Shown here: positions 1-64,000 of the stretch, one piece after another | How the letters are laid out: each line of letters begins with the position of its first letter | Position numbering within the stretch: the stretch's first letter is position 1 | Source: Alphaproteobacteria bacterium | GTDB lineage: Bacteria > Pseudomonadota > Alphaproteobacteria > GCA-2731375 | Assembly (NCBI GenBank): GCA_965232515.1 | Contig: CBDDPY010000002.1 | Coordinates: 128,001-192,000 of the forward strand | Length of the DNA stretch: 64,000 nucleotides | Direction of reading: 5' to 3' | Position numbers and translations under genes: made by a program | The notes under the pieces: model-generated | The model's database searches: none | What the model was told of the DNA's origin: nothing | The model's input: the letters and a program-made list of their open reading frames with translations, nothing else

Positions 1-647
1 TGCGTGCGCAGCAGCCGGTTGAGGAAGTTGTCGGGTGGCTTGGTCGGACCTTGCAGCTCGGCGAGCCGCTGTTGGATCAGGCCTTCGAGATACCGGTTCA
101 GCTCGCGGCCGCATTCCTCGGCTTCCGCCTTGAGGCCGCCCGAATCCGGGCTGGCGTCGACGATCAGCGAGGCGAGCTTGCGCTGCCAGCGGGCCATGGT
201 GTCCGGATCGGGGCCTGGCACGCCGAAATACTCGGCGACGATGTTGCGCGGCACGTATTCCGCGATGTCCGTCACCAGGTCGAGCTGCCCGGCCGGCCTG
301 GCGGCGTCGATCTGGGCGGCGCTGAAATCGCCGGCGAGATCCCGCACCCGCTGCAGGTCGGCCGGCTGAAAGGCTTCGTGCAGAAGGCGGCGCTCGACGT
401 CGTATTGCGGCGACCGGTCCATGCCGAGCACGAATGGCCCTGCGGCCATGCGTGGCGCCATGATCTTCGCCAGCGCGAAATCGTCATCCCGCTCGAAGGC
501 TTCGACGACGTCTTCGTGGCGGAAGATCACCACGGTGCTGCCGATTTTGAGGATCGGCTTGAACTGCCGTCCGATGCTGAACAGCAGTCGCAGCAACCCC
601 GGTTTTCGCAAAATCCACTGCAGGATAAACGTGCGGACCGACGACAT
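1..647 (-). CDS. Cytochrome P450, N-terminal part (runs off the left edge)
   Basis: Not in the ORF track. Manual translation from ATG at 647 (RBS GGGGGAG upstream) is open to base 1: MSSVRTFILQWILRKPGLLRLLFSIGRQFKPILKIGSTVVIFRHEDVVEAF...GPFVLGMDRSPQYDVERRLLHEAF...QLDLVTDIAEYVPRNIVAEYFGVP...YLEGLIQQRLAE...DNFLNRLL. This follows the P450 A-H helix pattern. The heme Cys motif lies outside the window. Confidence 0.8.
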   Translation of the reverse strand, partial: MSSVRTFILQWILRKPGLLRLLFSIGRQFKPILKIGSTVVIFRHEDVVEAFERDDDFALAKIMAPRMAAGPFVLGMDRSPQYDVERRLLHEAFQPADLQRVRDLAGDFSAAQIDAARPAGQLDLVTDIAEYVPRNIVAEYFGVPGPDPDTMARWQRKLASLIVDASPDSGGLKAEAEECGRELNRYLEGLIQQRLAELQGPTKPPDNFLNRLLRT

Positions 648-711
648 CTGCGTCTCCCCCTTCACCGCCGCTGGTTAGCGCGGCGGCGAACCGCCGTCGA
701 TCTTTGCGGGC

Positions 712-1419
712 TCAGGAGGCGCCATCGATCACGTCTTCCAGGGCGTCGACATCGCTGATCAGGATATGGCCGCGGTCGATTTTGACGATGCCCATCTCGC
801 GCCAGGCGGCCAGCTGCTTGTTGATGCTCTCGCGCGTCATGCCGACGAGATCGCCCAACTCGCGCTGAGAGAACTTGATGCCGATGCGGATGCCGTCCGC
901 CGATTCCTCGCCATGCCGCTCGGCCAACCGCAGCAGCGTGCGCCCGAGCCGGGCCGGCAGGTCCAGGAACAGGGTGTCCTCGACCATCTCGGTGGTGTCG
1001 CGGATCCGGCCGCAGAGCACGGTCAAAAGGTCGATGCAGGTGCGCGGATGGCGCTCGAGGAACGGGATGAACTCGCGCCGCTCCAGCACCAGCAGCTCGC
1101 TGTCCACCATCGCCGTCGCGTCGGCCGTGCGCGCTTTGCCGTCGAGCAGCGCGATCTCGCCGAAAACCTCGCCCGGATTGATGATGTTCAGCACCGCTTC
1201 CTTTCCCGTCGGCGACAGCGATCCGATACGAACCCTGCCGGAAATGACGCTCATCATGCTGTGACCCGGATCGCCCTTGCGAAAAATCACCTCGTTGGCG
1301 CCGAACTTGGCCACGCGAACGTAGGTGACCAGTCGGTCCAGGTCCTCGGCGGAAAGTTCACGCAGCAGGCTCGATTGCGACATTATCTGTCGCTTGTCGA
1401 TGACTTGGCCTCCCGACAT
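712..1419 (-). CDS. Crp/Fnr-family transcriptional regulator (cNMP-binding domain plus HTH)
   Basis: cNMP cassette FGEIALLDGKARTADA; HTH SQRELGDLVGMTRESINKQL. Start could be 1431, 1419 or 1383. Confidence 0.93.
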   Translation of the reverse strand: MSGGQVIDKRQIMSQSSLLRELSAEDLDRLVTYVRVAKFGANEVIFRKGDPGHSMMSVISGRVRIGSLSPTGKEAVLNIINPGEVFGEIALLDGKARTADATAMVDSELLVLERREFIPFLERHPRTCIDLLTVLCGRIRDTTEMVEDTLFLDLPARLGRTLLRLAERHGEESADGIRIGIKFSQRELGDLVGMTRESINKQLAAWREMGIVKIDRGHILISDVDALEDVIDGAS

Positions 1420-1444
1420 AGCGTGCCCCAAGATCTAGCAACCG

Positions 1445-1464
1445 TATGTGAGACGTTTCACATA
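1445..1464. promoter_or_regulatory. CRP-type binding site TGTGA-N6-TCACA
   Basis: tatgtga-gacgtt-tcacata: exact TGTGA-N6-TCACA core at 1447-1462 with palindromic flanks, directly upstream of the Crp/Fnr gene in a divergent intergenic region. Confidence 0.7.
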
Positions 1465-1700
1465 TGGCGGCGGTGCTATCCCAAACGCTTGTTCAAAAGG
1501 AATACCGCAAAGAGGAGAAAGATTCCAAAGGTTACTGAAGGACTTCTAAGAGGACGTGATAACAGTTGCAGTCATGCAAAAAACATCATCTCAAAGCTGT
1601 CGTGCTGTCACGGGCACCTGTCGGCATTCGGAAACCCGCAGCCGGCCGTGCTAACGTCGCCCGCGGTGGCGGCCCGGATCAGCGAGCGAAGCGACGGATA

Positions 1701-4610
1701 ATGACCACAGCCCACAATTTGCGCGGCGACAGCGGGCTTGCAGGCCGATTCCGCCGTGCGGTCAACGGCGACGTGCTGTTCGACGCCTTCAGCCGCGGCC
1801 GCTACAGCACCGATGCCTCGATCTATCAGATCGAGCCGCTGGGCGTGGTTGTGCCGCGCAGCCAACAGGATCTGGTCGCGGCGGTGCAACTGGCGGCGTC
1901 CGAGGGGCTGCCGGTGCTGCCGCGCGGCGGCGGCACCTCGCAATGCGGCCAGACCGTCGGCGAGGCGGTGGTCGTCGATACCTCGAAATACGTCAACGGC
2001 ATCGTCCATTTTTATCCTGCCGAACGGCGCGTCACGGTCGAACCGGGCATCGTGCTGGACGAACTGAACCGGTTCCTGAAGCCGCACGGCCTGTTCTTTC
2101 CCGTCGACGTGTCGACTGGCAACCGCGCCACCATCGGCGGGATGGCCGGCAACAATTCCTGCGGCGCGCGTTCAATCCGCTACGGCAACATGGTGCACAA
2201 CGTGGCCGGCATCGAGGCCGTGCTGGCCAACGGAGAGATCCAGCGATTCGGGCCGGTTCCCGGCAATCTCGGCGGCATGGACACGGCGCCGGCCTACCGC
2301 GATCTGGTCGAACGCCTGCGCGGGATCGCCGCACGCGAGGCAGCCGAAATGGCGGCGCGCTGGCCCAAGCTGCTGCGCCGGGTCGGCGGCTATAACATCG
2401 ATACGCTGTCGCCGTCGGGCCACAATATGGCGCACATGCTGGTCGGTTCCGAGGGCACGCTGGCGGCATTTACCCAGATCGAGCTGGCGCTGCAGCCGTT
2501 GCCGGCGCACAAGACGCTCGGTGTCTGCCATTTCCCGACATTCTACGCGGCGATGGACGCCACCCAACATATCGTCGAGCTGAAACCGGCCGCGGTCGAA
2601 CTGGTCGACCGGACGATGATCGAGCTTGCCCGCGACATCCCCATGTTCCGGGCGACCGTGGACGCGTTCGTGCAGGGCGAGCCCGACGCCATTCTGCTGG
2701 TCGAGTTCGCCGGCGAAGACCGAGATCAGCAACTTCGGGATCTGCGGCGGCTGGTCGATCTGATGGGTACGCTCGGCTTCCCGGATGCGGTGGTCGAAGC
2801 GACCGATCCCGGCTTTCAGAGCGCCATCTGGGAGGTGCGCAAGCAGGGCCTCAACATCATGATGTCGATGAAGGGCGACGGTAAACCTGTCTCGTTCATC
2901 GAGGATTGCGCCGTGGCGCTGGAGGATCTGGCCGAGTACACCGACCGCCTGAACGAGGTCTTCGCGAAGCATGGCACCAGCGGCACCTGGTATGCCCATG
3001 CGTCGGTCGGCTGCCTGCATGTGCGGCCGATCCTGAACATGAAAGACGAGGGCGACGTCCGGAAGATGCGGACTATCGCCGAGGAAGCCTTCGCCATGGT
3101 GCGGGAATACAAGGGTTCGCATTCCGGCGAGCACGGCGACGGCCTGGTGCGCTCGGAATTCCACGAGCCGATGTTCGGCGACCGCATCACCAAGGCCTTC
3201 GAGGACGTGAAGGCGGCGTTCGACCCGGCTGATATCTTCAATCCGGGCAAGATCGTCCGGCCGTCGAAGATGGACGATCGTTCGCTGTTCCGCTTCAAGC
3301 CGGGCTATGCGGCCGATGTCCCGGACACGGCGCTCGACTGGTCCGACTGGTTCGGCTTCGCCGGCGCCGTCGAGATGTGCAACAACAACGGCGCCTGCCG
3401 AAAGTCCAATCCCGGCGTGATGTGTCCCTCCTACCGGGCGACGGGCGAAGAACAGCATCTGACACGGGGACGGGCGAATACGCTGCGGCTGGCCCTGAGT
3501 GGGCAGTTGGGCCCGGATGCGTTCACGTCCGACGAGATGTACGCCGCCATGGACCTCTGCGTCGGCTGCAAGGGCTGCAAGCGGGAATGCCCGACCGGCG
3601 TCGACATGGCCCGGATGAAGACGGAGTTTCTTTATCACTACCGCGAGCGCCATGGCCTAAGCCTGAAGGACCGCCTGATCGCCTATCTGCCGCGCTATGC
3701 GCCGACCGCCGCACGGCTGAGCGGCCTCGCGAACCTGCGCGACCGGCTGCCGGGCTTGCCGGGCTTAAGCGAAAAGATGCTGGGTTTCAGCGCGCGGCGC
3801 AGCCTGCCGGCATGGCGTGGCGATTGGTTCAAGAGCGACAATGCGGCGGCGGGCCCGGACGACGCCGATGTCGTTCTGCTGGTCGACACCTTCAATCGCT
3901 ATTTCGAGCCGGAAAATGTGCGCGCCGCGCTGGCGGTGCTGCGCGCCGGCGGCTATCGCGTGCGGGTCGCCGAGGCCGCCGATAATGGCCGGCCGCTCTG
4001 CTGCGGCCGGACGTTCCTGTCGGCCGGGCTGGTCGACGAGGCGCGGGCCGAGGCCCGGCGCATGCTGGCGGCGCTGCGCCCCCATGTGGCGCGGGGCCGG
4101 CCGGTCATCGGGCTGGAACCGTCCTGCCTGTTCACGCTGCGCGACGAGTTCCTGGCCATGCTTCCGGGCGAGGAGACGGCCAAGCTGGCCGAGAACGCCA
4201 TGCTGTTCGAGGAATTCCTGGTTCGCGAGCACGAACAGGACCGGCTCGATTTGCCGCTGAAGCCGGTTTCCGAGTCGCGGGCGCTGCTGCACGGCCACTG
4301 CCACCAGAAGGCGTTCGGCGCCATGTCGGCGGTTGAACAGGTGCTGGCCCTGGTGCCGGGTTTGGCGGTGGAGACGATCCCGTCCGGCTGTTGCGGCATG
4401 GCGGGCGCCTTCGGTTACGAGGCCGAGCACTACGACGTTTCGATGAAGATCGGCGAGCTCGATCTGCTGCCGGCCGTGCGCGCGGCCGATGAGAAAACAC
4501 TGATCGTCGCCGACGGCACCAGTTGCCGGCATCAGATCAAGGATGGCGCCCAGCGGTCGGCCATCCATGTCGCCCGTGTCCTGGAACGGGCGTTGGCCAA
4601 TGCGGGCTAG
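1701..4610 (+). CDS. FAD-binding and Fe-S-binding oxidoreductase (GlcD/GlcF-type fusion, 2-hydroxyacid dehydrogenase-like)
   Basis: PRGGGTSQCGQ FAD loop, GSEGTL, SGEHGDG, CNNNGAC..MCP and CVGCKGCKRECP ferredoxin motifs, CCG domains (CCGR, HGHCHQ, CCGMAG). Start set at ATG 1701. Confidence 0.9.
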   Translation: MTTAHNLRGDSGLAGRFRRAVNGDVLFDAFSRGRYSTDASIYQIEPLGVVVPRSQQDLVAAVQLAASEGLPVLPRGGGTSQCGQTVGEAVVVDTSKYVNGIVHFYPAERRVTVEPGIVLDELNRFLKPHGLFFPVDVSTGNRATIGGMAGNNSCGARSIRYGNMVHNVAGIEAVLANGEIQRFGPVPGNLGGMDTAPAYRDLVERLRGIAAREAAEMAARWPKLLRRVGGYNIDTLSPSGHNMAHMLVGSEGTLAAFTQIELALQPLPAHKTLGVCHFPTFYAAMDATQHIVELKPAAVELVDRTMIELARDIPMFRATVDAFVQGEPDAILLVEFAGEDRDQQLRDLRRLVDLMGTLGFPDAVVEATDPGFQSAIWEVRKQGLNIMMSMKGDGKPVSFIEDCAVALEDLAEYTDRLNEVFAKHGTSGTWYAHASVGCLHVRPILNMKDEGDVRKMRTIAEEAFAMVREYKGSHSGEHGDGLVRSEFHEPMFGDRITKAFEDVKAAFDPADIFNPGKIVRPSKMDDRSLFRFKPGYAADVPDTALDWSDWFGFAGAVEMCNNNGACRKSNPGVMCPSYRATGEEQHLTRGRANTLRLALSGQLGPDAFTSDEMYAAMDLCVGCKGCKRECPTGVDMARMKTEFLYHYRERHGLSLKDRLIAYLPRYAPTAARLSGLANLRDRLPGLPGLSEKMLGFSARRSLPAWRGDWFKSDNAAAGPDDADVVLLVDTFNRYFEPENVRAALAVLRAGGYRVRVAEAADNGRPLCCGRTFLSAGLVDEARAEARRMLAALRPHVARGRPVIGLEPSCLFTLRDEFLAMLPGEETAKLAENAMLFEEFLVREHEQDRLDLPLKPVSESRALLHGHCHQKAFGAMSAVEQVLALVPGLAVETIPSGCCGMAGAFGYEAEHYDVSMKIGELDLLPAVRAADEKTLIVADGTSCRHQIKDGAQRSAIHVARVLERALANAG

Positions 4611-4622
4611 GGAGAATTTTCG

Positions 4623-5795
4623 ATGACGACACGAGCCGGCCGCCATTTCCTGCAGATCCCTGGTCCGACCAACGTGCCCGACCGGGTGCTGCGGGCGATC
4701 GACCGCGCCACCATCGACCATCGCGGGCCGGACTTCGTCGAGCTGGCGAACGAAGTGCTGGCCGGCCTGAAGCCGGTGTTCGGCACCGAACAGCCGGTGA
4801 TCATCTACCCATCCTCGGGCACCGGCGCCTGGGAGGCGGCGCTGGTCAACACGCTGTCGCCGGGTGACCGAGTGCTGATGTACGAGACTGGCCATTTCGC
4901 GACGTTGTGGCGCGAACTCGCCGGCCGGCTGGGCTTGGAGGTCGATCTGATCGGCGGGAACTGGGCCGGCGGCGCCGACCCGGCCGCGATCGAGGCCCGG
5001 CTGACCGATGACACGGACCATGCCATCAAGGCCGTGTGCGTGGTGCACAACGAGACCTCGACCGGCGTCACCAGCCGGATCGCGGACATTCGCGCGGCCA
5101 TCGATCGCGCCGGTCACCCGGCGCTCTATATGGTCGACACGATCTCGTCGCTGGCCTCGATCGACTACCGGCATGACGAATGGGGCGTCGACGTTACCGT
5201 CGGCGGCTCGCAGAAGGGGCTGATGCTGCCGCCGGGCCTCGGCTTCAACGCTGTTAGCGAGAAGGCGCGTGCGGCCGCCGCCTCAGCCCGGCTGCCGCGA
5301 TCCTACTGGGACTGGGAGGCGATGCTGGCCAACAACAAGGCCGGCTCGTTTCCCTATACGCCGGCGACAAATCTGCTCTACGGCCTGCGCGAAGCGCTGA
5401 TCATGCTACAGGACGAGGGCATGGCGAACGTGTTCGCCCGGCATGACCGGCATGCCGAGGCGACCCGGCGCGCGGTGCGGGCCTGGGGCCTGGATGTCCT
5501 CTGCGCCGATCCGGCCGAATACAGCAGTTCGCTGACCGCCGTCTGCATGCCCGACGGCCACGATGCCGATGCGCTGAGACAGGTCATTCTAGACCGGTTC
5601 GACATGTCGCTCGGCGCCGGGCTGGGCAAGCTGAAGGGCCGGATCTTCCGGATCGGCCATCTCGGCGATTTCAACGATCTGATGCTGGCCGGCACGCTCT
5701 GCGGCGTGGAAATGGGTCTCGCGCTGGCAAATGTGCCCAGCCAGCGCGGCGGCGTCGATGCCGCAATGTCGTATTTATGCGAAGAAAAACATTAG
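4623..5795 (+). CDS. Class V aminotransferase, serine/aspartate-glyoxylate type (SgaA/BhcA-like)
   Basis: GRHFLQIPGPTNVPDRV, HNETSTG, DTISSL, PLP lysine in GSQKGLMLPPG, FPYTP, FRIGHLG. Confidence 0.9.
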   Translation: MTTRAGRHFLQIPGPTNVPDRVLRAIDRATIDHRGPDFVELANEVLAGLKPVFGTEQPVIIYPSSGTGAWEAALVNTLSPGDRVLMYETGHFATLWRELAGRLGLEVDLIGGNWAGGADPAAIEARLTDDTDHAIKAVCVVHNETSTGVTSRIADIRAAIDRAGHPALYMVDTISSLASIDYRHDEWGVDVTVGGSQKGLMLPPGLGFNAVSEKARAAAASARLPRSYWDWEAMLANNKAGSFPYTPATNLLYGLREALIMLQDEGMANVFARHDRHAEATRRAVRAWGLDVLCADPAEYSSSLTAVCMPDGHDADALRQVILDRFDMSLGAGLGKLKGRIFRIGHLGDFNDLMLAGTLCGVEMGLALANVPSQRGGVDAAMSYLCEEKH

Positions 5796-5942
5796 AAATT
5801 TCCAATAACACGCGGGCGGATAACAAATTTGCTGTTCCGGCCCGTGGCACAATTGACTAAGTCGCCCATCGCTCTTACCGTCCTTCCCTATCGGTCGCAT
5901 CGATAAAGAGAAATAAGCGGTCGGTTAACAGGGAGGTGTTCG

Positions 5943-6941
5943 TTGGCGAAGCTGCTCGAGATCGACAGTCTTCGAACGCAGTTCTTTACCTCAGCGGGCA
6001 CGGTTCAGGCCGTCGACGGCATCAGCTATGACGTCGAGGAAGGCGAGACCGTGGCGATCGTGGGCGAATCCGGCTGCGGCAAGTCCGTCAGCGCGCTGTC
6101 ATTGCTGCGCCTGATCCCCGACCCGCCGGGCCGTATCGTCGGCGGCAACATCAAATTCATGGGCCGCGATCTGCTGGCGCTCAGCGACGAGGAAATGCGT
6201 CAGGTCCGCGGCAAGGACATCGGCATGGTGTTCCAGGAGCCGATGACCTCGCTGAACCCGGTGCTGACGATCGAGCGGCAGCTCACCGAGACGTTGGAGA
6301 CGCATCTGGGCGTCTCGCGCGATAAGGCCAATGCCCGCGCGCTGGAACTGCTGCAGCTCGTCGGCATTTCCGACCCGAAGCGGCGCCTGTCGCAATATCC
6401 GCATCACCTGAGCGGCGGCATGCGGCAGCGGGTGATGATCGCCATGGCGCTGGCCTGCGAGCCGAAGCTGATCATCGCCGACGAACCGACGACGGCGCTC
6501 GACGTCACCATTCAGGCCCAGATCCTGCAGCTGATGAAGGATCTGACACGGCGGCTGGGCGTCGCGCTGATCATCATCACGCACAATCTGGGCGTGGTCG
6601 CGCGTTACGCGGACCGCGTCAATGTGATGTATGCCGGCAAGATCATCGAGCGTGGCGATGCGCAGGAGATCTACCACAATCCCCGACATCCCTACACGCT
6701 GGGGCTGCTGCGTTCGGTGCCACGACTGGATCAGGCCCGATCGGAGCGGCTCGAGCCGATCGACGGCCAGCCGCCGGATCTGACCAAGCTCGGCCTCGGC
6801 TGCGCGTTTCGGCCCCGCTGCCGCTATGCCATCGAGCGCTGTGCCGGCGAGATTCCACCGCTGGAGGCCGTGGCCGACGAACATCTCGCCGCCTGCTGGG
6901 TCAAGGACGAGCTCGGCGCGGCGTTGAGGAAGGTCTCGTGA
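5943..6941 (+). CDS. Dipeptide/oligopeptide ABC transporter ATP-binding protein (DppD/OppD-like)
   Basis: [28 protein letters not shown] and C-terminal [16 protein letters not shown] before TTG. Confidence 0.93.
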
Positions 6942-7963
6942 GCGTCGCCAGCGTCGCCGATCCGACGGATCCGCAAGCCATGGCCGATACCGGGCCGCTG
7001 CTTGAGGTCCGGAACCTGAAAATGCACTTCCCCGTCACCCAGGGCATGCTGATTCAGCGCACGGTCGCCCATGTGAAGGCGGTCGATGGTGTCAGCTTCG
7101 ACATCCGGCGTGGCGAAACCTTGGGACTGGTCGGCGAGTCGGGTTGCGGCAAGACCACGACCGGCCGCTGCATCCTGCAGCTCGAGCGGCCGACTGACGG
7201 CGAGATCATCTTCGACGGCGTCAATCTGACCGAACTGGACAACAAGGCGCTGATCCCGCTGCGCGAGAAGATACAGGTGATCTTCCAGGATCCCTACAGC
7301 TCGCTGAACCCGCGCATGAAGGTGGGCGAGATCATCGCCGAGCCGATGATGGTGCACAAAATCGAGACCGACGCGAAACGCCGACGCGAGCGCGTGGCCG
7401 AGTTGCTGACGGTCTGCGGCCTGAACCCGGCGATGGCGGACCGATATCCGCACGAGATGAGCGGCGGCCAGCGGCAGCGGGTCGGCATCGCGCGGGCGCT
7501 GTCGCTGAATCCAGAGTTCATCATCTGCGATGAAGCGGTCTCGGCGCTCGACGTGTCGATCCAGGCCCAGGTCATCAACCTGCTGGAAGACCTGCGCGAG
7601 CAGTTCAACCTGACCTATCTGTTCATCGCCCACGACCTCAGCGTCGTGCGTCACCTCTGCCATCGGGTGGCGGTGATGTATCTCGGCAAGATGGTCGAGC
7701 TGGCCGACTGCGACGAGCTGTTCGACAACCCGCTGCACCCCTACACCCGGGCCCTGCTGTCGGCGGTGCCGGTGCCGGACCCCGAGGTCGAGCGGCAACG
7801 CGCGCATCAGATCGTCGAGGGCGAGGTGCCGAGCCCGATCAATCCGCCGAGCGGCTGCGTCTTCCATCCGCGCTGTTCGATGGCGGTCGCGGGCTGCAGC
7901 GCCGCCGTGCCCGAGTTCCGGGAGGTCAAGCCCGGACACTGGGTCGCCTGCACGGAGGTTTGA
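6938..7963 (+). CDS. Dipeptide/oligopeptide ABC transporter ATP-binding protein (DppF/OppF-like)
   Basis: [38 protein letters not shown]; GTGA overlap with the preceding gene. Confidence 0.93.
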
Positions 7964-8034
7964 CTAGTCCGGTAATCCGAGAGGCTTTAACGTCAACTGA
8001 AAAGTCGATGAGAACCAAGGGAGGAGTGTTTCAG

Positions 8035-9645
8035 ATGAAACGGAGTTTCCTGAAAACCGCGACGGCGCTGGTGCTGGGCACATCGCTCGGCCTGACGTCC
8101 GCGATCGCGACGGCGGACACGCCGAAAAAGGGCGGCGTATTGAATTTCGTCGTCGGCAGCAAGATCCCGTCTTATGACGGCCATATCGAAACCACGTTCG
8201 GCATGATCCATCCGATCCGGCCGTTCTACAGCGTGCTGATCCGGGTCAACCCCGACAACCCGTCCTCGCCGACGGATTTCGTCTGCGATCTCTGTGTGGG
8301 CGACGTGCCGAACCCGACCGACGACGGCAAGACCTACACATTCAAGATCCGCGAGGGCGTCAAGTTCCACAACGGCGCGCCGCTGACCGCGCAGGACATC
8401 AAGGCGACCTACGACAAGATCATTTTCCCGCCGGACGGCGTCGCCAGCGCCCGCAAGGCCTTCTTCTCGATGGTTGACACGGTGACGGCGCCGGATGACA
8501 CCACGATCGTGTTCCAGCTGAAGTACCCGTCGGGATCGTTCATTCCGGCGCTCGCAACGCCATTCAACTTTATCTACAGCAAGGCGGACCTCGATCAGCA
8601 CGGCCCCACCTGGCACCAGAAAAACATCAACGGCTCCGGCGCCTTCAAGTTCGTCGAGCACCAGCCCGGCGCTTTCGTCGAAGGCGCCCGCAACGAAGAC
8701 TACTATGTCGACGGCAAGCCTTATCTCGACGGCTTCAAGGCGATCTCGGCGCCGAAGATGGCGGTGCGGCTTCAGGCCATTCGCGGCGACCGGGCGGCGA
8801 TCGAGTTCCGCGGTTTCCCGCCGAAGGCGCGCGACGACCTGGTCAAGGCGTTGGGCGACCAGATCACGGTACAGGAAAGCGATTGGAACTGCGTGCTGCT
8901 GTTCACGCCGAACCAGAAGCGCAAGCCCTTCGACGACGTCCGCGTGCGCAAGGCGCTGACGCTGGCCGTGGACCGCTGGGGCGGCTCGAAGTATCTCTCG
9001 CGGATCGCCATCGTGAAGACGGTCGGCGGCGTTGCCTTCCCGAACCATCCCCTGGCCGCCAACCAGGGCGAGCTGGAGCAGCTGGCCGGTTACGGGACTG
9101 ATCTCGAGAAGTCGCGCGAAGAAGCCCGGCGTCTGCTGAAGGAAGCCGGCGCCGAGGGGCTGGAGTTCGAACTGCACAACCGCGGCGTCGACCAGCCGTA
9201 CAAGGTCGTCGGCACCTGGCTGATCGATCAGTGGAAGCAGGTCGGGCTGAATGTGCGGCAGCGCGTGCAGCCGACGGGCCCGTTCTATGACACGCTTCGC
9301 AAGAAGAAAGACTTCGACGTCTCTCTCGACTTCAACTGCCAGTCGGTCGTGAACCCGCTGGTCGACGTGTCGAAGTTCCTCGGCAGCGCCGGCAACAACT
9401 ACGGCGAATACGAGGACCCCGTCCTGGAGGAGCTGTTCGACAAGATGAACCGGTCAGGCGACGAGGCCGAGCAGCGCGAGCTGATGCGGGCTTACGAGAA
9501 GCGCGCGCTGGACGAGATGGCTCATATTGGCGTGACGCTGTGGTGGTACAAGATCAATCCGCACCGGTCCTACGTGAAGGGTTGGTCGATCGCACCCAGC
9601 CACTATCTCAACCAGGCGCTCGACAACGTCTGGCTGGACAAGTAA
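8035..9645 (+). CDS. ABC transporter substrate-binding protein, family 5
   Basis: Signal peptide MKRSFLKTATALVLG, YTFKIREGVKFHNG, NGSGAFKF, PFDDVRVRKAL; RBS GGAGGAG before ATG 8035. Confidence 0.93.
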   Translation: MKRSFLKTATALVLGTSLGLTSAIATADTPKKGGVLNFVVGSKIPSYDGHIETTFGMIHPIRPFYSVLIRVNPDNPSSPTDFVCDLCVGDVPNPTDDGKTYTFKIREGVKFHNGAPLTAQDIKATYDKIIFPPDGVASARKAFFSMVDTVTAPDDTTIVFQLKYPSGSFIPALATPFNFIYSKADLDQHGPTWHQKNINGSGAFKFVEHQPGAFVEGARNEDYYVDGKPYLDGFKAISAPKMAVRLQAIRGDRAAIEFRGFPPKARDDLVKALGDQITVQESDWNCVLLFTPNQKRKPFDDVRVRKALTLAVDRWGGSKYLSRIAIVKTVGGVAFPNHPLAANQGELEQLAGYGTDLEKSREEARRLLKEAGAEGLEFELHNRGVDQPYKVVGTWLIDQWKQVGLNVRQRVQPTGPFYDTLRKKKDFDVSLDFNCQSVVNPLVDVSKFLGSAGNNYGEYEDPVLEELFDKMNRSGDEAEQRELMRAYEKRALDEMAHIGVTLWWYKINPHRSYVKGWSIAPSHYLNQALDNVWLDK

Positions 9646-9667
9646 GCCGGCCGAGACCGGACGATAG

Positions 9668-9696
9668 CGGCCACCCGTCCAATGGGCGGGTGGCCG
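9668..9696 (+). terminator. GC-rich stem-loop after the binding-protein gene (mRNA-stabilising or partial terminator)
   Basis: cggccacccgtcc-aat-gggcgggtggccg inverted repeat between binding-protein and permease genes; no U-tract. Confidence 0.5.
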
Positions 9697-9712
9697 GCTG
9701 CCGGGACCTGAG

Positions 9713-10684
9713 ATGTACAAGTATATCGTCAAGCGACTGTTGTTGATGGTGCCCACGCTGTTGGGCGCCGCTGTGCTGGTCTTCGCGCTGTTGCGCATGG
9801 TGCCGGGCGACGTCTGCGAGGTACGCATGGCCGGCACCGGCCTCTATGCGGACCAGGAAGCGATCGATACCTGCCGCGAAAACCTCGGCATGAACGATCC
9901 CTATTACGTTCAGTTCTTCGACTTCATCGCCGGCTACGTCACCTTCGATCTGGGCGAGTCCATGTGGACCGGCAAGCCGGTGACTTATGAGATCGGCATC
10001 CGCTTCGAGCTGTCCTTGCAGCTTGCGATCATGGCGACGCTTGTCGCCATCGCGGTGGCGATACCCTTGGGCGTCATATCGGCGATCAAGCAAAACACGT
10101 GGATCGACTATGTCGTACGGGCCTTCAGTATCGCCGGCATCGCCATGCCGTCGTTCTGGCTCGGGATATTGATCATCCTCGGCTTGTTGATCACCACACA
10201 GGCCTGGTTCGGCCAACCATGGATGCCGCCGATCCAATATGTCTCCGTATTCGAGGACCCCGTCGCCAACATGTCGCAGCTGATCTGGCCGGCGGTGGCC
10301 ACGGGCTATCGTTATTCGGCGGTGGCGACGCGCATGACCCGATCGGCGCTGCTCGAAGTATTGCGCGAGGACTATGTGCGCACCGCCCGAGCCAAGGGCC
10401 TGTTCGAGAGCGTCATCATCAACCGGCACGCCCTGAAGAACGCGCTGCTGCCGGTGGTGACCATCATCGCTTTGGAATTCGCCTTCCTGATGGGCGGCCT
10501 CGTCGTCACCGAGCAGGTCTTCAATCTGAACGGTCTTGGCAAGCTGTTCGTCGAAGCCGTGCTGAACCACGATTTCACGCTGACCCAGCATCTGGTGATG
10601 CTGGTCGTGGCGATCTTCGTTCTCACCAACCTGGTGGTGGACGTGCTGTACGCCTGGCTGGATCCGCGGATCCGCTACAGCTAG
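9713..10684 (+). CDS. ABC transporter permease (DppB/OppB-like)
   Basis: YIVKRLL start, MPSFWLG, EAA-loop DYVRTARAKG, LYAWLDPRI. Confidence 0.93.
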   Translation: MYKYIVKRLLLMVPTLLGAAVLVFALLRMVPGDVCEVRMAGTGLYADQEAIDTCRENLGMNDPYYVQFFDFIAGYVTFDLGESMWTGKPVTYEIGIRFELSLQLAIMATLVAIAVAIPLGVISAIKQNTWIDYVVRAFSIAGIAMPSFWLGILIILGLLITTQAWFGQPWMPPIQYVSVFEDPVANMSQLIWPAVATGYRYSAVATRMTRSALLEVLREDYVRTARAKGLFESVIINRHALKNALLPVVTIIALEFAFLMGGLVVTEQVFNLNGLGKLFVEAVLNHDFTLTQHLVMLVVAIFVLTNLVVDVLYAWLDPRIRYS

Positions 10685-10697
10685 CAGGAACGGTCGA

Positions 10698-11597
10698 ATG
10701 GCGACACCGGACATCGGTTACGACAGCAGCGTTGAGGAAATCCCGAAGCCGAAATCCTGGCTCGGCGCGACGCTGGAGATGGCCCGCAAGCAGCCACTGG
10801 GCGCCGCGGGCGGTCTGGTGGTGCTGGTCATGATCTTCATGGCGGTGTTTGCCGAGCTGATCGCGCCCTACGATCCGGAAGCCAACTCGTTCGAATTCAT
10901 GCTGGTCGGCCCGAGCGCGGATTTCCTGCTGGGCACCGATCAGTTCGGCCGGGACCTGTTGTCGCGCATCATCTACGGTGCCCGCACGGCGCTTTATGTC
11001 GGCTTCGTCTCGGCCTTCTTCGGCGCCACGGCCGGCCTGGTGCTGGGCGTTGCCAGCGCCTATTTCGGCGGCAAGATCGATCTCTTGTTCCAGCGGGTGC
11101 TCGACGTCTTCATGGCGTTTCCGTTGATCATCATGGCGCTCGCCGTCGTCGCCATTCTGGGCACCGGCACCCAGAACGTGATCATCGCCATCACCGTGCC
11201 GTTCATCCCTCAATGCGCCCGCGTCGTGCGGTCGAGCGCGCTGGCGATCCGCGAGATTCCCTATGTCGATGCGGCCCGGGCCTGCGGCTTCAGCCATACC
11301 CGGATCATCCTCCGGCACATGGCGCCGAACGTTATGGCGCCTTACCTGATCATGCTGACCTCGTTCGTCGGCCAAGCCATCCTGCTGGAAGCGTCGCTCT
11401 CCTATCTCGGCCTCGGTGTGCAGGAGCCGACGGCCGCCTGGGGCCTGATGCTGCAAGGCGGCGCCGAGGAGTACGCCGAGAGCGCGCCGTGGGTGGCCGT
11501 CTTCCCGGGCCTGGCGATTACGCTCGCGGTGTTCGGCTTCAACCTGTTCGGCGACGCGCTGCGCGACATGCTCGATCCAAAGTTGCGGTCGCGCTGA
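10698..11597 (+). CDS. ABC transporter permease (DppC/OppC-like)
   Basis: LGTDQFGRDLLSRIIYGAR, YVDAARACG, FNLFGDALRD. Confidence 0.93.
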   Translation: MATPDIGYDSSVEEIPKPKSWLGATLEMARKQPLGAAGGLVVLVMIFMAVFAELIAPYDPEANSFEFMLVGPSADFLLGTDQFGRDLLSRIIYGARTALYVGFVSAFFGATAGLVLGVASAYFGGKIDLLFQRVLDVFMAFPLIIMALAVVAILGTGTQNVIIAITVPFIPQCARVVRSSALAIREIPYVDAARACGFSHTRIILRHMAPNVMAPYLIMLTSFVGQAILLEASLSYLGLGVQEPTAAWGLMLQGGAEEYAESAPWVAVFPGLAITLAVFGFNLFGDALRDMLDPKLRSR

Positions 11598-11640
11598 TCG
11601 CCGAGGTTCTGCGGCGGCCGATCGTCTTTCGCGCGACCGC

Positions 11641-12573
11641 TCAGTTGGATGGCTCGATCAGGATTTCGATGCCGCATTCCTTGGCTTGCCGCAAACGCTC
11701 AATCGCCGCCGCGTCCGTGACCCGCTGAACCGTCACGTCTTGATCCGGCACGCCGCTTGCGCTCATTGCCTTGGCAACGGCGCCTGCCCGTAGTTCCCAG
11801 AGCAACACCTCTATCGGCGCGGCGCCGTCGGGTTCGGCTCCTGCAGTAATCAACACCTCTGTTCCGGCCAGCTTTTGCGCCGCAGAACCCGCCTGCGTCA
11901 ACGTGGCAACGGCGTCGTCATTGAGGTCGGCGCTTGCAACAGCAAAACGAACAACGAACCTTGTGGGTAGGCAGGCCGTCCGGACCAGCGCAGTTTCGAC
12001 GTCTGCCGGCGCCAAGCCAACATCACCGTCTCCGTCGCCGCTGCCGGGACCGCCGTCGCCGACAGGACCACCGTCGCCGCCGGGTCCGCCATCTCCGTCG
12101 CCACCGCCGTCTCCGCCGCCACCGTCTCCGCCGCCACCGTCTCCGCCGCCACCGTCTCCGCCGCCACCGTCTCCGCCGCCGCCATCTCCGCCGCCACCAT
12201 CTCCGCCGCCACCGTCTCCGCCACCACCGTCTCCGCCACCACCGTCTCCGCCACCACCGTCTCCGTCGTCTCCGCCATCCCCGTCGTCGTCGTCATCATC
12301 GTCGTCATCATCGTCGTCATCATCGTCGTCGTCGTCGTCGTCATCATCGTCGTCGTCATCATCGTCGTCGTCATCATCATCGTCGTCATCATCATCGTCG
12401 TCGTCATCGTCGTCGTCGTCGTCATCACCGCCATCGCCCTTGGCGACGGCCGGGACGACGTCGAGACGGCGGTCGTCGACGGCGAATGTCAGGGGTGTCA
12501 CGATGAGCAGTAGCGCGAGCAGCGAGGTCGACAGGAGTGATACGGCGCGTTCGAGGCGCGCATTCCTACCCAT
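11641..12573 (-). CDS. Exported or membrane-anchored acidic low-complexity protein with degenerate OmpA-like C-terminal domain
   Basis: RBS GAGGGAGG before ATG 12573; hydrophobic N-terminus; D48 tract; (GGGGD)10; C-terminus VRFAVASADL...VLITAGAEPDG...LWELRAGAVAKAMSASGV resembles OmpA_C. Confidence 0.72.
   Translation of the reverse strand: MGRNARLERAVSLLSTSLLALLLIVTPLTFAVDDRRLDVVPAVAKGDGGDDDDDDDDDDDDDDDDDDDDDDDDDDDDDDDDDDDDDDDDDDDDDDDDGDGGDDGDGGGGDGGGGDGGGGDGGGGDGGGGDGGGGDGGGGDGGGGDGGGGDGGGGDGGGDGDGGPGGDGGPVGDGGPGSGDGDGDVGLAPADVETALVRTACLPTRFVVRFAVASADLNDDAVATLTQAGSAAQKLAGTEVLITAGAEPDGAAPIEVLLWELRAGAVAKAMSASGVPDQDVTVQRVTDAAAIERLRQAKECGIEILIEPSN
12109..12258. repeat. Ten tandem 15-bp units encoding GGGGD on the minus strand
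   Basis: Unit gtctccgccgccacc and synonymous variants recur every 15 bp from 12109. Confidence 0.95.
12283..12426. repeat. Trinucleotide tract of 48 mixed GAC/GAT codons (poly-Asp)
   Basis: 144 bp of interspersed gtc/atc triplets on the plus strand. Confidence 0.95.
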
Positions 12574-12921
12574 GCCGGTTCCTCCCTCTTCTGGCCGTCT
12601 GCGCGGCCTGGACTCGGCGATCGGTCGCAATGTTCCGAATAGAATACCAGATTTCTCTGATATTCGATATCTCAACGCGTAACGGTCAATCTAAGTGTTG
12701 TCCGAATCATCCAGCGCCAAAACTGTCGTGCGATGCTTGGCCAATACTATCTTTCTTGAACGAAATCCGTATCTTTTGTTCATTCAAAAATTTTTTGTTG
12801 ATCTTGTATCCGTTTCTACTTCGTCGGTAACAGCATCGCGACAGGCGCGTTCAATACCGCAACCGCTCGCAACGACACAGGAGGGACCCCGGCGATTGTC
12901 GTCATCGTGCCGGCTTGGAGG

Positions 12922-14529
12922 TCAGAATTGTGCGGCGTACTGCGCCGGGTCAATGTTGGCGCCAATCACCAGCGGCCGGTCCTGCGCGGCTTGACCGTTC
13001 ATGGCTTTTTCCAGGCCCGAGACGCTGTCGACGGCGATGCCGTCGCAGCCCATGGACTCGGCCAGTTTCACGGTGTCGGTCGGCTCGATCAGCGTGCCCT
13101 CGCTCGGATACTGTCGGGCCATCTGCTTCAGTTCGATGCGGTTCAAGGTGTTGTCGCAGAACACCACGACCTTGAGGCCGAGCTTCAGGCTGGCCGCCAG
13201 CCGCAGTTCGCCTTGCACCATGGCAAGCCCGCCGTCGCCGGTGAAGCAGACCACCGGACGGTCGCCCAGCAAGTGCTTGGCGGTGATGGCGGCGGGGAGC
13301 GCATAGCCCATCGAGGACAGGCCGTTCGTCATCAAGACGCCGCGCGGCTGATAGGTCGCCCAGCCCTGGCCGACCAGCAGCTTGTGCGAGCCGACATCGG
13401 TCGAGACCACGGTATCGCGCGGCATGGCGGCGCGCACCGTGTCGATCACGTCGGTCGGATTGAGCGCGCCGGTCACGCGTCCCTCGTAATAGTGCTTCAT
13501 CAGGCCGTCGCGATGCGCGGCGACCTCGGCCTCGGTCCACTTGGTGGTCGCGCCGCCGCCGGCATCGGTCAGCGCCTCGAGGATCCGGCCGATATCGCCG
13601 ACAACCTCGATCTCGGCCGGGTAGATCTGATCGGTGTTCGGCGTCGAGTCGATATGGATGACAGGCGCCGTCGGCGACCAGGGTTTGATCAGCTCGACGG
13701 CGTCGAAGCCGACACAAAGGATCAGGTCTGACTGGCCGAGAAAATCCCAGAGATAGGCATTGCAGGCCATATCGAGCGTGCCGGCAAAATAGGGGTGATC
13801 CTCCGCCAGCACGCCCTTGGCCATCGGCGCGACGACGACCGGCAGGCCATACCTCTCGGCGAAACGGGCCAAGGCCTTGCCGGCGTCCGCGCGCTGGGCC
13901 GAAATGCCCGTGACGATTACGGGCCGTTTCGCAGTCCTGAGTCGTTTGACGGGATCGGCAGGTGTTTCGTTGGCGAAGACTTGGATATCCGGCAGTGTCG
14001 GGACCATGGGAGGCAAGGCGATCCTGTCATCTGAGGCATCGGCGCCGACCACGTTCGCCGGCGTCGAGATGTGCACCGGGCCCGGCCGTTCCGCCACGGC
14101 CAGCCGCAGCGCCTTGCGCATGACCGTGGCGACGGTGTCGGGCTGGATCGCTGTCGTCCATTTGCTGATGGCTGAGAACAACCGGTTGTGGTCCAACACC
14201 TGGTGCGTGAAATAGGGCGCGCGCTGGTCGTCGATTTGCCCGGACAACGCCAGCATCGGCACGCGATCGAGGTGGGCGTTGGCGACGGCGTTGACCAGGT
14301 TCGACGAGCCGGGCCCGAGTGTCGACAGGCAGACGCCCGGGCGGCCGGTGATCTGGCCGTAGGCCTCGGCCATCAGCCCGGCCGTGCCCTCGCGGCGGGC
14401 CAGCACGAACTCCAGCCCGGCGCGGCGGGCGGCCTCCAGGAACTCCACGTTCGGATCGCCCGGATAACCGAACACATGCTCGATCCCGGCGGCCCGGAGG
14501 TATTCGATAATGACCTGGCTGGCGTTCAT
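12922..14529 (-). CDS. Thiamine diphosphate-dependent enzyme (acetolactate synthase-like family)
   Basis: VFGYPG, catalytic Glu in ARREGTAG, STLGPG, PGPVHI, TDVGSH, SMGYALPAA, ThDP motif GDGG...CDN. Substrate not determinable. Confidence 0.9.
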   Translation of the reverse strand: MNASQVIIEYLRAAGIEHVFGYPGDPNVEFLEAARRAGLEFVLARREGTAGLMAEAYGQITGRPGVCLSTLGPGSSNLVNAVANAHLDRVPMLALSGQIDDQRAPYFTHQVLDHNRLFSAISKWTTAIQPDTVATVMRKALRLAVAERPGPVHISTPANVVGADASDDRIALPPMVPTLPDIQVFANETPADPVKRLRTAKRPVIVTGISAQRADAGKALARFAERYGLPVVVAPMAKGVLAEDHPYFAGTLDMACNAYLWDFLGQSDLILCVGFDAVELIKPWSPTAPVIHIDSTPNTDQIYPAEIEVVGDIGRILEALTDAGGGATTKWTEAEVAAHRDGLMKHYYEGRVTGALNPTDVIDTVRAAMPRDTVVSTDVGSHKLLVGQGWATYQPRGVLMTNGLSSMGYALPAAITAKHLLGDRPVVCFTGDGGLAMVQGELRLAASLKLGLKVVVFCDNTLNRIELKQMARQYPSEGTLIEPTDTVKLAESMGCDGIAVDSVSGLEKAMNGQAAQDRPLVIGANIDPAQYAAQF

Positions 14530-14618
14530 GTTCGGCCCAATCGGTTGCGACAAGCGGCGGGTGGCAAGGTATCATAGACCTGGATCCATTGGCGTCGGCA
14601 GCGAGGGAACCGGAGACG

Positions 14619-16025
14619 ATGACAGTGGCGGTGGAGGCGGGCGAAGCGCCGCCCGGGCCGACGCGCAGCCTCGCGCGGTTCGTCTGCGATTTGCGCTATG
14701 ACGCGCTCGCCGGACCGACCCGGCACGCCGCGCGCCGGCACATTCTCGATACCATCGGCGCCTGTGTCGCCGGCGCGCGGGAGCAGGTTGCGGACGCGGT
14801 CGCCGCGGTGTTCGCGGATGCCGGCATTGGTGGCAACGTGCCGGTGCCGGGGCGCGACGGCAGGGTCGATCTGCTGAACGCCGCCTATCTTGCCGGCGCC
14901 AGCGCGCACGGCCTGGAGTTGGACGACGGCTATCGCAACGGCTCGGTGCATGCCGGCGCCGTGGTGGTGCCGGCGGCGCTGGCGGCGGCCTATCGCCGGC
15001 GCGCCAGTGGACGCGATCTGCTGACAGCCGTGGTTGCCGGCTACGAGGTGGCGGCTCGGGTGTCGGCGGCCGGCCATCCGCGTGTGCGCTGGCGTGGTTT
15101 TCACACGACCTCGACGTCGGGCGTGTTCGGCGCCGCCTCGGCCGTGGGATTGTTGCACGGGCTGGACGAAGAGCGGTTGATGAATGCCTTCGGCCTGGCG
15201 GCCAGCAGCGCCGCCGGCCTGTTCGCCTTCGTTCAGGGGGGTGGCGACGTGAAACGCCTGCATCCGGGGCATGCCGCGCGGGAAGGCTTGCTGGCGGCTT
15301 TGCTGGCGGGGCAGGGGCTGGCCGGGCCGCCCGACGTCTTGGAGGCGGTCGACGGCTATTTCCATGCCTTTGCCGGCGACGATCCGCGCGACGCGGGCTA
15401 CCGAGCGCCAGATCCGTTCGCCGACTGGCAGGGCTATGCCATCGAGGACTGCTACATCAAGCCCTATGCCTGCTGCCGGCATATTCACCCCGCGCTCGAT
15501 GCCATGCTGGATGTCCTCAACGCCCAAGATCTGTCGCCGGCTGACGTGGCGCGCGTCGACGTGGCCACTTACAGGGTGGCCGCCGCTCATGCCGCGGCCG
15601 GCTGGGAAAACATGGGCACGGCGCAGCTCAGCTTTCCCTTCGTCATGGCGGTCGGCCTGCACAAGCGCAACGTCGATCTCGACGACTTCTCCGAAGCGCG
15701 TCGAAGCGATCCCGCCATCACCGGCGATTGCGCCAAGTTCCACGTCACGGTCGACCCCGAATGTGACGCCAACTATCCGCGCCTGCGGCCGGCAAAGGTG
15801 CGGCTGACGACCATCTCAGGCGATACCTTTGCGGCACAGGTCGACGATGCCTACGGCTCGCCGTTGAACCCGATGGACGATGCGGCGCTGGCGGAAAAAT
15901 ATCGTGCGATCACGGCCCCCGTATTGGGCGATGACCTGTGCAACACCACGCTCGACATGCTGTGGGGACTGGACAGTCTGGACAAGATCGCGCCGCTGGC
16001 GGACATGCTGGCCCAGCCGGTTTGA
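14619..16025 (+). CDS. MmgE/PrpD family protein
   Basis: ILDTIG, AHGLELDD, VHAG, AGYEV, GFHTT, KRLHPG, IKPYACCRHIH, GSPLNPM; RBS GGAGA before ATG 14619. Confidence 0.9.
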   Translation: MTVAVEAGEAPPGPTRSLARFVCDLRYDALAGPTRHAARRHILDTIGACVAGAREQVADAVAAVFADAGIGGNVPVPGRDGRVDLLNAAYLAGASAHGLELDDGYRNGSVHAGAVVVPAALAAAYRRRASGRDLLTAVVAGYEVAARVSAAGHPRVRWRGFHTTSTSGVFGAASAVGLLHGLDEERLMNAFGLAASSAAGLFAFVQGGGDVKRLHPGHAAREGLLAALLAGQGLAGPPDVLEAVDGYFHAFAGDDPRDAGYRAPDPFADWQGYAIEDCYIKPYACCRHIHPALDAMLDVLNAQDLSPADVARVDVATYRVAAAHAAAGWENMGTAQLSFPFVMAVGLHKRNVDLDDFSEARRSDPAITGDCAKFHVTVDPECDANYPRLRPAKVRLTTISGDTFAAQVDDAYGSPLNPMDDAALAEKYRAITAPVLGDDLCNTTLDMLWGLDSLDKIAPLADMLAQPV

Positions 16026-16027
16026 CG

Positions 16028-16594
16028 GTGCCGACCCGGGGTACACTGGTCCTGATTGTCGGACCGTCGGGCGCCGGCAAGGACAGCTTGATCGAAGGTG
16101 CGCGGGCGCGACTTGCGACGAACGGCGACTTCATTTTTCCACAGCGCGACATCACCCGCGCCGCCGACCTCGGCGGCGAGGATTACAACGCCGTCAGCAC
16201 GGCCGAGTTCGATCGGCGACGCGCCGCCGGTGCTTACAGTCTGTCGTGGGGCGCGCACAACCTCTACTACGGCGTACCTGCCGACATCGAACAGAATCTG
16301 CATGCCGGTTCGAGCGTGGTCGTCAACGTTTCTCGCGCCATCCTGGACGACGCGCGTGACCGCTTGACGCCCGTCCGCGTCGTCAACGTGACGGTGCCGG
16401 CAGCGATCCTGGCCGAACGGCTGGCGGCGCGCGGGCGGGAAAGTCTGACCGATATCGAGGCGCGGCTCGCGCGCGCGACGGCCTATGACGTTGACGGCGA
16501 CGACGTCGTGCACTTCGTCAACGACCGGCCGTTGACGGAATCGATTGCCGCCTTCGTTGAGGTCCTGACGTCTTGTCAGCCGGTGAAGGGGTAG
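16028..16594 (+). CDS. phnN: Ribose 1,5-bisphosphate phosphokinase
   Basis: GTLVLIVGPSGAGKDSLI, RDITR, WGAHNLYYGVP, VVNVSR, RLAARGRE; next to C-P lyase genes. Start inferred at GTG 16028. Confidence 0.9.
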   Translation: MPTRGTLVLIVGPSGAGKDSLIEGARARLATNGDFIFPQRDITRAADLGGEDYNAVSTAEFDRRRAAGAYSLSWGAHNLYYGVPADIEQNLHAGSSVVVNVSRAILDDARDRLTPVRVVNVTVPAAILAERLAARGRESLTDIEARLARATAYDVDGDDVVHFVNDRPLTESIAAFVEVLTSCQPVKG

Positions 16595-17268
16595 CGGCCC
16601 AGTATGTCGAAGGGCAAGTCGCGATTGGCCTGACGGTAGATGGCGATGCCGTCGACATCGAGCGGCGTCTTGGTGGCGGCGGCCGCCAGCGGCTCCAGGG
16701 CCGTCATCACCAGCGCCCGGTCCGCCTCGGATAACCGCTGCGTCAGCGTCATGTGAAAGCGGAACTCGTCCATCACGTAGGGGTAGCCCCAGGCCTGCAA
16801 CAGGTCTTGCTGGCGTGGGCTCAGACCCGCGGCGCGACGCTTGGCGAGTTCGGCCGCGCCGGCCGGCGCCCGGAAGCCGTCGAATTCACGGACGCAAGCG
16901 TCCGCCAGGTCCTGCATGTCGGGGCTGGGTGCCGACAGTACCAGCGCGGTAAAACCGGACAGCGCCGCGACCTTCAGGCGTGGCACCGTGAAGGGCGTCC
17001 GCGATCCGGCAAACCTCTGCGCCGCGGCGATCAGGTCCGCTTCGCCACGGCCATCGGCCAGCGCGAATGGCGGCTTCAGGGTGCCATGAAAACCGTAGTG
17101 GCGCGGCGACGCGGTAATTTCGGCGAGCCGGCCCGGCGTCAGCCCATCCACGGCGGGCTGCGTTCGTTCCGTACCGTCGGCGCAGTCGCGTCCCAGCCAG
17201 TTGGCGCCGAGCTCCGCCAGCGCGCTGCCGGGCGGCGGCGCGAAATAGATCGCGTAGCGGGCGGTCAC
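16576..17268 (-). CDS. DUF1045 phosphonate-cluster protein (2H phosphoesterase-like)
   Basis: RYAIYFAP, YGFHGTLKPPF, WGYPYV, FRFHMTLT (two HxT motifs); GTG start overlaps the upstream stop. Confidence 0.88.
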   Translation of the reverse strand: MTARYAIYFAPPPGSALAELGANWLGRDCADGTERTQPAVDGLTPGRLAEITASPRHYGFHGTLKPPFALADGRGEADLIAAAQRFAGSRTPFTVPRLKVAALSGFTALVLSAPSPDMQDLADACVREFDGFRAPAGAAELAKRRAAGLSPRQQDLLQAWGYPYVMDEFRFHMTLTQRLSEADRALVMTALEPLAAAATKTPLDVDGIAIYRQANRDLPFDILGRYPFTG

Positions 17269-17813
17269 GTCCGCAGACAGCTCTCGAGATGCGGGCGGAA
17301 ATGGGCGAGGTCGGGCGTCTCCGCGCCGACGACCTTGCCGCCTTCGTCCCAGCGCCGGACTCTGACGCCGTCGTCGGCATAAGGCTGGGCGGCAAACGCC
17401 TCGGCCTCGTCGGTCGTGAACGGACCGCCCTGAAGTTCGAGCGTGCGGACGGAGCCGGCCGACAAGCGGTCGAAGTAATCCGGTTCGGTCGCGGTGAGAT
17501 AACGCTTGGCGGCGACGTGCCAGTAGACCGGCATGACGACGTCGTCGTCGAACCATTGGGTCAGGTAATCCCGCCCACGGTCCTCGTGCTTCGCATCCTC
17601 GCCACGCTCCAACGCCGCCCATTCGTCCGGATTGAGCAGGTGGCCGATGTCGTGCAGCAGGGCCGCCGATATTAGCGCGGGCGATGCGCCTTCCTGCTCG
17701 GCCAGCGTCGCGCATTGCAGGGCGTGCGCCAGTTGCGTTACCTGTTCGCGGGTGCCGTAGAGGCGTTTGCCGCCCCGCGCCATCACTTCGAAAATCTGCT
17801 CGATCGGATCCAT
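17265..17813 (-). CDS. HD-domain PhnZ-like phosphonate oxygenase
   Basis: EQVTQLAHALQCA, ALLHDIGHLL, HE, HVAAKRYL, LELQGGPF, RRWDEGGK. Confidence 0.85.
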   Translation of the reverse strand: MDPIEQIFEVMARGGKRLYGTREQVTQLAHALQCATLAEQEGASPALISAALLHDIGHLLNPDEWAALERGEDAKHEDRGRDYLTQWFDDDVVMPVYWHVAAKRYLTATEPDYFDRLSAGSVRTLELQGGPFTTDEAEAFAAQPYADDGVRVRRWDEGGKVVGAETPDLAHFRPHLESCLRT

Positions 17814-17837
17814 GACCTGCCCCCGTGTTTTCGATTG

Positions 17838-18980
17838 CTAGACGACGCGCTGCCCCTCGCGCCAGACCTGCCGCACAACCGGCACGCCGACGCGGTTGTC
17901 GACGCGCACCAGATCGGCGCGCTTGCCGACCGCGATCTCGCCGCGATCGTCGAGACCGACCATGCGGGCGGGATTGCGAGCGACGCGGCCGACGGCATCC
18001 GGCAGCGTCATCTCAAGCCGGTCGTGCATGATGAAAGCGCTGTGCAGCAGGCTCGCCGGCACATAGTCCGACGAAAGCGCGTCGAGCAGGCCGCGTTCGG
18101 CAAGCTCGAGCGCCGCGACATTGCCCGAATGCGAGCCGCCGCGCACGACGTTGGGCGCGCCGGCGATGGTGCCAAGCTTGTGTTTCTGAGCCGCCGCCGC
18201 CGCTTCCACCGTGGTCGGGAACTCCGAAATGGTCGCGCCTATCTGGACCGCCTCGTCGATGTGCTCCGGCGTGGTGTCGTCGTGGGTGGCCAGAACCAGG
18301 TCGAGTTCCCGGCAGGCGGCGACGATGGCGCGCTGGTTGCGATCGGCGTTGCGCGCTTGGCGTTCCTTACGCTCAGCGACGAGGGCGGCGATGCCATCCT
18401 CATCGAGGCCGTACTTGCCCTGGTAGTAGACCTTCCAATGCTTGAGATTGCGGAACTGCCGTTGGCCCGGCGTGTGGTCCATCACCGAGACCAGCCGCAC
18501 GAGCGGATCGTTCTGGAACTCTTCGAACATCTCCGCGGCATGGTCGCCGCCGATCTCGCAGCGCAGATGGATCAGGTGCTCGGCGCGCAGAATGCCGTGA
18601 TCGCGGGCGGTGTTGATGTGGTCGAGGATTTCGCGCACGCGCTCGGCCAGGCCATAGGCTTCCGACGTGTCGCCGACCCGCACGGCATCGAAGACCGTGG
18701 TGATGCCGGCCGCGGACACGTCGGTGTCGTGCGCCATCAGGGCCGGCGTCACCGGCCAGCGCACCTTGGGGCGCGGCGTCAAGTGTTTCTCAAGGTTGTC
18801 GGTATGCAGCTCGACCAGACCTGGCAGCAGATAGTCGCCTTCAAGATCCTGGCTGCCGCCGGCTTCGGTCTGTCCGCTGGCGATGTCCGCGATCTTGCCG
18901 TCCTGTACACGAACGCTGCCGTGCACGACCTCGTCGTCGAGCACGATCCGGGCGTTGGCAAAAATCAGTTCGGTGCTCAT
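17838..18980 (-). CDS. phnM: Alpha-D-ribose 1-methylphosphonate 5-triphosphate diphosphatase
   Basis: PGLVELHTDNLE, HLRCE, MDHTPGQRQF, ATHDD, EFPTT, GAPNVVRGGSHSGN, LSSDYVP. Confidence 0.96.
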   Translation of the reverse strand: MSTELIFANARIVLDDEVVHGSVRVQDGKIADIASGQTEAGGSQDLEGDYLLPGLVELHTDNLEKHLTPRPKVRWPVTPALMAHDTDVSAAGITTVFDAVRVGDTSEAYGLAERVREILDHINTARDHGILRAEHLIHLRCEIGGDHAAEMFEEFQNDPLVRLVSVMDHTPGQRQFRNLKHWKVYYQGKYGLDEDGIAALVAERKERQARNADRNQRAIVAACRELDLVLATHDDTTPEHIDEAVQIGATISEFPTTVEAAAAAQKHKLGTIAGAPNVVRGGSHSGNVAALELAERGLLDALSSDYVPASLLHSAFIMHDRLEMTLPDAVGRVARNPARMVGLDDRGEIAVGKRADLVRVDNRVGVPVVRQVWREGQRVV

Positions 18981-19696
18981 GCGGCCTCTCGGTACGCCGC
19001 GACGTCGAAGCTGCCGGTCGCCACGCGGTCACGGACGTCAGCGTCGTGGAAGATGCCGACAACAGCCGCCTGCCGCGCCCGGGCGTCGTTGATCAGCTCG
19101 ACCACCGCGTCGCGGTTGGCGGCGTCGAGCGATGCCGTCGGTTCGTCCAGCAGCAGGACCGGATAGTCGGCGACGAAGCTGCGGGCGATGTTCACGCGCT
19201 GCTGCTCGCCGCCCGAGAACGTCGCCGGCGGCAGCCGCCACAGGCGCTCGGGCACGTTGAGCCGGGACAGCAGGTCGGCCGCGCGGGTGCGTGCGAGGTC
19301 GGCGTCGACCGCGCGCATCAGCAGCGGCTCCATCACCAGGTCGATGGTCGGGATGCGCGGGATCACGTGCAGGAACTGGCTGACATAGCCCATCGTGCGG
19401 CGGCGGATGTCGAGCACGGTCCGGGGCTCGGCGCCGGTGACCGGCACCAGCTCGCCGTCATGGCGAACGAGGACGCGGCCGGTCCGCGGCAGGTAGTTGC
19501 CGTAGATGCAGCGCAGCAGGCTCGACTTGCCGGCGCCCGACGGGCCGGCCAGCACCAGGCATTCGCCGCCATGCACCGCCAGGTCCACGCCATTGAAGAC
19601 CGGCAGCTCGAGGCCGTCCTGCAGATGCAGCGTGAAAGCCTTCTGCAGGTCTTCGACGACCAGAAGCGGTTCGGACTGTTTCGACATATCGGTCAC
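18977..19696 (-). CDS. phnL: C-P lyase ATP-binding subunit
   Basis: KAFTLHLQ, GPSGAGKS, IYGNY, YVSQFL, PATFSGGEQQRVNIAR, GIFHD. Confidence 0.96.
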   Translation of the reverse strand: MTDMSKQSEPLLVVEDLQKAFTLHLQDGLELPVFNGVDLAVHGGECLVLAGPSGAGKSSLLRCIYGNYLPRTGRVLVRHDGELVPVTGAEPRTVLDIRRRTMGYVSQFLHVIPRIPTIDLVMEPLLMRAVDADLARTRAADLLSRLNVPERLWRLPPATFSGGEQQRVNIARSFVADYPVLLLDEPTASLDAANRDAVVELINDARARQAAVVGIFHDADVRDRVATGSFDVAAYREAA

Positions 19697-20469
19697 ACCG
19701 AGACGATGGAGGAGACGAGGAGCTGTGTATAGGGATGCTGAGGATCGTCCAACACCTGATCGGTCAGGCCCTGTTCGACCACCCGGCCGCGCTGCATCAC
19801 CATCAGCCGGTGCGAAAGCAGCCGCACCACGCCGAGGTCGTGCGTGACGATGACGCAGGCGACGCCCAGCTCGCGCACCAGACCGCGCAACAGGTCGAGC
19901 AGGCGGGCTTGCACCGAGACGTCGAGGCCGCCGGTCGGCTCGTCCATGAAGACCAGGCGCGGCTGCGTGACCAGATTGCGGGCGATCTGCAGACGCTGTT
20001 GCATGCCGCCCGAGAAGGTCGCCGGCAGGTCGTCGATGCGGCCGTCTTCCATCTCGACCCGGTCGAGCCAGTCGACGACGTCACGCCGGATGTTGCCGTA
20101 GTGCCGCGCGCCGACCGCCATAAGGCGTTCGCCGACATTGGCGCCGGCCGACAGGTTCATGCGCAGACCGTCGCGCGGATTCTGATGCACGAAGCCCCAG
20201 TCGGTGCGCATCAGCATGCGCCGCGCCGGCTCGGACATGGCCGCGAGATCGGCCATGCCGTCGACGCGGGTATTGTATTCGACGCGGCCGCCGGACAGGT
20301 CTAGATGCGCCGAGAGGCAATTCAACAGCGTCGTCTTGCCGGAGCCGGACTCGCCGACGATGCCCAGGATCTCGCCCGGCCAGAGGTCGAAGCTGACGTC
20401 CTCGCAGCCGATCCGGTCGCCGTAGAACTTCGAGACACCGGTGGCGCGCAGCAGCGGCTGTTCACTCAT
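19693..20469 (-). CDS. phnK: C-P lyase ATP-binding subunit
   Basis: GESGSGKTT, RTDWGFVHQNPRDGLRM, FSGGMQQRLQIARNL, DQVLDDPQHPYTQLLVSS. Confidence 0.96.
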   Translation of the reverse strand: MSEQPLLRATGVSKFYGDRIGCEDVSFDLWPGEILGIVGESGSGKTTLLNCLSAHLDLSGGRVEYNTRVDGMADLAAMSEPARRMLMRTDWGFVHQNPRDGLRMNLSAGANVGERLMAVGARHYGNIRRDVVDWLDRVEMEDGRIDDLPATFSGGMQQRLQIARNLVTQPRLVFMDEPTGGLDVSVQARLLDLLRGLVRELGVACVIVTHDLGVVRLLSHRLMVMQRGRVVEQGLTDQVLDDPQHPYTQLLVSSIVSV

Positions 20470-21368
20470 GCCGCATCTCCCTCTGCCCGCCGTTCGGCGC
20501 AGTATTCGGAATCCGAGCAGCAGAACATCCGGCCGCCCTCGTCGTCGATCACCACCTCGTCGAGGAAGGTGTCGGTCGCGCCGCAGAGCGCGCAGGGCTC
20601 GTCCCAGGTTTCGATGTCGAAGGGATAGTCATCGAAGTCGAGGCTTTTGACCGGCGTATGGGGCGGGATCGCGTAGATGCGCTTCTCGCGCCCTGCGCCG
20701 AACAACTGCAGGGCCGGATTCCGGTCCATCTTCGGATTATCGAACTTCGGGATCGGGCTCGGCGACATCACGTAGCGCTCGTTGACCAGGACCGGATAGT
20801 TGTAGCCCTTGGCGATACGGCCGTATTTGGCGATGTCCTCGTACAGGCTGACCTGCATGGTGCCGTACTCTTCGAGCGCATGCATCTTGCGGGTCTCGGT
20901 CTCGCGCGCCTCGATCCAGCGCAGCGGCTCCGGGATCGGCACCTGGTAAACCAGGATCTGGCCCTCGGCCAGCGGCGTCTCGGGCACACGGTGCCGGGTC
21001 TGAACGATCGTCGCCTCTTTCGTTCGCTCGGTGGTGTTGACGCCGGCGGTCTTGGCGAAGAAGCGCCGGATGTTGACGGCGTTCGTCGTGTCGTCGGCGC
21101 CCTGATCGATTACTTTCAACACATCGTCCGGTCCGATTACGCTCGCCGTCACCTGGATGCCGCCGGTGCCCCAGCCGTAGGGCAGGGGCATCTCGCGACT
21201 GCCGAACGGCACCTGATAGCCGGGGATCGCCACGGCCTTCAGGATCGCGCGGCGGATCATCCGCTTGGTCTGCTCGTCAAGGAAGGCGAAGTTATAGCCG
21301 TCGATTGTTGCAGTTCGGTGTTGCCCGTCATCGGCCGGCGTTGCCTCGTCTGTCACGGATTCGGTCAT
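20466..21368 (-). CDS. phnJ: C-P lyase catalytic radical-SAM subunit
   Basis: YNFAFLDEQTKRMIRRA, PYGWGTGG, C-terminal CxxC...CSDxxxC cysteines. Confidence 0.97.
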   Translation of the reverse strand: MTESVTDEATPADDGQHRTATIDGYNFAFLDEQTKRMIRRAILKAVAIPGYQVPFGSREMPLPYGWGTGGIQVTASVIGPDDVLKVIDQGADDTTNAVNIRRFFAKTAGVNTTERTKEATIVQTRHRVPETPLAEGQILVYQVPIPEPLRWIEARETETRKMHALEEYGTMQVSLYEDIAKYGRIAKGYNYPVLVNERYVMSPSPIPKFDNPKMDRNPALQLFGAGREKRIYAIPPHTPVKSLDFDDYPFDIETWDEPCALCGATDTFLDEVVIDDEGGRMFCCSDSEYCAERRAEGDAA

Positions 21369-22462
21369 TCCGCCGCCTCCTGGTGCGCTGCTCGGTTACG
21401 CTCGATCTGCTCGCGCATACGTCGGACGATCACCAGCTCGGACTGGAAATCGACGTAGTGCGGCAGCTTCAGGTGCTGCACGAAGCCGGAGGCCTCGACA
21501 TTGTCCGCGTGGTAGAGCACGAACTCCTGGTCCTGGCACGGCGCGTTGACGTCCTCGCCGAGCTCGTCGGCGCGCAGCGACCGGTCGACCAGCGACATGG
21601 CCATGGCCTTGCGCTCGCAATAGCCGAAGGTGAGGCCGTAGCCGCGCGTAAATTGCGGCGGCTGGGTTGCCGAGCCCTGGAACTGGTTGATCATGTGGCA
21701 CTCGGTGACGGTGATCTCGGCGATCTCGATGGCGAAGCCGAGCTCCTCCGGCACGAACTCGACCGCGACCTCTCCGACCCGGATCTCACCGGCAAACGGA
21801 TGCGTGTTGCCGAAGCCGCGCTGGTTCGAATAGCCGAGCGCGAGCAGAAATCCCTCGTCGCCGCGGGCGAGCGCCTGCAGGCGGGCGTCGCGGCCGGCCG
21901 GAAACTGGATCGAATCCCGTGTCAGGTCGGCCACCGGTTCGTCGTCGGCCGGCAGTTCCGGTTCCATCATGCCGTCGCGGTCCAGCAACTCGACCACGCG
22001 GGGCATCTCGTTGTCGATGACGTGGTCGCTGAGCTCGCCCTGCGGGCGCTCGCCGTCGGCGGCTAGCGTGAAGTCCAGCAGGCGATGGGTGTAATCGAAG
22101 CTGGCGCCCAGGATCTGGCCGCCGGGCAGGTCCTTGTAGGTGGCCGAAATGCGCCGCCGGATCGCCATCCGGCCCGTGTCGATGGGCTCGGAGGCGCCGA
22201 ACCGCGGCAACGTGGTGCGATAGGCGCGCAGCAGAAAGATCGCCTCGATCAGATCGCCGCGCGCCTGCTTGACGGCGAGCGCGGCCAGCTCGCGATCGTA
22301 GAGCGAACCCTCGGTCATGACCCGGTCGACCGCGAGCGACAGTTGCTCGTCGATCTGCTGCAACGACACTTCGTTGACGTGCCGGTCGCCCCGGCGTTCG
22401 TCGGCTAGCAGCCGCTGGGAATTCTCGATCGCCTTCTCACCGCCTTTGACTGCGACATACAT
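21365..22462 (-). CDS. phnI: C-P lyase complex subunit
   Basis: MYVAVKGGEKAI, KDLPGGQILG, HPFAGEIR, GFVQHLKLPHYVDFQ. Confidence 0.97.
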   Translation of the reverse strand: MYVAVKGGEKAIENSQRLLADERRGDRHVNEVSLQQIDEQLSLAVDRVMTEGSLYDRELAALAVKQARGDLIEAIFLLRAYRTTLPRFGASEPIDTGRMAIRRRISATYKDLPGGQILGASFDYTHRLLDFTLAADGERPQGELSDHVIDNEMPRVVELLDRDGMMEPELPADDEPVADLTRDSIQFPAGRDARLQALARGDEGFLLALGYSNQRGFGNTHPFAGEIRVGEVAVEFVPEELGFAIEIAEITVTECHMINQFQGSATQPPQFTRGYGLTFGYCERKAMAMSLVDRSLRADELGEDVNAPCQDQEFVLYHADNVEASGFVQHLKLPHYVDFQSELVIVRRMREQIERNRAAHQEAAE

Positions 22463-22466
22463 GGGC

Positions 22467-23063
22467 TCAGTTCCTCACGGTCGTTGTGCGCGGCAGGCAG
22501 CAAAGCTGTTGGCCGGCGGTGATGACGAGATCGACGCCGCGCGGAAACAAGGCATTGTTCCGTCGCCACGCCGTCGCGAAGCCGGTCGGCAGGCCATCGA
22601 TGCCGATGCGGGCTTGGTCCCGGATGCCGGGTCCGGACAGGCGCCAGCCGCCGTCCGCCGTCAGCCCGCCGGCCTGAAACAGCAGGGTGGTGGACGTGTC
22701 GGGATACTCGTCGCTGCCCTGCGCGAACGGCGGTAACGCCGGCAGGTCGCCGGCGATCACCGCGAAGCGGGCCACGCCCGGGTCATCGGTGATCGGGCAG
22801 CCGCAGTGGAAGCGCAGGAAATCCGCCGCCTGCGCCGCCGCCGGATCGAGCCAGACAGGCGTGTCGAAGTCCGCCAGCGCGAGGCAGACGGCCGTCGTCG
22901 CGGCGTTTAACGGAGCAGGCGGGTCGAGCGCGATATCGATCTCGCCGATCGTGCCGGGCTGCGCCATGGCCGCCAGCACGCAACGAAAGACCGATTGGGC
23001 GTCGAGCACCGGGTCGGTAAAGCCGGGTTCGATCCGGGATGCGTCGAGGGCTTGGGTCGGCAT
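22467..23063 (-). CDS. phnH: C-P lyase complex subunit
   Basis: PGFTDPVLDAQSVFR, FHCG, GSDEYPD, LSGPGI, FPRGVD. Confidence 0.95.
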   Translation of the reverse strand: MPTQALDASRIEPGFTDPVLDAQSVFRCVLAAMAQPGTIGEIDIALDPPAPLNAATTAVCLALADFDTPVWLDPAAAQAADFLRFHCGCPITDDPGVARFAVIAGDLPALPPFAQGSDEYPDTSTTLLFQAGGLTADGGWRLSGPGIRDQARIGIDGLPTGFATAWRRNNALFPRGVDLVITAGQQLCCLPRTTTVRN

Positions 23064-23065
23064 CG

Positions 23066-23521
23066 CTAGTCGTCCCCCCGCACCACGGTGAAAAAGTCGA
23101 CCTTGGTGGCGCCGGCCTTGACGGCGGCGGCCTGCCGGGCGTCGTCATGCATCTTGCACAGCGGCTCGACGACGCCGTCGCGCACGTCTTCGCGACAGTC
23201 CGGGTCCTGCATCATGGCGTCGACCACGGCCGACAGTTCGGCATGGCGTTTGTTGCGGCCGCTGACATAGCCGTGGCCCGTCATGCCGTTGTCGAGGCGG
23301 ACCGTGCAGCGGGTCACCGTCATCTCACCGAGGTTGAAGCGTATGCCGGTGCCGCCCGCGCGGCCGCGCACCATGACCATGCCGACCTCCGGCCGCCGCA
23401 AGGTCTGCCAGCCCGGCTTCTGCGGCAGGTTGTCCCAGAGGACTTCGAGATCCTTCGGCTGCGCCTTCGCCAGAACGGACATCCAGCGCTGCCGTTGGCT
23501 CTGCTCCATCGAAACTGTCAT
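23066..23521 (-). CDS. phnG: C-P lyase complex subunit
   Basis: RQRWMSVLAKA, PEVGMVMVRGRAGG, FNLGEMTVTRC, TKVDFFTVVRG. Start could be 23533, 23521 or 23509. Confidence 0.95.
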   Translation of the reverse strand: MTVSMEQSQRQRWMSVLAKAQPKDLEVLWDNLPQKPGWQTLRRPEVGMVMVRGRAGGTGIRFNLGEMTVTRCTVRLDNGMTGHGYVSGRNKRHAELSAVVDAMMQDPDCREDVRDGVVEPLCKMHDDARQAAAVKAGATKVDFFTVVRGDD

Positions 23522-23534
23522 CTCGGATTGCACT

Positions 23535-23565
23535 CCTAGACGAATTCATCTAAACATCTAGACAT
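23535..23565. promoter_or_regulatory. Putative PhnF operator (repeated CTARAC motif)
   Basis: cctagac...catctaaac-atctagacat: three related copies in the phnG-phnF divergent spacer. Confidence 0.5.
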
Positions 23566-23657
23566 CCATATGAATTGTGCTTAGAATAGTCGGAACGAGA
23601 TCGTCGTAAAGAGATTTCTTGTGAATTTTCCATGACGTGCAGGGATCGTCAGCCGAC

Positions 23658-24380
23658 ATGAACCTGGATCGCGGCAGCGGCGTCGCTTTGTGGCGCCAGA
23701 TCGAGCATGCGCTTGCGCAGGAGATCGCCGATGGCGTCTTCGCGCCCGGCAGCCGGTTGCCGACGGAGCCGCAACTGTCGAACCGGTTCGGCGTTAACCG
23801 GCACACATTGCGGCAGGCCCTCGTCGCGCTTGCCGACCGCGGCCTTATCCGGATCGAGCAGGGGCGCGGCACGTTCGTCCGCGAGGACGTCATCGACTAT
23901 GCCGTCGGGCCGCGCACGCGATTCTCGGAAATCGTCGGCCGGCAGGACCGGACCCCGGGCGGCGAGCTGATTGCGGTCGTCGAAGTGCCGGCGGATGCGA
24001 CGGTCGCAAAGGCGCTGGGCATCCGCAAGGGCGCGCCCTGCATCCGGATCGATTCGAAGGGCAATGCGGACGGCCAGATCCTGACGGTCGGCTCGCACTT
24101 CATCTCGACCGAACGCCTGCCCGGAATCGGCGATGCCTATCGCGAGACCGGATCGATGACCAAGGCATTGCGGAAATGTGGGATCTCCGACTACTCGCGC
24201 AAGACGACCCGGGTGACCGCCCGGATGCCCAGTGCCGATGATGCCACGCATCTGAAGCAGCCCGCCAACCGTCCGGTGCTGGTGGCGGAATGGCTGAACG
24301 TCGACAGCAACGGCAAACCGGTCGAGTACGGCATCACCCGGTTTGCCTCGGACCGCGTGCAAATCGTCTTCGAGACCTGA
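23658..24380 (+). CDS. phnF: GntR/HutC-family phosphonate regulator
   Basis: LWRQIE, LPTEPQLSNRFGVNRHTLRQA, QGRGTFV, UTRA domain ending RFASDRVQ; divergent from phnG. Confidence 0.95.
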   Translation: MNLDRGSGVALWRQIEHALAQEIADGVFAPGSRLPTEPQLSNRFGVNRHTLRQALVALADRGLIRIEQGRGTFVREDVIDYAVGPRTRFSEIVGRQDRTPGGELIAVVEVPADATVAKALGIRKGAPCIRIDSKGNADGQILTVGSHFISTERLPGIGDAYRETGSMTKALRKCGISDYSRKTTRVTARMPSADDATHLKQPANRPVLVAEWLNVDSNGKPVEYGITRFASDRVQIVFET

Positions 24381-24516
24381 GGTTTGGACGCCTGACCTGA
24401 CGCTTTGCCTTAACCGGTCTGGCCGGTGTAGGTTTCGGCCCGTTGCGCGACATCTAGGAAGGCCCGCGGCGTCAAGACGGGTCATCCGATCTGGGGGACT
24501 GGGGAGGTCACACCAA

Positions 24517-25812
24517 ATGGCTAAACTGCGCGCGTTGCCGCTGGCGGCGCTGCTGACGCTACTCGCGTCGCCGTCTCAGGCACAGGATCCGGCGTTCAGC
24601 GCCGGCGATACGGCCTGGATGCTGACATCGACGGTGCTGGTTCTGTTCATGACGCTGCCCGGCCTGGCGCTGTTCTACGCCGGCCTGGTGCGGGCGAACA
24701 ACGTGCTGTCGGTGTTGATGCACTGCTTCGCTCTGGCCTGCCTGATGTCGTTGCTGTGGCTGGTCATCGGCTACAGCCTGGCCTTCGACGACGGCGGCGG
24801 CATGCAGGCTTATATCGGCGGGCTGAGCCATATGTTCCTCGCCGGCATCGGCCCGGAGACGCTGTTCGGCAGCATCCCCGAGACCGTCTTCTTCATGTTT
24901 CAGATGACCTTTGCCGTCATCACGCCGGCGCTGATCGTCGGCGCTTATCCCGAGCGCATCCGCTTTCCGGCCGTGCTGCTGTTCAGCGCCATCTGGCTGC
25001 TGGTGGTGTATGTGCCCGTGACGCACTGGGTCTGGGGCGGCGGCTGGCTGGCCGACATGGGCGTGATGGACTTCGCCGGCGGCATCGTCGTGCACGTCAC
25101 CGCCGGCACTTCGGCGCTGGTGTTGGCCTGGGCGCTGGGCGGCCGGCGCGGCTTTCCCAAAGACCTGCAGCCGCCGCACAACCCGGGCATGACCATGATC
25201 GGCGCCTGCATGCTCTGGGTCGGCTGGTTCGGCTTCAATGCCGGCAGCGCGCTGGTCGCCGACGGCAATGCCGGCATGGCCATGACCGTGACCCACATTT
25301 CATCGGCCATGGGCGCCATGACCTGGGCGGCGGTCGAGTGGATCCGTTTCGGCAAGCCCAGTCTGATCGGCATCGTCACCGGCATGGTCGCCGGCCTGGC
25401 CTCGATCACGCCCGCTTCGGGCTTCGTCGGTCCGGTCGGTGCCCTGATCATCGGTTTCGCGGGTGGACTGATCTGCCAGTTCGCCGTTGGCTGGATCAAG
25501 AACGTGGTGAAGATCGACGACTCGCTCGACGTGTTCGCGGTGCACGGCGTCGGCGGCGCGCTCGGCACGCTGCTGACGGCGTTCCTGGCGACCGGCACGT
25601 TCGGCGGGCTGGGGCTGGCCGACGGCACCGGCATGGGCGGTCAGTTCATCGTCCAGCTTACCGGCGTGATCGCCGTGCTGGTTTGGTCGACCGTCGCGAG
25701 CTACGTCATCATCAAGGTGGTGTCGGCGATTTGCGGCCTGCGCGTCTCCGAGGAAGAGGAGCTCGAGGGCCTCGATCTCGTGGCGCATGGCGAGCGGGGC
25801 TACGATCTCTGA
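24517..25812 (+). CDS. amtB: Ammonium transporter
   Basis: DTAWML, PGLALFYAG, FQMTFA, DFAGGIVVH, WVGWFGFNAGS, DDSLDVFAVHG; both pore His residues present. Confidence 0.96.
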   Translation: MAKLRALPLAALLTLLASPSQAQDPAFSAGDTAWMLTSTVLVLFMTLPGLALFYAGLVRANNVLSVLMHCFALACLMSLLWLVIGYSLAFDDGGGMQAYIGGLSHMFLAGIGPETLFGSIPETVFFMFQMTFAVITPALIVGAYPERIRFPAVLLFSAIWLLVVYVPVTHWVWGGGWLADMGVMDFAGGIVVHVTAGTSALVLAWALGGRRGFPKDLQPPHNPGMTMIGACMLWVGWFGFNAGSALVADGNAGMAMTVTHISSAMGAMTWAAVEWIRFGKPSLIGIVTGMVAGLASITPASGFVGPVGALIIGFAGGLICQFAVGWIKNVVKIDDSLDVFAVHGVGGALGTLLTAFLATGTFGGLGLADGTGMGGQFIVQLTGVIAVLVWSTVASYVIIKVVSAICGLRVSEEEELEGLDLVAHGERGYDL

Positions 25813-25851
25813 TCGGATCGGTCCGGCATCGAGTATGAAAGGAATCTGGCG

Positions 25852-26190
25852 ATGAAAATGATCATGGCGGTGATCAAGCCGCACAAGCTGGAGGCGGTGC
25901 GCGACGCGCTCACCGGCCTCGGCGTCGAGGGGTTGACCGCAAGCGAGGTCAAAGGCTTCGGCCGGCAGGGTGGCCATACCGAGATCTATCGCGGCGCCGA
26001 ATACGCCATCAGCTTCGTGCCGAAGGTGAAGATCGAGATCGCGGTGACGGACGACCGCGTCGACGATGTCGTCGATGCCATCCGCAACGCCAGCCACACC
26101 GGCAAGATCGGCGACGGCAAGATCTTCGTCTACGACATGGGCCGCGCGGTTCGTATTCGCACCGGTGAAGAGGATACGGAAGCCCTCTAA
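25852..26190 (+). CDS. glnK: P-II nitrogen regulatory protein
   Basis: 112 aa; GFGRQ, T-loop EIYRGAEY, TGKIGDGKIF, RIRTGE; adjacent to amtB. Confidence 0.93.
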   Translation: MKMIMAVIKPHKLEAVRDALTGLGVEGLTASEVKGFGRQGGHTEIYRGAEYAISFVPKVKIEIAVTDDRVDDVVDAIRNASHTGKIGDGKIFVYDMGRAVRIRTGEEDTEAL

Positions 26191-26268
26191 CGCTTGCGGG
26201 TTGTTCGCGGCTCTGCAAAGCTTTCGCCGAGCCATTCCCATTCCGATCTGCCAGCCGGAGTTGCCGCA

Positions 26269-27462
26269 ATGTCGCATCTGCCCGCCAGCGAGGCGCTGTC
26301 CCGCTTCACCGTCGTCGATCTGACCCGCGTCCGTGCCGGGCCGACATGCGTGCGGCAGCTTGCCGACTGGGGCGCCGACGTGATCAAGGTCGAGATGCCG
26401 GCGGCCGTCGAGGGCGACGGCGCGCTGGGCGGACCTCGGCACGGCTCGGACTTCCAAAACCTGCACCGCAACAAGCGCTCGATCACGCTGAATCTGAAAG
26501 AGGACGCGGGTCGAGAAGCCTTGCTGCGGTTGCTGGAGAAGGCCGATGTGCTGGTCGAGAACTACCGTCCCGACGTGAAGCATCGCCTGGGCATCGACTA
26601 CGAGACCCTGAAGGAACGCTTCCCGCGGCTGATCTACGCCAGCATCTCCGGTTTCGGCCAGGACGGCCCCTATGCCAAGCGGCCCGGCTTCGACCAGATC
26701 GCGCAGGGCATGGGCGGCCTGATGTCGATCACCGGCGCGCCGGGCGAGGGGCCCATGCGGGTTGGCATTCCGGTCGCTGACCTGACCGCCGGCATCTTCG
26801 CGGCCACGGGCATCCTGGTGGCGTTGCTGGAACGCGAGGTCTCGGGCGAGGGGCAGTGGATCCAGACTTCTCTGTTGCAGGCGCAGACCTTCATGCTCGA
26901 CTTCCAGGCCTCGCGCTGGCTGGTGAAGGGCGAGGTGCCGAAGCAGGCCGGCAACGACCACCCGACCAGCATCCCTACCGGCGTGTTCGAGACCAGCGAC
27001 GGCCATATCAATATCGCCACCTCGGGGCAGCCCATGTGGCGGCGGCTGTGCGAAGCGCTGGACGCTGGCGACCTGGTCGACCATCCGGATTACGCGACCG
27101 GCGCCGACCGTTCGAAGAACCGGGTCGCACTCAACGCTGCGATCAGCGAACGCACCCGCACCGCGACCAGCAAGGAATGGGTCGACAAGCTGAACGCGGC
27201 GGGCGTGCCGACCGGGCCGATCAACAGCATCGATCAGGTCTTCGCCGACCCCCAGGTGCAGCATCTGGGCTTGGCGCAATCGGTCGAGTCGGCCGCGCTC
27301 GGCAAGATGGACCTGGTCGGCCAGCCGATCATCATGAGCCGGACGCCGAGCAGCCTGCGCCAGGCGCCGCCGGAGCGCGGCGAGCATACGGACGAGGTGC
27401 TGGGCACGCTCGGCTATTCGGCCGAGGAACTTGAGAACCTGCGGCAGCGGAACGTGATCTGA
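26269..27462 (+). CDS. Class III CoA-transferase (CaiB/BaiF)
   Basis: LADWGADVIKVE, HRNKRSITLNLK, ENYRP, SISGFGQDGP, PVADLTAG. Start set at ATG 26269. Confidence 0.93.
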   Translation: MSHLPASEALSRFTVVDLTRVRAGPTCVRQLADWGADVIKVEMPAAVEGDGALGGPRHGSDFQNLHRNKRSITLNLKEDAGREALLRLLEKADVLVENYRPDVKHRLGIDYETLKERFPRLIYASISGFGQDGPYAKRPGFDQIAQGMGGLMSITGAPGEGPMRVGIPVADLTAGIFAATGILVALLEREVSGEGQWIQTSLLQAQTFMLDFQASRWLVKGEVPKQAGNDHPTSIPTGVFETSDGHINIATSGQPMWRRLCEALDAGDLVDHPDYATGADRSKNRVALNAAISERTRTATSKEWVDKLNAAGVPTGPINSIDQVFADPQVQHLGLAQSVESAALGKMDLVGQPIIMSRTPSSLRQAPPERGEHTDEVLGTLGYSAEELENLRQRNVI

Positions 27463-27464
27463 CC

Positions 27465-28613
27465 GTGCGCGGCCAGGCGGTCATCAGCGGCGTCGGCGAC
27501 ACAGCCGTCGGCGAGCTCAAGGACAGTTCCTGCATGTCGCTGCACGCGCAGGCGGCGCGGGACGCGCTGACCGACGCCGGACTGCGTTTCGATGACATCG
27601 ACGGCGTGCTTTGCGCCTATTCCCTGGTCGAGCCGCATCCCATGCTGAGCTCGGTGTTCTGCGAATATGTCGGCATCCAGCCCGGCTTCAACGCGGTGGT
27701 GCAGGCCGGCGGGGCGTCGGCCGCGATCATGCTGGCGCAAGCAGCCGCTTTGGTCGCCGCCGGCCAGTGCCGGCACGTGCTGATCGTGTTGGGCGACAAC
27801 CGGCTGTCGGGCATGACGCGGGACAAGGCGGTCGCGGCGCTGGCCCAGTTCGGCCATGCCCAGTTCGAGCAGCCCTACGGCATCTCGATCCCGGCGGCCT
27901 ATGCGCTGGTGGCGCAGCGCTACATGCACGATTACGGCGTCACGTCCGAGCAACTCGCGGCGATCGCGGTGACGCACCGGGCCCATGCCTCGCGGCATCC
28001 GAACGCCCACATGCGCGAGCCGATCACGGTCGCCGACGTGATGGTGTCCCGCGTGATCTCGTCGCCGCTGCGGCTGCTGGATTGCTGTCCGATCTCCGAC
28101 GGCGCAGCGGCCATCATCGTCAGCACGCCCGAGTTCGATGCCGACAAGCCGAAGGTTGCGCTGCTGGGCTCGGGTCAGGGCCATACGCACGAGCATATCG
28201 TCGAGGCGCCGTCGCTGACCGATTTCGGCTGCAAGCAGGCCTCGAGACTGGCCTTCGAACAGGCCGGCGTGACATCAGCCGATATCGATGTGGCCGAGAT
28301 CTATGACTCCTTCACCATCACGCTGCTGGTCGAGCTGGAATCGATCGGCTTCTTCGAGCGCGGTGAGGCCGGCGCGGCGGCGGAGGCCGGCGAACTGACC
28401 TATGGCGGCCGGCTGCCTTGCAACACCCACGGTGGCCTGCTGTCCTATGGCCATTCCGGCGCCGCCGGCGGCATGTTCCATATCGTCGAGGCGGTTCGGC
28501 AATTGCGCGGCGAAGCCGGCGACCGGCAGGTCGAGGGCGCCGAACTCGCCTTCGCGCACGGCGACGGCGGCGTGCTGTCGGCGCACTGCTCGCTGATCCT
28601 GGGGCGGCTCTGA
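27465..28613 (+). CDS. SCP2-type thiolase-fold protein lacking the nucleophilic Cys (Ltp2-like aldolase candidate)
   Basis: Thiolase fold motifs LDCCPISDG, EIYDSFT, NTHGGLLSYGH, QLRGEAG; AGGASA where the catalytic Cys is expected. Confidence 0.85.
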   Translation: MRGQAVISGVGDTAVGELKDSSCMSLHAQAARDALTDAGLRFDDIDGVLCAYSLVEPHPMLSSVFCEYVGIQPGFNAVVQAGGASAAIMLAQAAALVAAGQCRHVLIVLGDNRLSGMTRDKAVAALAQFGHAQFEQPYGISIPAAYALVAQRYMHDYGVTSEQLAAIAVTHRAHASRHPNAHMREPITVADVMVSRVISSPLRLLDCCPISDGAAAIIVSTPEFDADKPKVALLGSGQGHTHEHIVEAPSLTDFGCKQASRLAFEQAGVTSADIDVAEIYDSFTITLLVELESIGFFERGEAGAAAEAGELTYGGRLPCNTHGGLLSYGHSGAAGGMFHIVEAVRQLRGEAGDRQVEGAELAFAHGDGGVLSAHCSLILGRL

Positions 28614-29011
28614 TGTCAGACAAACCGATCCCCGAGGCCAACGCGGACACGCGGCCGTTCTGGGAGGCCTGCAATCGCGGCGAGTTGCAGGTGCAGCATT
28701 GCCGGGCCTGCGGCCACAGCCAGTTTTATCCGCGCGGCCTCTGTCAGCGCTGCAAGAGCGAGGACCTCGCCTGGCAAACCGCCGAACCGCGGGGCAGCGT
28801 CTATTCCTTTACCATCGTCCACCGCGCGCCGACCCCGGCCTTTCGTGCCGATGTCCCCTACGTGATCGCGCTGGTCGATCTGGAAGCCGGGGTGCGGATG
28901 ATGATGAATGTCGTCAATTGCGATCCCGAAAGTGTCACGATCGGCATGCCGGTTAGCATCGTCTTTGAACAGCGCGGCGTGCAGGCTGTCCCGCAAGCGG
29001 AGCCGGCCTGA
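28613..29011 (+). CDS. DUF35 Zn-ribbon/OB-fold protein
   Basis: PFWEA, CRAC..FYPR..CQRC, GSVYSFT, PYVIALVDL; ATG overlaps the thiolase-like gene stop. Confidence 0.92.
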   Translation: MSDKPIPEANADTRPFWEACNRGELQVQHCRACGHSQFYPRGLCQRCKSEDLAWQTAEPRGSVYSFTIVHRAPTPAFRADVPYVIALVDLEAGVRMMMNVVNCDPESVTIGMPVSIVFEQRGVQAVPQAEPA

Positions 29012-29014
29012 GCC

Positions 29015-29401
29015 ATGTGGGTGTTCGAGACATTCGAACCGGTGCAGGACTTCGGCGCCTTCGACTATCAGGTCGACGAGGCCGCGTTCGATCGCTGGGT
29101 GGCGCTCTATCCGGACGACGCGGCGCACCGGCCGCTGGTGCCGCCGGGCATGGCGGTTGGTGTGATGATGCGGGCCTATATGGCGCTGCTGCAGCCGCGT
29201 CCGCCAGGCAATATTCACGCCGGCCAGCATTTGCACATCCACCGGCTGGCCCGGATCGGCGACACGATGACGACATCGCTCGCCTGTGTCGCTAAGGAAT
29301 TGCGCAAGGAACGGCGTTGGGTCACCTTCGAAACCGAAACGCGGGATGCGGCCGGCGAGTTGCTGTTCACCGGCCGACTGACCTCGATCTGGGCGCGCTG
29401 A
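29015..29401 (+). CDS. Hotdog-fold (MaoC-like) protein, probably a non-catalytic hydratase partner
   Basis: VPPG, GNIHAGQHL, RIGDTM, KERRWVTFET pattern; directly precedes a MaoC gene. Confidence 0.7.
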   Translation: MWVFETFEPVQDFGAFDYQVDEAAFDRWVALYPDDAAHRPLVPPGMAVGVMMRAYMALLQPRPPGNIHAGQHLHIHRLARIGDTMTTSLACVAKELRKERRWVTFETETRDAAGELLFTGRLTSIWAR

Positions 29402-29402
29402 C

Positions 29403-29774
29403 ATGACAAACAAGCTCGTCGACGTCAGCCTGACGGTGGATCAAGCCAAGATCCGGCAATACGCCGAGATCACCGACGACTTCAATCCGATCCACCTCGA
29501 TGCCGAATTCGCCGAGAAAACGCCGATGCAGGGCGTCATCGCACACGGCACCATGTCGATGAACCTTATCTGGCAGGCCATCACCGGCACCTTCGGCATG
29601 GACGCGGCCGCCGGCGCCGAGCTCGATATCCGGTTCATCCGGCCGGTGCGTTTGGGCGATGTTGTGACGGCCGGTGGCGAGACCTCATCCGAGGGCAGTG
29701 GCCGTTTCAAGGTCTGGGTCCGGAACCAGGCCGGCGAGCCGGTGATCGAGGGTACGGCGACGATCCCTATCTGA
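29403..29774 (+). CDS. MaoC-family (R)-enoyl-CoA hydratase
   Basis: Hydratase motif YAEITDDFNPIHLD...IAHG, RFIRPV. Confidence 0.9.
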   Translation: MTNKLVDVSLTVDQAKIRQYAEITDDFNPIHLDAEFAEKTPMQGVIAHGTMSMNLIWQAITGTFGMDAAAGAELDIRFIRPVRLGDVVTAGGETSSEGSGRFKVWVRNQAGEPVIEGTATIPI

Positions 29775-29840
29775 CCCGTGGCGGGTGAGGGAAATGCGGT
29801 CTAGAGTGAGCCGCATCAGCGCCATTGAAGGAGAACGCAC

Positions 29841-30632
29841 GTGATCGTCGAACAGGTCTGGACCGGCAACGCCTACCGCAACTTCAACTATCTGATCGCC
29901 TGTCCGGAGACCGGCGAGGCGCTGGCGATCGATCCGCTGGATCATCAGAAATGTCTGGCAGCGGCCAAGGACAAGGGCTGGGAGATCACGCAAGTTCTGA
30001 ACACGCACGAGCATGGCGACCATATCGGCGGCAACAAGGCGGTGATCGCGGCGACCGGCGCCAAGCTGCTGGCGCATCAGAACGCCAAGGACAAGATCCC
30101 CGGCATCGATCGCGGGCTCGGCGCCGGCGATATCATCAAGGTCGGCAGATCAGTCGAGCTGGAATCGCTCGACACGCCGGGCCACACCATGAGCCATGTC
30201 TGCCTGCTGTCGCACACCGATCAGCAGGCGCTGTTCAGCGGCGATACGCTGTTCAATGCCGGCGCCGGCAATTGCCATAACGGCGGCCATCCGAACGAGC
30301 TCTACAGCACCTTTGTCGGCCAGCTCGCGCGCCTGAAGGACGACACGCAGATCTATCCCGGCCACGACTACATCACCAACAATCTGGAATTCACGCTCGA
30401 TCGTGAGCCCGACAATGCGCGGGCGAAATCGCTGCTGGCCGAGATCAAGGATCAGAATCCGGATGACGCGATGGTCACGACGCTGGCTCTGGAGAAGGAG
30501 GTCAACACCTTCTTCCGGCTGCAGTCGCCGTCGGTGATCGCGGCTTTGCGCGAGTCGTTTCCGGATTTGCCGGCTGATCCCGATCCGAAGACGGTGTTCC
30601 TGAAGCTGCGCGAGCTGCGGAATTCCTGGTAG
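29841..30632 (+). CDS. Hydroxyacylglutathione hydrolase-like metallo-beta-lactamase fold protein
   Basis: NFNYLI, THEHGDHIGG, TPGHT, FSGDTLF, YPGHDY, EKEVNTFFR. Confidence 0.88.
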   Translation: MIVEQVWTGNAYRNFNYLIACPETGEALAIDPLDHQKCLAAAKDKGWEITQVLNTHEHGDHIGGNKAVIAATGAKLLAHQNAKDKIPGIDRGLGAGDIIKVGRSVELESLDTPGHTMSHVCLLSHTDQQALFSGDTLFNAGAGNCHNGGHPNELYSTFVGQLARLKDDTQIYPGHDYITNNLEFTLDREPDNARAKSLLAEIKDQNPDDAMVTTLALEKEVNTFFRLQSPSVIAALRESFPDLPADPDPKTVFLKLRELRNSW

Positions 30633-30636
30633 CGGC

Positions 30637-33600
30637 CTAGTCGGTTTCCGGCAGGCCCTCTGAAAGAATCCGAGCCATACGTTCGTCCGGCGTAATGCCG
30701 GATAGGTCGCGGATCGCCCGGGCCAGGCGCAGCTCGATCAGGCGGGCGTGTTGGCGCGCCGCCAGCGCGAGCCCGTGTTGGTAAATCGCCAGAACGGTTT
30801 CCGGGTCATCGCCGCTCGCCAGCCGGCAGGCGCCGCGAATGCGGAAGATGTCGGCGCCATACCAATCCTCGACCTTGAGGCGATCGACCAGCAGTGGATC
30901 GTCCAGAGTTTTCAGCGCCGCCGCATGCTGTCCGGCCAGAAGCTGTGTGTCGGCCAGCACCGTCAGGAACAACGGCATCCCGATGCCGCCGCCGGCCTCG
31001 CGCCAGGCCCCGAGCGCCGGCTCGATTTCCGCAAGGCCGGCCGCGACGTCGCCTTGCGCGGCAACGGCCCAGCCGTGCACGACCTTGCCGGCGGCGCCGA
31101 GATAGGGGAACTCGCGCTCGGCTGCGAGATCGATCGCTGCGCGCGCCCAACGCTCGGCCGCCGGCGCGTCGCGCAGAAACTGGTACGTCCACATGCTGGC
31201 GCCGAAGGCGTAGATCAGGCTGAAGGGGTGATCGAGGGCGCGGGCGCGCTCGACGGTCGCCTCGGCCTGCCGTTTGGCCGCCTCCGGATAGCCGAGATAG
31301 CACAGGGTCCAGGCCAAGATGCCGCGGTTGGCCACATCCGAGTCCTGACCGTAGCGGGCGGCGAGATCGCCATGACGGACGGGGTCGTAGAGCGACACCG
31401 CCCGCTCCATCTCCTCTCGCGCGGCAACGAAATCGCCGATCCAGAAAGCCGTGTTGCCGACGGCGCGATAGGCCTCGATCAGCAGCGCATCGTCGTCGGC
31501 GCTTTCGGCCAGCGCCAGCAGCTCGTCGCCAAGCTTGCGAGCTTCGGCGTAAGCGGCCTGCCCGATATGGAACTGCCACATGCCGCGCAGCGCGTGAAAC
31601 AGCTGGGCATGGTCGCCGACGCGCCGGCATAGCTCGCCCGCGCGCTGATAGGCCTGGCGCACTTCCGGCGCGGCATAGCTGCTGCTGGCGATCAATGGCG
31701 CGCCGAGCGCCAGCTGCAGCCGCAGCTCGCGGCGAGCGCGTTCGTCGGTGTCCGGCAGCTTCTGCAGCAGCGCCAGCGCGTCGTTAAAGAAACCGATGGC
31801 TTCCTGGTTGGCGTAGTTGCGGACGGCCTGCGTGGCCGACTTCTCGTAATAGTCCAGCGCCTTCTCGACCAGTTCGGGGTCTGGCGTCCGGTCCTCGGCG
31901 GCCTTGCGCCAGTGATAGGCCAGGAACGGATAGTAGGGCGACAGGTCGTCGGCGTTGTGGGTCTCGAACCACTCGGCCAGACGCTGGTGCAGCTGCCGGC
32001 GTTGCGCGAACAGCATTAAACCGTAAGCGACATCCTGGGTGACGTTGCTCTTGAACTTGAAGGCGTCGCCGCTGTCGAGACGCGGGGTCAGGTCGAGGCT
32101 GTGCAGCACGGCGCAATGCCGTTCGACCTGCGCCCGCTCGGCGTCGATGGGGAAGATGTCGCGCAGAACATCGAGATCGAAGACCCGTCCGACGACGCTC
32201 GCCACCTTCATGGTCATCTGCTCCGCCGGAGTCAGACGGTCGATGCGGCTGGTGATCCAACCCTGAACCGTGTCCGGCAGCTCGGCCTGACTGAGGTTGC
32301 CGGCCTCGGGGTTCACGATGCATTGGCGGTCTTGGATCGAAACAAGGTTGTTGTCGCGCAGCGCGTAGGCCAGTTCCTCGCAATACATCGGATTGCCTTC
32401 GGCCTTTTCGACCAGGACCTTGGCGATGGCATCGGGCAGGTCGTCGCAGCCCAGCCGGTGGCAGACCAGCGCCGTCACGGCATCGGGCGCCAGACCGTCC
32501 AGCACGAGATGCGTGGTTTCGCTGCCGGACAGCAGGTTCGTGTAACCGTCCGGCGCATCGGGGCCGAACGGCCGGGCGGTGACCGTAAGGAGTAGCGGCC
32601 GGACCTCGCGGGCAACGCAATCCAGCAGCGCCCAGGAGGCCGAGTCGATCCAGTTGACGTCGTTGAGGAACAGGGCGAGCGGCTTCAGTGCGGCGGCGCG
32701 TTGCAGCAGATCCGTAAGCAGCGCCTGAGTCCGTTCGGCGCGCGCCTTGCCCGTTAGCGCGGCGGTGTCTTCGTTGTCCTGCCAGTCGAGCGGCATGACG
32801 ACGTCAAGCAACGGCGCGAGGCGTCGGATCTCGGGATCGTCCGGCAGCATGTCCAGCAGCTTCGCCCGCTTCGTCGGCAGGTCCGCGTCGAACCGGTCCA
32901 GCGGGTATAGCCGGTTGAAGACGCGGCGCCAGGCGCGATAGGGCGTCGCCGTCTCGATTGGATCGCCGGCGCCCGAAAGCACCAGGACGCCGCGGCCCGC
33001 GGCCCGGCGCTGAAACTGCTGCAGCAAATGCGACTTGCCCATGCCGGGCTCGCCCTCGATCACCAGACGGCTGCTGTGCCCCGTGGACAGCAGGGCCTCG
33101 AGACGGTCGTCGAAGAGCTTACGCTCCGTCTCGCGGCCGAACATGCGGTCGGACCCGTGCGGACCGTCGGCCGATTGATCCGCCGCTTCCTGATCCGCCG
33201 CCGGGCGATAGATCGGAATGGGCTCGGTCTTGCCCTTTACCTTGATCGGGTCCAGCACCTCGAACCGCAGGCGGTCCTTCGCCGCATTCCAGGTCGGCCG
33301 GTCGCACAACAACTCGCCCTTCGCCGCCTGCATCAGCCGGGCCGACAGGTTCACGACGTCACCCATGATGGTGTATTCGCGGCGCTTCTCGTTGCCGACC
33401 GCGCCGCAGAAGGCAAGGCCCGTGGTGATGCCGATCGACGAGCGAAAGTTCATGTCGCGCAGATTGGCCTGGATCGCCAACGCCGCGCGCACCGCGCGCT
33501 CGGGGTCGTCCTCGTGCGCCAGCGGCGGCAGGCCGAGCACGGCGATCAGGGAGGCGCCCTTGTCGTCGACGCTGATCTTGTTGAGGCTGCCCTCGAACTG

Positions 33601-34509
33601 ATAGAGCGCCTTCTGCATCGACCGCATGGCCGCATGTGCCTTGCCCAGCGCGGCATCGGCGCTGAAGTCCGGCAGGCCGATGAACAGCACGGAAATCCGT
33701 CGCAGCTCCCCCAGCCAATCGGTCTGACCGGCGTCCAGGCGCGCGCGGATGGCGCCCGGGATGAAGGTGCGCAGCGCCGATCCCGCCGTCGGACGTGGTT
33801 GCGGCAGCTCGGCCGGCACGACGGGCAGCGTTTCGTCAACCGACAACAGACGCATGGCGCCGTCGGGGCAGGCCTCGCCGGTGCACTTGTCGCCGATCAG
33901 CGCCCAGGCCTCTTTCGAGACGATGGTGTCGCCCGGCCGGGCATGGTCGTTCGCGGCGCCAACCTGGGCCAGCGGCGGGCCGGCGAGCAGAAACTCCCAA
34001 CGGTCGTAGACACCGCCCAGATGCTCGCACCAGACCTCGCCGACACCGACGGCGAGCTTCATGCGCAGGCGAAAGCTCTCGGCGACCTCATAGTCGTGCA
34101 GCCGTTCCTGCAGCAGCAGGCTGCACTGCGCGATCTCGCGCACGAGGCGCGCCAAATCCTTCTCGCTGCCGTCGCTTTGCCAGAGCGCGAGCAGGGCGTC
34201 GCCGGCGAACTTCGCCGGGTCGCCGCCATAGGCGATGACGAGATCGATGATCTGACCGAAATAGTCGTTCAGCAAACGCGTCAGGTCTTCGGCGCCGGCG
34301 GCGCCCTGTTCGGCCAGCCGCTCGGTCAGCGCCGTGAAGCCGGCGACGTCGGCGAACAGAATGCCGGACGTCAGCTTCTCGACGACAGGCTCGGTGAGGG
34401 CCGACGGGTTCCGGTTCGCGCGCCGCAGGATCAGCGATGGCACATAGCTGGCCAGCGTTTGCAGATGAGCGGTCAAGCCGAACGCACCTATTTGGAGAAT
34501 GGCCCCCAA
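30637..34509 (-). CDS. Soluble adenylyl cyclase (ADCY10)-like protein: two class III cyclase domains, STAND-type P-loop NTPase, helical/TPR-like C-terminus
   Basis: C1 FADVAGFTAL...KFAGDALLALW; C2 DDKG...GLPP...REYTIMGDVVNLSARLM; Walker A GEPGMGKS; AEGNPMY; helical repeats. Start uncertain (34509 or 34476). Confidence 0.9.
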   Translation of the reverse strand: MGAILQIGAFGLTAHLQTLASYVPSLILRRANRNPSALTEPVVEKLTSGILFADVAGFTALTERLAEQGAAGAEDLTRLLNDYFGQIIDLVIAYGGDPAKFAGDALLALWQSDGSEKDLARLVREIAQCSLLLQERLHDYEVAESFRLRMKLAVGVGEVWCEHLGGVYDRWEFLLAGPPLAQVGAANDHARPGDTIVSKEAWALIGDKCTGEACPDGAMRLLSVDETLPVVPAELPQPRPTAGSALRTFIPGAIRARLDAGQTDWLGELRRISVLFIGLPDFSADAALGKAHAAMRSMQKALYQFEGSLNKISVDDKGASLIAVLGLPPLAHEDDPERAVRAALAIQANLRDMNFRSSIGITTGLAFCGAVGNEKRREYTIMGDVVNLSARLMQAAKGELLCDRPTWNAAKDRLRFEVLDPIKVKGKTEPIPIYRPAADQEAADQSADGPHGSDRMFGRETERKLFDDRLEALLSTGHSSRLVIEGEPGMGKSHLLQQFQRRAAGRGVLVLSGAGDPIETATPYRAWRRVFNRLYPLDRFDADLPTKRAKLLDMLPDDPEIRRLAPLLDVVMPLDWQDNEDTAALTGKARAERTQALLTDLLQRAAALKPLALFLNDVNWIDSASWALLDCVAREVRPLLLTVTARPFGPDAPDGYTNLLSGSETTHLVLDGLAPDAVTALVCHRLGCDDLPDAIAKVLVEKAEGNPMYCEELAYALRDNNLVSIQDRQCIVNPEAGNLSQAELPDTVQGWITSRIDRLTPAEQMTMKVASVVGRVFDLDVLRDIFPIDAERAQVERHCAVLHSLDLTPRLDSGDAFKFKSNVTQDVAYGLMLFAQRRQLHQRLAEWFETHNADDLSPYYPFLAYHWRKAAEDRTPDPELVEKALDYYEKSATQAVRNYANQEAIGFFNDALALLQKLPDTDERARRELRLQLALGAPLIASSSYAAPEVRQAYQRAGELCRRVGDHAQLFHALRGMWQFHIGQAAYAEARKLGDELLALAESADDDALLIEAYRAVGNTAFWIGDFVAAREEMERAVSLYDPVRHGDLAARYGQDSDVANRGILAWTLCYLGYPEAAKRQAEATVERARALDHPFSLIYAFGASMWTYQFLRDAPAAERWARAAIDLAAEREFPYLGAAGKVVHGWAVAAQGDVAAGLAEIEPALGAWREAGGGIGMPLFLTVLADTQLLAGQHAAALKTLDDPLLVDRLKVEDWYGADIFRIRGACRLASGDDPETVLAIYQHGLALAARQHARLIELRLARAIRDLSGITPDERMARILSEGLPETD

Positions 34510-34617
34510 ACAATAACGTACGTTAACTTAATGGAGCGCTAAACATCTATTAACGGCCGGCTAATGCCTGTATCTCGGTTATTGGGCAAAGTCTGGCCAA
34601 CCAGTTGATTTCCTTCC

Positions 34618-35766
34618 ATGATCGCGGCCGACATGATCGACAACCAGCGCCACCTGTTCGACCTGCCCGACGATGTCGTCTATCTGCGTTGCACGGCCAG
34701 CGCGCCGCAGCTGAAGTCCGTCTACGAGGCCGGACGGCTGGGCCTGGCGAAGAAATCGCGACCGTGGCGCATCGGCGCGCGCGAGACCTTCGATGACGTC
34801 GAGCGACTGCGCGCGCTGTTCGCCGGTTTGATCGGCGCCGAGGCCGCTGATGTGGCGATTGCGCCATCGGCCAGCTATGGCCTGTCGACCGCGGCGGCGA
34901 ACCTGACCGTCGGCGAGGGGCGGGACGTCGTGGTCCTGGCGCGGCAGTTTCCCTCGAACGTTTATCCCTGGCGCGCGCTGGTGCGCCGGGATGGCGGCCG
35001 AATCCTGACCGTCGAACGGCCGTCCAATGACGATTGGACGGCGGCTGTTCTGGCCAGCACCGGCCCCTCCACGGCCATCGTCGCGTTGCCGCAATGCCAC
35101 TGGCTCGACGGCGCCGTGCTTGACCTCGAGGCCATCGGCCGCCGGGCGCGCGACGTCGGCGCGGCGCTGGTGCTGGATCTGAGTCAGTCCCTGGGCGCGG
35201 TTCCGTTCGATGTCGGCGCGGTGCAGCCGGACTTCCTTGTTGCGGTGGCCGAGAAATGGCTGCTCGGCCCCTATCAGCTGGCGTTTCTCTACGCCGCGCC
35301 GTCGCGCCAGGACGGCGAGCCGATCGAGCAGACCTGGATCGGCCGGTCCGAGAGCGAGAACTATGCCAGGCTGGTCGACTACCGGGACGGCTATCAGCCC
35401 GGCGCGCGGCGGTTCGATGTCGGCGAACGCGGCAACTTCGTCAGCGTGCCGATGGCGATCCAGGCGCTGCGCCAGATCGCCGACTGGCGGGTCGACGCCA
35501 TCGCGGCGACGCTGAAGCCGTTGATCGACGAGACCGCCGACCGGGCCGCGGCGATCGGCCTGACGCCCGTACCGGCGGCGGCGCGCGCGCCGCACATGAT
35601 CGGCCTGCGGGCGCACGCCGGACTGCCTGCCAAGCTCGGCGACCGACTGGCTGACCGGGGTATCTTCGTGTCGGTTCGGGATCAGGTCGTTCGCGTCGCC
35701 CCGCACGTCTATAACGACCGCAACGATCTCGATCGTCTGTTCGCGACGCTGACGGACCTGCTCTGA
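34618..35766 (+). CDS. Class V PLP-dependent aminotransferase/lyase-fold enzyme
   Basis: QFPSNVYPW, DLSQSLG, PLP lysine in AEKWLLGP, RVAPHVYN. Confidence 0.85.
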   Translation: MIAADMIDNQRHLFDLPDDVVYLRCTASAPQLKSVYEAGRLGLAKKSRPWRIGARETFDDVERLRALFAGLIGAEAADVAIAPSASYGLSTAAANLTVGEGRDVVVLARQFPSNVYPWRALVRRDGGRILTVERPSNDDWTAAVLASTGPSTAIVALPQCHWLDGAVLDLEAIGRRARDVGAALVLDLSQSLGAVPFDVGAVQPDFLVAVAEKWLLGPYQLAFLYAAPSRQDGEPIEQTWIGRSESENYARLVDYRDGYQPGARRFDVGERGNFVSVPMAIQALRQIADWRVDAIAATLKPLIDETADRAAAIGLTPVPAAARAPHMIGLRAHAGLPAKLGDRLADRGIFVSVRDQVVRVAPHVYNDRNDLDRLFATLTDLL

Positions 35767-35984
35767 GTCGCGAGTTCGGCATGCCTCGCGCCATATTGCG
35801 CGCACGCCGATTTCCATTAGACTGACTGCCTCGGACCTTGTGAGTTGCTCGCACAAAGCCGAAACGGTCGCGAAAGAAGCCGGTCGGTGAAGGGGAGGGG
35901 TCGCGATTTTTACGTGCTCTGTCGACGCTGAGCCATTCGTCGCGGCGCTAGGCCTGTCGGTCCTGGCGCGGCTGGGCGGATAAG

Positions 35985-37082
35985 ATGTCCGACCTGCGTC
36001 TTTCCGGCGTAACCAAGCGCTACGGCGAGGTCGAGGCGCTGCGCGGCGTCGACCTGAACGTCGAGGCCGGCGAGTTCTTTTGCCTGCTTGGCCCCAGCGC
36101 CGCCGGCAAGACCACCACATTGCGCGCGATCGCCGGTTTGGAGCGTGCCGATGACGGTCGCATCGTGTTCGCCGGTCAGGATCTGACCGACGCGCCGGTG
36201 CAGGGCCGCGACATGGCCATGATCTTCCAGACCTTCGCGCTCTACCCGCATCTGACGGTGCGGGACAACTTCGCTTATCCCTTGCGTGAAGCTGGCGTCG
36301 ATCGGGGCGAGATCGACCGACGCATCGGCGAGATTGCCGAGATGCTCAGGGTCGGGCATACGCTCGACCGCAAGCCGGCGACGTTGAGCGGCGGCGAGCA
36401 ACAGCGCGTCGCCATCGGCCGGGCGTTGATCCGCCGGCCGAAGCTGCTGCTGCTGGATGAGCCGTTGACCAACCTCGACGCCAAGCTGCGGCACGAGACC
36501 CGGGCCGAGTTCAAGCGTCTGCACCGCGAGTTCGGTATGACCATGATCTATGCCACGCCCGACCAGCTCGAGGCGCTGAGCATGGGCCAGCGCGTCGGCG
36601 TCATTCGGGACGGCCGGATCGTGCAGGCCGACACGCCGCGCGATCTCTATGCGCTGCCCGACGACGAGTTCGTGGCGACGCTGGTTGGCGCGCCGGCAAT
36701 GAACCTGGTGCCTGGCGTGCGGCGCGGTGGCGATCCGGCGGCGGCGATCGAGTTGCCGTTCGCGCAGGTGACGGACGGCCCCTGGACCGGCGCGTTACAG
36801 CGCTTTGCCGACGGCGCCGAGCTGACCTTCGGGATCCGGCCAACCGACATCGCGCCCGCGGCCGGCGATGCCCACGGTCCGCGCTTCGCGGCCGAAGTGC
36901 ACCTGACGGAGCCGCTGGGCGATATCACCATTCTCGACCTGATCGCCGGCGGCGTCATGGTCAAGATGGTGCTGCCAGAGGAACGGGCGCTGGACTACAC
37001 GGTCGGCGACCGGCTCGACGTCGAGATCAGGGTCGAGCACAGCCATGTTTTCACCCGCGATACGGGGGTCGCGGTGAGGTAG
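35985..37082 (+). CDS. Carbohydrate ABC transporter ATP-binding protein (H-loop altered)
   Basis: GPSAAGKTT, ALYPHL, LSGGEQQR, LLLDEP, YATPDQ in place of VTHDQ; TOBE-like C-terminus. Confidence 0.92.
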   Translation: MSDLRLSGVTKRYGEVEALRGVDLNVEAGEFFCLLGPSAAGKTTTLRAIAGLERADDGRIVFAGQDLTDAPVQGRDMAMIFQTFALYPHLTVRDNFAYPLREAGVDRGEIDRRIGEIAEMLRVGHTLDRKPATLSGGEQQRVAIGRALIRRPKLLLLDEPLTNLDAKLRHETRAEFKRLHREFGMTMIYATPDQLEALSMGQRVGVIRDGRIVQADTPRDLYALPDDEFVATLVGAPAMNLVPGVRRGGDPAAAIELPFAQVTDGPWTGALQRFADGAELTFGIRPTDIAPAAGDAHGPRFAAEVHLTEPLGDITILDLIAGGVMVKMVLPEERALDYTVGDRLDVEIRVEHSHVFTRDTGVAVR

Positions 37083-37123
37083 TCGCACAACGACAACAAA
37101 AGCTTCAGGAGGAGGAGACGGAT

Positions 37124-38560
37124 ATGAGTGTAATGAGCAAATTCGGCGGTGTCGTTGCCGCCGGCGTGGCGGTGTCGCTGCTGAGCAGCGTCGCCATGAC
37201 CACATCGTCGGCGGCGAAGGACATTGTTCTGCGCATGGCGGTGCCGGACTGGCCGCCGACCAGGATCATGAAGGACTTGGCCGACAAGCACTACAAGGCG
37301 CCGAGCGGCAACAACGTGGTGCTGGAGCCGGATTTCATTCCCTGGCCGAACTACTACGAACGGCTGGCGGCCTCGTTGACCTCGGGCGAGCAGAAGTACC
37401 AGATGGCCGTCTCGGACAGCCAATGGCTGGGCGCCTTCATCGAGGGCGGCTACTTCATGAAGATCAACGCGTTCATCGATGCGGATCCCGAGCTGCAGGC
37501 GATCTTCGCGGACCTGCATCCGAACCTGGTCGACGCCTATTCGACCTATCCGCATAAGACCAAGAACTACTATGGCTTCCCGCAGATGCCGGACGTGTTG
37601 ATCACGTATTTCCGCAAGGACCTGTTCTGCAACGCGGACGAGCAGGCGGCGTTCCAGGCCAAGTACGGCTACAAGCTGCCTTGCACGGCGGCCGAGATGA
37701 ACGAAGCCGATTGGGACGTGGTCGCCGATATCGGCGAGTTCTTCACCCGCAGCGCCGGCGCGAAGCTCGCCGGTGAGGCGCTGGCCGACGACTTCTACGG
37801 CATCGCCTACCAGGCCGGTAAGGGCTACGACTTCTCGTCGATGCAGATCAACGGCTTCATCTGGCAGCATGGCGGCAACATTTGGGACGAGACCAACGAG
37901 CCCGAGGGCCGCGCCATCGGCGTCGTGAACTCGCCCGAGTCCGTGAAGGGCTTCGACCACTATCTGTCGATGCTGAAGCACATGCCGCCGGTCGTGAAGA
38001 CGGGCTCGATGGACATCTTCAAGGTCGACGAGCTGTTCCGCGAGGGTCGCGTCGCCTGGATCATCCAGTGGATCGGCTTCGCCGAGTCGGCCATCACGCC
38101 GGCGACCTCGAAGGTGGCAGACAAGGTCGACTTCGCGCGTATGCCGGGCCTCAAGACATCAGACGGCAAGATGTCGCGTTGGTCCAACATCGGTGGGCAG
38201 CCGTTCGTCATGACCACCTGGAACAGCGACGAAGTGACCAAGGAAGCGCTCGACTTCGTGAAGTGGTGGCTGTCGAAAGAGGTGCAGGTGATGTTCGCCA
38301 AGGCCGGCGGTCAGAGCGGGTTGCGCAGCGTGCACAACGCGGACGACTACAAGACCTTCCGGCCGTGGAACCACGCTTTCGGCCCGAGCCTCGATTGGCA
38401 GAAGGACGTTTGGCACGTGCCCGAGTTCTTCGAGCTGCTGGTCCAGCAGCAGGAAGAGTTCGACAAGGCGATCACCGGTCAGAAGTCGGGCAAGGAAGCG
38501 CTCGACGCGATCGCCGAGTTCCAGGAAGAGCTGCTGATCGAAGCAGGTCGCATTCAGTAA
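37124..38560 (+). CDS. Carbohydrate ABC transporter substrate-binding protein (family 1)
   Basis: Signal peptide, YGFPQMPD..YFRKDLF, FREGRVA, ALDFVKWWLS; RBS GGAGGAG. Confidence 0.9.
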   Translation: MSVMSKFGGVVAAGVAVSLLSSVAMTTSSAAKDIVLRMAVPDWPPTRIMKDLADKHYKAPSGNNVVLEPDFIPWPNYYERLAASLTSGEQKYQMAVSDSQWLGAFIEGGYFMKINAFIDADPELQAIFADLHPNLVDAYSTYPHKTKNYYGFPQMPDVLITYFRKDLFCNADEQAAFQAKYGYKLPCTAAEMNEADWDVVADIGEFFTRSAGAKLAGEALADDFYGIAYQAGKGYDFSSMQINGFIWQHGGNIWDETNEPEGRAIGVVNSPESVKGFDHYLSMLKHMPPVVKTGSMDIFKVDELFREGRVAWIIQWIGFAESAITPATSKVADKVDFARMPGLKTSDGKMSRWSNIGGQPFVMTTWNSDEVTKEALDFVKWWLSKEVQVMFAKAGGQSGLRSVHNADDYKTFRPWNHAFGPSLDWQKDVWHVPEFFELLVQQQEEFDKAITGQKSGKEALDAIAEFQEELLIEAGRIQ

Positions 38561-38580
38561 CCGGAAATGGCGTACCCGGT

Positions 38581-38613
38581 TCGGCCGGCGGAGCGATGGT
38601 CTCCGCCGGCCGA
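38581..38613 (+). terminator. GC-rich stem-loop after the binding-protein gene
   Basis: tcggccggcggag-N7-ctccgccggccga, a perfect 13-bp stem; no U-tract. Confidence 0.5.
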
Positions 38614-38659
38614 CCGGTGCTGATAAGCGTATCGAGAGGTCCCGTGCAGAACGTCCGCC

Positions 38660-39718
38660 ATGTCCGCGTTGAGTGCTGATGCCGGCCAGCCGGGGGGCTG
38701 GCTCAATCCGTCCTGGTCGAACTGGCGGCCGCCACTGTTGGCTGCGTTGGTCATCGTGCCGGGATCGGTCTTTGTCCTGCCGCTAGACATCGCGTTCTGG
38801 GTCAGTCTCGCCGCCGTGGCGCTGGTCGCTTTAACGGCCGTGGTGAACGCCTGGGGCAAGCACAACGGACCATTGCTGGTGGCGCCGGCGCTGGCGCTGC
38901 TGTTCGTGATGAACATCTTCCCGCTGATGTGGTCGTTCGGCCTCAGCTTCTATCACTACCGCGCCAACCGCTTGGCGCCGCCGCGCTTCTCCGGCCTCTA
39001 CTACTACGAAAAGGTCTTGAGCGATCCCGCTGTCTGGGAGCGATTGCAGACCACGGCGCTGGTCGTCCTACTGACGGTCGGCGCGCAAATGATTGTCGGT
39101 TTCCTGCTGGCGCTGCTGTTCGAGAAGGAGTTTCCGGGCCGCCGCGTGTTGCTGATGCTGGTGCTGACGCCGATGATGTTGAGCTATGTCGCCGTCGGCG
39201 CCTTCTTCCGGTTCTACTACGAGCCGACCTTCGGCCTGCTGAGCCAGACCGTCAAAGCGTTCACCGGCGAGACCTTCATCCTGCTCGACTCCACCGCGGG
39301 CGCGCTTGCCGGCATCGTCTTCGCCGACGCCTGGATGTGGTCGCCCTTCGTCATGCTGTTGGTGCTGGCAGGGCTGGTCAGCGTGCCGAAGTATCTTTAC
39401 GAGGCGGCCGAGATTGACCGGGCGTCCTGGTGGCGGCGCTTCCGCACCATCACGTTCCCCTACATCCGCGGCCTGCTGTTGCTGGCGCTGCTGTTCCGAA
39501 CCATCGAGGCCTTCAAGCTGTTCGACATCGTCTTCCTGCTGACCGACGGCGGGCCCGGCACCTCGACCGAGACCATCGCCGTCTTCGTCTACCGCATGGC
39601 GTTTCAGTATTTCCGGACCAGCCAGTCCTCGGCGCTGGCCTACATCCTGCTGTTCATCGTCATCGTATTGACGAACCTCTATCTCTATTTCGTGCGCCAG
39701 CGCGCGCAGGAGGCCTGA
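38660..39718 (+). CDS. Carbohydrate ABC transporter permease
   Basis: ADAWMWSPF, YEAAEIDRA, FKLFD, GGPGTSTET. Confidence 0.92.
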   Translation: MSALSADAGQPGGWLNPSWSNWRPPLLAALVIVPGSVFVLPLDIAFWVSLAAVALVALTAVVNAWGKHNGPLLVAPALALLFVMNIFPLMWSFGLSFYHYRANRLAPPRFSGLYYYEKVLSDPAVWERLQTTALVVLLTVGAQMIVGFLLALLFEKEFPGRRVLLMLVLTPMMLSYVAVGAFFRFYYEPTFGLLSQTVKAFTGETFILLDSTAGALAGIVFADAWMWSPFVMLLVLAGLVSVPKYLYEAAEIDRASWWRRFRTITFPYIRGLLLLALLFRTIEAFKLFDIVFLLTDGGPGTSTETIAVFVYRMAFQYFRTSQSSALAYILLFIVIVLTNLYLYFVRQRAQEA

Positions 39719-39721
39719 GCG

Positions 39722-40597
39722 ATGGCGCGATCACGGGAACGACGCGGGGTGGGCAAGGCCGGCTGGCTGTGGACCTGCGGGACCGCTGTCGTGTCGTTCT
39801 GCTATTTCTTCCCCGTGCTCTGGATCATCCTGACGGCGTTCAAGACCCACAACGACGCGCTGGCGATCCCGCCGAAGTTCTTCTTCACGCCGACGCTGGA
39901 GAATTTCGTCGGCGTGTTCAGCCGCGCCTATATCAAGGGCCAGGCGGCGGTCAATACCGGCTTCGATCTGTTCTTCTTCAACTCGGTCTTCATCGCCGGC
40001 TCCAGCGTCATCGTGGCGCTGATCCTGGGCACGCTCGCCGCCTACGGCTTCTCGCGCTATCCGCTCAAGGGCAACGACACCTATCTGTTCATCATCCTGA
40101 CGACGCGCATGCTGCCGCCGATCGTCGTCATCATCCCGATCTTCCTGATGTTCCGCGTATCGGGCCTCAGCGGCACCTATCTCGGCATCATCCTGCTCTA
40201 TGCCGCCTTCAACCTGCCGTTCGCCGTCTGGATGATGAAGAGCTTCTTCGACGAGCTGTCGCCCGATGTCGAAGACGCGGCGCGTGTCGACGGCAGCTCC
40301 GACCGCCGGGTGTTCTTCAAGATCTGCCTGCCGCAGGTCAAGGCCGGACTGGCCGCGACCGCCGTCTTCGGCCTGATCCTGACCTGGAACGAGTTCCTGT
40401 TCGCGCTGCTGCTGACCGGCGTCGAGACGCGAACCGTGCCGGTGGCCATGGCGCAGACCATCGGCGGCGACATCGGCGTGCGCTGGGGCCTGCTGGCGGC
40501 GATCGAAACCTTGTTCCTGATTCCGGTGATCGTCGTCGTCTTCCTGCTGCAGAACCATCTGCTGCGCGGCGTCACCTTCGGCACGATCAAGCGCTGA
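39722..40597 (+). CDS. Carbohydrate ABC transporter permease
   Basis: AAYGFSR, NLPFAVW, EDAARVDG, WNEFLFA. Confidence 0.92.
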   Translation: MARSRERRGVGKAGWLWTCGTAVVSFCYFFPVLWIILTAFKTHNDALAIPPKFFFTPTLENFVGVFSRAYIKGQAAVNTGFDLFFFNSVFIAGSSVIVALILGTLAAYGFSRYPLKGNDTYLFIILTTRMLPPIVVIIPIFLMFRVSGLSGTYLGIILLYAAFNLPFAVWMMKSFFDELSPDVEDAARVDGSSDRRVFFKICLPQVKAGLAATAVFGLILTWNEFLFALLLTGVETRTVPVAMAQTIGGDIGVRWGLLAAIETLFLIPVIVVVFLLQNHLLRGVTFGTIKR

Positions 40598-40611
40598 GGG
40601 ACAGAGACGGT

Positions 40612-41691
40612 ATGTCGACCATCGAGCTCACTGGCCTGACCAAGCAGTTCGGTCCGCTGACCGCGGTCAACGATGTCGATCTGGATGTTGGCGCCGGCGA
40701 GGTCGTCTGCCTGCTCGGACCGTCGGGCTGCGGCAAGACCACAACCCTGCGCATGATCGCCGGCCTGGAATCGGCGACATCAGGCGACGTTCGCATCGGT
40801 GGCAAACGGGTCAACGAGCTCAGTCCGCGGGCCCGCGATGTGGCCATGGTGTTTCAGTTCTACGCGCTTTATCCGACGCTGTCGGTGGCGGAGAACCTGG
40901 CCTATCCGCTGCACGCCGAAAGAATGCCGCCGCCGGAGATCGCGGCACGGGTGCGCCGGGTCAGCGAGATCCTGCATCTCGACGAGGTTCAGCACCGCCT
41001 GCCGGGCCAGTTGGCGGAAGGCGAGAAACAGCGGGTGGCGGTCGGCAGGGCGATCATTCGCGACCCCAGCTGTTTTCTGTTCGACGAGCCGCTGAGCCGT
41101 CTCGACGTACAGCTGCGCGAGACCATGCGCGGCCAGATCAAGGAGGTCCTAGCAGGGCTCAGCCGCGCCACTGTCATCGTCACGCACGATCAGCTCGAGG
41201 CGCTGACCATGGCGGACCGCATCGCCGTGATGCGCGACGGCCGCATCGAGCAGTTCGCCTCGCCGCATGACATCTTTGCCAAGCCGGCGAACCTGTTCGT
41301 CGCCGGCTTTATCGGCACGCCGCAAATGAACCTGCTGCCGGCCACGTTCATCGGCCGCGACGGCGAGGTCGGGCGCTTCCAGACCGGCGGACAAGAGGTC
41401 GCCATGGCGATCAACGGCGCTGATTTGTCAGCGGACGATCCGGTGACGCTCGGCATCCGGCCGCGCAGCCTGCAGCTTGCCTCGGAAGCGCGTGCCGACA
41501 CGATGTCGGCCGTTGTCGATCTGATCGAGCCCATGGGCGCGGAGACGTTGCTTCACCTTGTCGAGGGCGAACAGGAGTTACGGGTCGTGGTCGACCACCG
41601 ATCCGAGCCGGCGGTGGGTGAGCGCGTGCATGTGGCGCTCAGACCTGAGCAGACGCATTTCTTCGACCGGCTGGAACGGCGGATCACGTGA
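40612..41691 (+). CDS. Carbohydrate ABC transporter ATP-binding protein (degenerate signature)
   Basis: GPSGCGKTT, LAEGEKQR in place of LSGGQ, LFDEP, VTHDQ. Real start is ATG 40612, not 39430. Confidence 0.92.
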   Translation: MSTIELTGLTKQFGPLTAVNDVDLDVGAGEVVCLLGPSGCGKTTTLRMIAGLESATSGDVRIGGKRVNELSPRARDVAMVFQFYALYPTLSVAENLAYPLHAERMPPPEIAARVRRVSEILHLDEVQHRLPGQLAEGEKQRVAVGRAIIRDPSCFLFDEPLSRLDVQLRETMRGQIKEVLAGLSRATVIVTHDQLEALTMADRIAVMRDGRIEQFASPHDIFAKPANLFVAGFIGTPQMNLLPATFIGRDGEVGRFQTGGQEVAMAINGADLSADDPVTLGIRPRSLQLASEARADTMSAVVDLIEPMGAETLLHLVEGEQELRVVVDHRSEPAVGERVHVALRPEQTHFFDRLERRIT

Positions 41692-42002
41692 TGGCCGAGC
41701 AACCGAACGATCCCGGCATGACACGCCGCCAGGCGCGCGCCATCGAATGGGGCATCATCGCGTTGTGTCTCGTGTCGCTGATCTTCATCTTCCAGCCGTT
41801 CACGATGCCGCTGTTCAGCATCGGCGCCGGGCTGGTCGTGCTGGGCGGCCTGATGTTCAATCTGGTGCCGCTGTGCCGGCCGGGCGTGCCGTTGCGCAGC
41901 GTCATCAACGCCGCGGCGATCGTGTTCGGCATACTTGTTGTCGCCATCGGCCTGGCGATCGGCTCGGCCGAGCTCTACGCCATCTATCTTCGCAGCGCCT
42001 GA
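41688..42002 (+). CDS. Small membrane protein of unknown function
   Basis: Three hydrophobic segments; start overlaps the ATPase stop; lies within the operon. Confidence 0.75.
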   Translation: MMAEQPNDPGMTRRQARAIEWGIIALCLVSLIFIFQPFTMPLFSIGAGLVVLGGLMFNLVPLCRPGVPLRSVINAAAIVFGILVVAIGLAIGSAELYAIYLRSA

Positions 42003-42015
42003 CGGAAACCCAGCC

Positions 42016-42957
42016 ATGAGCCACGATGTCGCCTGTGTCGGCTTGATGATCCTCGATGTCCTCGGACGGCCGGTTGAACGCATCCCGGACGGCGGCAACG
42101 TCGAATTCATCGACGAGATCCGGCTGACCGTCGCCGGGACGGCCGGCGGCACGGTGATCGACTGCGCCAAGCTGGGCCTGAAGTCGCTGGCCGTCGGGGC
42201 GGTCGGCGACGACGAGAAGGGCGACTTCGTCCTCGATACCTACAAGCGCTTCGGCATCGACACCTGGGCCATGCGGCGGGTCGACAACGCGCCGACCTCG
42301 GCGACGATCCTGAACGTGCGGCCGAACGGCGACCGGCCCGCCCTGCACGTGCGCGGCGCCTCCGATCACATGTGGGTCGACGAGGCGGACTACGACCGCA
42401 TCTGTGCCGGGCCCTATCTGCACATGGGCGGCACGGGCCTGCTGAACCGCATCGACGGCGCGCCGACGGCCGCATTGCTGAAAGCGGCGAAGGCGCGCGG
42501 CTGCACCACGACATTCGACCTGATCGCGCCCGGCGATGGGATCCTGGCGCTGGTCGAACCCTGCCTGCCCTATGTCGACTATTTCATGCCGAGCATGGAG
42601 GAAGCCGCCGAGATCAGCGGCCGTGACGATCCGACCGAGATCGCCGCGTTCTTTCGCGACCGCGGCGCCACCACCTGCATCTTCAAGTGGGGCGAGAAGG
42701 GTTCGTTCCTGGCGACGCCCGACGGCAGCCAGCGCATCCCGGCCTTCAAGGTCGAGGTGACGGACACGACCGGTTGCGGCGACGCCTACTGCGCCGGCTT
42801 CATCGCCGGCCTGGCCCAGGGCTGGGACATCGAGAAGGCCTGCCGCCTCGGCACGGCGGCGTCCGGCCTGGTCGCCACCGGCCTTGGCTCGGATGCCGGC
42901 ATCGTCAACCTCGACCGGACGGTCGAGGTGATGGAGACCGCCCCGACATTGCCTTAG
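42016..42957 (+). CDS. PfkB-family carbohydrate kinase
   Basis: AGTAGG, GAVGDDEKG, FKWGEKG, DTTGCGDAY. Confidence 0.93.
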   Translation: MSHDVACVGLMILDVLGRPVERIPDGGNVEFIDEIRLTVAGTAGGTVIDCAKLGLKSLAVGAVGDDEKGDFVLDTYKRFGIDTWAMRRVDNAPTSATILNVRPNGDRPALHVRGASDHMWVDEADYDRICAGPYLHMGGTGLLNRIDGAPTAALLKAAKARGCTTTFDLIAPGDGILALVEPCLPYVDYFMPSMEEAAEISGRDDPTEIAAFFRDRGATTCIFKWGEKGSFLATPDGSQRIPAFKVEVTDTTGCGDAYCAGFIAGLAQGWDIEKACRLGTAASGLVATGLGSDAGIVNLDRTVEVMETAPTLP

Positions 42958-43009
42958 CGGCGGTCATAGGTTCACGACACCCGTCCTTCAACGGGACGGC
43001 CTCTTGCCT

Positions 43010-43095
43010 GAATTACCGGGTCAAGCCCGGTAATGACGAAAGGGGGCACTTCATAAGCCCAATCCGTCATGCCCGGGCCTTGACCCGGGCATCCA
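43010..43095. repeat. Pair of inverted REP-like palindromes
   Basis: gaattaccgggtcaagcccggtaatgacg (43010-43038) and cgtcatgcccgggccttgacccgggcatcca (43065-43095) between convergent genes. Confidence 0.7.
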
Positions 43096-43142
43096 GGGCA
43101 ACCAGATACCGACGTCTCCGGACCAGCGTTGCAGCTGGGTCG

Positions 43143-44420
43143 CTATTCCGCCGCCACCTGCGCCGCTGCGCGCTCGGCTGATGGGCGCTTGTGGAAGGCG
43201 CCGTCCTTCATGATCGCGATCAAGTTGTCGGCGTCCTGCAGGATCGTCACGTCCGCCAGCGGGTTGCCGTCGACCAACAGGACGTCGGCGAGATAGCCCT
43301 CCTGGATCTGGCCGAGCTCGTCGCCCATCATCATGATCTCGCCGCCATGCTTGGTCGCCGCCACGATGGCTTCCATGGGCGTGAACTCGAGGTATTTCAC
43401 GAAGTGCTCGAGGTCGCGGGCGTTGTTGCCGACCGGGTTCCAGGCGAAGCCGTAATCGCCGCCCGGCAGCACGCGGACGCCGCGCTGGCGCAGCTGCTTC
43501 ATGTTCTCGACCGCCATGCCGAGCTCGCGGCGCAGGCCGAGGTCGGTGGCGACCTCCTCGGTGATGCCCCAGTCGCCGGCCTCGTAGAGGGTGGTGATGG
43601 TGATGCCGATCGTCGGCGACACGAACACCCGATCCTTCGCGGCCTCGAGTGCGTCCAGCGCCTCCTCGTCGCACATGGTCGCGTGATAGATGATCTGGGC
43701 GCCGTGCTTCAGACAGAGCTTCACCGACTCGGCGCTGCGGCAATGGCCGGCGATGCGCTTGTCGCGGCTGTGCCCGACCTCGCAGACGGCCGCGATCTCG
43801 GCCTCATTCATCACGGTCTGATGCGCGCGCGCCACCGGCACAAACTCGTCGCCTGACGGATTGATCTTCAGCGTGTCGACGCCTTCGCGCACCATCTCGC
43901 GCGCCGTCCGGCGGAACTCATCGGGCCCGTCGCAGACGAGAGCGAAGGTATCGCGGTGCATGTGCCAGAGCCGCACGTCGCCGAGGCCGCCTGAGACCGT
44001 CAGCTCAGGCGTTGCCGCCAAGGTCCGTGGCCCCGGAATGTCGCCGGCGTCGATGGCGTTGCGGATGACGACGTCCAAACGCGGTTTCGCCGCCGCCGCG
44101 CTGTTGCAGCTGGTGAAGCCCTGATCAAGCATCAGCTTGGCGTGCTTCATGGTCAGCAGCGTGTGTTCCTCGGCCGGTATCGCGCCGAGCGATTCCAGGT
44201 CGGACGTGTTCGCGAACGACAGGTGCGAGTGCGACTCGACCAGTCCCGGCATCAAGGTCGCGCCGCCGCCGTCGACGACCTCGCCGCTGTCGCGCGGCAG
44301 GCTCTCGCCGTCCTTGGCGATCTTCTGAATGCGGTTGCCGTCGACCAGCACCTCGCCGGTATAGGGATCGGCGCCGCTGCCGTCGAGAATGCTGACATTG
44401 GTGAAAAGGGTGCGGCCCAT
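43143..44420 (-). CDS. Metal-dependent amidohydrolase family protein
   Basis: LMPGLVESHSH, GVDTLKI, GHCR, IYHAT, GGDYG, GYLADVLLVDGNP; RBS GGAGG before ATG 44420. Confidence 0.9.
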   Translation of the reverse strand: MGRTLFTNVSILDGSGADPYTGEVLVDGNRIQKIAKDGESLPRDSGEVVDGGGATLMPGLVESHSHLSFANTSDLESLGAIPAEEHTLLTMKHAKLMLDQGFTSCNSAAAAKPRLDVVIRNAIDAGDIPGPRTLAATPELTVSGGLGDVRLWHMHRDTFALVCDGPDEFRRTAREMVREGVDTLKINPSGDEFVPVARAHQTVMNEAEIAAVCEVGHSRDKRIAGHCRSAESVKLCLKHGAQIIYHATMCDEEALDALEAAKDRVFVSPTIGITITTLYEAGDWGITEEVATDLGLRRELGMAVENMKQLRQRGVRVLPGGDYGFAWNPVGNNARDLEHFVKYLEFTPMEAIVAATKHGGEIMMMGDELGQIQEGYLADVLLVDGNPLADVTILQDADNLIAIMKDGAFHKRPSAERAAAQVAAE

Positions 44421-44602
44421 CGCTGTATCCTCCCGTTGAACCTGGCGCAGATAACTGCTGAACTTATGATTATTGGCGTCAGTGTAGCGCCGATCCGGAC
44501 CCAGTTGAAGCTGGACCGCATGCCGCGGTCCGACACGCGTTTCCAGTGCGAGCCGCCGTCCGCGCGCATTCGATCGCGCGCCAGCCAAGGGAAGGAATCA
44601 CG

Positions 44603-45706
44603 ATGCAACTCGGCCTGTTCAGCATGCCCCTCCATCATCCCGACCGGGATTACCTTACCGTCCTGAAGGAGGATCAGGAGGCGGTCATTCTGGGCGACAA
44701 GCTGGGTTTTTCCGAGGCCTGGATCGGCGAGCATTTCAGCACCGCGCCCGAGGGCATCACCTCGCCCTTCGTCTTCCTGGCGTCCGTGATCGAGCGCACC
44801 AAGAACATCCGCCTCGGCACCGGCGTCATCAACCTGCCGCAGCAGCACCCGGCGATCGTCGCGGGCCTCGCGGCCATGTTCGACCAGTTGAGCGAAGGCC
44901 GGCTGATGTTCGGCATCGGGCCGGGCGGCCTGCCGAGCGACTTCGAGCTGTTCAAGAATACCGACGCCGCCGAGCGGCCGAAGATGATGGCCGAGTCCAT
45001 CGACATGATCCTGCAGATCTGGGCACAGGATCCGCCTTACGAGATCAAGGGCGATTATTGGGACATCTCGTTGACGGAGGCGATCTGGCCGGAGCTCGGC
45101 GTCGGCCGCATGGCGAAGCCCTATCAGAAGCCGCACCCGCCGATCGCGGCCTCGATCATGAGCCCGTTCTCCAGCAGCGCCCGCCGCGCGGCGGAACGCG
45201 GATGGATCCCGGTCTCGGCCAATTTCATTCCCGCCAACAACGTCGCCAGCCACTGGCAGGTCTATGCCGAGACCTGCGAGCAGGCGGGCCGTGCGGCCGA
45301 CCCGTCGATCTGGCGCGTCGCGCGCAGCATCCTGGTGACCGAAAGCGACGCTCAGGCCGAGGACTACGTGAACCAACCCGACGGCGTCTTCAATTTCTAC
45401 TTCACCTATCTCCTGACGCTGCTGAAGGCGGGCGGCGCGCTGGCGCTGTTCAAGACCGATCCCGACATGTCGGACGACGACATCACCGTCGAGAGTGCGA
45501 TCGCCGAGATGGTGATTGCCGGCAGCCCGAAGACCGTCCTCGACAAGCTGATGGCGTTCCGCGAGGCCGTCGGCGACTTCGGCACGTTGCTGATGACCGG
45601 CCACGACTGGGATGACGCGGCGCTGTGGCGGCGGTCGATGGAGCTGCTGGCGACCGACGTGGTGCCCCGCATGGGCGACAGCGGAGCAAGCCGCGCGGCG
45701 GAGTGA
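44603..45706 (+). CDS. LLM-class (luciferase-like) flavin-dependent oxidoreductase
   Basis: LGFSEAWIGEH, IRLGTGV, GRLMFGIG, PYQKPHPP, IAGSP. Confidence 0.92.
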   Translation: MQLGLFSMPLHHPDRDYLTVLKEDQEAVILGDKLGFSEAWIGEHFSTAPEGITSPFVFLASVIERTKNIRLGTGVINLPQQHPAIVAGLAAMFDQLSEGRLMFGIGPGGLPSDFELFKNTDAAERPKMMAESIDMILQIWAQDPPYEIKGDYWDISLTEAIWPELGVGRMAKPYQKPHPPIAASIMSPFSSSARRAAERGWIPVSANFIPANNVASHWQVYAETCEQAGRAADPSIWRVARSILVTESDAQAEDYVNQPDGVFNFYFTYLLTLLKAGGALALFKTDPDMSDDDITVESAIAEMVIAGSPKTVLDKLMAFREAVGDFGTLLMTGHDWDDAALWRRSMELLATDVVPRMGDSGASRAAE

Positions 45707-45774
45707 CACGGCCTGGCGTTTTCGTGCTAGACGAACACGTAAGCCAAGAATGAGCTGTTGGGAGGCGTAACGCC

Positions 45775-46586
45775 ATGCATCGGGTACTGATTACGGGCGC
45801 GGCCGGCGATATCGGCGGCCGCATGCGGGAGCTGCTGCGCGGTGTTTATCCCGTGCTCCGGCTGTCGGACATCAAGGACGTCGGCCCGGCGGGCGACGGC
45901 GAGGAGGTGGACCAGACCGATGTCCGCGATTTCGCCGCCGTCGAAAAGATGATGCAGGGCGTCGACGGCGTCTTCCACCTCGGCGGCATTCCCATCGAGG
46001 ACAGCTGGGAGAACATCCTGCCGAATAATATTGTCGGCGTTTACAACGTCTTCGAGGCGGCCCGGCGGCAGGGCGTGAAGCGTGTCGTCTTCGCCAGCTC
46101 CAACCACGCCATCGGCTTCTATCCGCGCAACCGCCGGATCGACCACGACAATCACGTGCGCCCCGACAGCCGCTACGGCCTGTCGAAGGCGTTCGGCGAG
46201 GCCATCGGTTCGCTCTACGCCGACAAGTACGGCCTGCGCGTGATGTGCATCCGCATCGGCAACGCGGCGGATGAACCAGCCAACAAGCGGCGTTTGAGCA
46301 TCTGGATCAAATACGGCGATCTGGCCCAGCTTGTGCGCATCGGGCTGGAGCATCCGGAACTGCACTACGAGATCGTCTACGGCGCCTCCGACAACGAGCT
46401 GAGCTGGTGGGACAACGCGGCGGCCTACCGCCTCGGCTACAAGCCCGAGGGCGTGGCCGAAGAGCATCGCCAGGCCGCCATGGCGCGCGAAGCCGAGGCG
46501 CCGGAAGGCGACCTCGCCGACATGTTCATGGGCGGGCCGTTCTGCGCCGACGAATTTGCCGGCGACCTGGCGCGGGCGCTGAAGCC

Positions 46587-46590
<4 letters not shown>
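45775..46590 (+). CDS. NAD-dependent epimerase/dehydratase family, uronate dehydrogenase-like
   Basis: TGAAGDIG, RLSDI, FASSNHAIG, RPDSRYGLSKAFGE, IRIG, YGASDN..WWDN...LGYKP. Confidence 0.85.
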
Positions 46591-48314
<1,724 letters not shown>

Positions 48315-48331
48315 GGCGTGGCGCAACGGCC

Positions 48332-49582
48332 TTAGGTCAAGGTCGTCGCCAACTGCGCCAATCCCAGCGGGACGGACAGAAGATCGTCGGCGCTGCCGAC
48401 CATAGGGGCGGCTGGCGCTGCCCGTCCGATTGCGGCGCTGACGGCTGGCACGCGGCTCGAACCGCCGGTGAGAAAGATCGCATCGATATCGGTCGGAGTA
48501 AGGCCCGCCGCCGCGACGCATGCGCTCGCCGTCTCGCGCAGCCGATACGTCATGGCGTCGATGGCACGGTCGAACTCGGCGCGCGTCGCAGGCGCCGAGA
48601 GGCCGGCCTCGAGAAACGCGAGAGGCATGGACGTACAGTCCTCGGCGCTCAAGGCGATTTTGGCGCTCTCTACCGCGAACGCCAGGCGATGGCCGAGCCG
48701 TTGGCGCACAACGTGGAGAAGGCGTTTCACTTTTTCCGGCTCGCGCGCCTGAGAGACCAGCCTTGCGAGTTCGCGCTCATTCTTGTGGGTATAGGCGAAG
48801 TTGACCGTCGCCCAGTGCGCAAGCTCGTTATAGGGCGAGATCGGCATCGGCAGCTCTTTCTCGTTAAGCCGAGTGCCAAGGCCAAGCAGTGGCATCACCG
48901 CCTTGAGGCTGAGGGCCGTGTCGAAGTCGGTGCCGCCCAGGCGCACGCCGGCGGTCGCGAGCACGTCTTGTTCGCGATCGGCGCGGTCGCGCACCGGCGG
49001 ACTGACACGGACGATTGAAAAGTCGCTTGTGCCGCCGCCGATGTCGGCGACGAGCACGAGTTCCTCTCGCTCTACCGTCTGTTCGTAGCGTTGGACGGCC
49101 GCGATCGGCTCATACACGAAGACGATGTCGCGAAAGCCCGCCTGTCTGGCAATGCCTTCGAGCACCTCCTGGGCTCGCGCGTCAGCCCGGTCATCGTCGT
49201 CGAAGCGCACCTGCCGGCCATGCACGACAGCCGTGATTTCCTGTCCGGCGAACGCTTCGGCCCTGTGCTTCAGATGCCGCACGAATATCTCGACGACCTT
49301 CGTGAGCGGCAGTCCGCGGCCGCCGACGCCGGCTTTCTCGTCAATCAGGCTAGAGCCCAGGATCGACTTCAGCGCCCGCATCAGTCGGCCATCGATCTGC
49401 GCGACATAGGCGGCGATGGCCTCATTGCCGAACAGCACGCGATTTTCTGTTTCGTCGTCGAAAAAGATTGCGCTCGGTATCAAGGTGCTCTTCGCCTCGA
49501 CCGGCGCCAACGCGGCGGTCCCGTTACAGGCGATGCCGATCGCCGAGTTCGACGTCCCGAAATCCAATCCGCAAGCGATCAT
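48332..49582 (-). CDS. Hsp70-family actin-like ATPase lacking the substrate-binding domain (YegD-like)
   Basis: GLDFGTSNS, GRLMRALKSILG, EPIAA, DIGGGTSDF, GGTDFD, LTGGSS; about 416 aa. Confidence 0.88.
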   Translation of the reverse strand: MIACGLDFGTSNSAIGIACNGTAALAPVEAKSTLIPSAIFFDDETENRVLFGNEAIAAYVAQIDGRLMRALKSILGSSLIDEKAGVGGRGLPLTKVVEIFVRHLKHRAEAFAGQEITAVVHGRQVRFDDDDRADARAQEVLEGIARQAGFRDIVFVYEPIAAVQRYEQTVEREELVLVADIGGGTSDFSIVRVSPPVRDRADREQDVLATAGVRLGGTDFDTALSLKAVMPLLGLGTRLNEKELPMPISPYNELAHWATVNFAYTHKNERELARLVSQAREPEKVKRLLHVVRQRLGHRLAFAVESAKIALSAEDCTSMPLAFLEAGLSAPATRAEFDRAIDAMTYRLRETASACVAAAGLTPTDIDAIFLTGGSSRVPAVSAAIGRAAPAAPMVGSADDLLSVPLGLAQLATTLT

Positions 49583-49677
49583 CACGGTCCCCTTTCAAAT
49601 TCGAAGGGGATCTCATTTATTGCGATATGGAAGGCGTTGCCAGACTGTTTCTTTTTCCCTAAACTCCGTCACGACAG

Positions 49678-49710
49678 GGGCATGCGCGGCAATCGCGCAC
49701 GCCCTTTTTT
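49678..49710 (+). terminator. Intrinsic terminator-like hairpin with U-tract
   Basis: gggcatgcgcg-gcaat-cgcgcacgccc followed by tttttt. Confidence 0.55.
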
Positions 49711-49817
49711 GTGGACGCGATCTAAGCGTTACCGGCGAACGTCCCCGCCATTCCGCGACCCCGCCGCGCGGAAACCGCTTCCGGCGACATCAGGCATTTT
49801 GGGTCAGTCGCAATGGA

Positions 49818-50062
49818 CTGGCACCGGACGGCTGCATCATCAAGCCGAGCGCGGCCAGCGACGAATTGCTGAAGCACACCGGGCGCGCCGTCGTGTTCCG
49901 CGACTACAACGACATGGCTGCACGGCTCGACGCCGACGACCTCCACGTCACGCCGGACTCGATGCTGGTGCTGCAGAACTGCGGGCCGCTCGGCGGACCG
50001 TGCATGCCGGAATGGGGCATGCTGCTGATCCCGAAGAAGCTCCTGAAGCAAGGCGTGCGCGA
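49818..50062 (+). pseudogene. Internal fragment of an IlvD/Edd dehydratase gene, diverged copy of 47742-47986
   Basis: 245-bp gap-free alignment, 26 mismatches by hand count (about 89% identity); lacks both ends of the gene. Confidence 0.9.
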
Positions 50063-50315
50063 AGATGGTTCGAATAAGGTCGGGTCATGCAAGCTGGCCT
50101 CCGATGCCAGCAACCAGCTTGAACCACATCTCAACCCTTCCGGGAATCTCCTTTCAATTCCATCAAGACCGGAAACGCTCTGGTAGCGGCATTAGAGTGC
50201 CAATTGATGAAATGTTATCTCGTGCAGATAGGTGAGCTTTATGCCCATGATTGTTGTGGTCCTATGTACTCAATCCCTTTTTATGTTGCTACTAGCTCGC
50301 AGATTTCGCCATACT

Positions 50316-50882
50316 TCACACGGTTGCATTCACCAATTCCTGAATGCCACTGCTTCGCTCCTCTCGAAGGTCGATGTATCTAAGCCCTCGCAAGTCGTAT
50401 GGCATCTCGCCGTCTGATACCAGAACTGGAATTATCCGCAATCCCTTTGCCCGTGCGATTTCGAGCTCCAGGTCCAAGCTCGGCGTTGCCTGTTTAGACA
50501 ATAAGGCAACGAATGCATCTGACTGATCAATACCCTTCTTGATAGTGTTAAGAATGGGCTGGCCTGGTTCGAGCCTCTCCTGATCCAACCATACGCGTGC
50601 GCCACTCGAACGAAGTGCTTCGGCGATTTCATGTGCAATCGCCTCATCGGTATGCGAATAAGAAACAAAAACACGTCGAGAGAGCCTAAGCTTCATCGCT
50701 AAGCGACTAAGCGTCATGCTAAACACGCCGGCCAAGACGCCCACGGCTAGCGAGAATATCGAAATAAACAACTCGGATACTCCGAGACTCTTTCCAAGTA
50801 TGGCGAGAATAGCCGCTCCCGACGCAACGGTTCCGAGTACCGCAAGAACGGCGGTTGTGCGTGTAATGATCTGGCGGTTCAT
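50316..50882 (-). CDS. TIR-domain protein with two N-terminal transmembrane helices
   Basis: Two hydrophobic segments, then RVFVSYSHTD, VWLDQERLEPG, IKKGIDQSDAFVALLS, DLELEIA, IIPVL, LRGLRYIDL (TIR_2-like). Confidence 0.88.
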   Translation of the reverse strand: MNRQIITRTTAVLAVLGTVASGAAILAILGKSLGVSELFISIFSLAVGVLAGVFSMTLSRLAMKLRLSRRVFVSYSHTDEAIAHEIAEALRSSGARVWLDQERLEPGQPILNTIKKGIDQSDAFVALLSKQATPSLDLELEIARAKGLRIIPVLVSDGEMPYDLRGLRYIDLREERSSGIQELVNATV

Positions 50883-51364
50883 TGCGTTGCTCCCGCCATT
50901 ACGGCTATCAGAGCCAAAATGCCAAAGCCGAGGGGGATCGCAATTCCGACCACGGCAGTCATCTCAGTCTCAGTCTTCCAACCCCACTTACGAACCACAG
51001 TGGACACGCTCCAAAGACCAATGAACAAGAGCGCTATCAACCAGCCGGCTAAAGCCAACCTGCCCGACAAGAGCTGCACTTGCCCTTGTAGAGTTGCAAC
51101 TCTTGCTGAATCGATTGGGATGGCTGCTACGACTTCCGCCAGCTCGTGGTTGGCATCGATGAGAGCCAGGGCCCTGTCGGTCGTAAGGACTACGAACATC
51201 AGGCCAGCGGTGAGCATCAACTCAAGTCCCACGGCGATGTCTTCCTTTCGGAAGGACGTGTACCTATCGTTTCGAGTAGCACATTTCACCGCGATCCCGA
51301 GTGCTGCACTGCCGACGGGGAAAGCTGCGTACCTAAAGAAGGGACTTGCTAGGAATTCTTCCAT
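50879..51364 (-). CDS. Uncharacterised four-TM membrane protein coupled to the TIR gene
   Basis: 161 aa with four hydrophobic segments; its stop overlaps the TIR start (ATGA). Confidence 0.78.
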   Translation of the reverse strand: MEEFLASPFFRYAAFPVGSAALGIAVKCATRNDRYTSFRKEDIAVGLELMLTAGLMFVVLTTDRALALIDANHELAEVVAAIPIDSARVATLQGQVQLLSGRLALAGWLIALLFIGLWSVSTVVRKWGWKTETEMTAVVGIAIPLGFGILALIAVMAGATQ

Positions 51365-51747
51365 GTCAGGCTCGGCGGAAATGCGACACTGCGATCGACA
51401 TATAACATTGCCTGATCTTTACATCACCCGAATCGAATATTCCGAGTAACGCCGTGCTTGTACTCTACCAAATTTAGATTTTAGTGTATATCGGGTCGCG
51501 CCTCAATCTCTGAGGCTGCGCGCTATCCAACTTTTGCTTGGGGTTGTTAAGGCGGACTTATGTTGAGATTTGATGCCACTTTCAAATCTTAGTCTGAGGG
51601 TCGACAGTGTCATAGCCCGCTACAGATTGGCGCGAGCCGTTCCCCGTTAGAAACAGCGTTTAATGGCCGGAAGACCTCAAGCCGATGTTTGTCAACCGCA
51701 GAGAGTTGATGGAAGCTCGGTATCGGTGCAGCTCAATCATTGCCGTC

Positions 51748-53331
51748 TCACCCCGCGCTGACCTTGGCCCAGGGCGACATCACGAAGGAGGCGCCGCTGC
51801 TGCGGCCGGCGTTCATGTCGCGGCCGACGGCGTTGGGGCAGGCGTAGAGCGCGGGGTAGACGCCGTGGGTCGCCGGCTCGGCATTGAAGCGACTGCTCAG
51901 GGCCGCGATCACGTCGGTCGGTAGCGAGGCGTCGATGCTGACGAGGTCCGTCCCGCTGACGTCGACGCGGCCGGTGTGGAACGCGCCGTCCATGTCCATG
52001 CCGTAGTCGGTCAGGAACGAGACGAGCTGGAACACGGCCGGCAGGATGCGCCGGCCGCCCGAGCCGCCGACCGCGAAGCGGAAGCCGTCCCCGCGGTCGA
52101 CGATGGTCGGACACATGTTCGACAAGGGCCTGACGCCGGGACGGAGCGAATTCGGGCCGCCGGGCCGCGGGTCGAACCACATGATGCCGTTGTTCATCGT
52201 GATGCCGGTCTGCGGCAGCACCACCTTGGAGCCGAACACCGACAGCAGCGTCTGGGTCAACGCCACCAGATTGCCTTCCGCGTCGACCACGCTCAGATGC
52301 GTGGTGCAGGACGGATCGGCCGCGTCGCTGCTGTCGCCCATGGTCGCCAGGCGGTGCGCGTAGGCGTCGAGCAGGCTCTGCGCGTAGGCGGTGTAGGCAG
52401 CGGCGTCGGGCCTGTCGCCCAGACTCATTTTCTCGCTCAGCATGGTGAGTGCGTGCCTCAGCGTCGGGCCGGCCGACAGGCCCGGCGCGGCAAACACCGT
52501 GCCGTTGCCGTGGGCCATCGGATCGGCCTTGGTCACGCGGGCTTCGTAGGACGCGAGATCGTCGTCGGCGATCTTGTTGCCGCCGGCATTCAAGTCGGCG
52601 ACCAGCTTGGCGGCGATCTCGCCCTCGTAGAAATCGCGCGGACCGACGTTGGCCAGACGTTTCAGCGTCGCCGCGAGGTTCGTGAGCTGAATGCGGGGCA
52701 GGGGCCCGCCCCATTCGCCAACCGGCGGCACGCCATCCGGCAGATAGATCGATCGGCTGGCCTCGAACCGCGACAGCACCTGGGCGCCCGAGGCGATCTT
52801 CAGCGTCGCGTACCAGTCGACCGGCATACCGGCCTCGGCGCGCTCGATCGCCGGCGCCAGCGACTCGGCCCAGCTCCGCGTGCCGAAGGTTTCGAGCGCC
52901 AGCGAAATCCCGGCGACATAGCCCGGCACGGCGATCGACGGATAGCCGTTGACGTTGCGGTCCTCGACGACGGCCGGCCAGGCGAAAAGGTCCGAGGCCT
53001 GTCCGCCCGCCAGCGGATAGTCGGCCGGGTCGAGGCGCTTGGGCGCCACCATGCCGAACTCGACGGCATGGACATGCGGCTCGCCGACCTTGCCGATCAG
53101 CATGAAACCGCCGCCGCCGAGGCCGCTCATCCAGGGCTCGACCGTGCCGATCGCCAGGCTGGCCGCGACCGCCGCGTCGACCGCGTTGCCGCCGTCGGCC
53201 AGCACCCGCGCGCCAATATCCGACGCGATGTAGTGCTGGCTCGCGACCAGCCCGCCGGCCGACTCGACCGCCGATTTGCGAATGTTCCAGGTCTCCTGAT
53301 AGCGATCGGTGTCCACGCCCGCGCTCCCCAC
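51748..53331 (-). CDS. Gamma-glutamyltransferase family protein
   Basis: GGNAVDAAVA, SGLGGGGF, AVPG, autocleavage site CTTHLSVVD, FGS, NN, GGSGG; no evident signal peptide. Confidence 0.92.
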   Translation of the reverse strand: MGSAGVDTDRYQETWNIRKSAVESAGGLVASQHYIASDIGARVLADGGNAVDAAVAASLAIGTVEPWMSGLGGGGFMLIGKVGEPHVHAVEFGMVAPKRLDPADYPLAGGQASDLFAWPAVVEDRNVNGYPSIAVPGYVAGISLALETFGTRSWAESLAPAIERAEAGMPVDWYATLKIASGAQVLSRFEASRSIYLPDGVPPVGEWGGPLPRIQLTNLAATLKRLANVGPRDFYEGEIAAKLVADLNAGGNKIADDDLASYEARVTKADPMAHGNGTVFAAPGLSAGPTLRHALTMLSEKMSLGDRPDAAAYTAYAQSLLDAYAHRLATMGDSSDAADPSCTTHLSVVDAEGNLVALTQTLLSVFGSKVVLPQTGITMNNGIMWFDPRPGGPNSLRPGVRPLSNMCPTIVDRGDGFRFAVGGSGGRRILPAVFQLVSFLTDYGMDMDGAFHTGRVDVSGTDLVSIDASLPTDVIAALSSRFNAEPATHGVYPALYACPNAVGRDMNAGRSSGASFVMSPWAKVSAG

Positions 53332-53399
53332 TCAAATCATAGCTGCCCTTCTCATATCACAGGCTTCGCCGTTTGCGCTTCCGTGCTAATTTCGGCGCG

Positions 53400-56300
53400 A
53401 TGTATTTCGACCGGCGGCTGTGGGCATTCACCAAGGGCGTGCGGGGTCGGATCTTTGGCGCGGTGGCTGTCGGGCTGCTGTCGGCCGGATTCGGCGTCGC
53501 GCGGTTGGCGCTGCTCGGCTGGCTGCTGGCCAAGCTGTTCGGCGGCGCCAGCCTCGACGACTTGATGCTACCGGCCTTGTTGGTCGCGCTGGCCATGGTG
53601 GTGCGGGGCTGGCTAGAATATTGGCGGACCATGGTTGCGCACCGCACCGCCGCCATCGTCCAGTTGCATCTGCGGCAGCTACTCTACGACAAGGCGGTGG
53701 TGCTGGGGCCGGCGCATTTCGGGCTCGAGCGCACCGGCGACGTGATCAGCTCCATGGTCGAGGGCGTCGAGCAACTCGAAACGTTCTTTGGCCAGTATCT
53801 GCCGCAGCTCTTCGTCTCGGTTCTGACGCCGATCGCTATCTTCGGCTTCGTCGCCTTCCTCGACCTGCCGGTCGCCGCCTTGCTGACAGGCTTTGCCCTG
53901 CTGTCGCTGATCGCGCCGATGGCCTTCCACAGCTGGGACCGCGACAACTCGCTGGCGCGGTCCAAGGCCTACCGGTCATTCGCGGCTGAGTTCCTCGATT
54001 CGGTGCAGGGTCTGGCCACGCTGAAGGCATTCGGGCAGGGACGCGAGCGCGCAAAGGTGCTGGCCGAGAAGGCGCATGACGTGTTCCGCACCACGATGTG
54101 GGTGCTGGGCACCAATACGCTGTCGCGCGGCATCACCGATACCGGCATCGCCGTCGGCGCGGCGGCGACGCTGGCGCTCGGCGCCTATCGCGTCACCGAC
54201 GGCGCCATGTCGCTCGAGGCGCTGCTGATCATCCTGATGATGGGCACGGAAGTGTTCCGGCCGCTGCGCGACCTGCGCACCTATCTGCATCAGGGCATGG
54301 TGGGCGCCTCGGCGGCGCAGGGCATCTACGCCATTCTGGATGCCACGCCGATGATTCCGCCAACGGCCAGTGAGCCCCGCGCGGATCTGGCGCCGACGGT
54401 GACCTTCGAGGACGTGCAGTTCAGCTACCCCGGCGCACGAGGATCAGCGCATAAGGGTCTGAATTTCCATGTTTCCGCCGGCGAGCGGATCGGCATCGTC
54501 GGCCCCAGCGGCGCCGGCAAGTCGTCGATCGTGCGCCTGCTGCAGCGGCTCTACGATCCGCAGGCCGGGCGGGTGCTGCTCGGCGGCGTCGATCTGCGCG
54601 AACTCGGCCTGGCGCAGATCCGCGCGCGTATGGCCGTGGTGAACCAGGACACGTATCTCTTCCACGGCACCGTCGAGGACAATCTGCGGTTCGGAAAGCC
54701 CGATGCCAGTCATCAAGAGTTGGAAGCGGCCGCCCGCGCTGCCAACGCGCATGACTTCATCGAACGCCTGCCGCAGGGCTACCGGACGGTCGTGGGCGAA
54801 CGCGGCATCCGGCTCTCGGGCGGCCAGCGGCAGCGCATCGCCATCGCGCGGGCCCTGCTGCGCGACGCCCCGATCCTGATCCTGGACGAGGCGCTGTCGG
54901 CGGTCGACGCCGAGAACGAGGCGGTGATCCAGGAGGCGCTCAACCGGCTGATGGTCGGCCGCACGACGCTAATCTTCGCCCATCGCCTGTCGAGCGTGAT
55001 CGACGCCGACCGTATCCTCGCCCTGCAGGACGGTCAGATCGTCGAAAGTGGGACGCACGACGAGTTGATGGCGAAGCAGGGCGCCTACTATCGCCTGATG
55101 GCGGCGCAGGCCCAGGACTCGGCCGAGCATCGGGACGATCTGCTGGATGACGCGCGCGAGCGGCGCATCGCCGACGCGCTGCCGGCGCAGACCGACGATG
55201 CGCAGATGGAGCCGACCGACTCCATCCTGCGCGCGGAGGGCATGGGCTGGGGCCGCGCGACCGTCGAGCTGATGCGGCTGATCCTTCCGTGGAAGGGCCA
55301 GATGTCGCTGACCTTCCTGTTCGGAGTCGCCCGCGTCGTCGCCTATATCGGCGTCGGCGTGTTCAGCGCGCTCATCGTCGCCGCGGTGAAGGGCGGCGAG
55401 CCGTTCGGCTGGCTGCTGCTGGCGCTGGCGATCACGGCGCCGCTCGCCGGCCTGCTGCACTGGTTCGAATCCTGGCTCGCGCACGACATGGCATTCCGGC
55501 TGCTGGCCGAGTTACGGGTGGCGCTATTCGACAAGCTGGAGGGCCTGGCGCCAGCCTATCTGCTGCGCCGCCGCACGGGCGATCTGACGGCGATGGCGAC
55601 GCAGGACGTCGAGACGGTCGAATACTTCTTCGCCCATACCGTGGCGCCGGCGTTCGTGGCGGTGCTGGTGCCGGGCGTCGTGCTGGCGACGCTGGTCGCC
55701 TTCGGCTGGCCCATGGCCGCGGCCTTGCTGCCGTTCCTGGCCCTGGTCGCGCTCAGCCCCGTGGTGATGCGCCATCGCATCGACGTGCTCGGCTCGCGGG
55801 CGCGCGAGGCGCTCGGCGACCTCAACGCGCATGCCGTCGACACTATTCAGGGCCTGAGCGAGATCGCCGCCTTTCAGCAGGAGGCGGCGCGGCGCGACGA
55901 GTTCACCCAGCGCATCGAACGGCACCACCGGCTGCGGCTGCCGTTCTTCCGGGACCTGACGATCCAGACGGCGTTGCTCGAGGCCGCGACCGGCCTCGGC
56001 GGCCTCGCGGTCATCGTCGCCGGCGCGTACCTGATCGACAGCGGCGCCGTGACGTCAAGCATCCTGCCGCTGCTGACTCTGTTGGCCATGTCGGCCTTCC
56101 TGCCGGTCTCCGAGATCGCCCATATCGGCCGGCAGCTTGCCGACACCCTGGGCTCGACCCGACGTCTCTACGCCGTGCACAACGAGCCCGTGACCATCAC
56201 CGACGGGCCGGGCGCGCCGGCGGGCTCCGGTTCCGGCGGCGTCTCGCTGGAACTTGAAGACGTCGATTTCGCATATCAGGGCACGACGCGCCGGGCCCTG

Positions 56301-56990
56301 CACGGTGTGAGTTTCGAGGTGCCGGCCGGCCGGACTGTCGCGCTCGTCGGCCCGTCAGGGGCCGGCAAGACCACCATCGCCCACATGCTGATGCGGTTCT
56401 GGGACCCAGCATCGGGCGTGGTGCGCCTGGACGGCCACGACCTGCGCGATTACCGCGCCGACGATTTGCGCCAGCATGTGGCGCTGGTCTCACAGGACAC
56501 GTTCCTGTTCAACGATACGCTGAAGGCCAACATCCTGATCGCCAGGCCGGAGGCTGGCGACGACGAGATCATGCAGGCGCTACAGCGCGCCTCGCTGGAA
56601 GACTTCGTGTCGGCGTTGCCCGACGGCCTCGACACCCGCGTCGGCGAGCGCGGCATGCGCCTCTCGGGCGGCCAGCGACAGCGCGTCGCCATTGCGCGTG
56701 CCGTGCTGCGTGACGCGCCGGTGCTGATCCTCGACGAAGCGACGTCGCATCTCGACGCGGTAAACGAGCAGGCCGTGCGTCATGCGCTCGAGGAACTGAT
56801 GGCCGACCGGACCACCGTCGTCATCGCGCATCGTTTATCGACCGTGCGCAACGCGAATCTGATCGTCGCGCTGGACGAGGGCCGCGTCGCCGAGACCGGC
56901 ACGCACACCGAGCTGCTGGCGCGCGGCGGCCTCTACGCGCAACTCGTGGCCCGGCAACTGGGCGGCAGCGCCGCGTCGGCCGCCGAGTAA
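53400..56990 (+). CDS. Full-length ABC exporter, TMD-NBD-TMD-NBD (CydD-CydC-like fusion)
   Basis: Two TMDs (YLPQL, FLDSVQGLATLKAFG; AHDMAFRLL) and two NBDs with GPSGAGK, LSGGQRQR, LILDEA and AHRLS. ATG 53400. Confidence 0.9.
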   Translation: MYFDRRLWAFTKGVRGRIFGAVAVGLLSAGFGVARLALLGWLLAKLFGGASLDDLMLPALLVALAMVVRGWLEYWRTMVAHRTAAIVQLHLRQLLYDKAVVLGPAHFGLERTGDVISSMVEGVEQLETFFGQYLPQLFVSVLTPIAIFGFVAFLDLPVAALLTGFALLSLIAPMAFHSWDRDNSLARSKAYRSFAAEFLDSVQGLATLKAFGQGRERAKVLAEKAHDVFRTTMWVLGTNTLSRGITDTGIAVGAAATLALGAYRVTDGAMSLEALLIILMMGTEVFRPLRDLRTYLHQGMVGASAAQGIYAILDATPMIPPTASEPRADLAPTVTFEDVQFSYPGARGSAHKGLNFHVSAGERIGIVGPSGAGKSSIVRLLQRLYDPQAGRVLLGGVDLRELGLAQIRARMAVVNQDTYLFHGTVEDNLRFGKPDASHQELEAAARAANAHDFIERLPQGYRTVVGERGIRLSGGQRQRIAIARALLRDAPILILDEALSAVDAENEAVIQEALNRLMVGRTTLIFAHRLSSVIDADRILALQDGQIVESGTHDELMAKQGAYYRLMAAQAQDSAEHRDDLLDDARERRIADALPAQTDDAQMEPTDSILRAEGMGWGRATVELMRLILPWKGQMSLTFLFGVARVVAYIGVGVFSALIVAAVKGGEPFGWLLLALAITAPLAGLLHWFESWLAHDMAFRLLAELRVALFDKLEGLAPAYLLRRRTGDLTAMATQDVETVEYFFAHTVAPAFVAVLVPGVVLATLVAFGWPMAAALLPFLALVALSPVVMRHRIDVLGSRAREALGDLNAHAVDTIQGLSEIAAFQQEAARRDEFTQRIERHHRLRLPFFRDLTIQTALLEAATGLGGLAVIVAGAYLIDSGAVTSSILPLLTLLAMSAFLPVSEIAHIGRQLADTLGSTRRLYAVHNEPVTITDGPGAPAGSGSGGVSLELEDVDFAYQGTTRRALHGVSFEVPAGRTVALVGPSGAGKTTIAHMLMRFWDPASGVVRLDGHDLRDYRADDLRQHVALVSQDTFLFNDTLKANILIARPEAGDDEIMQALQRASLEDFVSALPDGLDTRVGERGMRLSGGQRQRVAIARAVLRDAPVLILDEATSHLDAVNEQAVRHALEELMADRTTVVIAHRLSTVRNANLIVALDEGRVAETGTHTELLARGGLYAQLVARQLGGSAASAAE

Positions 56991-56999
56991 GGGGCCAGG

Positions 57000-58226
57000 A
57001 TGGTCGCTGGCACCGCGGGCGAGGGTACGTCCGCCGATCTGAAGCGTGCGCCGCCGCTGATCATCCTGATCCTGGCGACCATGGCGAGCACGTTCGCGCT
57101 CAATGTGTTCATGCCGTCGATGCCAGGCATCGCGCGGTACTTCGAAACCGATTTCGCCACCGTCCAACTGACGCTGACGCTATTTCTGGTCGGCGTCGCC
57201 TTCGGTCAGCTCTTGTACGGGCCGATCTCCGACCGCTTCGGCCGTCGGCCGGTGCTGTTGGCCGGCATGGTGATTTATCTCGTCGCCAGTATCGGCGCGG
57301 TGTTCGCGACAAGCATCGAAATGCTGATCGCGGCGCGCATGCTGCAGGCCATTGGCGCCTGTTCGGGCATGGTGCTGGCGCGCGCCATGGTCCGCGACGT
57401 CTATGCCCGCGACCGGGCCGCCAGCATGCTGGGCTACGTCACCATGGCGATGGCCGTGGCGCCGGCCATCGCGCCCGCCATCGGCGGCCAGCTCGAGGTC
57501 TGGTTCGGCTGGCGCGCCAGCTTCGTTCTGGTCGCCGGCTTCGCGGTGCTGCTGATCCTGCTTTGTCTGCCCTTGCTGCACGAGACGCATTTCGACCGCA
57601 TTCGGCGCTTCGACCTGACCAGTATGCTGGCGAGCTACGCTTCGCTTGTCCGCTCGCCGCTCTACGCCGGCTATACATTGCACGTGGCCTTCAGCGCCGG
57701 CGCGTTTTTCGCCTTCCTCGGCGGCGCGCCCTATGTGGTGATCGAGCTGCTGGGCGCCAGCCCGCGCGACTACGGCCTCTATTTCCTGCTGGTCGCCGGT
57801 GGCTATTCGGTCGGCAGCTTCGTCGCCGGCCGTTTGTCGCAACGCGTCGGCGTCGATGGCATGATCCTGCTGGGCGTCGGCGTCGCTCTGGTCGGCGTCG
57901 GCGCCATGGCCGCGCTGGCGCTCGCCGGCTATTTCACGCTGGCGGCGATCTTCTTTCCGGTCTCGCTGATCTCGATCGGCAACGGTATCAGCCAGCCGAA
58001 CGGCATCGCCGGCGCGGTCAGCGTCAACCCACGCATCGCCGGCGCCGCGGCCGGTCTGCTCGGCTTCCTGCAGATGGCCATGGGCGGCGTGCTGACCGTG
58101 ATCCTCGGACAGATTCTGACCGACAACCAGATGCCGCTGATCGTGATTATCGCTGTATCGACCCTGCTGGCGCTCGCCTGCCAGCTCTGGGTGCTGTCGC
58201 TGAAGCGGCGGTCGGGTGAAGGCTAA
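57000..58226 (+). CDS. Bcr/CflA-family MFS efflux transporter
   Basis: MPSMP, GQLLYGPISDRFGRRPVL, RAMVRDVY, APAIGG, FGWR; about 12 TM segments. Confidence 0.92.
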   Translation: MVAGTAGEGTSADLKRAPPLIILILATMASTFALNVFMPSMPGIARYFETDFATVQLTLTLFLVGVAFGQLLYGPISDRFGRRPVLLAGMVIYLVASIGAVFATSIEMLIAARMLQAIGACSGMVLARAMVRDVYARDRAASMLGYVTMAMAVAPAIAPAIGGQLEVWFGWRASFVLVAGFAVLLILLCLPLLHETHFDRIRRFDLTSMLASYASLVRSPLYAGYTLHVAFSAGAFFAFLGGAPYVVIELLGASPRDYGLYFLLVAGGYSVGSFVAGRLSQRVGVDGMILLGVGVALVGVGAMAALALAGYFTLAAIFFPVSLISIGNGISQPNGIAGAVSVNPRIAGAAAGLLGFLQMAMGGVLTVILGQILTDNQMPLIVIIAVSTLLALACQLWVLSLKRRSGEG

Positions 58227-59701
58227 GCAGTCGCGGCGGAGCGGCCGGCGATCTTGCCGAACACAGAGCCAGCCATCAGGCCGGTGCCGCCGGGATAGTT
58301 GAAATAGAACAGGCCGCCGACCAGCTCGCCGGCGGCGTAGAGTCCCGGGATCGGTCGGGCGTCGGTGTCGAGCACCTGCGCGTTGCCGTCGACCTTCAGG
58401 CCGCCGAAGGTGAAGGTGATGCCGCAGGTGACGGCATAGGCCTCGAACGGCGGCGTGTCGAGCGTGTTGGCCCAGTTCGATTTCGGCAGGGCAAGCCCTT
58501 CGGTGCCGCGTCCGTCCTTGACGTTGGGATTGAACGGCACGTCGGTTTTCACCGCCGCGTTGTAAGCTTCGACGGTCTTCAGGAAACCCGCCGGGTCGAC
58601 GTCGTCGAGCTGCTCGGCCAGCGCCTCCAGGCTGTCGGCGGATCGTTTGGTGACCTGTCGGATGCGGTATTCGTCACGCAGCAGGTGGGTCACCTTCTGG
58701 TCGAAGACCTGCCAGGCGAACTGGCCCGGCTGCTTCAGCACTTCGCCGCCGTATTTCGCATAGGTGTAGTTGCGGAAGTCGGCGCCCTCATCGACGAAGC
58801 GCTCGCCCCGGGCATTCACCAGAATGCCGAAGGGATAGCTGTGTTTCTGAAAGCCATCACCGACGGCGAGATCGCCGAACTCGGGCGCATTCCGGTCCCA
58901 GCCGACGGCGTGGCAGCCGGACCAGTTGCCGGTCGGCATGGCGCCGATATCGAGCGCCATCCTGATGCCGTCGCCGGTGTTGAAGCGGGTGCCGCGCACG
59001 CGGGCGAGCTCCCAGCCCGGACCGAGATAGCGCGTGCGCATCTCGGCGTTGGCCTCGAATCCGCCGGCCGCCAGCACCACCGATTTCGCGGCGATGTCGC
59101 GCAATTCGCCGTCCTGCTTCACATGCACGCCGTGGACCTTGATCTCGTCGTAGAGCAGCGACAGGGCTCGGCAGTTATAGAATACGTCGACGCCATTCTT
59201 GGCCGCCGCCTCGGTCCAGGCTTCCACCAGGCCGGGACCGCCGCCCCAGGCCTCGACCGTCAGGCCGCCCCAAAACTTGAACTTGCCGTCGACCTTGAAG
59301 GCCTGCCGGCCCCAGATTGGCGCGAAGCGGACGCCCTTCGAACGCATCCAGCGCATGGTCTCGAAGCTGTTGCGCACCAGGATCTCGGCCATGTCGGGGT
59401 CGGTCCGGTACTGGGTCACCCGGAACATATCGTCGAAGAACTGGTCCTCGGTATAGCTGCCGAAATCGGTGTTGGCGATCTCGTCATTGGTGAGATCCGG
59501 CATGAGCTGCCGCAGGTCGTCGATGCCGTTATAGGCGAAGCGGATGGCGCCGGCCGTAAACCGGCTGTTGCCGCCGGACTCGTCGGGTGAGGCACGCTCA
59601 AGCACGGCCACCTTGGCGCCGTTCTCGGCCGCCGACAGGGCGGCGCTAAAGGCGGCGTTTCCGGCGCCCACGACAACGACATCATACGCTTGCTCACTCA
59701 C
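58223..59701 (-). CDS. FAD-dependent tricarballylate dehydrogenase-like flavoprotein (TcuA/CobZ family)
   Basis: VGAGNAA, GGNSRFT, AAGGFEAN, VRGTRFNTG, RFVDEGAD..NYTYAKYG, ITFTFGG, NYPGGTGL. Start GTG 59701 chosen from RBS spacing. Confidence 0.87.
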   Translation of the reverse strand: MSEQAYDVVVVGAGNAAFSAALSAAENGAKVAVLERASPDESGGNSRFTAGAIRFAYNGIDDLRQLMPDLTNDEIANTDFGSYTEDQFFDDMFRVTQYRTDPDMAEILVRNSFETMRWMRSKGVRFAPIWGRQAFKVDGKFKFWGGLTVEAWGGGPGLVEAWTEAAAKNGVDVFYNCRALSLLYDEIKVHGVHVKQDGELRDIAAKSVVLAAGGFEANAEMRTRYLGPGWELARVRGTRFNTGDGIRMALDIGAMPTGNWSGCHAVGWDRNAPEFGDLAVGDGFQKHSYPFGILVNARGERFVDEGADFRNYTYAKYGGEVLKQPGQFAWQVFDQKVTHLLRDEYRIRQVTKRSADSLEALAEQLDDVDPAGFLKTVEAYNAAVKTDVPFNPNVKDGRGTEGLALPKSNWANTLDTPPFEAYAVTCGITFTFGGLKVDGNAQVLDTDARPIPGLYAAGELVGGLFYFNYPGGTGLMAGSVFGKIAGRSAATA

Positions 59702-59821
59702 CGGCATCCTCCCTCGATCGCGGCGACCGTATCCTAGCACCAATGCCATGGCGCGGCGTGACGGCGGGCCGATCGGCGCTTATGATCGGGGCCGGGGATG
59801 CATCAGGACGAGCCGCCGCGC

Positions 59822-64000: not shown

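Follow-up and report, generated by a model that had tools for sequence, protein, structure and literature searches.

A candidate two-gene anti-phage cassette that pairs a membrane-anchored TIR protein with a conserved four-helix membrane protein in an alphaproteobacterial genome

Analyses of a 64,000-nt stretch of DNA of an alphaproteobacterium (referred to here as the window; positions 128,001 to 192,000 of contig CBDDPY010000002.1, assembly GCA_965232515.1) revealed that two overlapping genes, which encode a four-helix integral membrane protein (i.e., the 4-TM protein) and a TIR protein with two transmembrane (TM) helices (i.e., the 2TM-TIR protein), belong to a conserved and co-inherited unit. 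The reading that we favor, with a probability of about 45%, is that this cassette would be a horizontally mobile two-gene module of anti-phage defence by abortive infection, which would follow a Thoeris-like logic with both of its proteins in the cytoplasmic membrane. This reading draws on sequence features, on genomic neighborhoods and on analogy with characterized TIR systems.

Both genes are found on the reverse strand. Gene 1 (50879..51364) encodes the 161-aa 4-TM protein, as identified from the list of open reading frames (ORFs), hydropathy and an AlphaFold2 model, and gene 2 (50316..50882) encodes the 188-aa 2TM-TIR protein with a C-terminal TIR domain, as identified from the ORF list and a TIR_2 match. 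The two ORFs have 4 nt in common (50879..50882, reverse strand), which form an ATGA stop/start overlap within caATGAacc, and the genes are predicted to be translationally coupled through it. They are the only genes of a low-GC islet of ~1.6 kb, in which the GC content is 0.485–0.560, compared to 0.615–0.73 on either side (400-nt windows, 50000 to 51799). The low-GC non-coding region upstream of gene 1 (51365..51747, reverse strand), delimited from the GC profile and sequence, lies between the stop of a gamma-glutamyltranspeptidase gene and gene 1 and is presumed to contain the promoter; the sigma-70-like sites at 51613–51586 and 51506–51478 are not above chance (2 sites vs. 1.2 +/- 1.0 in shuffles). 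On the 3′ side of gene 2 is a low-GC non-coding tail (50187..50315, reverse strand), delimited in the same manner, in which the sequence scan detected no terminator-like site.

The tail is followed by a remnant (50054..50186, no strand assigned) that resembles the last ~130 nt of a multicopy element and is probably the end of an insertion sequence. At least seven matches to this remnant, several of them at contig ends, were found in one related genome, where two copies of the multicopy element show no difference as far as the position that aligns with ~50186 and diverge beyond it. The remnant lies at the border of the islet. Next to it, a fragment from within a dihydroxy-acid/6-phosphogluconate dehydratase paralogue (49818..50075, forward strand), whose translation is readable in the ORF 49416..50186, forms a pseudogene scar; it is 88% identical to 47742–47998 (175742–175998 on the contig), a region within the intact dehydratase gene at 46587–48311 (ILVD_EDD_N and ILV_EDD_C). 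The overlapping gene pair, the lowered GC content and the neighboring gene-fragment scar of the original prediction are thus all borne out, as is the lack of any SIR2/SLOG, Macro, cyclase, STING or Argonaute partner in the islet. The flank search revealed no convincing direct or inverted repeats bounding the islet. Given its low GC content and the absence of the region 50191–51752 from the genomes of 30 relatives, the cassette is foreign to this genome and has been acquired horizontally.

The TM helices of the gene 2 product were located by hydropathy at residues 11–29 and 38–56. The TIR domain occupies about residues 69–188 and matches TIR_2 (PF13676) over residues 71–183 (E=1e-26), in agreement with the two helices and TIR domain that had been read from the sequence. 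The Glu expected in DLELE is also present at the catalytic position: Glu139, the first E of this motif, is profile-aligned with the Glu of the W…E motif in the AbTIR-type and Cat1 chains, and it is kept in all 41 TIR partners that cover this column. The Trp, which should lie four residues before Glu139 and had been noted as missing, is replaced by Ser in the window protein. Trp occupies the corresponding column in 18 of the 41 covering partners, Asn in 11, Phe in 4 and Ser in 2, and the clade of the window protein has lost the Trp of the W…E motif. The proposed shortening of the alphaC region holds only for part of it: alphaC itself has 12 residues (134–145) in the AlphaFold2 model, whereas the region from betaD to alphaE (155–175) is indeed reduced and mostly coil. 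The residues G107, E139, and P152 are invariant in the alignment of 39 TIR partners, G52 in the second TM helix is invariant in 46/46 sequences, and the invariants other than G52 are TIR-core residues. The 2TM part was covered by our TIR profile (HMM) in most matches. Profile searches of the PDB matched Cat1, AbTIR, PdTIR, TcpB, and SARM1, and Foldseek matched the TIR model to the SPARTA TIR-APAZ and SARM1 TIR structures. The nearest TIR structures are those of NADase effectors (i.e., SPARTA, SARM1, and Cat1), not that of the signal-making ThsB.

In the 4-TM protein, the hydrophobic 19-mers are at residues 12–30 (KD 1.25, the weakest), 43–61 (2.14), 103–121 (2.11), and 138–156 (2.59), which agrees with the four TM segments proposed originally. 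The ~40-aa segment between the second and third of them had been described as a loop; it is modeled instead as a helical hairpin, because the AlphaFold2 helices extend over residues 8–29, 45–80, 86–127, and 137–159 (pLDDT 81). No soluble domain is present in this model. The first search identified 71 homologues, which were aligned, and 314 cluster representatives were obtained at 50% identity. Invariant in the family are P16, N32, D33, E41, D42, G46, S121, R125, G128, W129, G140, P144, and G148. The most conserved regions are the loops 30–44 (0.73) and 125–136 (0.63), with the motifs ..TRND..F.KED.. and ..VRKWGW.., respectively, and the least conserved region is the hairpin 64–105 (0.32), which also contains indels. 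By eye, 8 K/R residues are found in loops 1 and 3, compared to 4 in the N-terminus and hairpin, and the positive-inside rule suggests that the conserved loops are in the cytoplasm. In P0110, a distant 4-TM relative of 327 aa in the representative library, loop 3 is interrupted by an IPT/TIG domain. Bacterial IPT/TIG domains are usually extracytoplasmic, and this insertion would conflict with a cytoplasmic loop 3. A dedicated search for longer 4-TM relatives (299–2000 aa) found none, which is weak evidence.

The 4-TM protein matched no PADLOC model, as anticipated for an undescribed partner, and neither an NCBIfam model nor a family with solved structure. In the Pfam scan (E ≤ 1), only DUF2721 and E1-E2_ATPase were detected, both under their cut-offs; no SLOG, Macro, SLATT, or DUF2270 match was found, and the Pfam and fold searches revealed no recognizable ligand-binding domain. 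Like DUF2721 (PF11026) proteins, the 4-TM protein is a small multi-pass membrane protein. It scored 24.1 bits against this model (23.5 bits in the genome search) vs. the cut-off of 28.3 bits, and the hhalign probability against a bona fide DUF2721 protein of a relative was 0.4%, which argues against membership. Some 4-TM homologues carry a precomputed DUF2721 match. The literature search on DUF2721 yielded nothing relevant. Foldseek comparison of the 4-TM model with the PDB returned nothing at E ≤ 0.001, and the wide VIA-align search found generic helical hairpins and nothing else (best Z 9.2, below the ~13 expected for helical models), so that no fold was assigned. The nearest ESM Atlas cluster was an unnamed 161-aa ‘hypothetical protein’. 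Because this cluster was labeled ‘Uroviricota’, IMG/VR was scanned, and one locus was found.

The original prediction held that the two genes should occur together elsewhere, and this is the case. Of the 51 loci that were inspected around a 4-TM homologue, 40 came from metagenomes, 10 from genomes and one from IMG/VR; an 11th genome locus (L011) was left out, as its match covered only 34 residues. A 2TM-TIR match is found directly downstream on the same strand in 45/51 loci and in 43 of the 44 whose sequence continues for at least 300 nt downstream, or about 39/40 after four near-duplicate loci are dropped. As the TIR HMM was built from an alignment including the loci L001–L010, these match by construction, and the loci L020–L059 are the independent test. 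When the start codon nearest the upstream stop is chosen, the junctions of all 45 related pairs fall between −10 and +4 nt, with the −4 overlap in 24 of them. The distance matrices of the 4-TM and TIR proteins are strongly correlated (Mantel r=0.84 for 34 pairs, 0/2000 permutations as high). The 4-TM and 2TM-TIR genes are a conserved, co-inherited unit, and the pairing and co-inheritance contradict the possibility that the 4-TM gene is an unrelated neighbor of a single-gene TIR system. No 4-TM–TIR fusion was seen in the homologue searches or the representative library. The predicted complex of the two proteins, modeled in a run that had no controls, scored 0.19 vs. a mark of 0.32 and is taken as evidence neither for nor against their binding.

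The two partners differ in their rates of change. Conservation is higher for the 4-TM protein than for the TIR protein in 40/40 comparisons to the window pair and in 559/561 pairwise comparisons, an asymmetry like that of ThsB vs. ThsA. The TIR protein is also the faster-evolving partner in Thoeris II, V, VII, and X. In the abortive-infection module that we favor, the 2TM-anchored TIR protein would be the fast-evolving sensor of infection as well as a NAD+-consuming enzyme, whose TIR domains would cluster upon activation and then act, either by making an ADP-ribose-derived signal or directly via the TM anchor. The conserved 4-TM partner would thereby be switched on, oligomerise, and breach or depolarise the membrane, with the result that phage replication would stop. 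Its invariant short loops may be a cytoplasmic gating or ligand-binding site. Weighing against this reading are the lack of a recognizable ligand-binding domain in the 4-TM protein, the membrane anchor of the TIR protein, the resemblance of its TIR to NADase effectors, the loss of the Trp in the clade of the window protein, and the housekeeping setting of the cassette in this genome.

The roles might also be reversed, with the 4-TM protein being a membrane sensor or scaffold that would detect the perturbation of the envelope or membrane during phage entry or lysis and cluster the tethered TIR, which would kill by NAD+ depletion. We consider this assignment possible but somewhat unlikely. The TIR is tethered to the membrane in every member, and the invariant G52 of its second TM helix, together with the invariant G46, G140, P144, and G148 in the helices of the 4-TM protein, would permit TM-TM packing. 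That NADase effectors are the closest TIRs by structure and profile is consistent with killing by the TIR, and the authors of a 2025 Thoeris preprint caution that, in unverified TIR operons, the TIR may be an effector that depletes NAD+ (Yirmiya et al., 2025, bioRxiv 10.64898/2025.12.03.692087). The variable hairpin of the 4-TM protein could be a diversifying sensing surface, and the IPT/TIG insertion of P0110 hints at outward-facing loops. The reversal would, however, make the more slowly evolving protein the sensor, and the TIR side offers no invariant juxtamembrane motif as a counterpart to the invariant motifs of the 4-TM protein. It also has to accommodate the single exception to the pairing (L008), in which the downstream gene retains a 2-TM anchor but encodes TPR repeats in place of the TIR, so that the supposed effector would not be a killing domain.

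The exception at L008 instead suggests that its TPR gene encodes an exchangeable sensor-like partner. Because a TPR replacement cannot make a nucleotide signal, activation at this locus would be from protein to protein. An all-membrane TIR immune module is conceivable but, in our judgment, unlikely; in it, a constant 4-TM subunit, as pore or effector, would be pre-assembled with an exchangeable 2TM-anchored sensor (nearly always the TIR and, once, TPR). TIR activation and effector gating would then take place within one membrane complex without a freely diffusing second messenger, and the module might watch for phage genome entry or membrane lesions. A diffusible signal explains the membrane anchor no better than a pre-assembled complex or a TIR effector would. 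The interpretation in the original prediction, that of a candidate defence or signaling module with a putative membrane complex, is partly supported by these results.

Among the known systems, the Thoeris types with TM effectors are the closest to the cassette. The text of the 2025 preprint describes such effectors for types II (TM-Macro), V (ThsF, DUF2270, 3 TM), VII (SLATT), and X (ion channel), and a figure and a table of the preprint list 29 putative effector types, 18 of the types being unverified (Yirmiya et al., 2025, bioRxiv 10.64898/2025.12.03.692087). Like types II, V, VII, and X, the cassette is a two-gene operon in which a TIR with an intact catalytic Glu is encoded together with a small multi-pass membrane protein; its conserved second gene could encode an effector, and, also like these types, it is patchily distributed, horizontally transferred, and found in defence islands and prophages. 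Unlike the partners in types II, V, and VII, its 4-TM protein matches none of Macro, DUF2270, and SLATT (Pfam, E ≤ 1). Type II was rejected as the Macro domain behind the TM helices is not in the 161-aa protein, and type V as DUF2270 (PF10028), with its 3 TM helices, is not matched by the 4-TM protein. A further difference is that the TIR protein of the cassette is itself anchored by two TM helices; the ThsB proteins known to us are soluble. The cassette is set apart from the Thoeris types by their descriptions in text, with ThsJ (type IX) and the figure and table of the 29 types outside this comparison, and it may match one of them. No Bacillus cereus or Psychrilyobacter locus was found in the scan of genome contigs, which is weak evidence given that one peptide pattern was used.

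A three-gene system of a TIR and small TM proteins was demonstrated to be defensive in the P2-like phage AC1, and its authors proposed a signal from the TIR to the TM proteins (Rousset et al., 2022, PMC9122126). The AC1 system and the cassette both encode a TIR with small TM proteins, in AC1 on a mobile element, but AC1 has three genes (2TM, 1TM, and TIR) and the cassette two (4-TM and 2TM-TIR). We take the AC1 system to be the Rst_2TM_1TM_TIR of DefenseFinder. The window TIR does not match the PADLOC TIR-TM model PDLC03016 at E ≤ 1, a model that, judged by its name, was probably derived from the AC1 system. A tblastn search of the pair against 50,697 phage records, among which the AC1 proteins were not confirmed, yielded no match. 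A different PADLOC model, PDC-S66 (PDLC05062), was matched by 35 sequences (best E 2.7e-19) in a scan of 75 that included 36 TIR partners; it is matched by most TIR partners and is itself an unvalidated candidate. The match of the window TIR is confined to 61 TIR-core residues (profile positions 151–212 of 282, E=5.6e-10), and PDC-S66 is merely listed in the literature, as judged by search listing. The TIRs of SPARTA, CBASS (TIR-SAVED), Pycsar, and type III CRISPR Cat1 have the TIR fold and catalytic Glu in common with the window TIR, but the cassette lacks an Argonaute/APAZ, CD-NTase, cyclase, SAVED, or CARF partner. A CBASS or Pycsar effector was rejected as no CD-NTase or cyclase gene is in the operon, and SPARTA was rejected as the 188-aa protein has no APAZ, the Aga_TIR PADLOC matches cover the TIR part only, and no pAgo is in the islet. 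An E. coli TIR system that contains TM helices appears in PMC11350192. The literature search on TM-anchored TIR systems against phages, which covered titles and abstracts and left out figures and supplements, revealed no paper on this pair among those listed. None of the papers listed on TM-TIR proteins concerned bacteria, and the search on ThsJ and type IX led to the 2025 preprint only.

The 4-TM family is patchily distributed. According to record titles, its members come from Acidobacteriota, Deltaproteobacteria, Gammaproteobacteria, Bacteroidota, Calditrichota, Bacillota, and a viral contig, while the other genomes of the phylum contain one weak match among 400 and the family of the Priestia carrier has the cassette in the carrier only, among 22 genomes. 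The defence neighborhood that had been expected of the homologues is also observed: elsewhere, the cassette sits among defence and mobile genes. Its neighbors include Shedu SduA, DUF3800, and Hypoth_Ymh (L009), TIR-Mrr_cat (L002), SocA_Panacea and DUF4145 (L003, Thiocapsa), FRG (L010, Priestia megaterium), type IV DinG (L056), and Fic (L007, Vibrio salilacus), with the SoFic model matched by one of the 150 neighbors scanned. One copy adjoins a separate and complete SPARTA (TIR-APAZ and short pAgo; L058) and another a further, unrelated TIR protein that matches PDLC03016 (L047). The mobile genes are an IS1595 transposase (L005) and a serine recombinase (L025). In the viral contig (L020), the pair is inserted between a baseplate-hub gene and tail genes for NlpC/P60 and GTA_TIM.

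A cassette with no anti-phage role is very unlikely in our estimation. It would be a pair of the addiction or toxin-antitoxin type on a mobile element, or a membrane module of NAD-linked signaling or stress that hitch-hikes in variable regions. In this genome, the cassette is indeed flanked by housekeeping genes (a Hsp70-like gene, gamma-glutamyltranspeptidase, an ABC transporter, and the dehydratase) and does not lie in a defence island; several other loci have no recognizable defence neighbor, as PADLOC matched 0/10 neighbors from L024, L025, L032, L039, L045, L009, and L003 and left 6/10 without match in a second scan. Toxin-antitoxin pairs, too, are typically small and tightly coupled. Against these points, a TIR with an intact catalytic residue in a two-gene operon, the patchy, cross-phylum spread, the insertion in a prophage tail module (L020), and the recurrence of Shedu, SPARTA, SoFic, and TIR-Mrr as neighbors together form the usual signature of defence cassettes. 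A plasmid-addiction role is opposed by the absence of any match to the cassette in 72,556 plasmid records as well as in the phage records.

TIR enzymes are an immune currency common to bacteria, plants, and animals. To our knowledge, each new pairing of a TIR with an effector has so far brought a new signal molecule or a new mechanism of killing. TIR systems with TM effectors are already of a known kind (i.e., Thoeris II, V, VII, and X and phage AC1); what is new here is that a membrane-anchored TIR is paired with a very conserved 4-TM protein that has no above-threshold relative in Pfam, PADLOC, NCBIfam, or the structural searches. If the cassette belongs to the putative types catalogued in 2025, the window would add a well-documented member with defined borders. 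If the all-membrane module proves true, bacteria would have a counterpart to the receptor-proximal signaling of TIRs at membranes. If the cassette does defend against phages, as in the reading that we favor, it would add a Thoeris-like type and provide a compact system of ~350 aa for studying how TIR activation leads to membrane damage and whether tethering takes the place of signal diffusion.

In the window, a 161-aa protein with four transmembrane (TM) segments and a 188-aa protein with two TM helices and a TIR domain (2TM-TIR protein) are encoded on the reverse strand at 50879..51364 and 50316..50882, respectively. As stated in the original prediction, the two genes are coupled, the end of the first and the start of the second having the four bases ATGA in common, and they lie in an islet of lower GC content (0.485-0.560 at about 50000-51800 vs. 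0.615-0.73 in the flanks). The window neighbours of the pair are housekeeping genes: a gamma-glutamyltranspeptidase gene upstream, which ends at 51748, and, beyond the other border, an Hsp70-like gene and an intact ILVD_EDD dehydratase gene (46587-48311). A 1205-aa ORF at 53373-56990, in which two ABC_membrane and ABC_tran halves are joined in one polypeptide, is unrelated to the cassette. Beside the islet are 258 nt from within an ILVD_EDD dehydratase paralogue (49818-50075; 88% identity to the intact gene 2 kb off), of which weaker copies occur elsewhere in the genome, and about 130 nt (50054-50186) with 78% identity to a sequence that a related genome carries in at least seven places, several at contig ends. 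In that genome, two copies agree exactly as far as the position that aligns with window ~50186 and diverge after it, and the 130-nt stretch looks like the remnant of a multicopy insertion sequence end. The predicted gene-fragment scar is thus real and consists, by appearance, of a pseudogene fragment and the end of an insertion sequence. No DNA match to 50191-51752 was found among 30 relatives; the islet-flanking genes were found in many of them but arranged differently.

The pair was also found as a unit elsewhere. Loci encoding a relative of the 4-TM protein were fetched from genomes (11), IMG/VR (1) and metagenomes (40), and, after a locus with a 34-residue fragment (L011) was left out, the remaining 51 were searched in six frames with an HMM of 2TM-TIR partners; since the partners in the genome loci L001-L010 went into this HMM, those loci match by construction. 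A 2TM-TIR gene was directly downstream on the same strand in 45 of the 51 loci, and in 43 of the 44 with at least 300 nt of downstream sequence (about 39/40 when four near-duplicate loci were taken off). Five of the six loci lacking a match have less than 250 nt downstream. In the sixth, from a Calditrichaceae MAG (L008:6451-7131), the 2-TM N-terminus is kept and TPR repeats stand where the TIR domain would be; this is the only non-TIR partner seen, and it occupies the same position after the 4-TM homologue. With the partner start codon taken as the one nearest the upstream stop, all 45 junctions fell within -10 to +4 nt, 24 of them being the same ATGA overlap. The distance matrices of the two proteins correlate (r = 0.84; 0/2000 permutations) over the 34 pairs left after truncated and duplicate loci were dropped. 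In two near-identical metagenome contigs (L029:1105-1676 and L030:879-1447), the coding sequence of the TIR partner changes to a second frame at about residue 112, owing to a frameshift or to an error of assembly.

The 4-TM protein has hydrophobic segments at residues 12-30 (the weakest), 43-61, 103-121 and 138-156, so that the four predicted TM segments stand. In the AlphaFold2 model (pLDDT 81; helices 8-29, 45-80, 86-127 and 137-159), what had been described as a ~40-aa loop between TM2 and TM3 is instead modelled as a helical hairpin into which both helices run on. The only Pfam match, DUF2721, scored 24.1 bits, below the 28.3 cut-off, and membership was rejected, a true DUF2721 protein giving a probability of 0.4% when profiles were compared. 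PADLOC and NCBIfam scans gave no match, and fold searches returned generic helical hairpins and nothing else. The 71 relatives in a 90%-clustered database are mostly exactly 161 aa, and a profile search with the family yielded 314 representatives at 50% identity; family lengths are mainly 135-148 and 155-162 aa, with a few at 167-175 aa. The best-conserved regions are the short loops 30-44 (TRND..F.KED) and 125-136 (RKWGW), and conservation is lowest in the hairpin 64-105, whose length varies. From K/R residues counted by hand under the positive-inside rule, the conserved loops may be cytoplasmic, on the same side as the TIR domain. In a distant 327-aa variant with a much longer, coiled-coil hairpin (P0110), an IPT/TIG domain (E = 6e-7) lies in loop 3 between the RRWGW motif and TM4, which speaks against cytoplasmic loops.

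The 2TM-TIR protein has strongly hydrophobic helices at 11-29 and 38-56, followed by a TIR_2 domain (E = 1e-26). The modelled TIR (pLDDT 84) is compact; its alphaC spans 134-145, and there is little helix from betaD to alphaE. The nearest solved structures are Cat1, AbTIR-type chains, PdTIR, TcpB and SARM1 by profile, and SPARTA TIR-APAZ and SARM1 by structure; the PADLOC model closest to the TIR core is PDC-S66, an unvalidated candidate. Glu139 aligns with the Glu of the W...E motif, and this Glu is present in all 41 partners covering the column; the usual Trp is, as predicted, missing and replaced by Ser. Four residues ahead of the Glu, 18 partners have W, 11 have N, 4 have F and 2 have S, and the window protein falls in a clade without the Trp. 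G107 and P152 are invariant, and G52 in TM2 is found in 46/46. The 4-TM protein was better conserved than its partner in all 40 comparisons made to the window and in 559/561 pairwise ones. Single-sequence search with the 2TM-TIR protein found only 7 relatives, compared with the 71 of the 4-TM protein, which indicates that the TIR protein diverges faster.

The cassette family is rare. Carriers, by record title, include Blastocatellia, other Acidobacteriota, a Deltaproteobacteria MAG, Thiocapsa, an 'Enterobacterales' MAG, Vibrio salilacus, Calditrichaceae, Leadbetterella and Priestia megaterium. Of 400 further genomes from the phylum of the window, one gave a weak partial match; the 21 remaining genomes from the family of the Priestia carrier gave none, nor did the plasmid and phage collections searched. 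In one locus, a complete SPARTA system follows immediately downstream of the pair (L058:4001-8029; PADLOC models TIR-APAZ, E = 2.7e-132, and short pAgo, E = 2.1e-193). Genes near the pair in other loci encode a TIR-Mrr_cat fusion right after it (L002:7189-8055), SocA_Panacea and DUF4145 (L003), DUF6602 and an IS1595 transposase (L005), a Fic protein (L007), Hypoth_Ymh, DUF3800 and Shedu SduA (L009), an FRG domain protein (L010), a large serine recombinase (L025) and type IV DinG (L056). Some 1.2 kb upstream of the pair in L047, a second TIR protein of 340 aa is encoded (L047:491-1510), which was the only sequence analysed to match PADLOC 'TIR-TM' (PDLC03016, E = 4e-9). On an IMG/VR viral contig (L020:4993-11534), the pair lies between a baseplate-hub gene (Phage_BR0599) and NlpC/P60 and GTA_TIM host-specificity genes, placed like a moron in a GTA-like or prophage tail module. 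When 150 ORFs near the pair in 28 loci were scanned together with PADLOC, there were matches to type I REase, SoFic, PD-T7-4, PD-Lambda-3_B, PDC-S15, PDC-S32, PDC-M43B and RtcR-CARF models. Set against this, 16 of 20 larger neighbours gave no PADLOC match when scanned one by one.

In the features tested, the islet departs from the known TIR systems compared, in line with the original claim. In its proposed working logic the pair resembles a Thoeris system; it lacks the tested membership features of Thoeris types II and V and of the three-gene AC1 system, and the defining partners of CBASS, Pycsar and SPARTA are absent from the cassette. The combination was not described in the literature searched, which included the main text of Yirmiya et al. 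(bioRxiv 10.64898/2025.12.03.692087) on 29 putative Thoeris types; the pair may be one of these, and the effector of type IX is not described in that text.

We tentatively propose, with a probability of roughly 0.45, that the pair is a mobile abortive-infection cassette with Thoeris-like logic, in which the variable membrane-tethered TIR protein would be the sensor and NAD+-using enzyme, and the constant 4-TM protein would be a membrane effector gated via its invariant loops. This assignment of roles is suggested by the faster evolution of the TIR protein, by invariant 4-TM motifs without a co-invariant partner surface on the TIR, and by the replacement of TIR with TPR on the same 2-TM anchor. 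It has precedents in the TM effectors of Thoeris II, V, VII and X, as given in the text of Yirmiya et al. (bioRxiv 10.64898/2025.12.03.692087), and in phage AC1, for which a TIR encoded with TM proteins is described (PMC9122126). The main rival, which is less likely, is the reverse arrangement of a 4-TM sensor or scaffold and a TIR NADase effector. The faster evolution of the TIR protein, the invariant 4-TM motifs and the TPR replacement tell against it; in its favour are the tethering of the TIR itself to the membrane, the Gly and Pro residues conserved in TM segments of the two proteins, and the role as NADase effectors of the TIRs nearest in structure. A role outside defence is improbable and ranks last. 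The features originally seen were borne out, and the reading of them as a defence or signalling module is supported in part: the 4-TM and 2TM-TIR pair is a real and conserved module, which is probably defensive and, as far as checked, uncharacterised.
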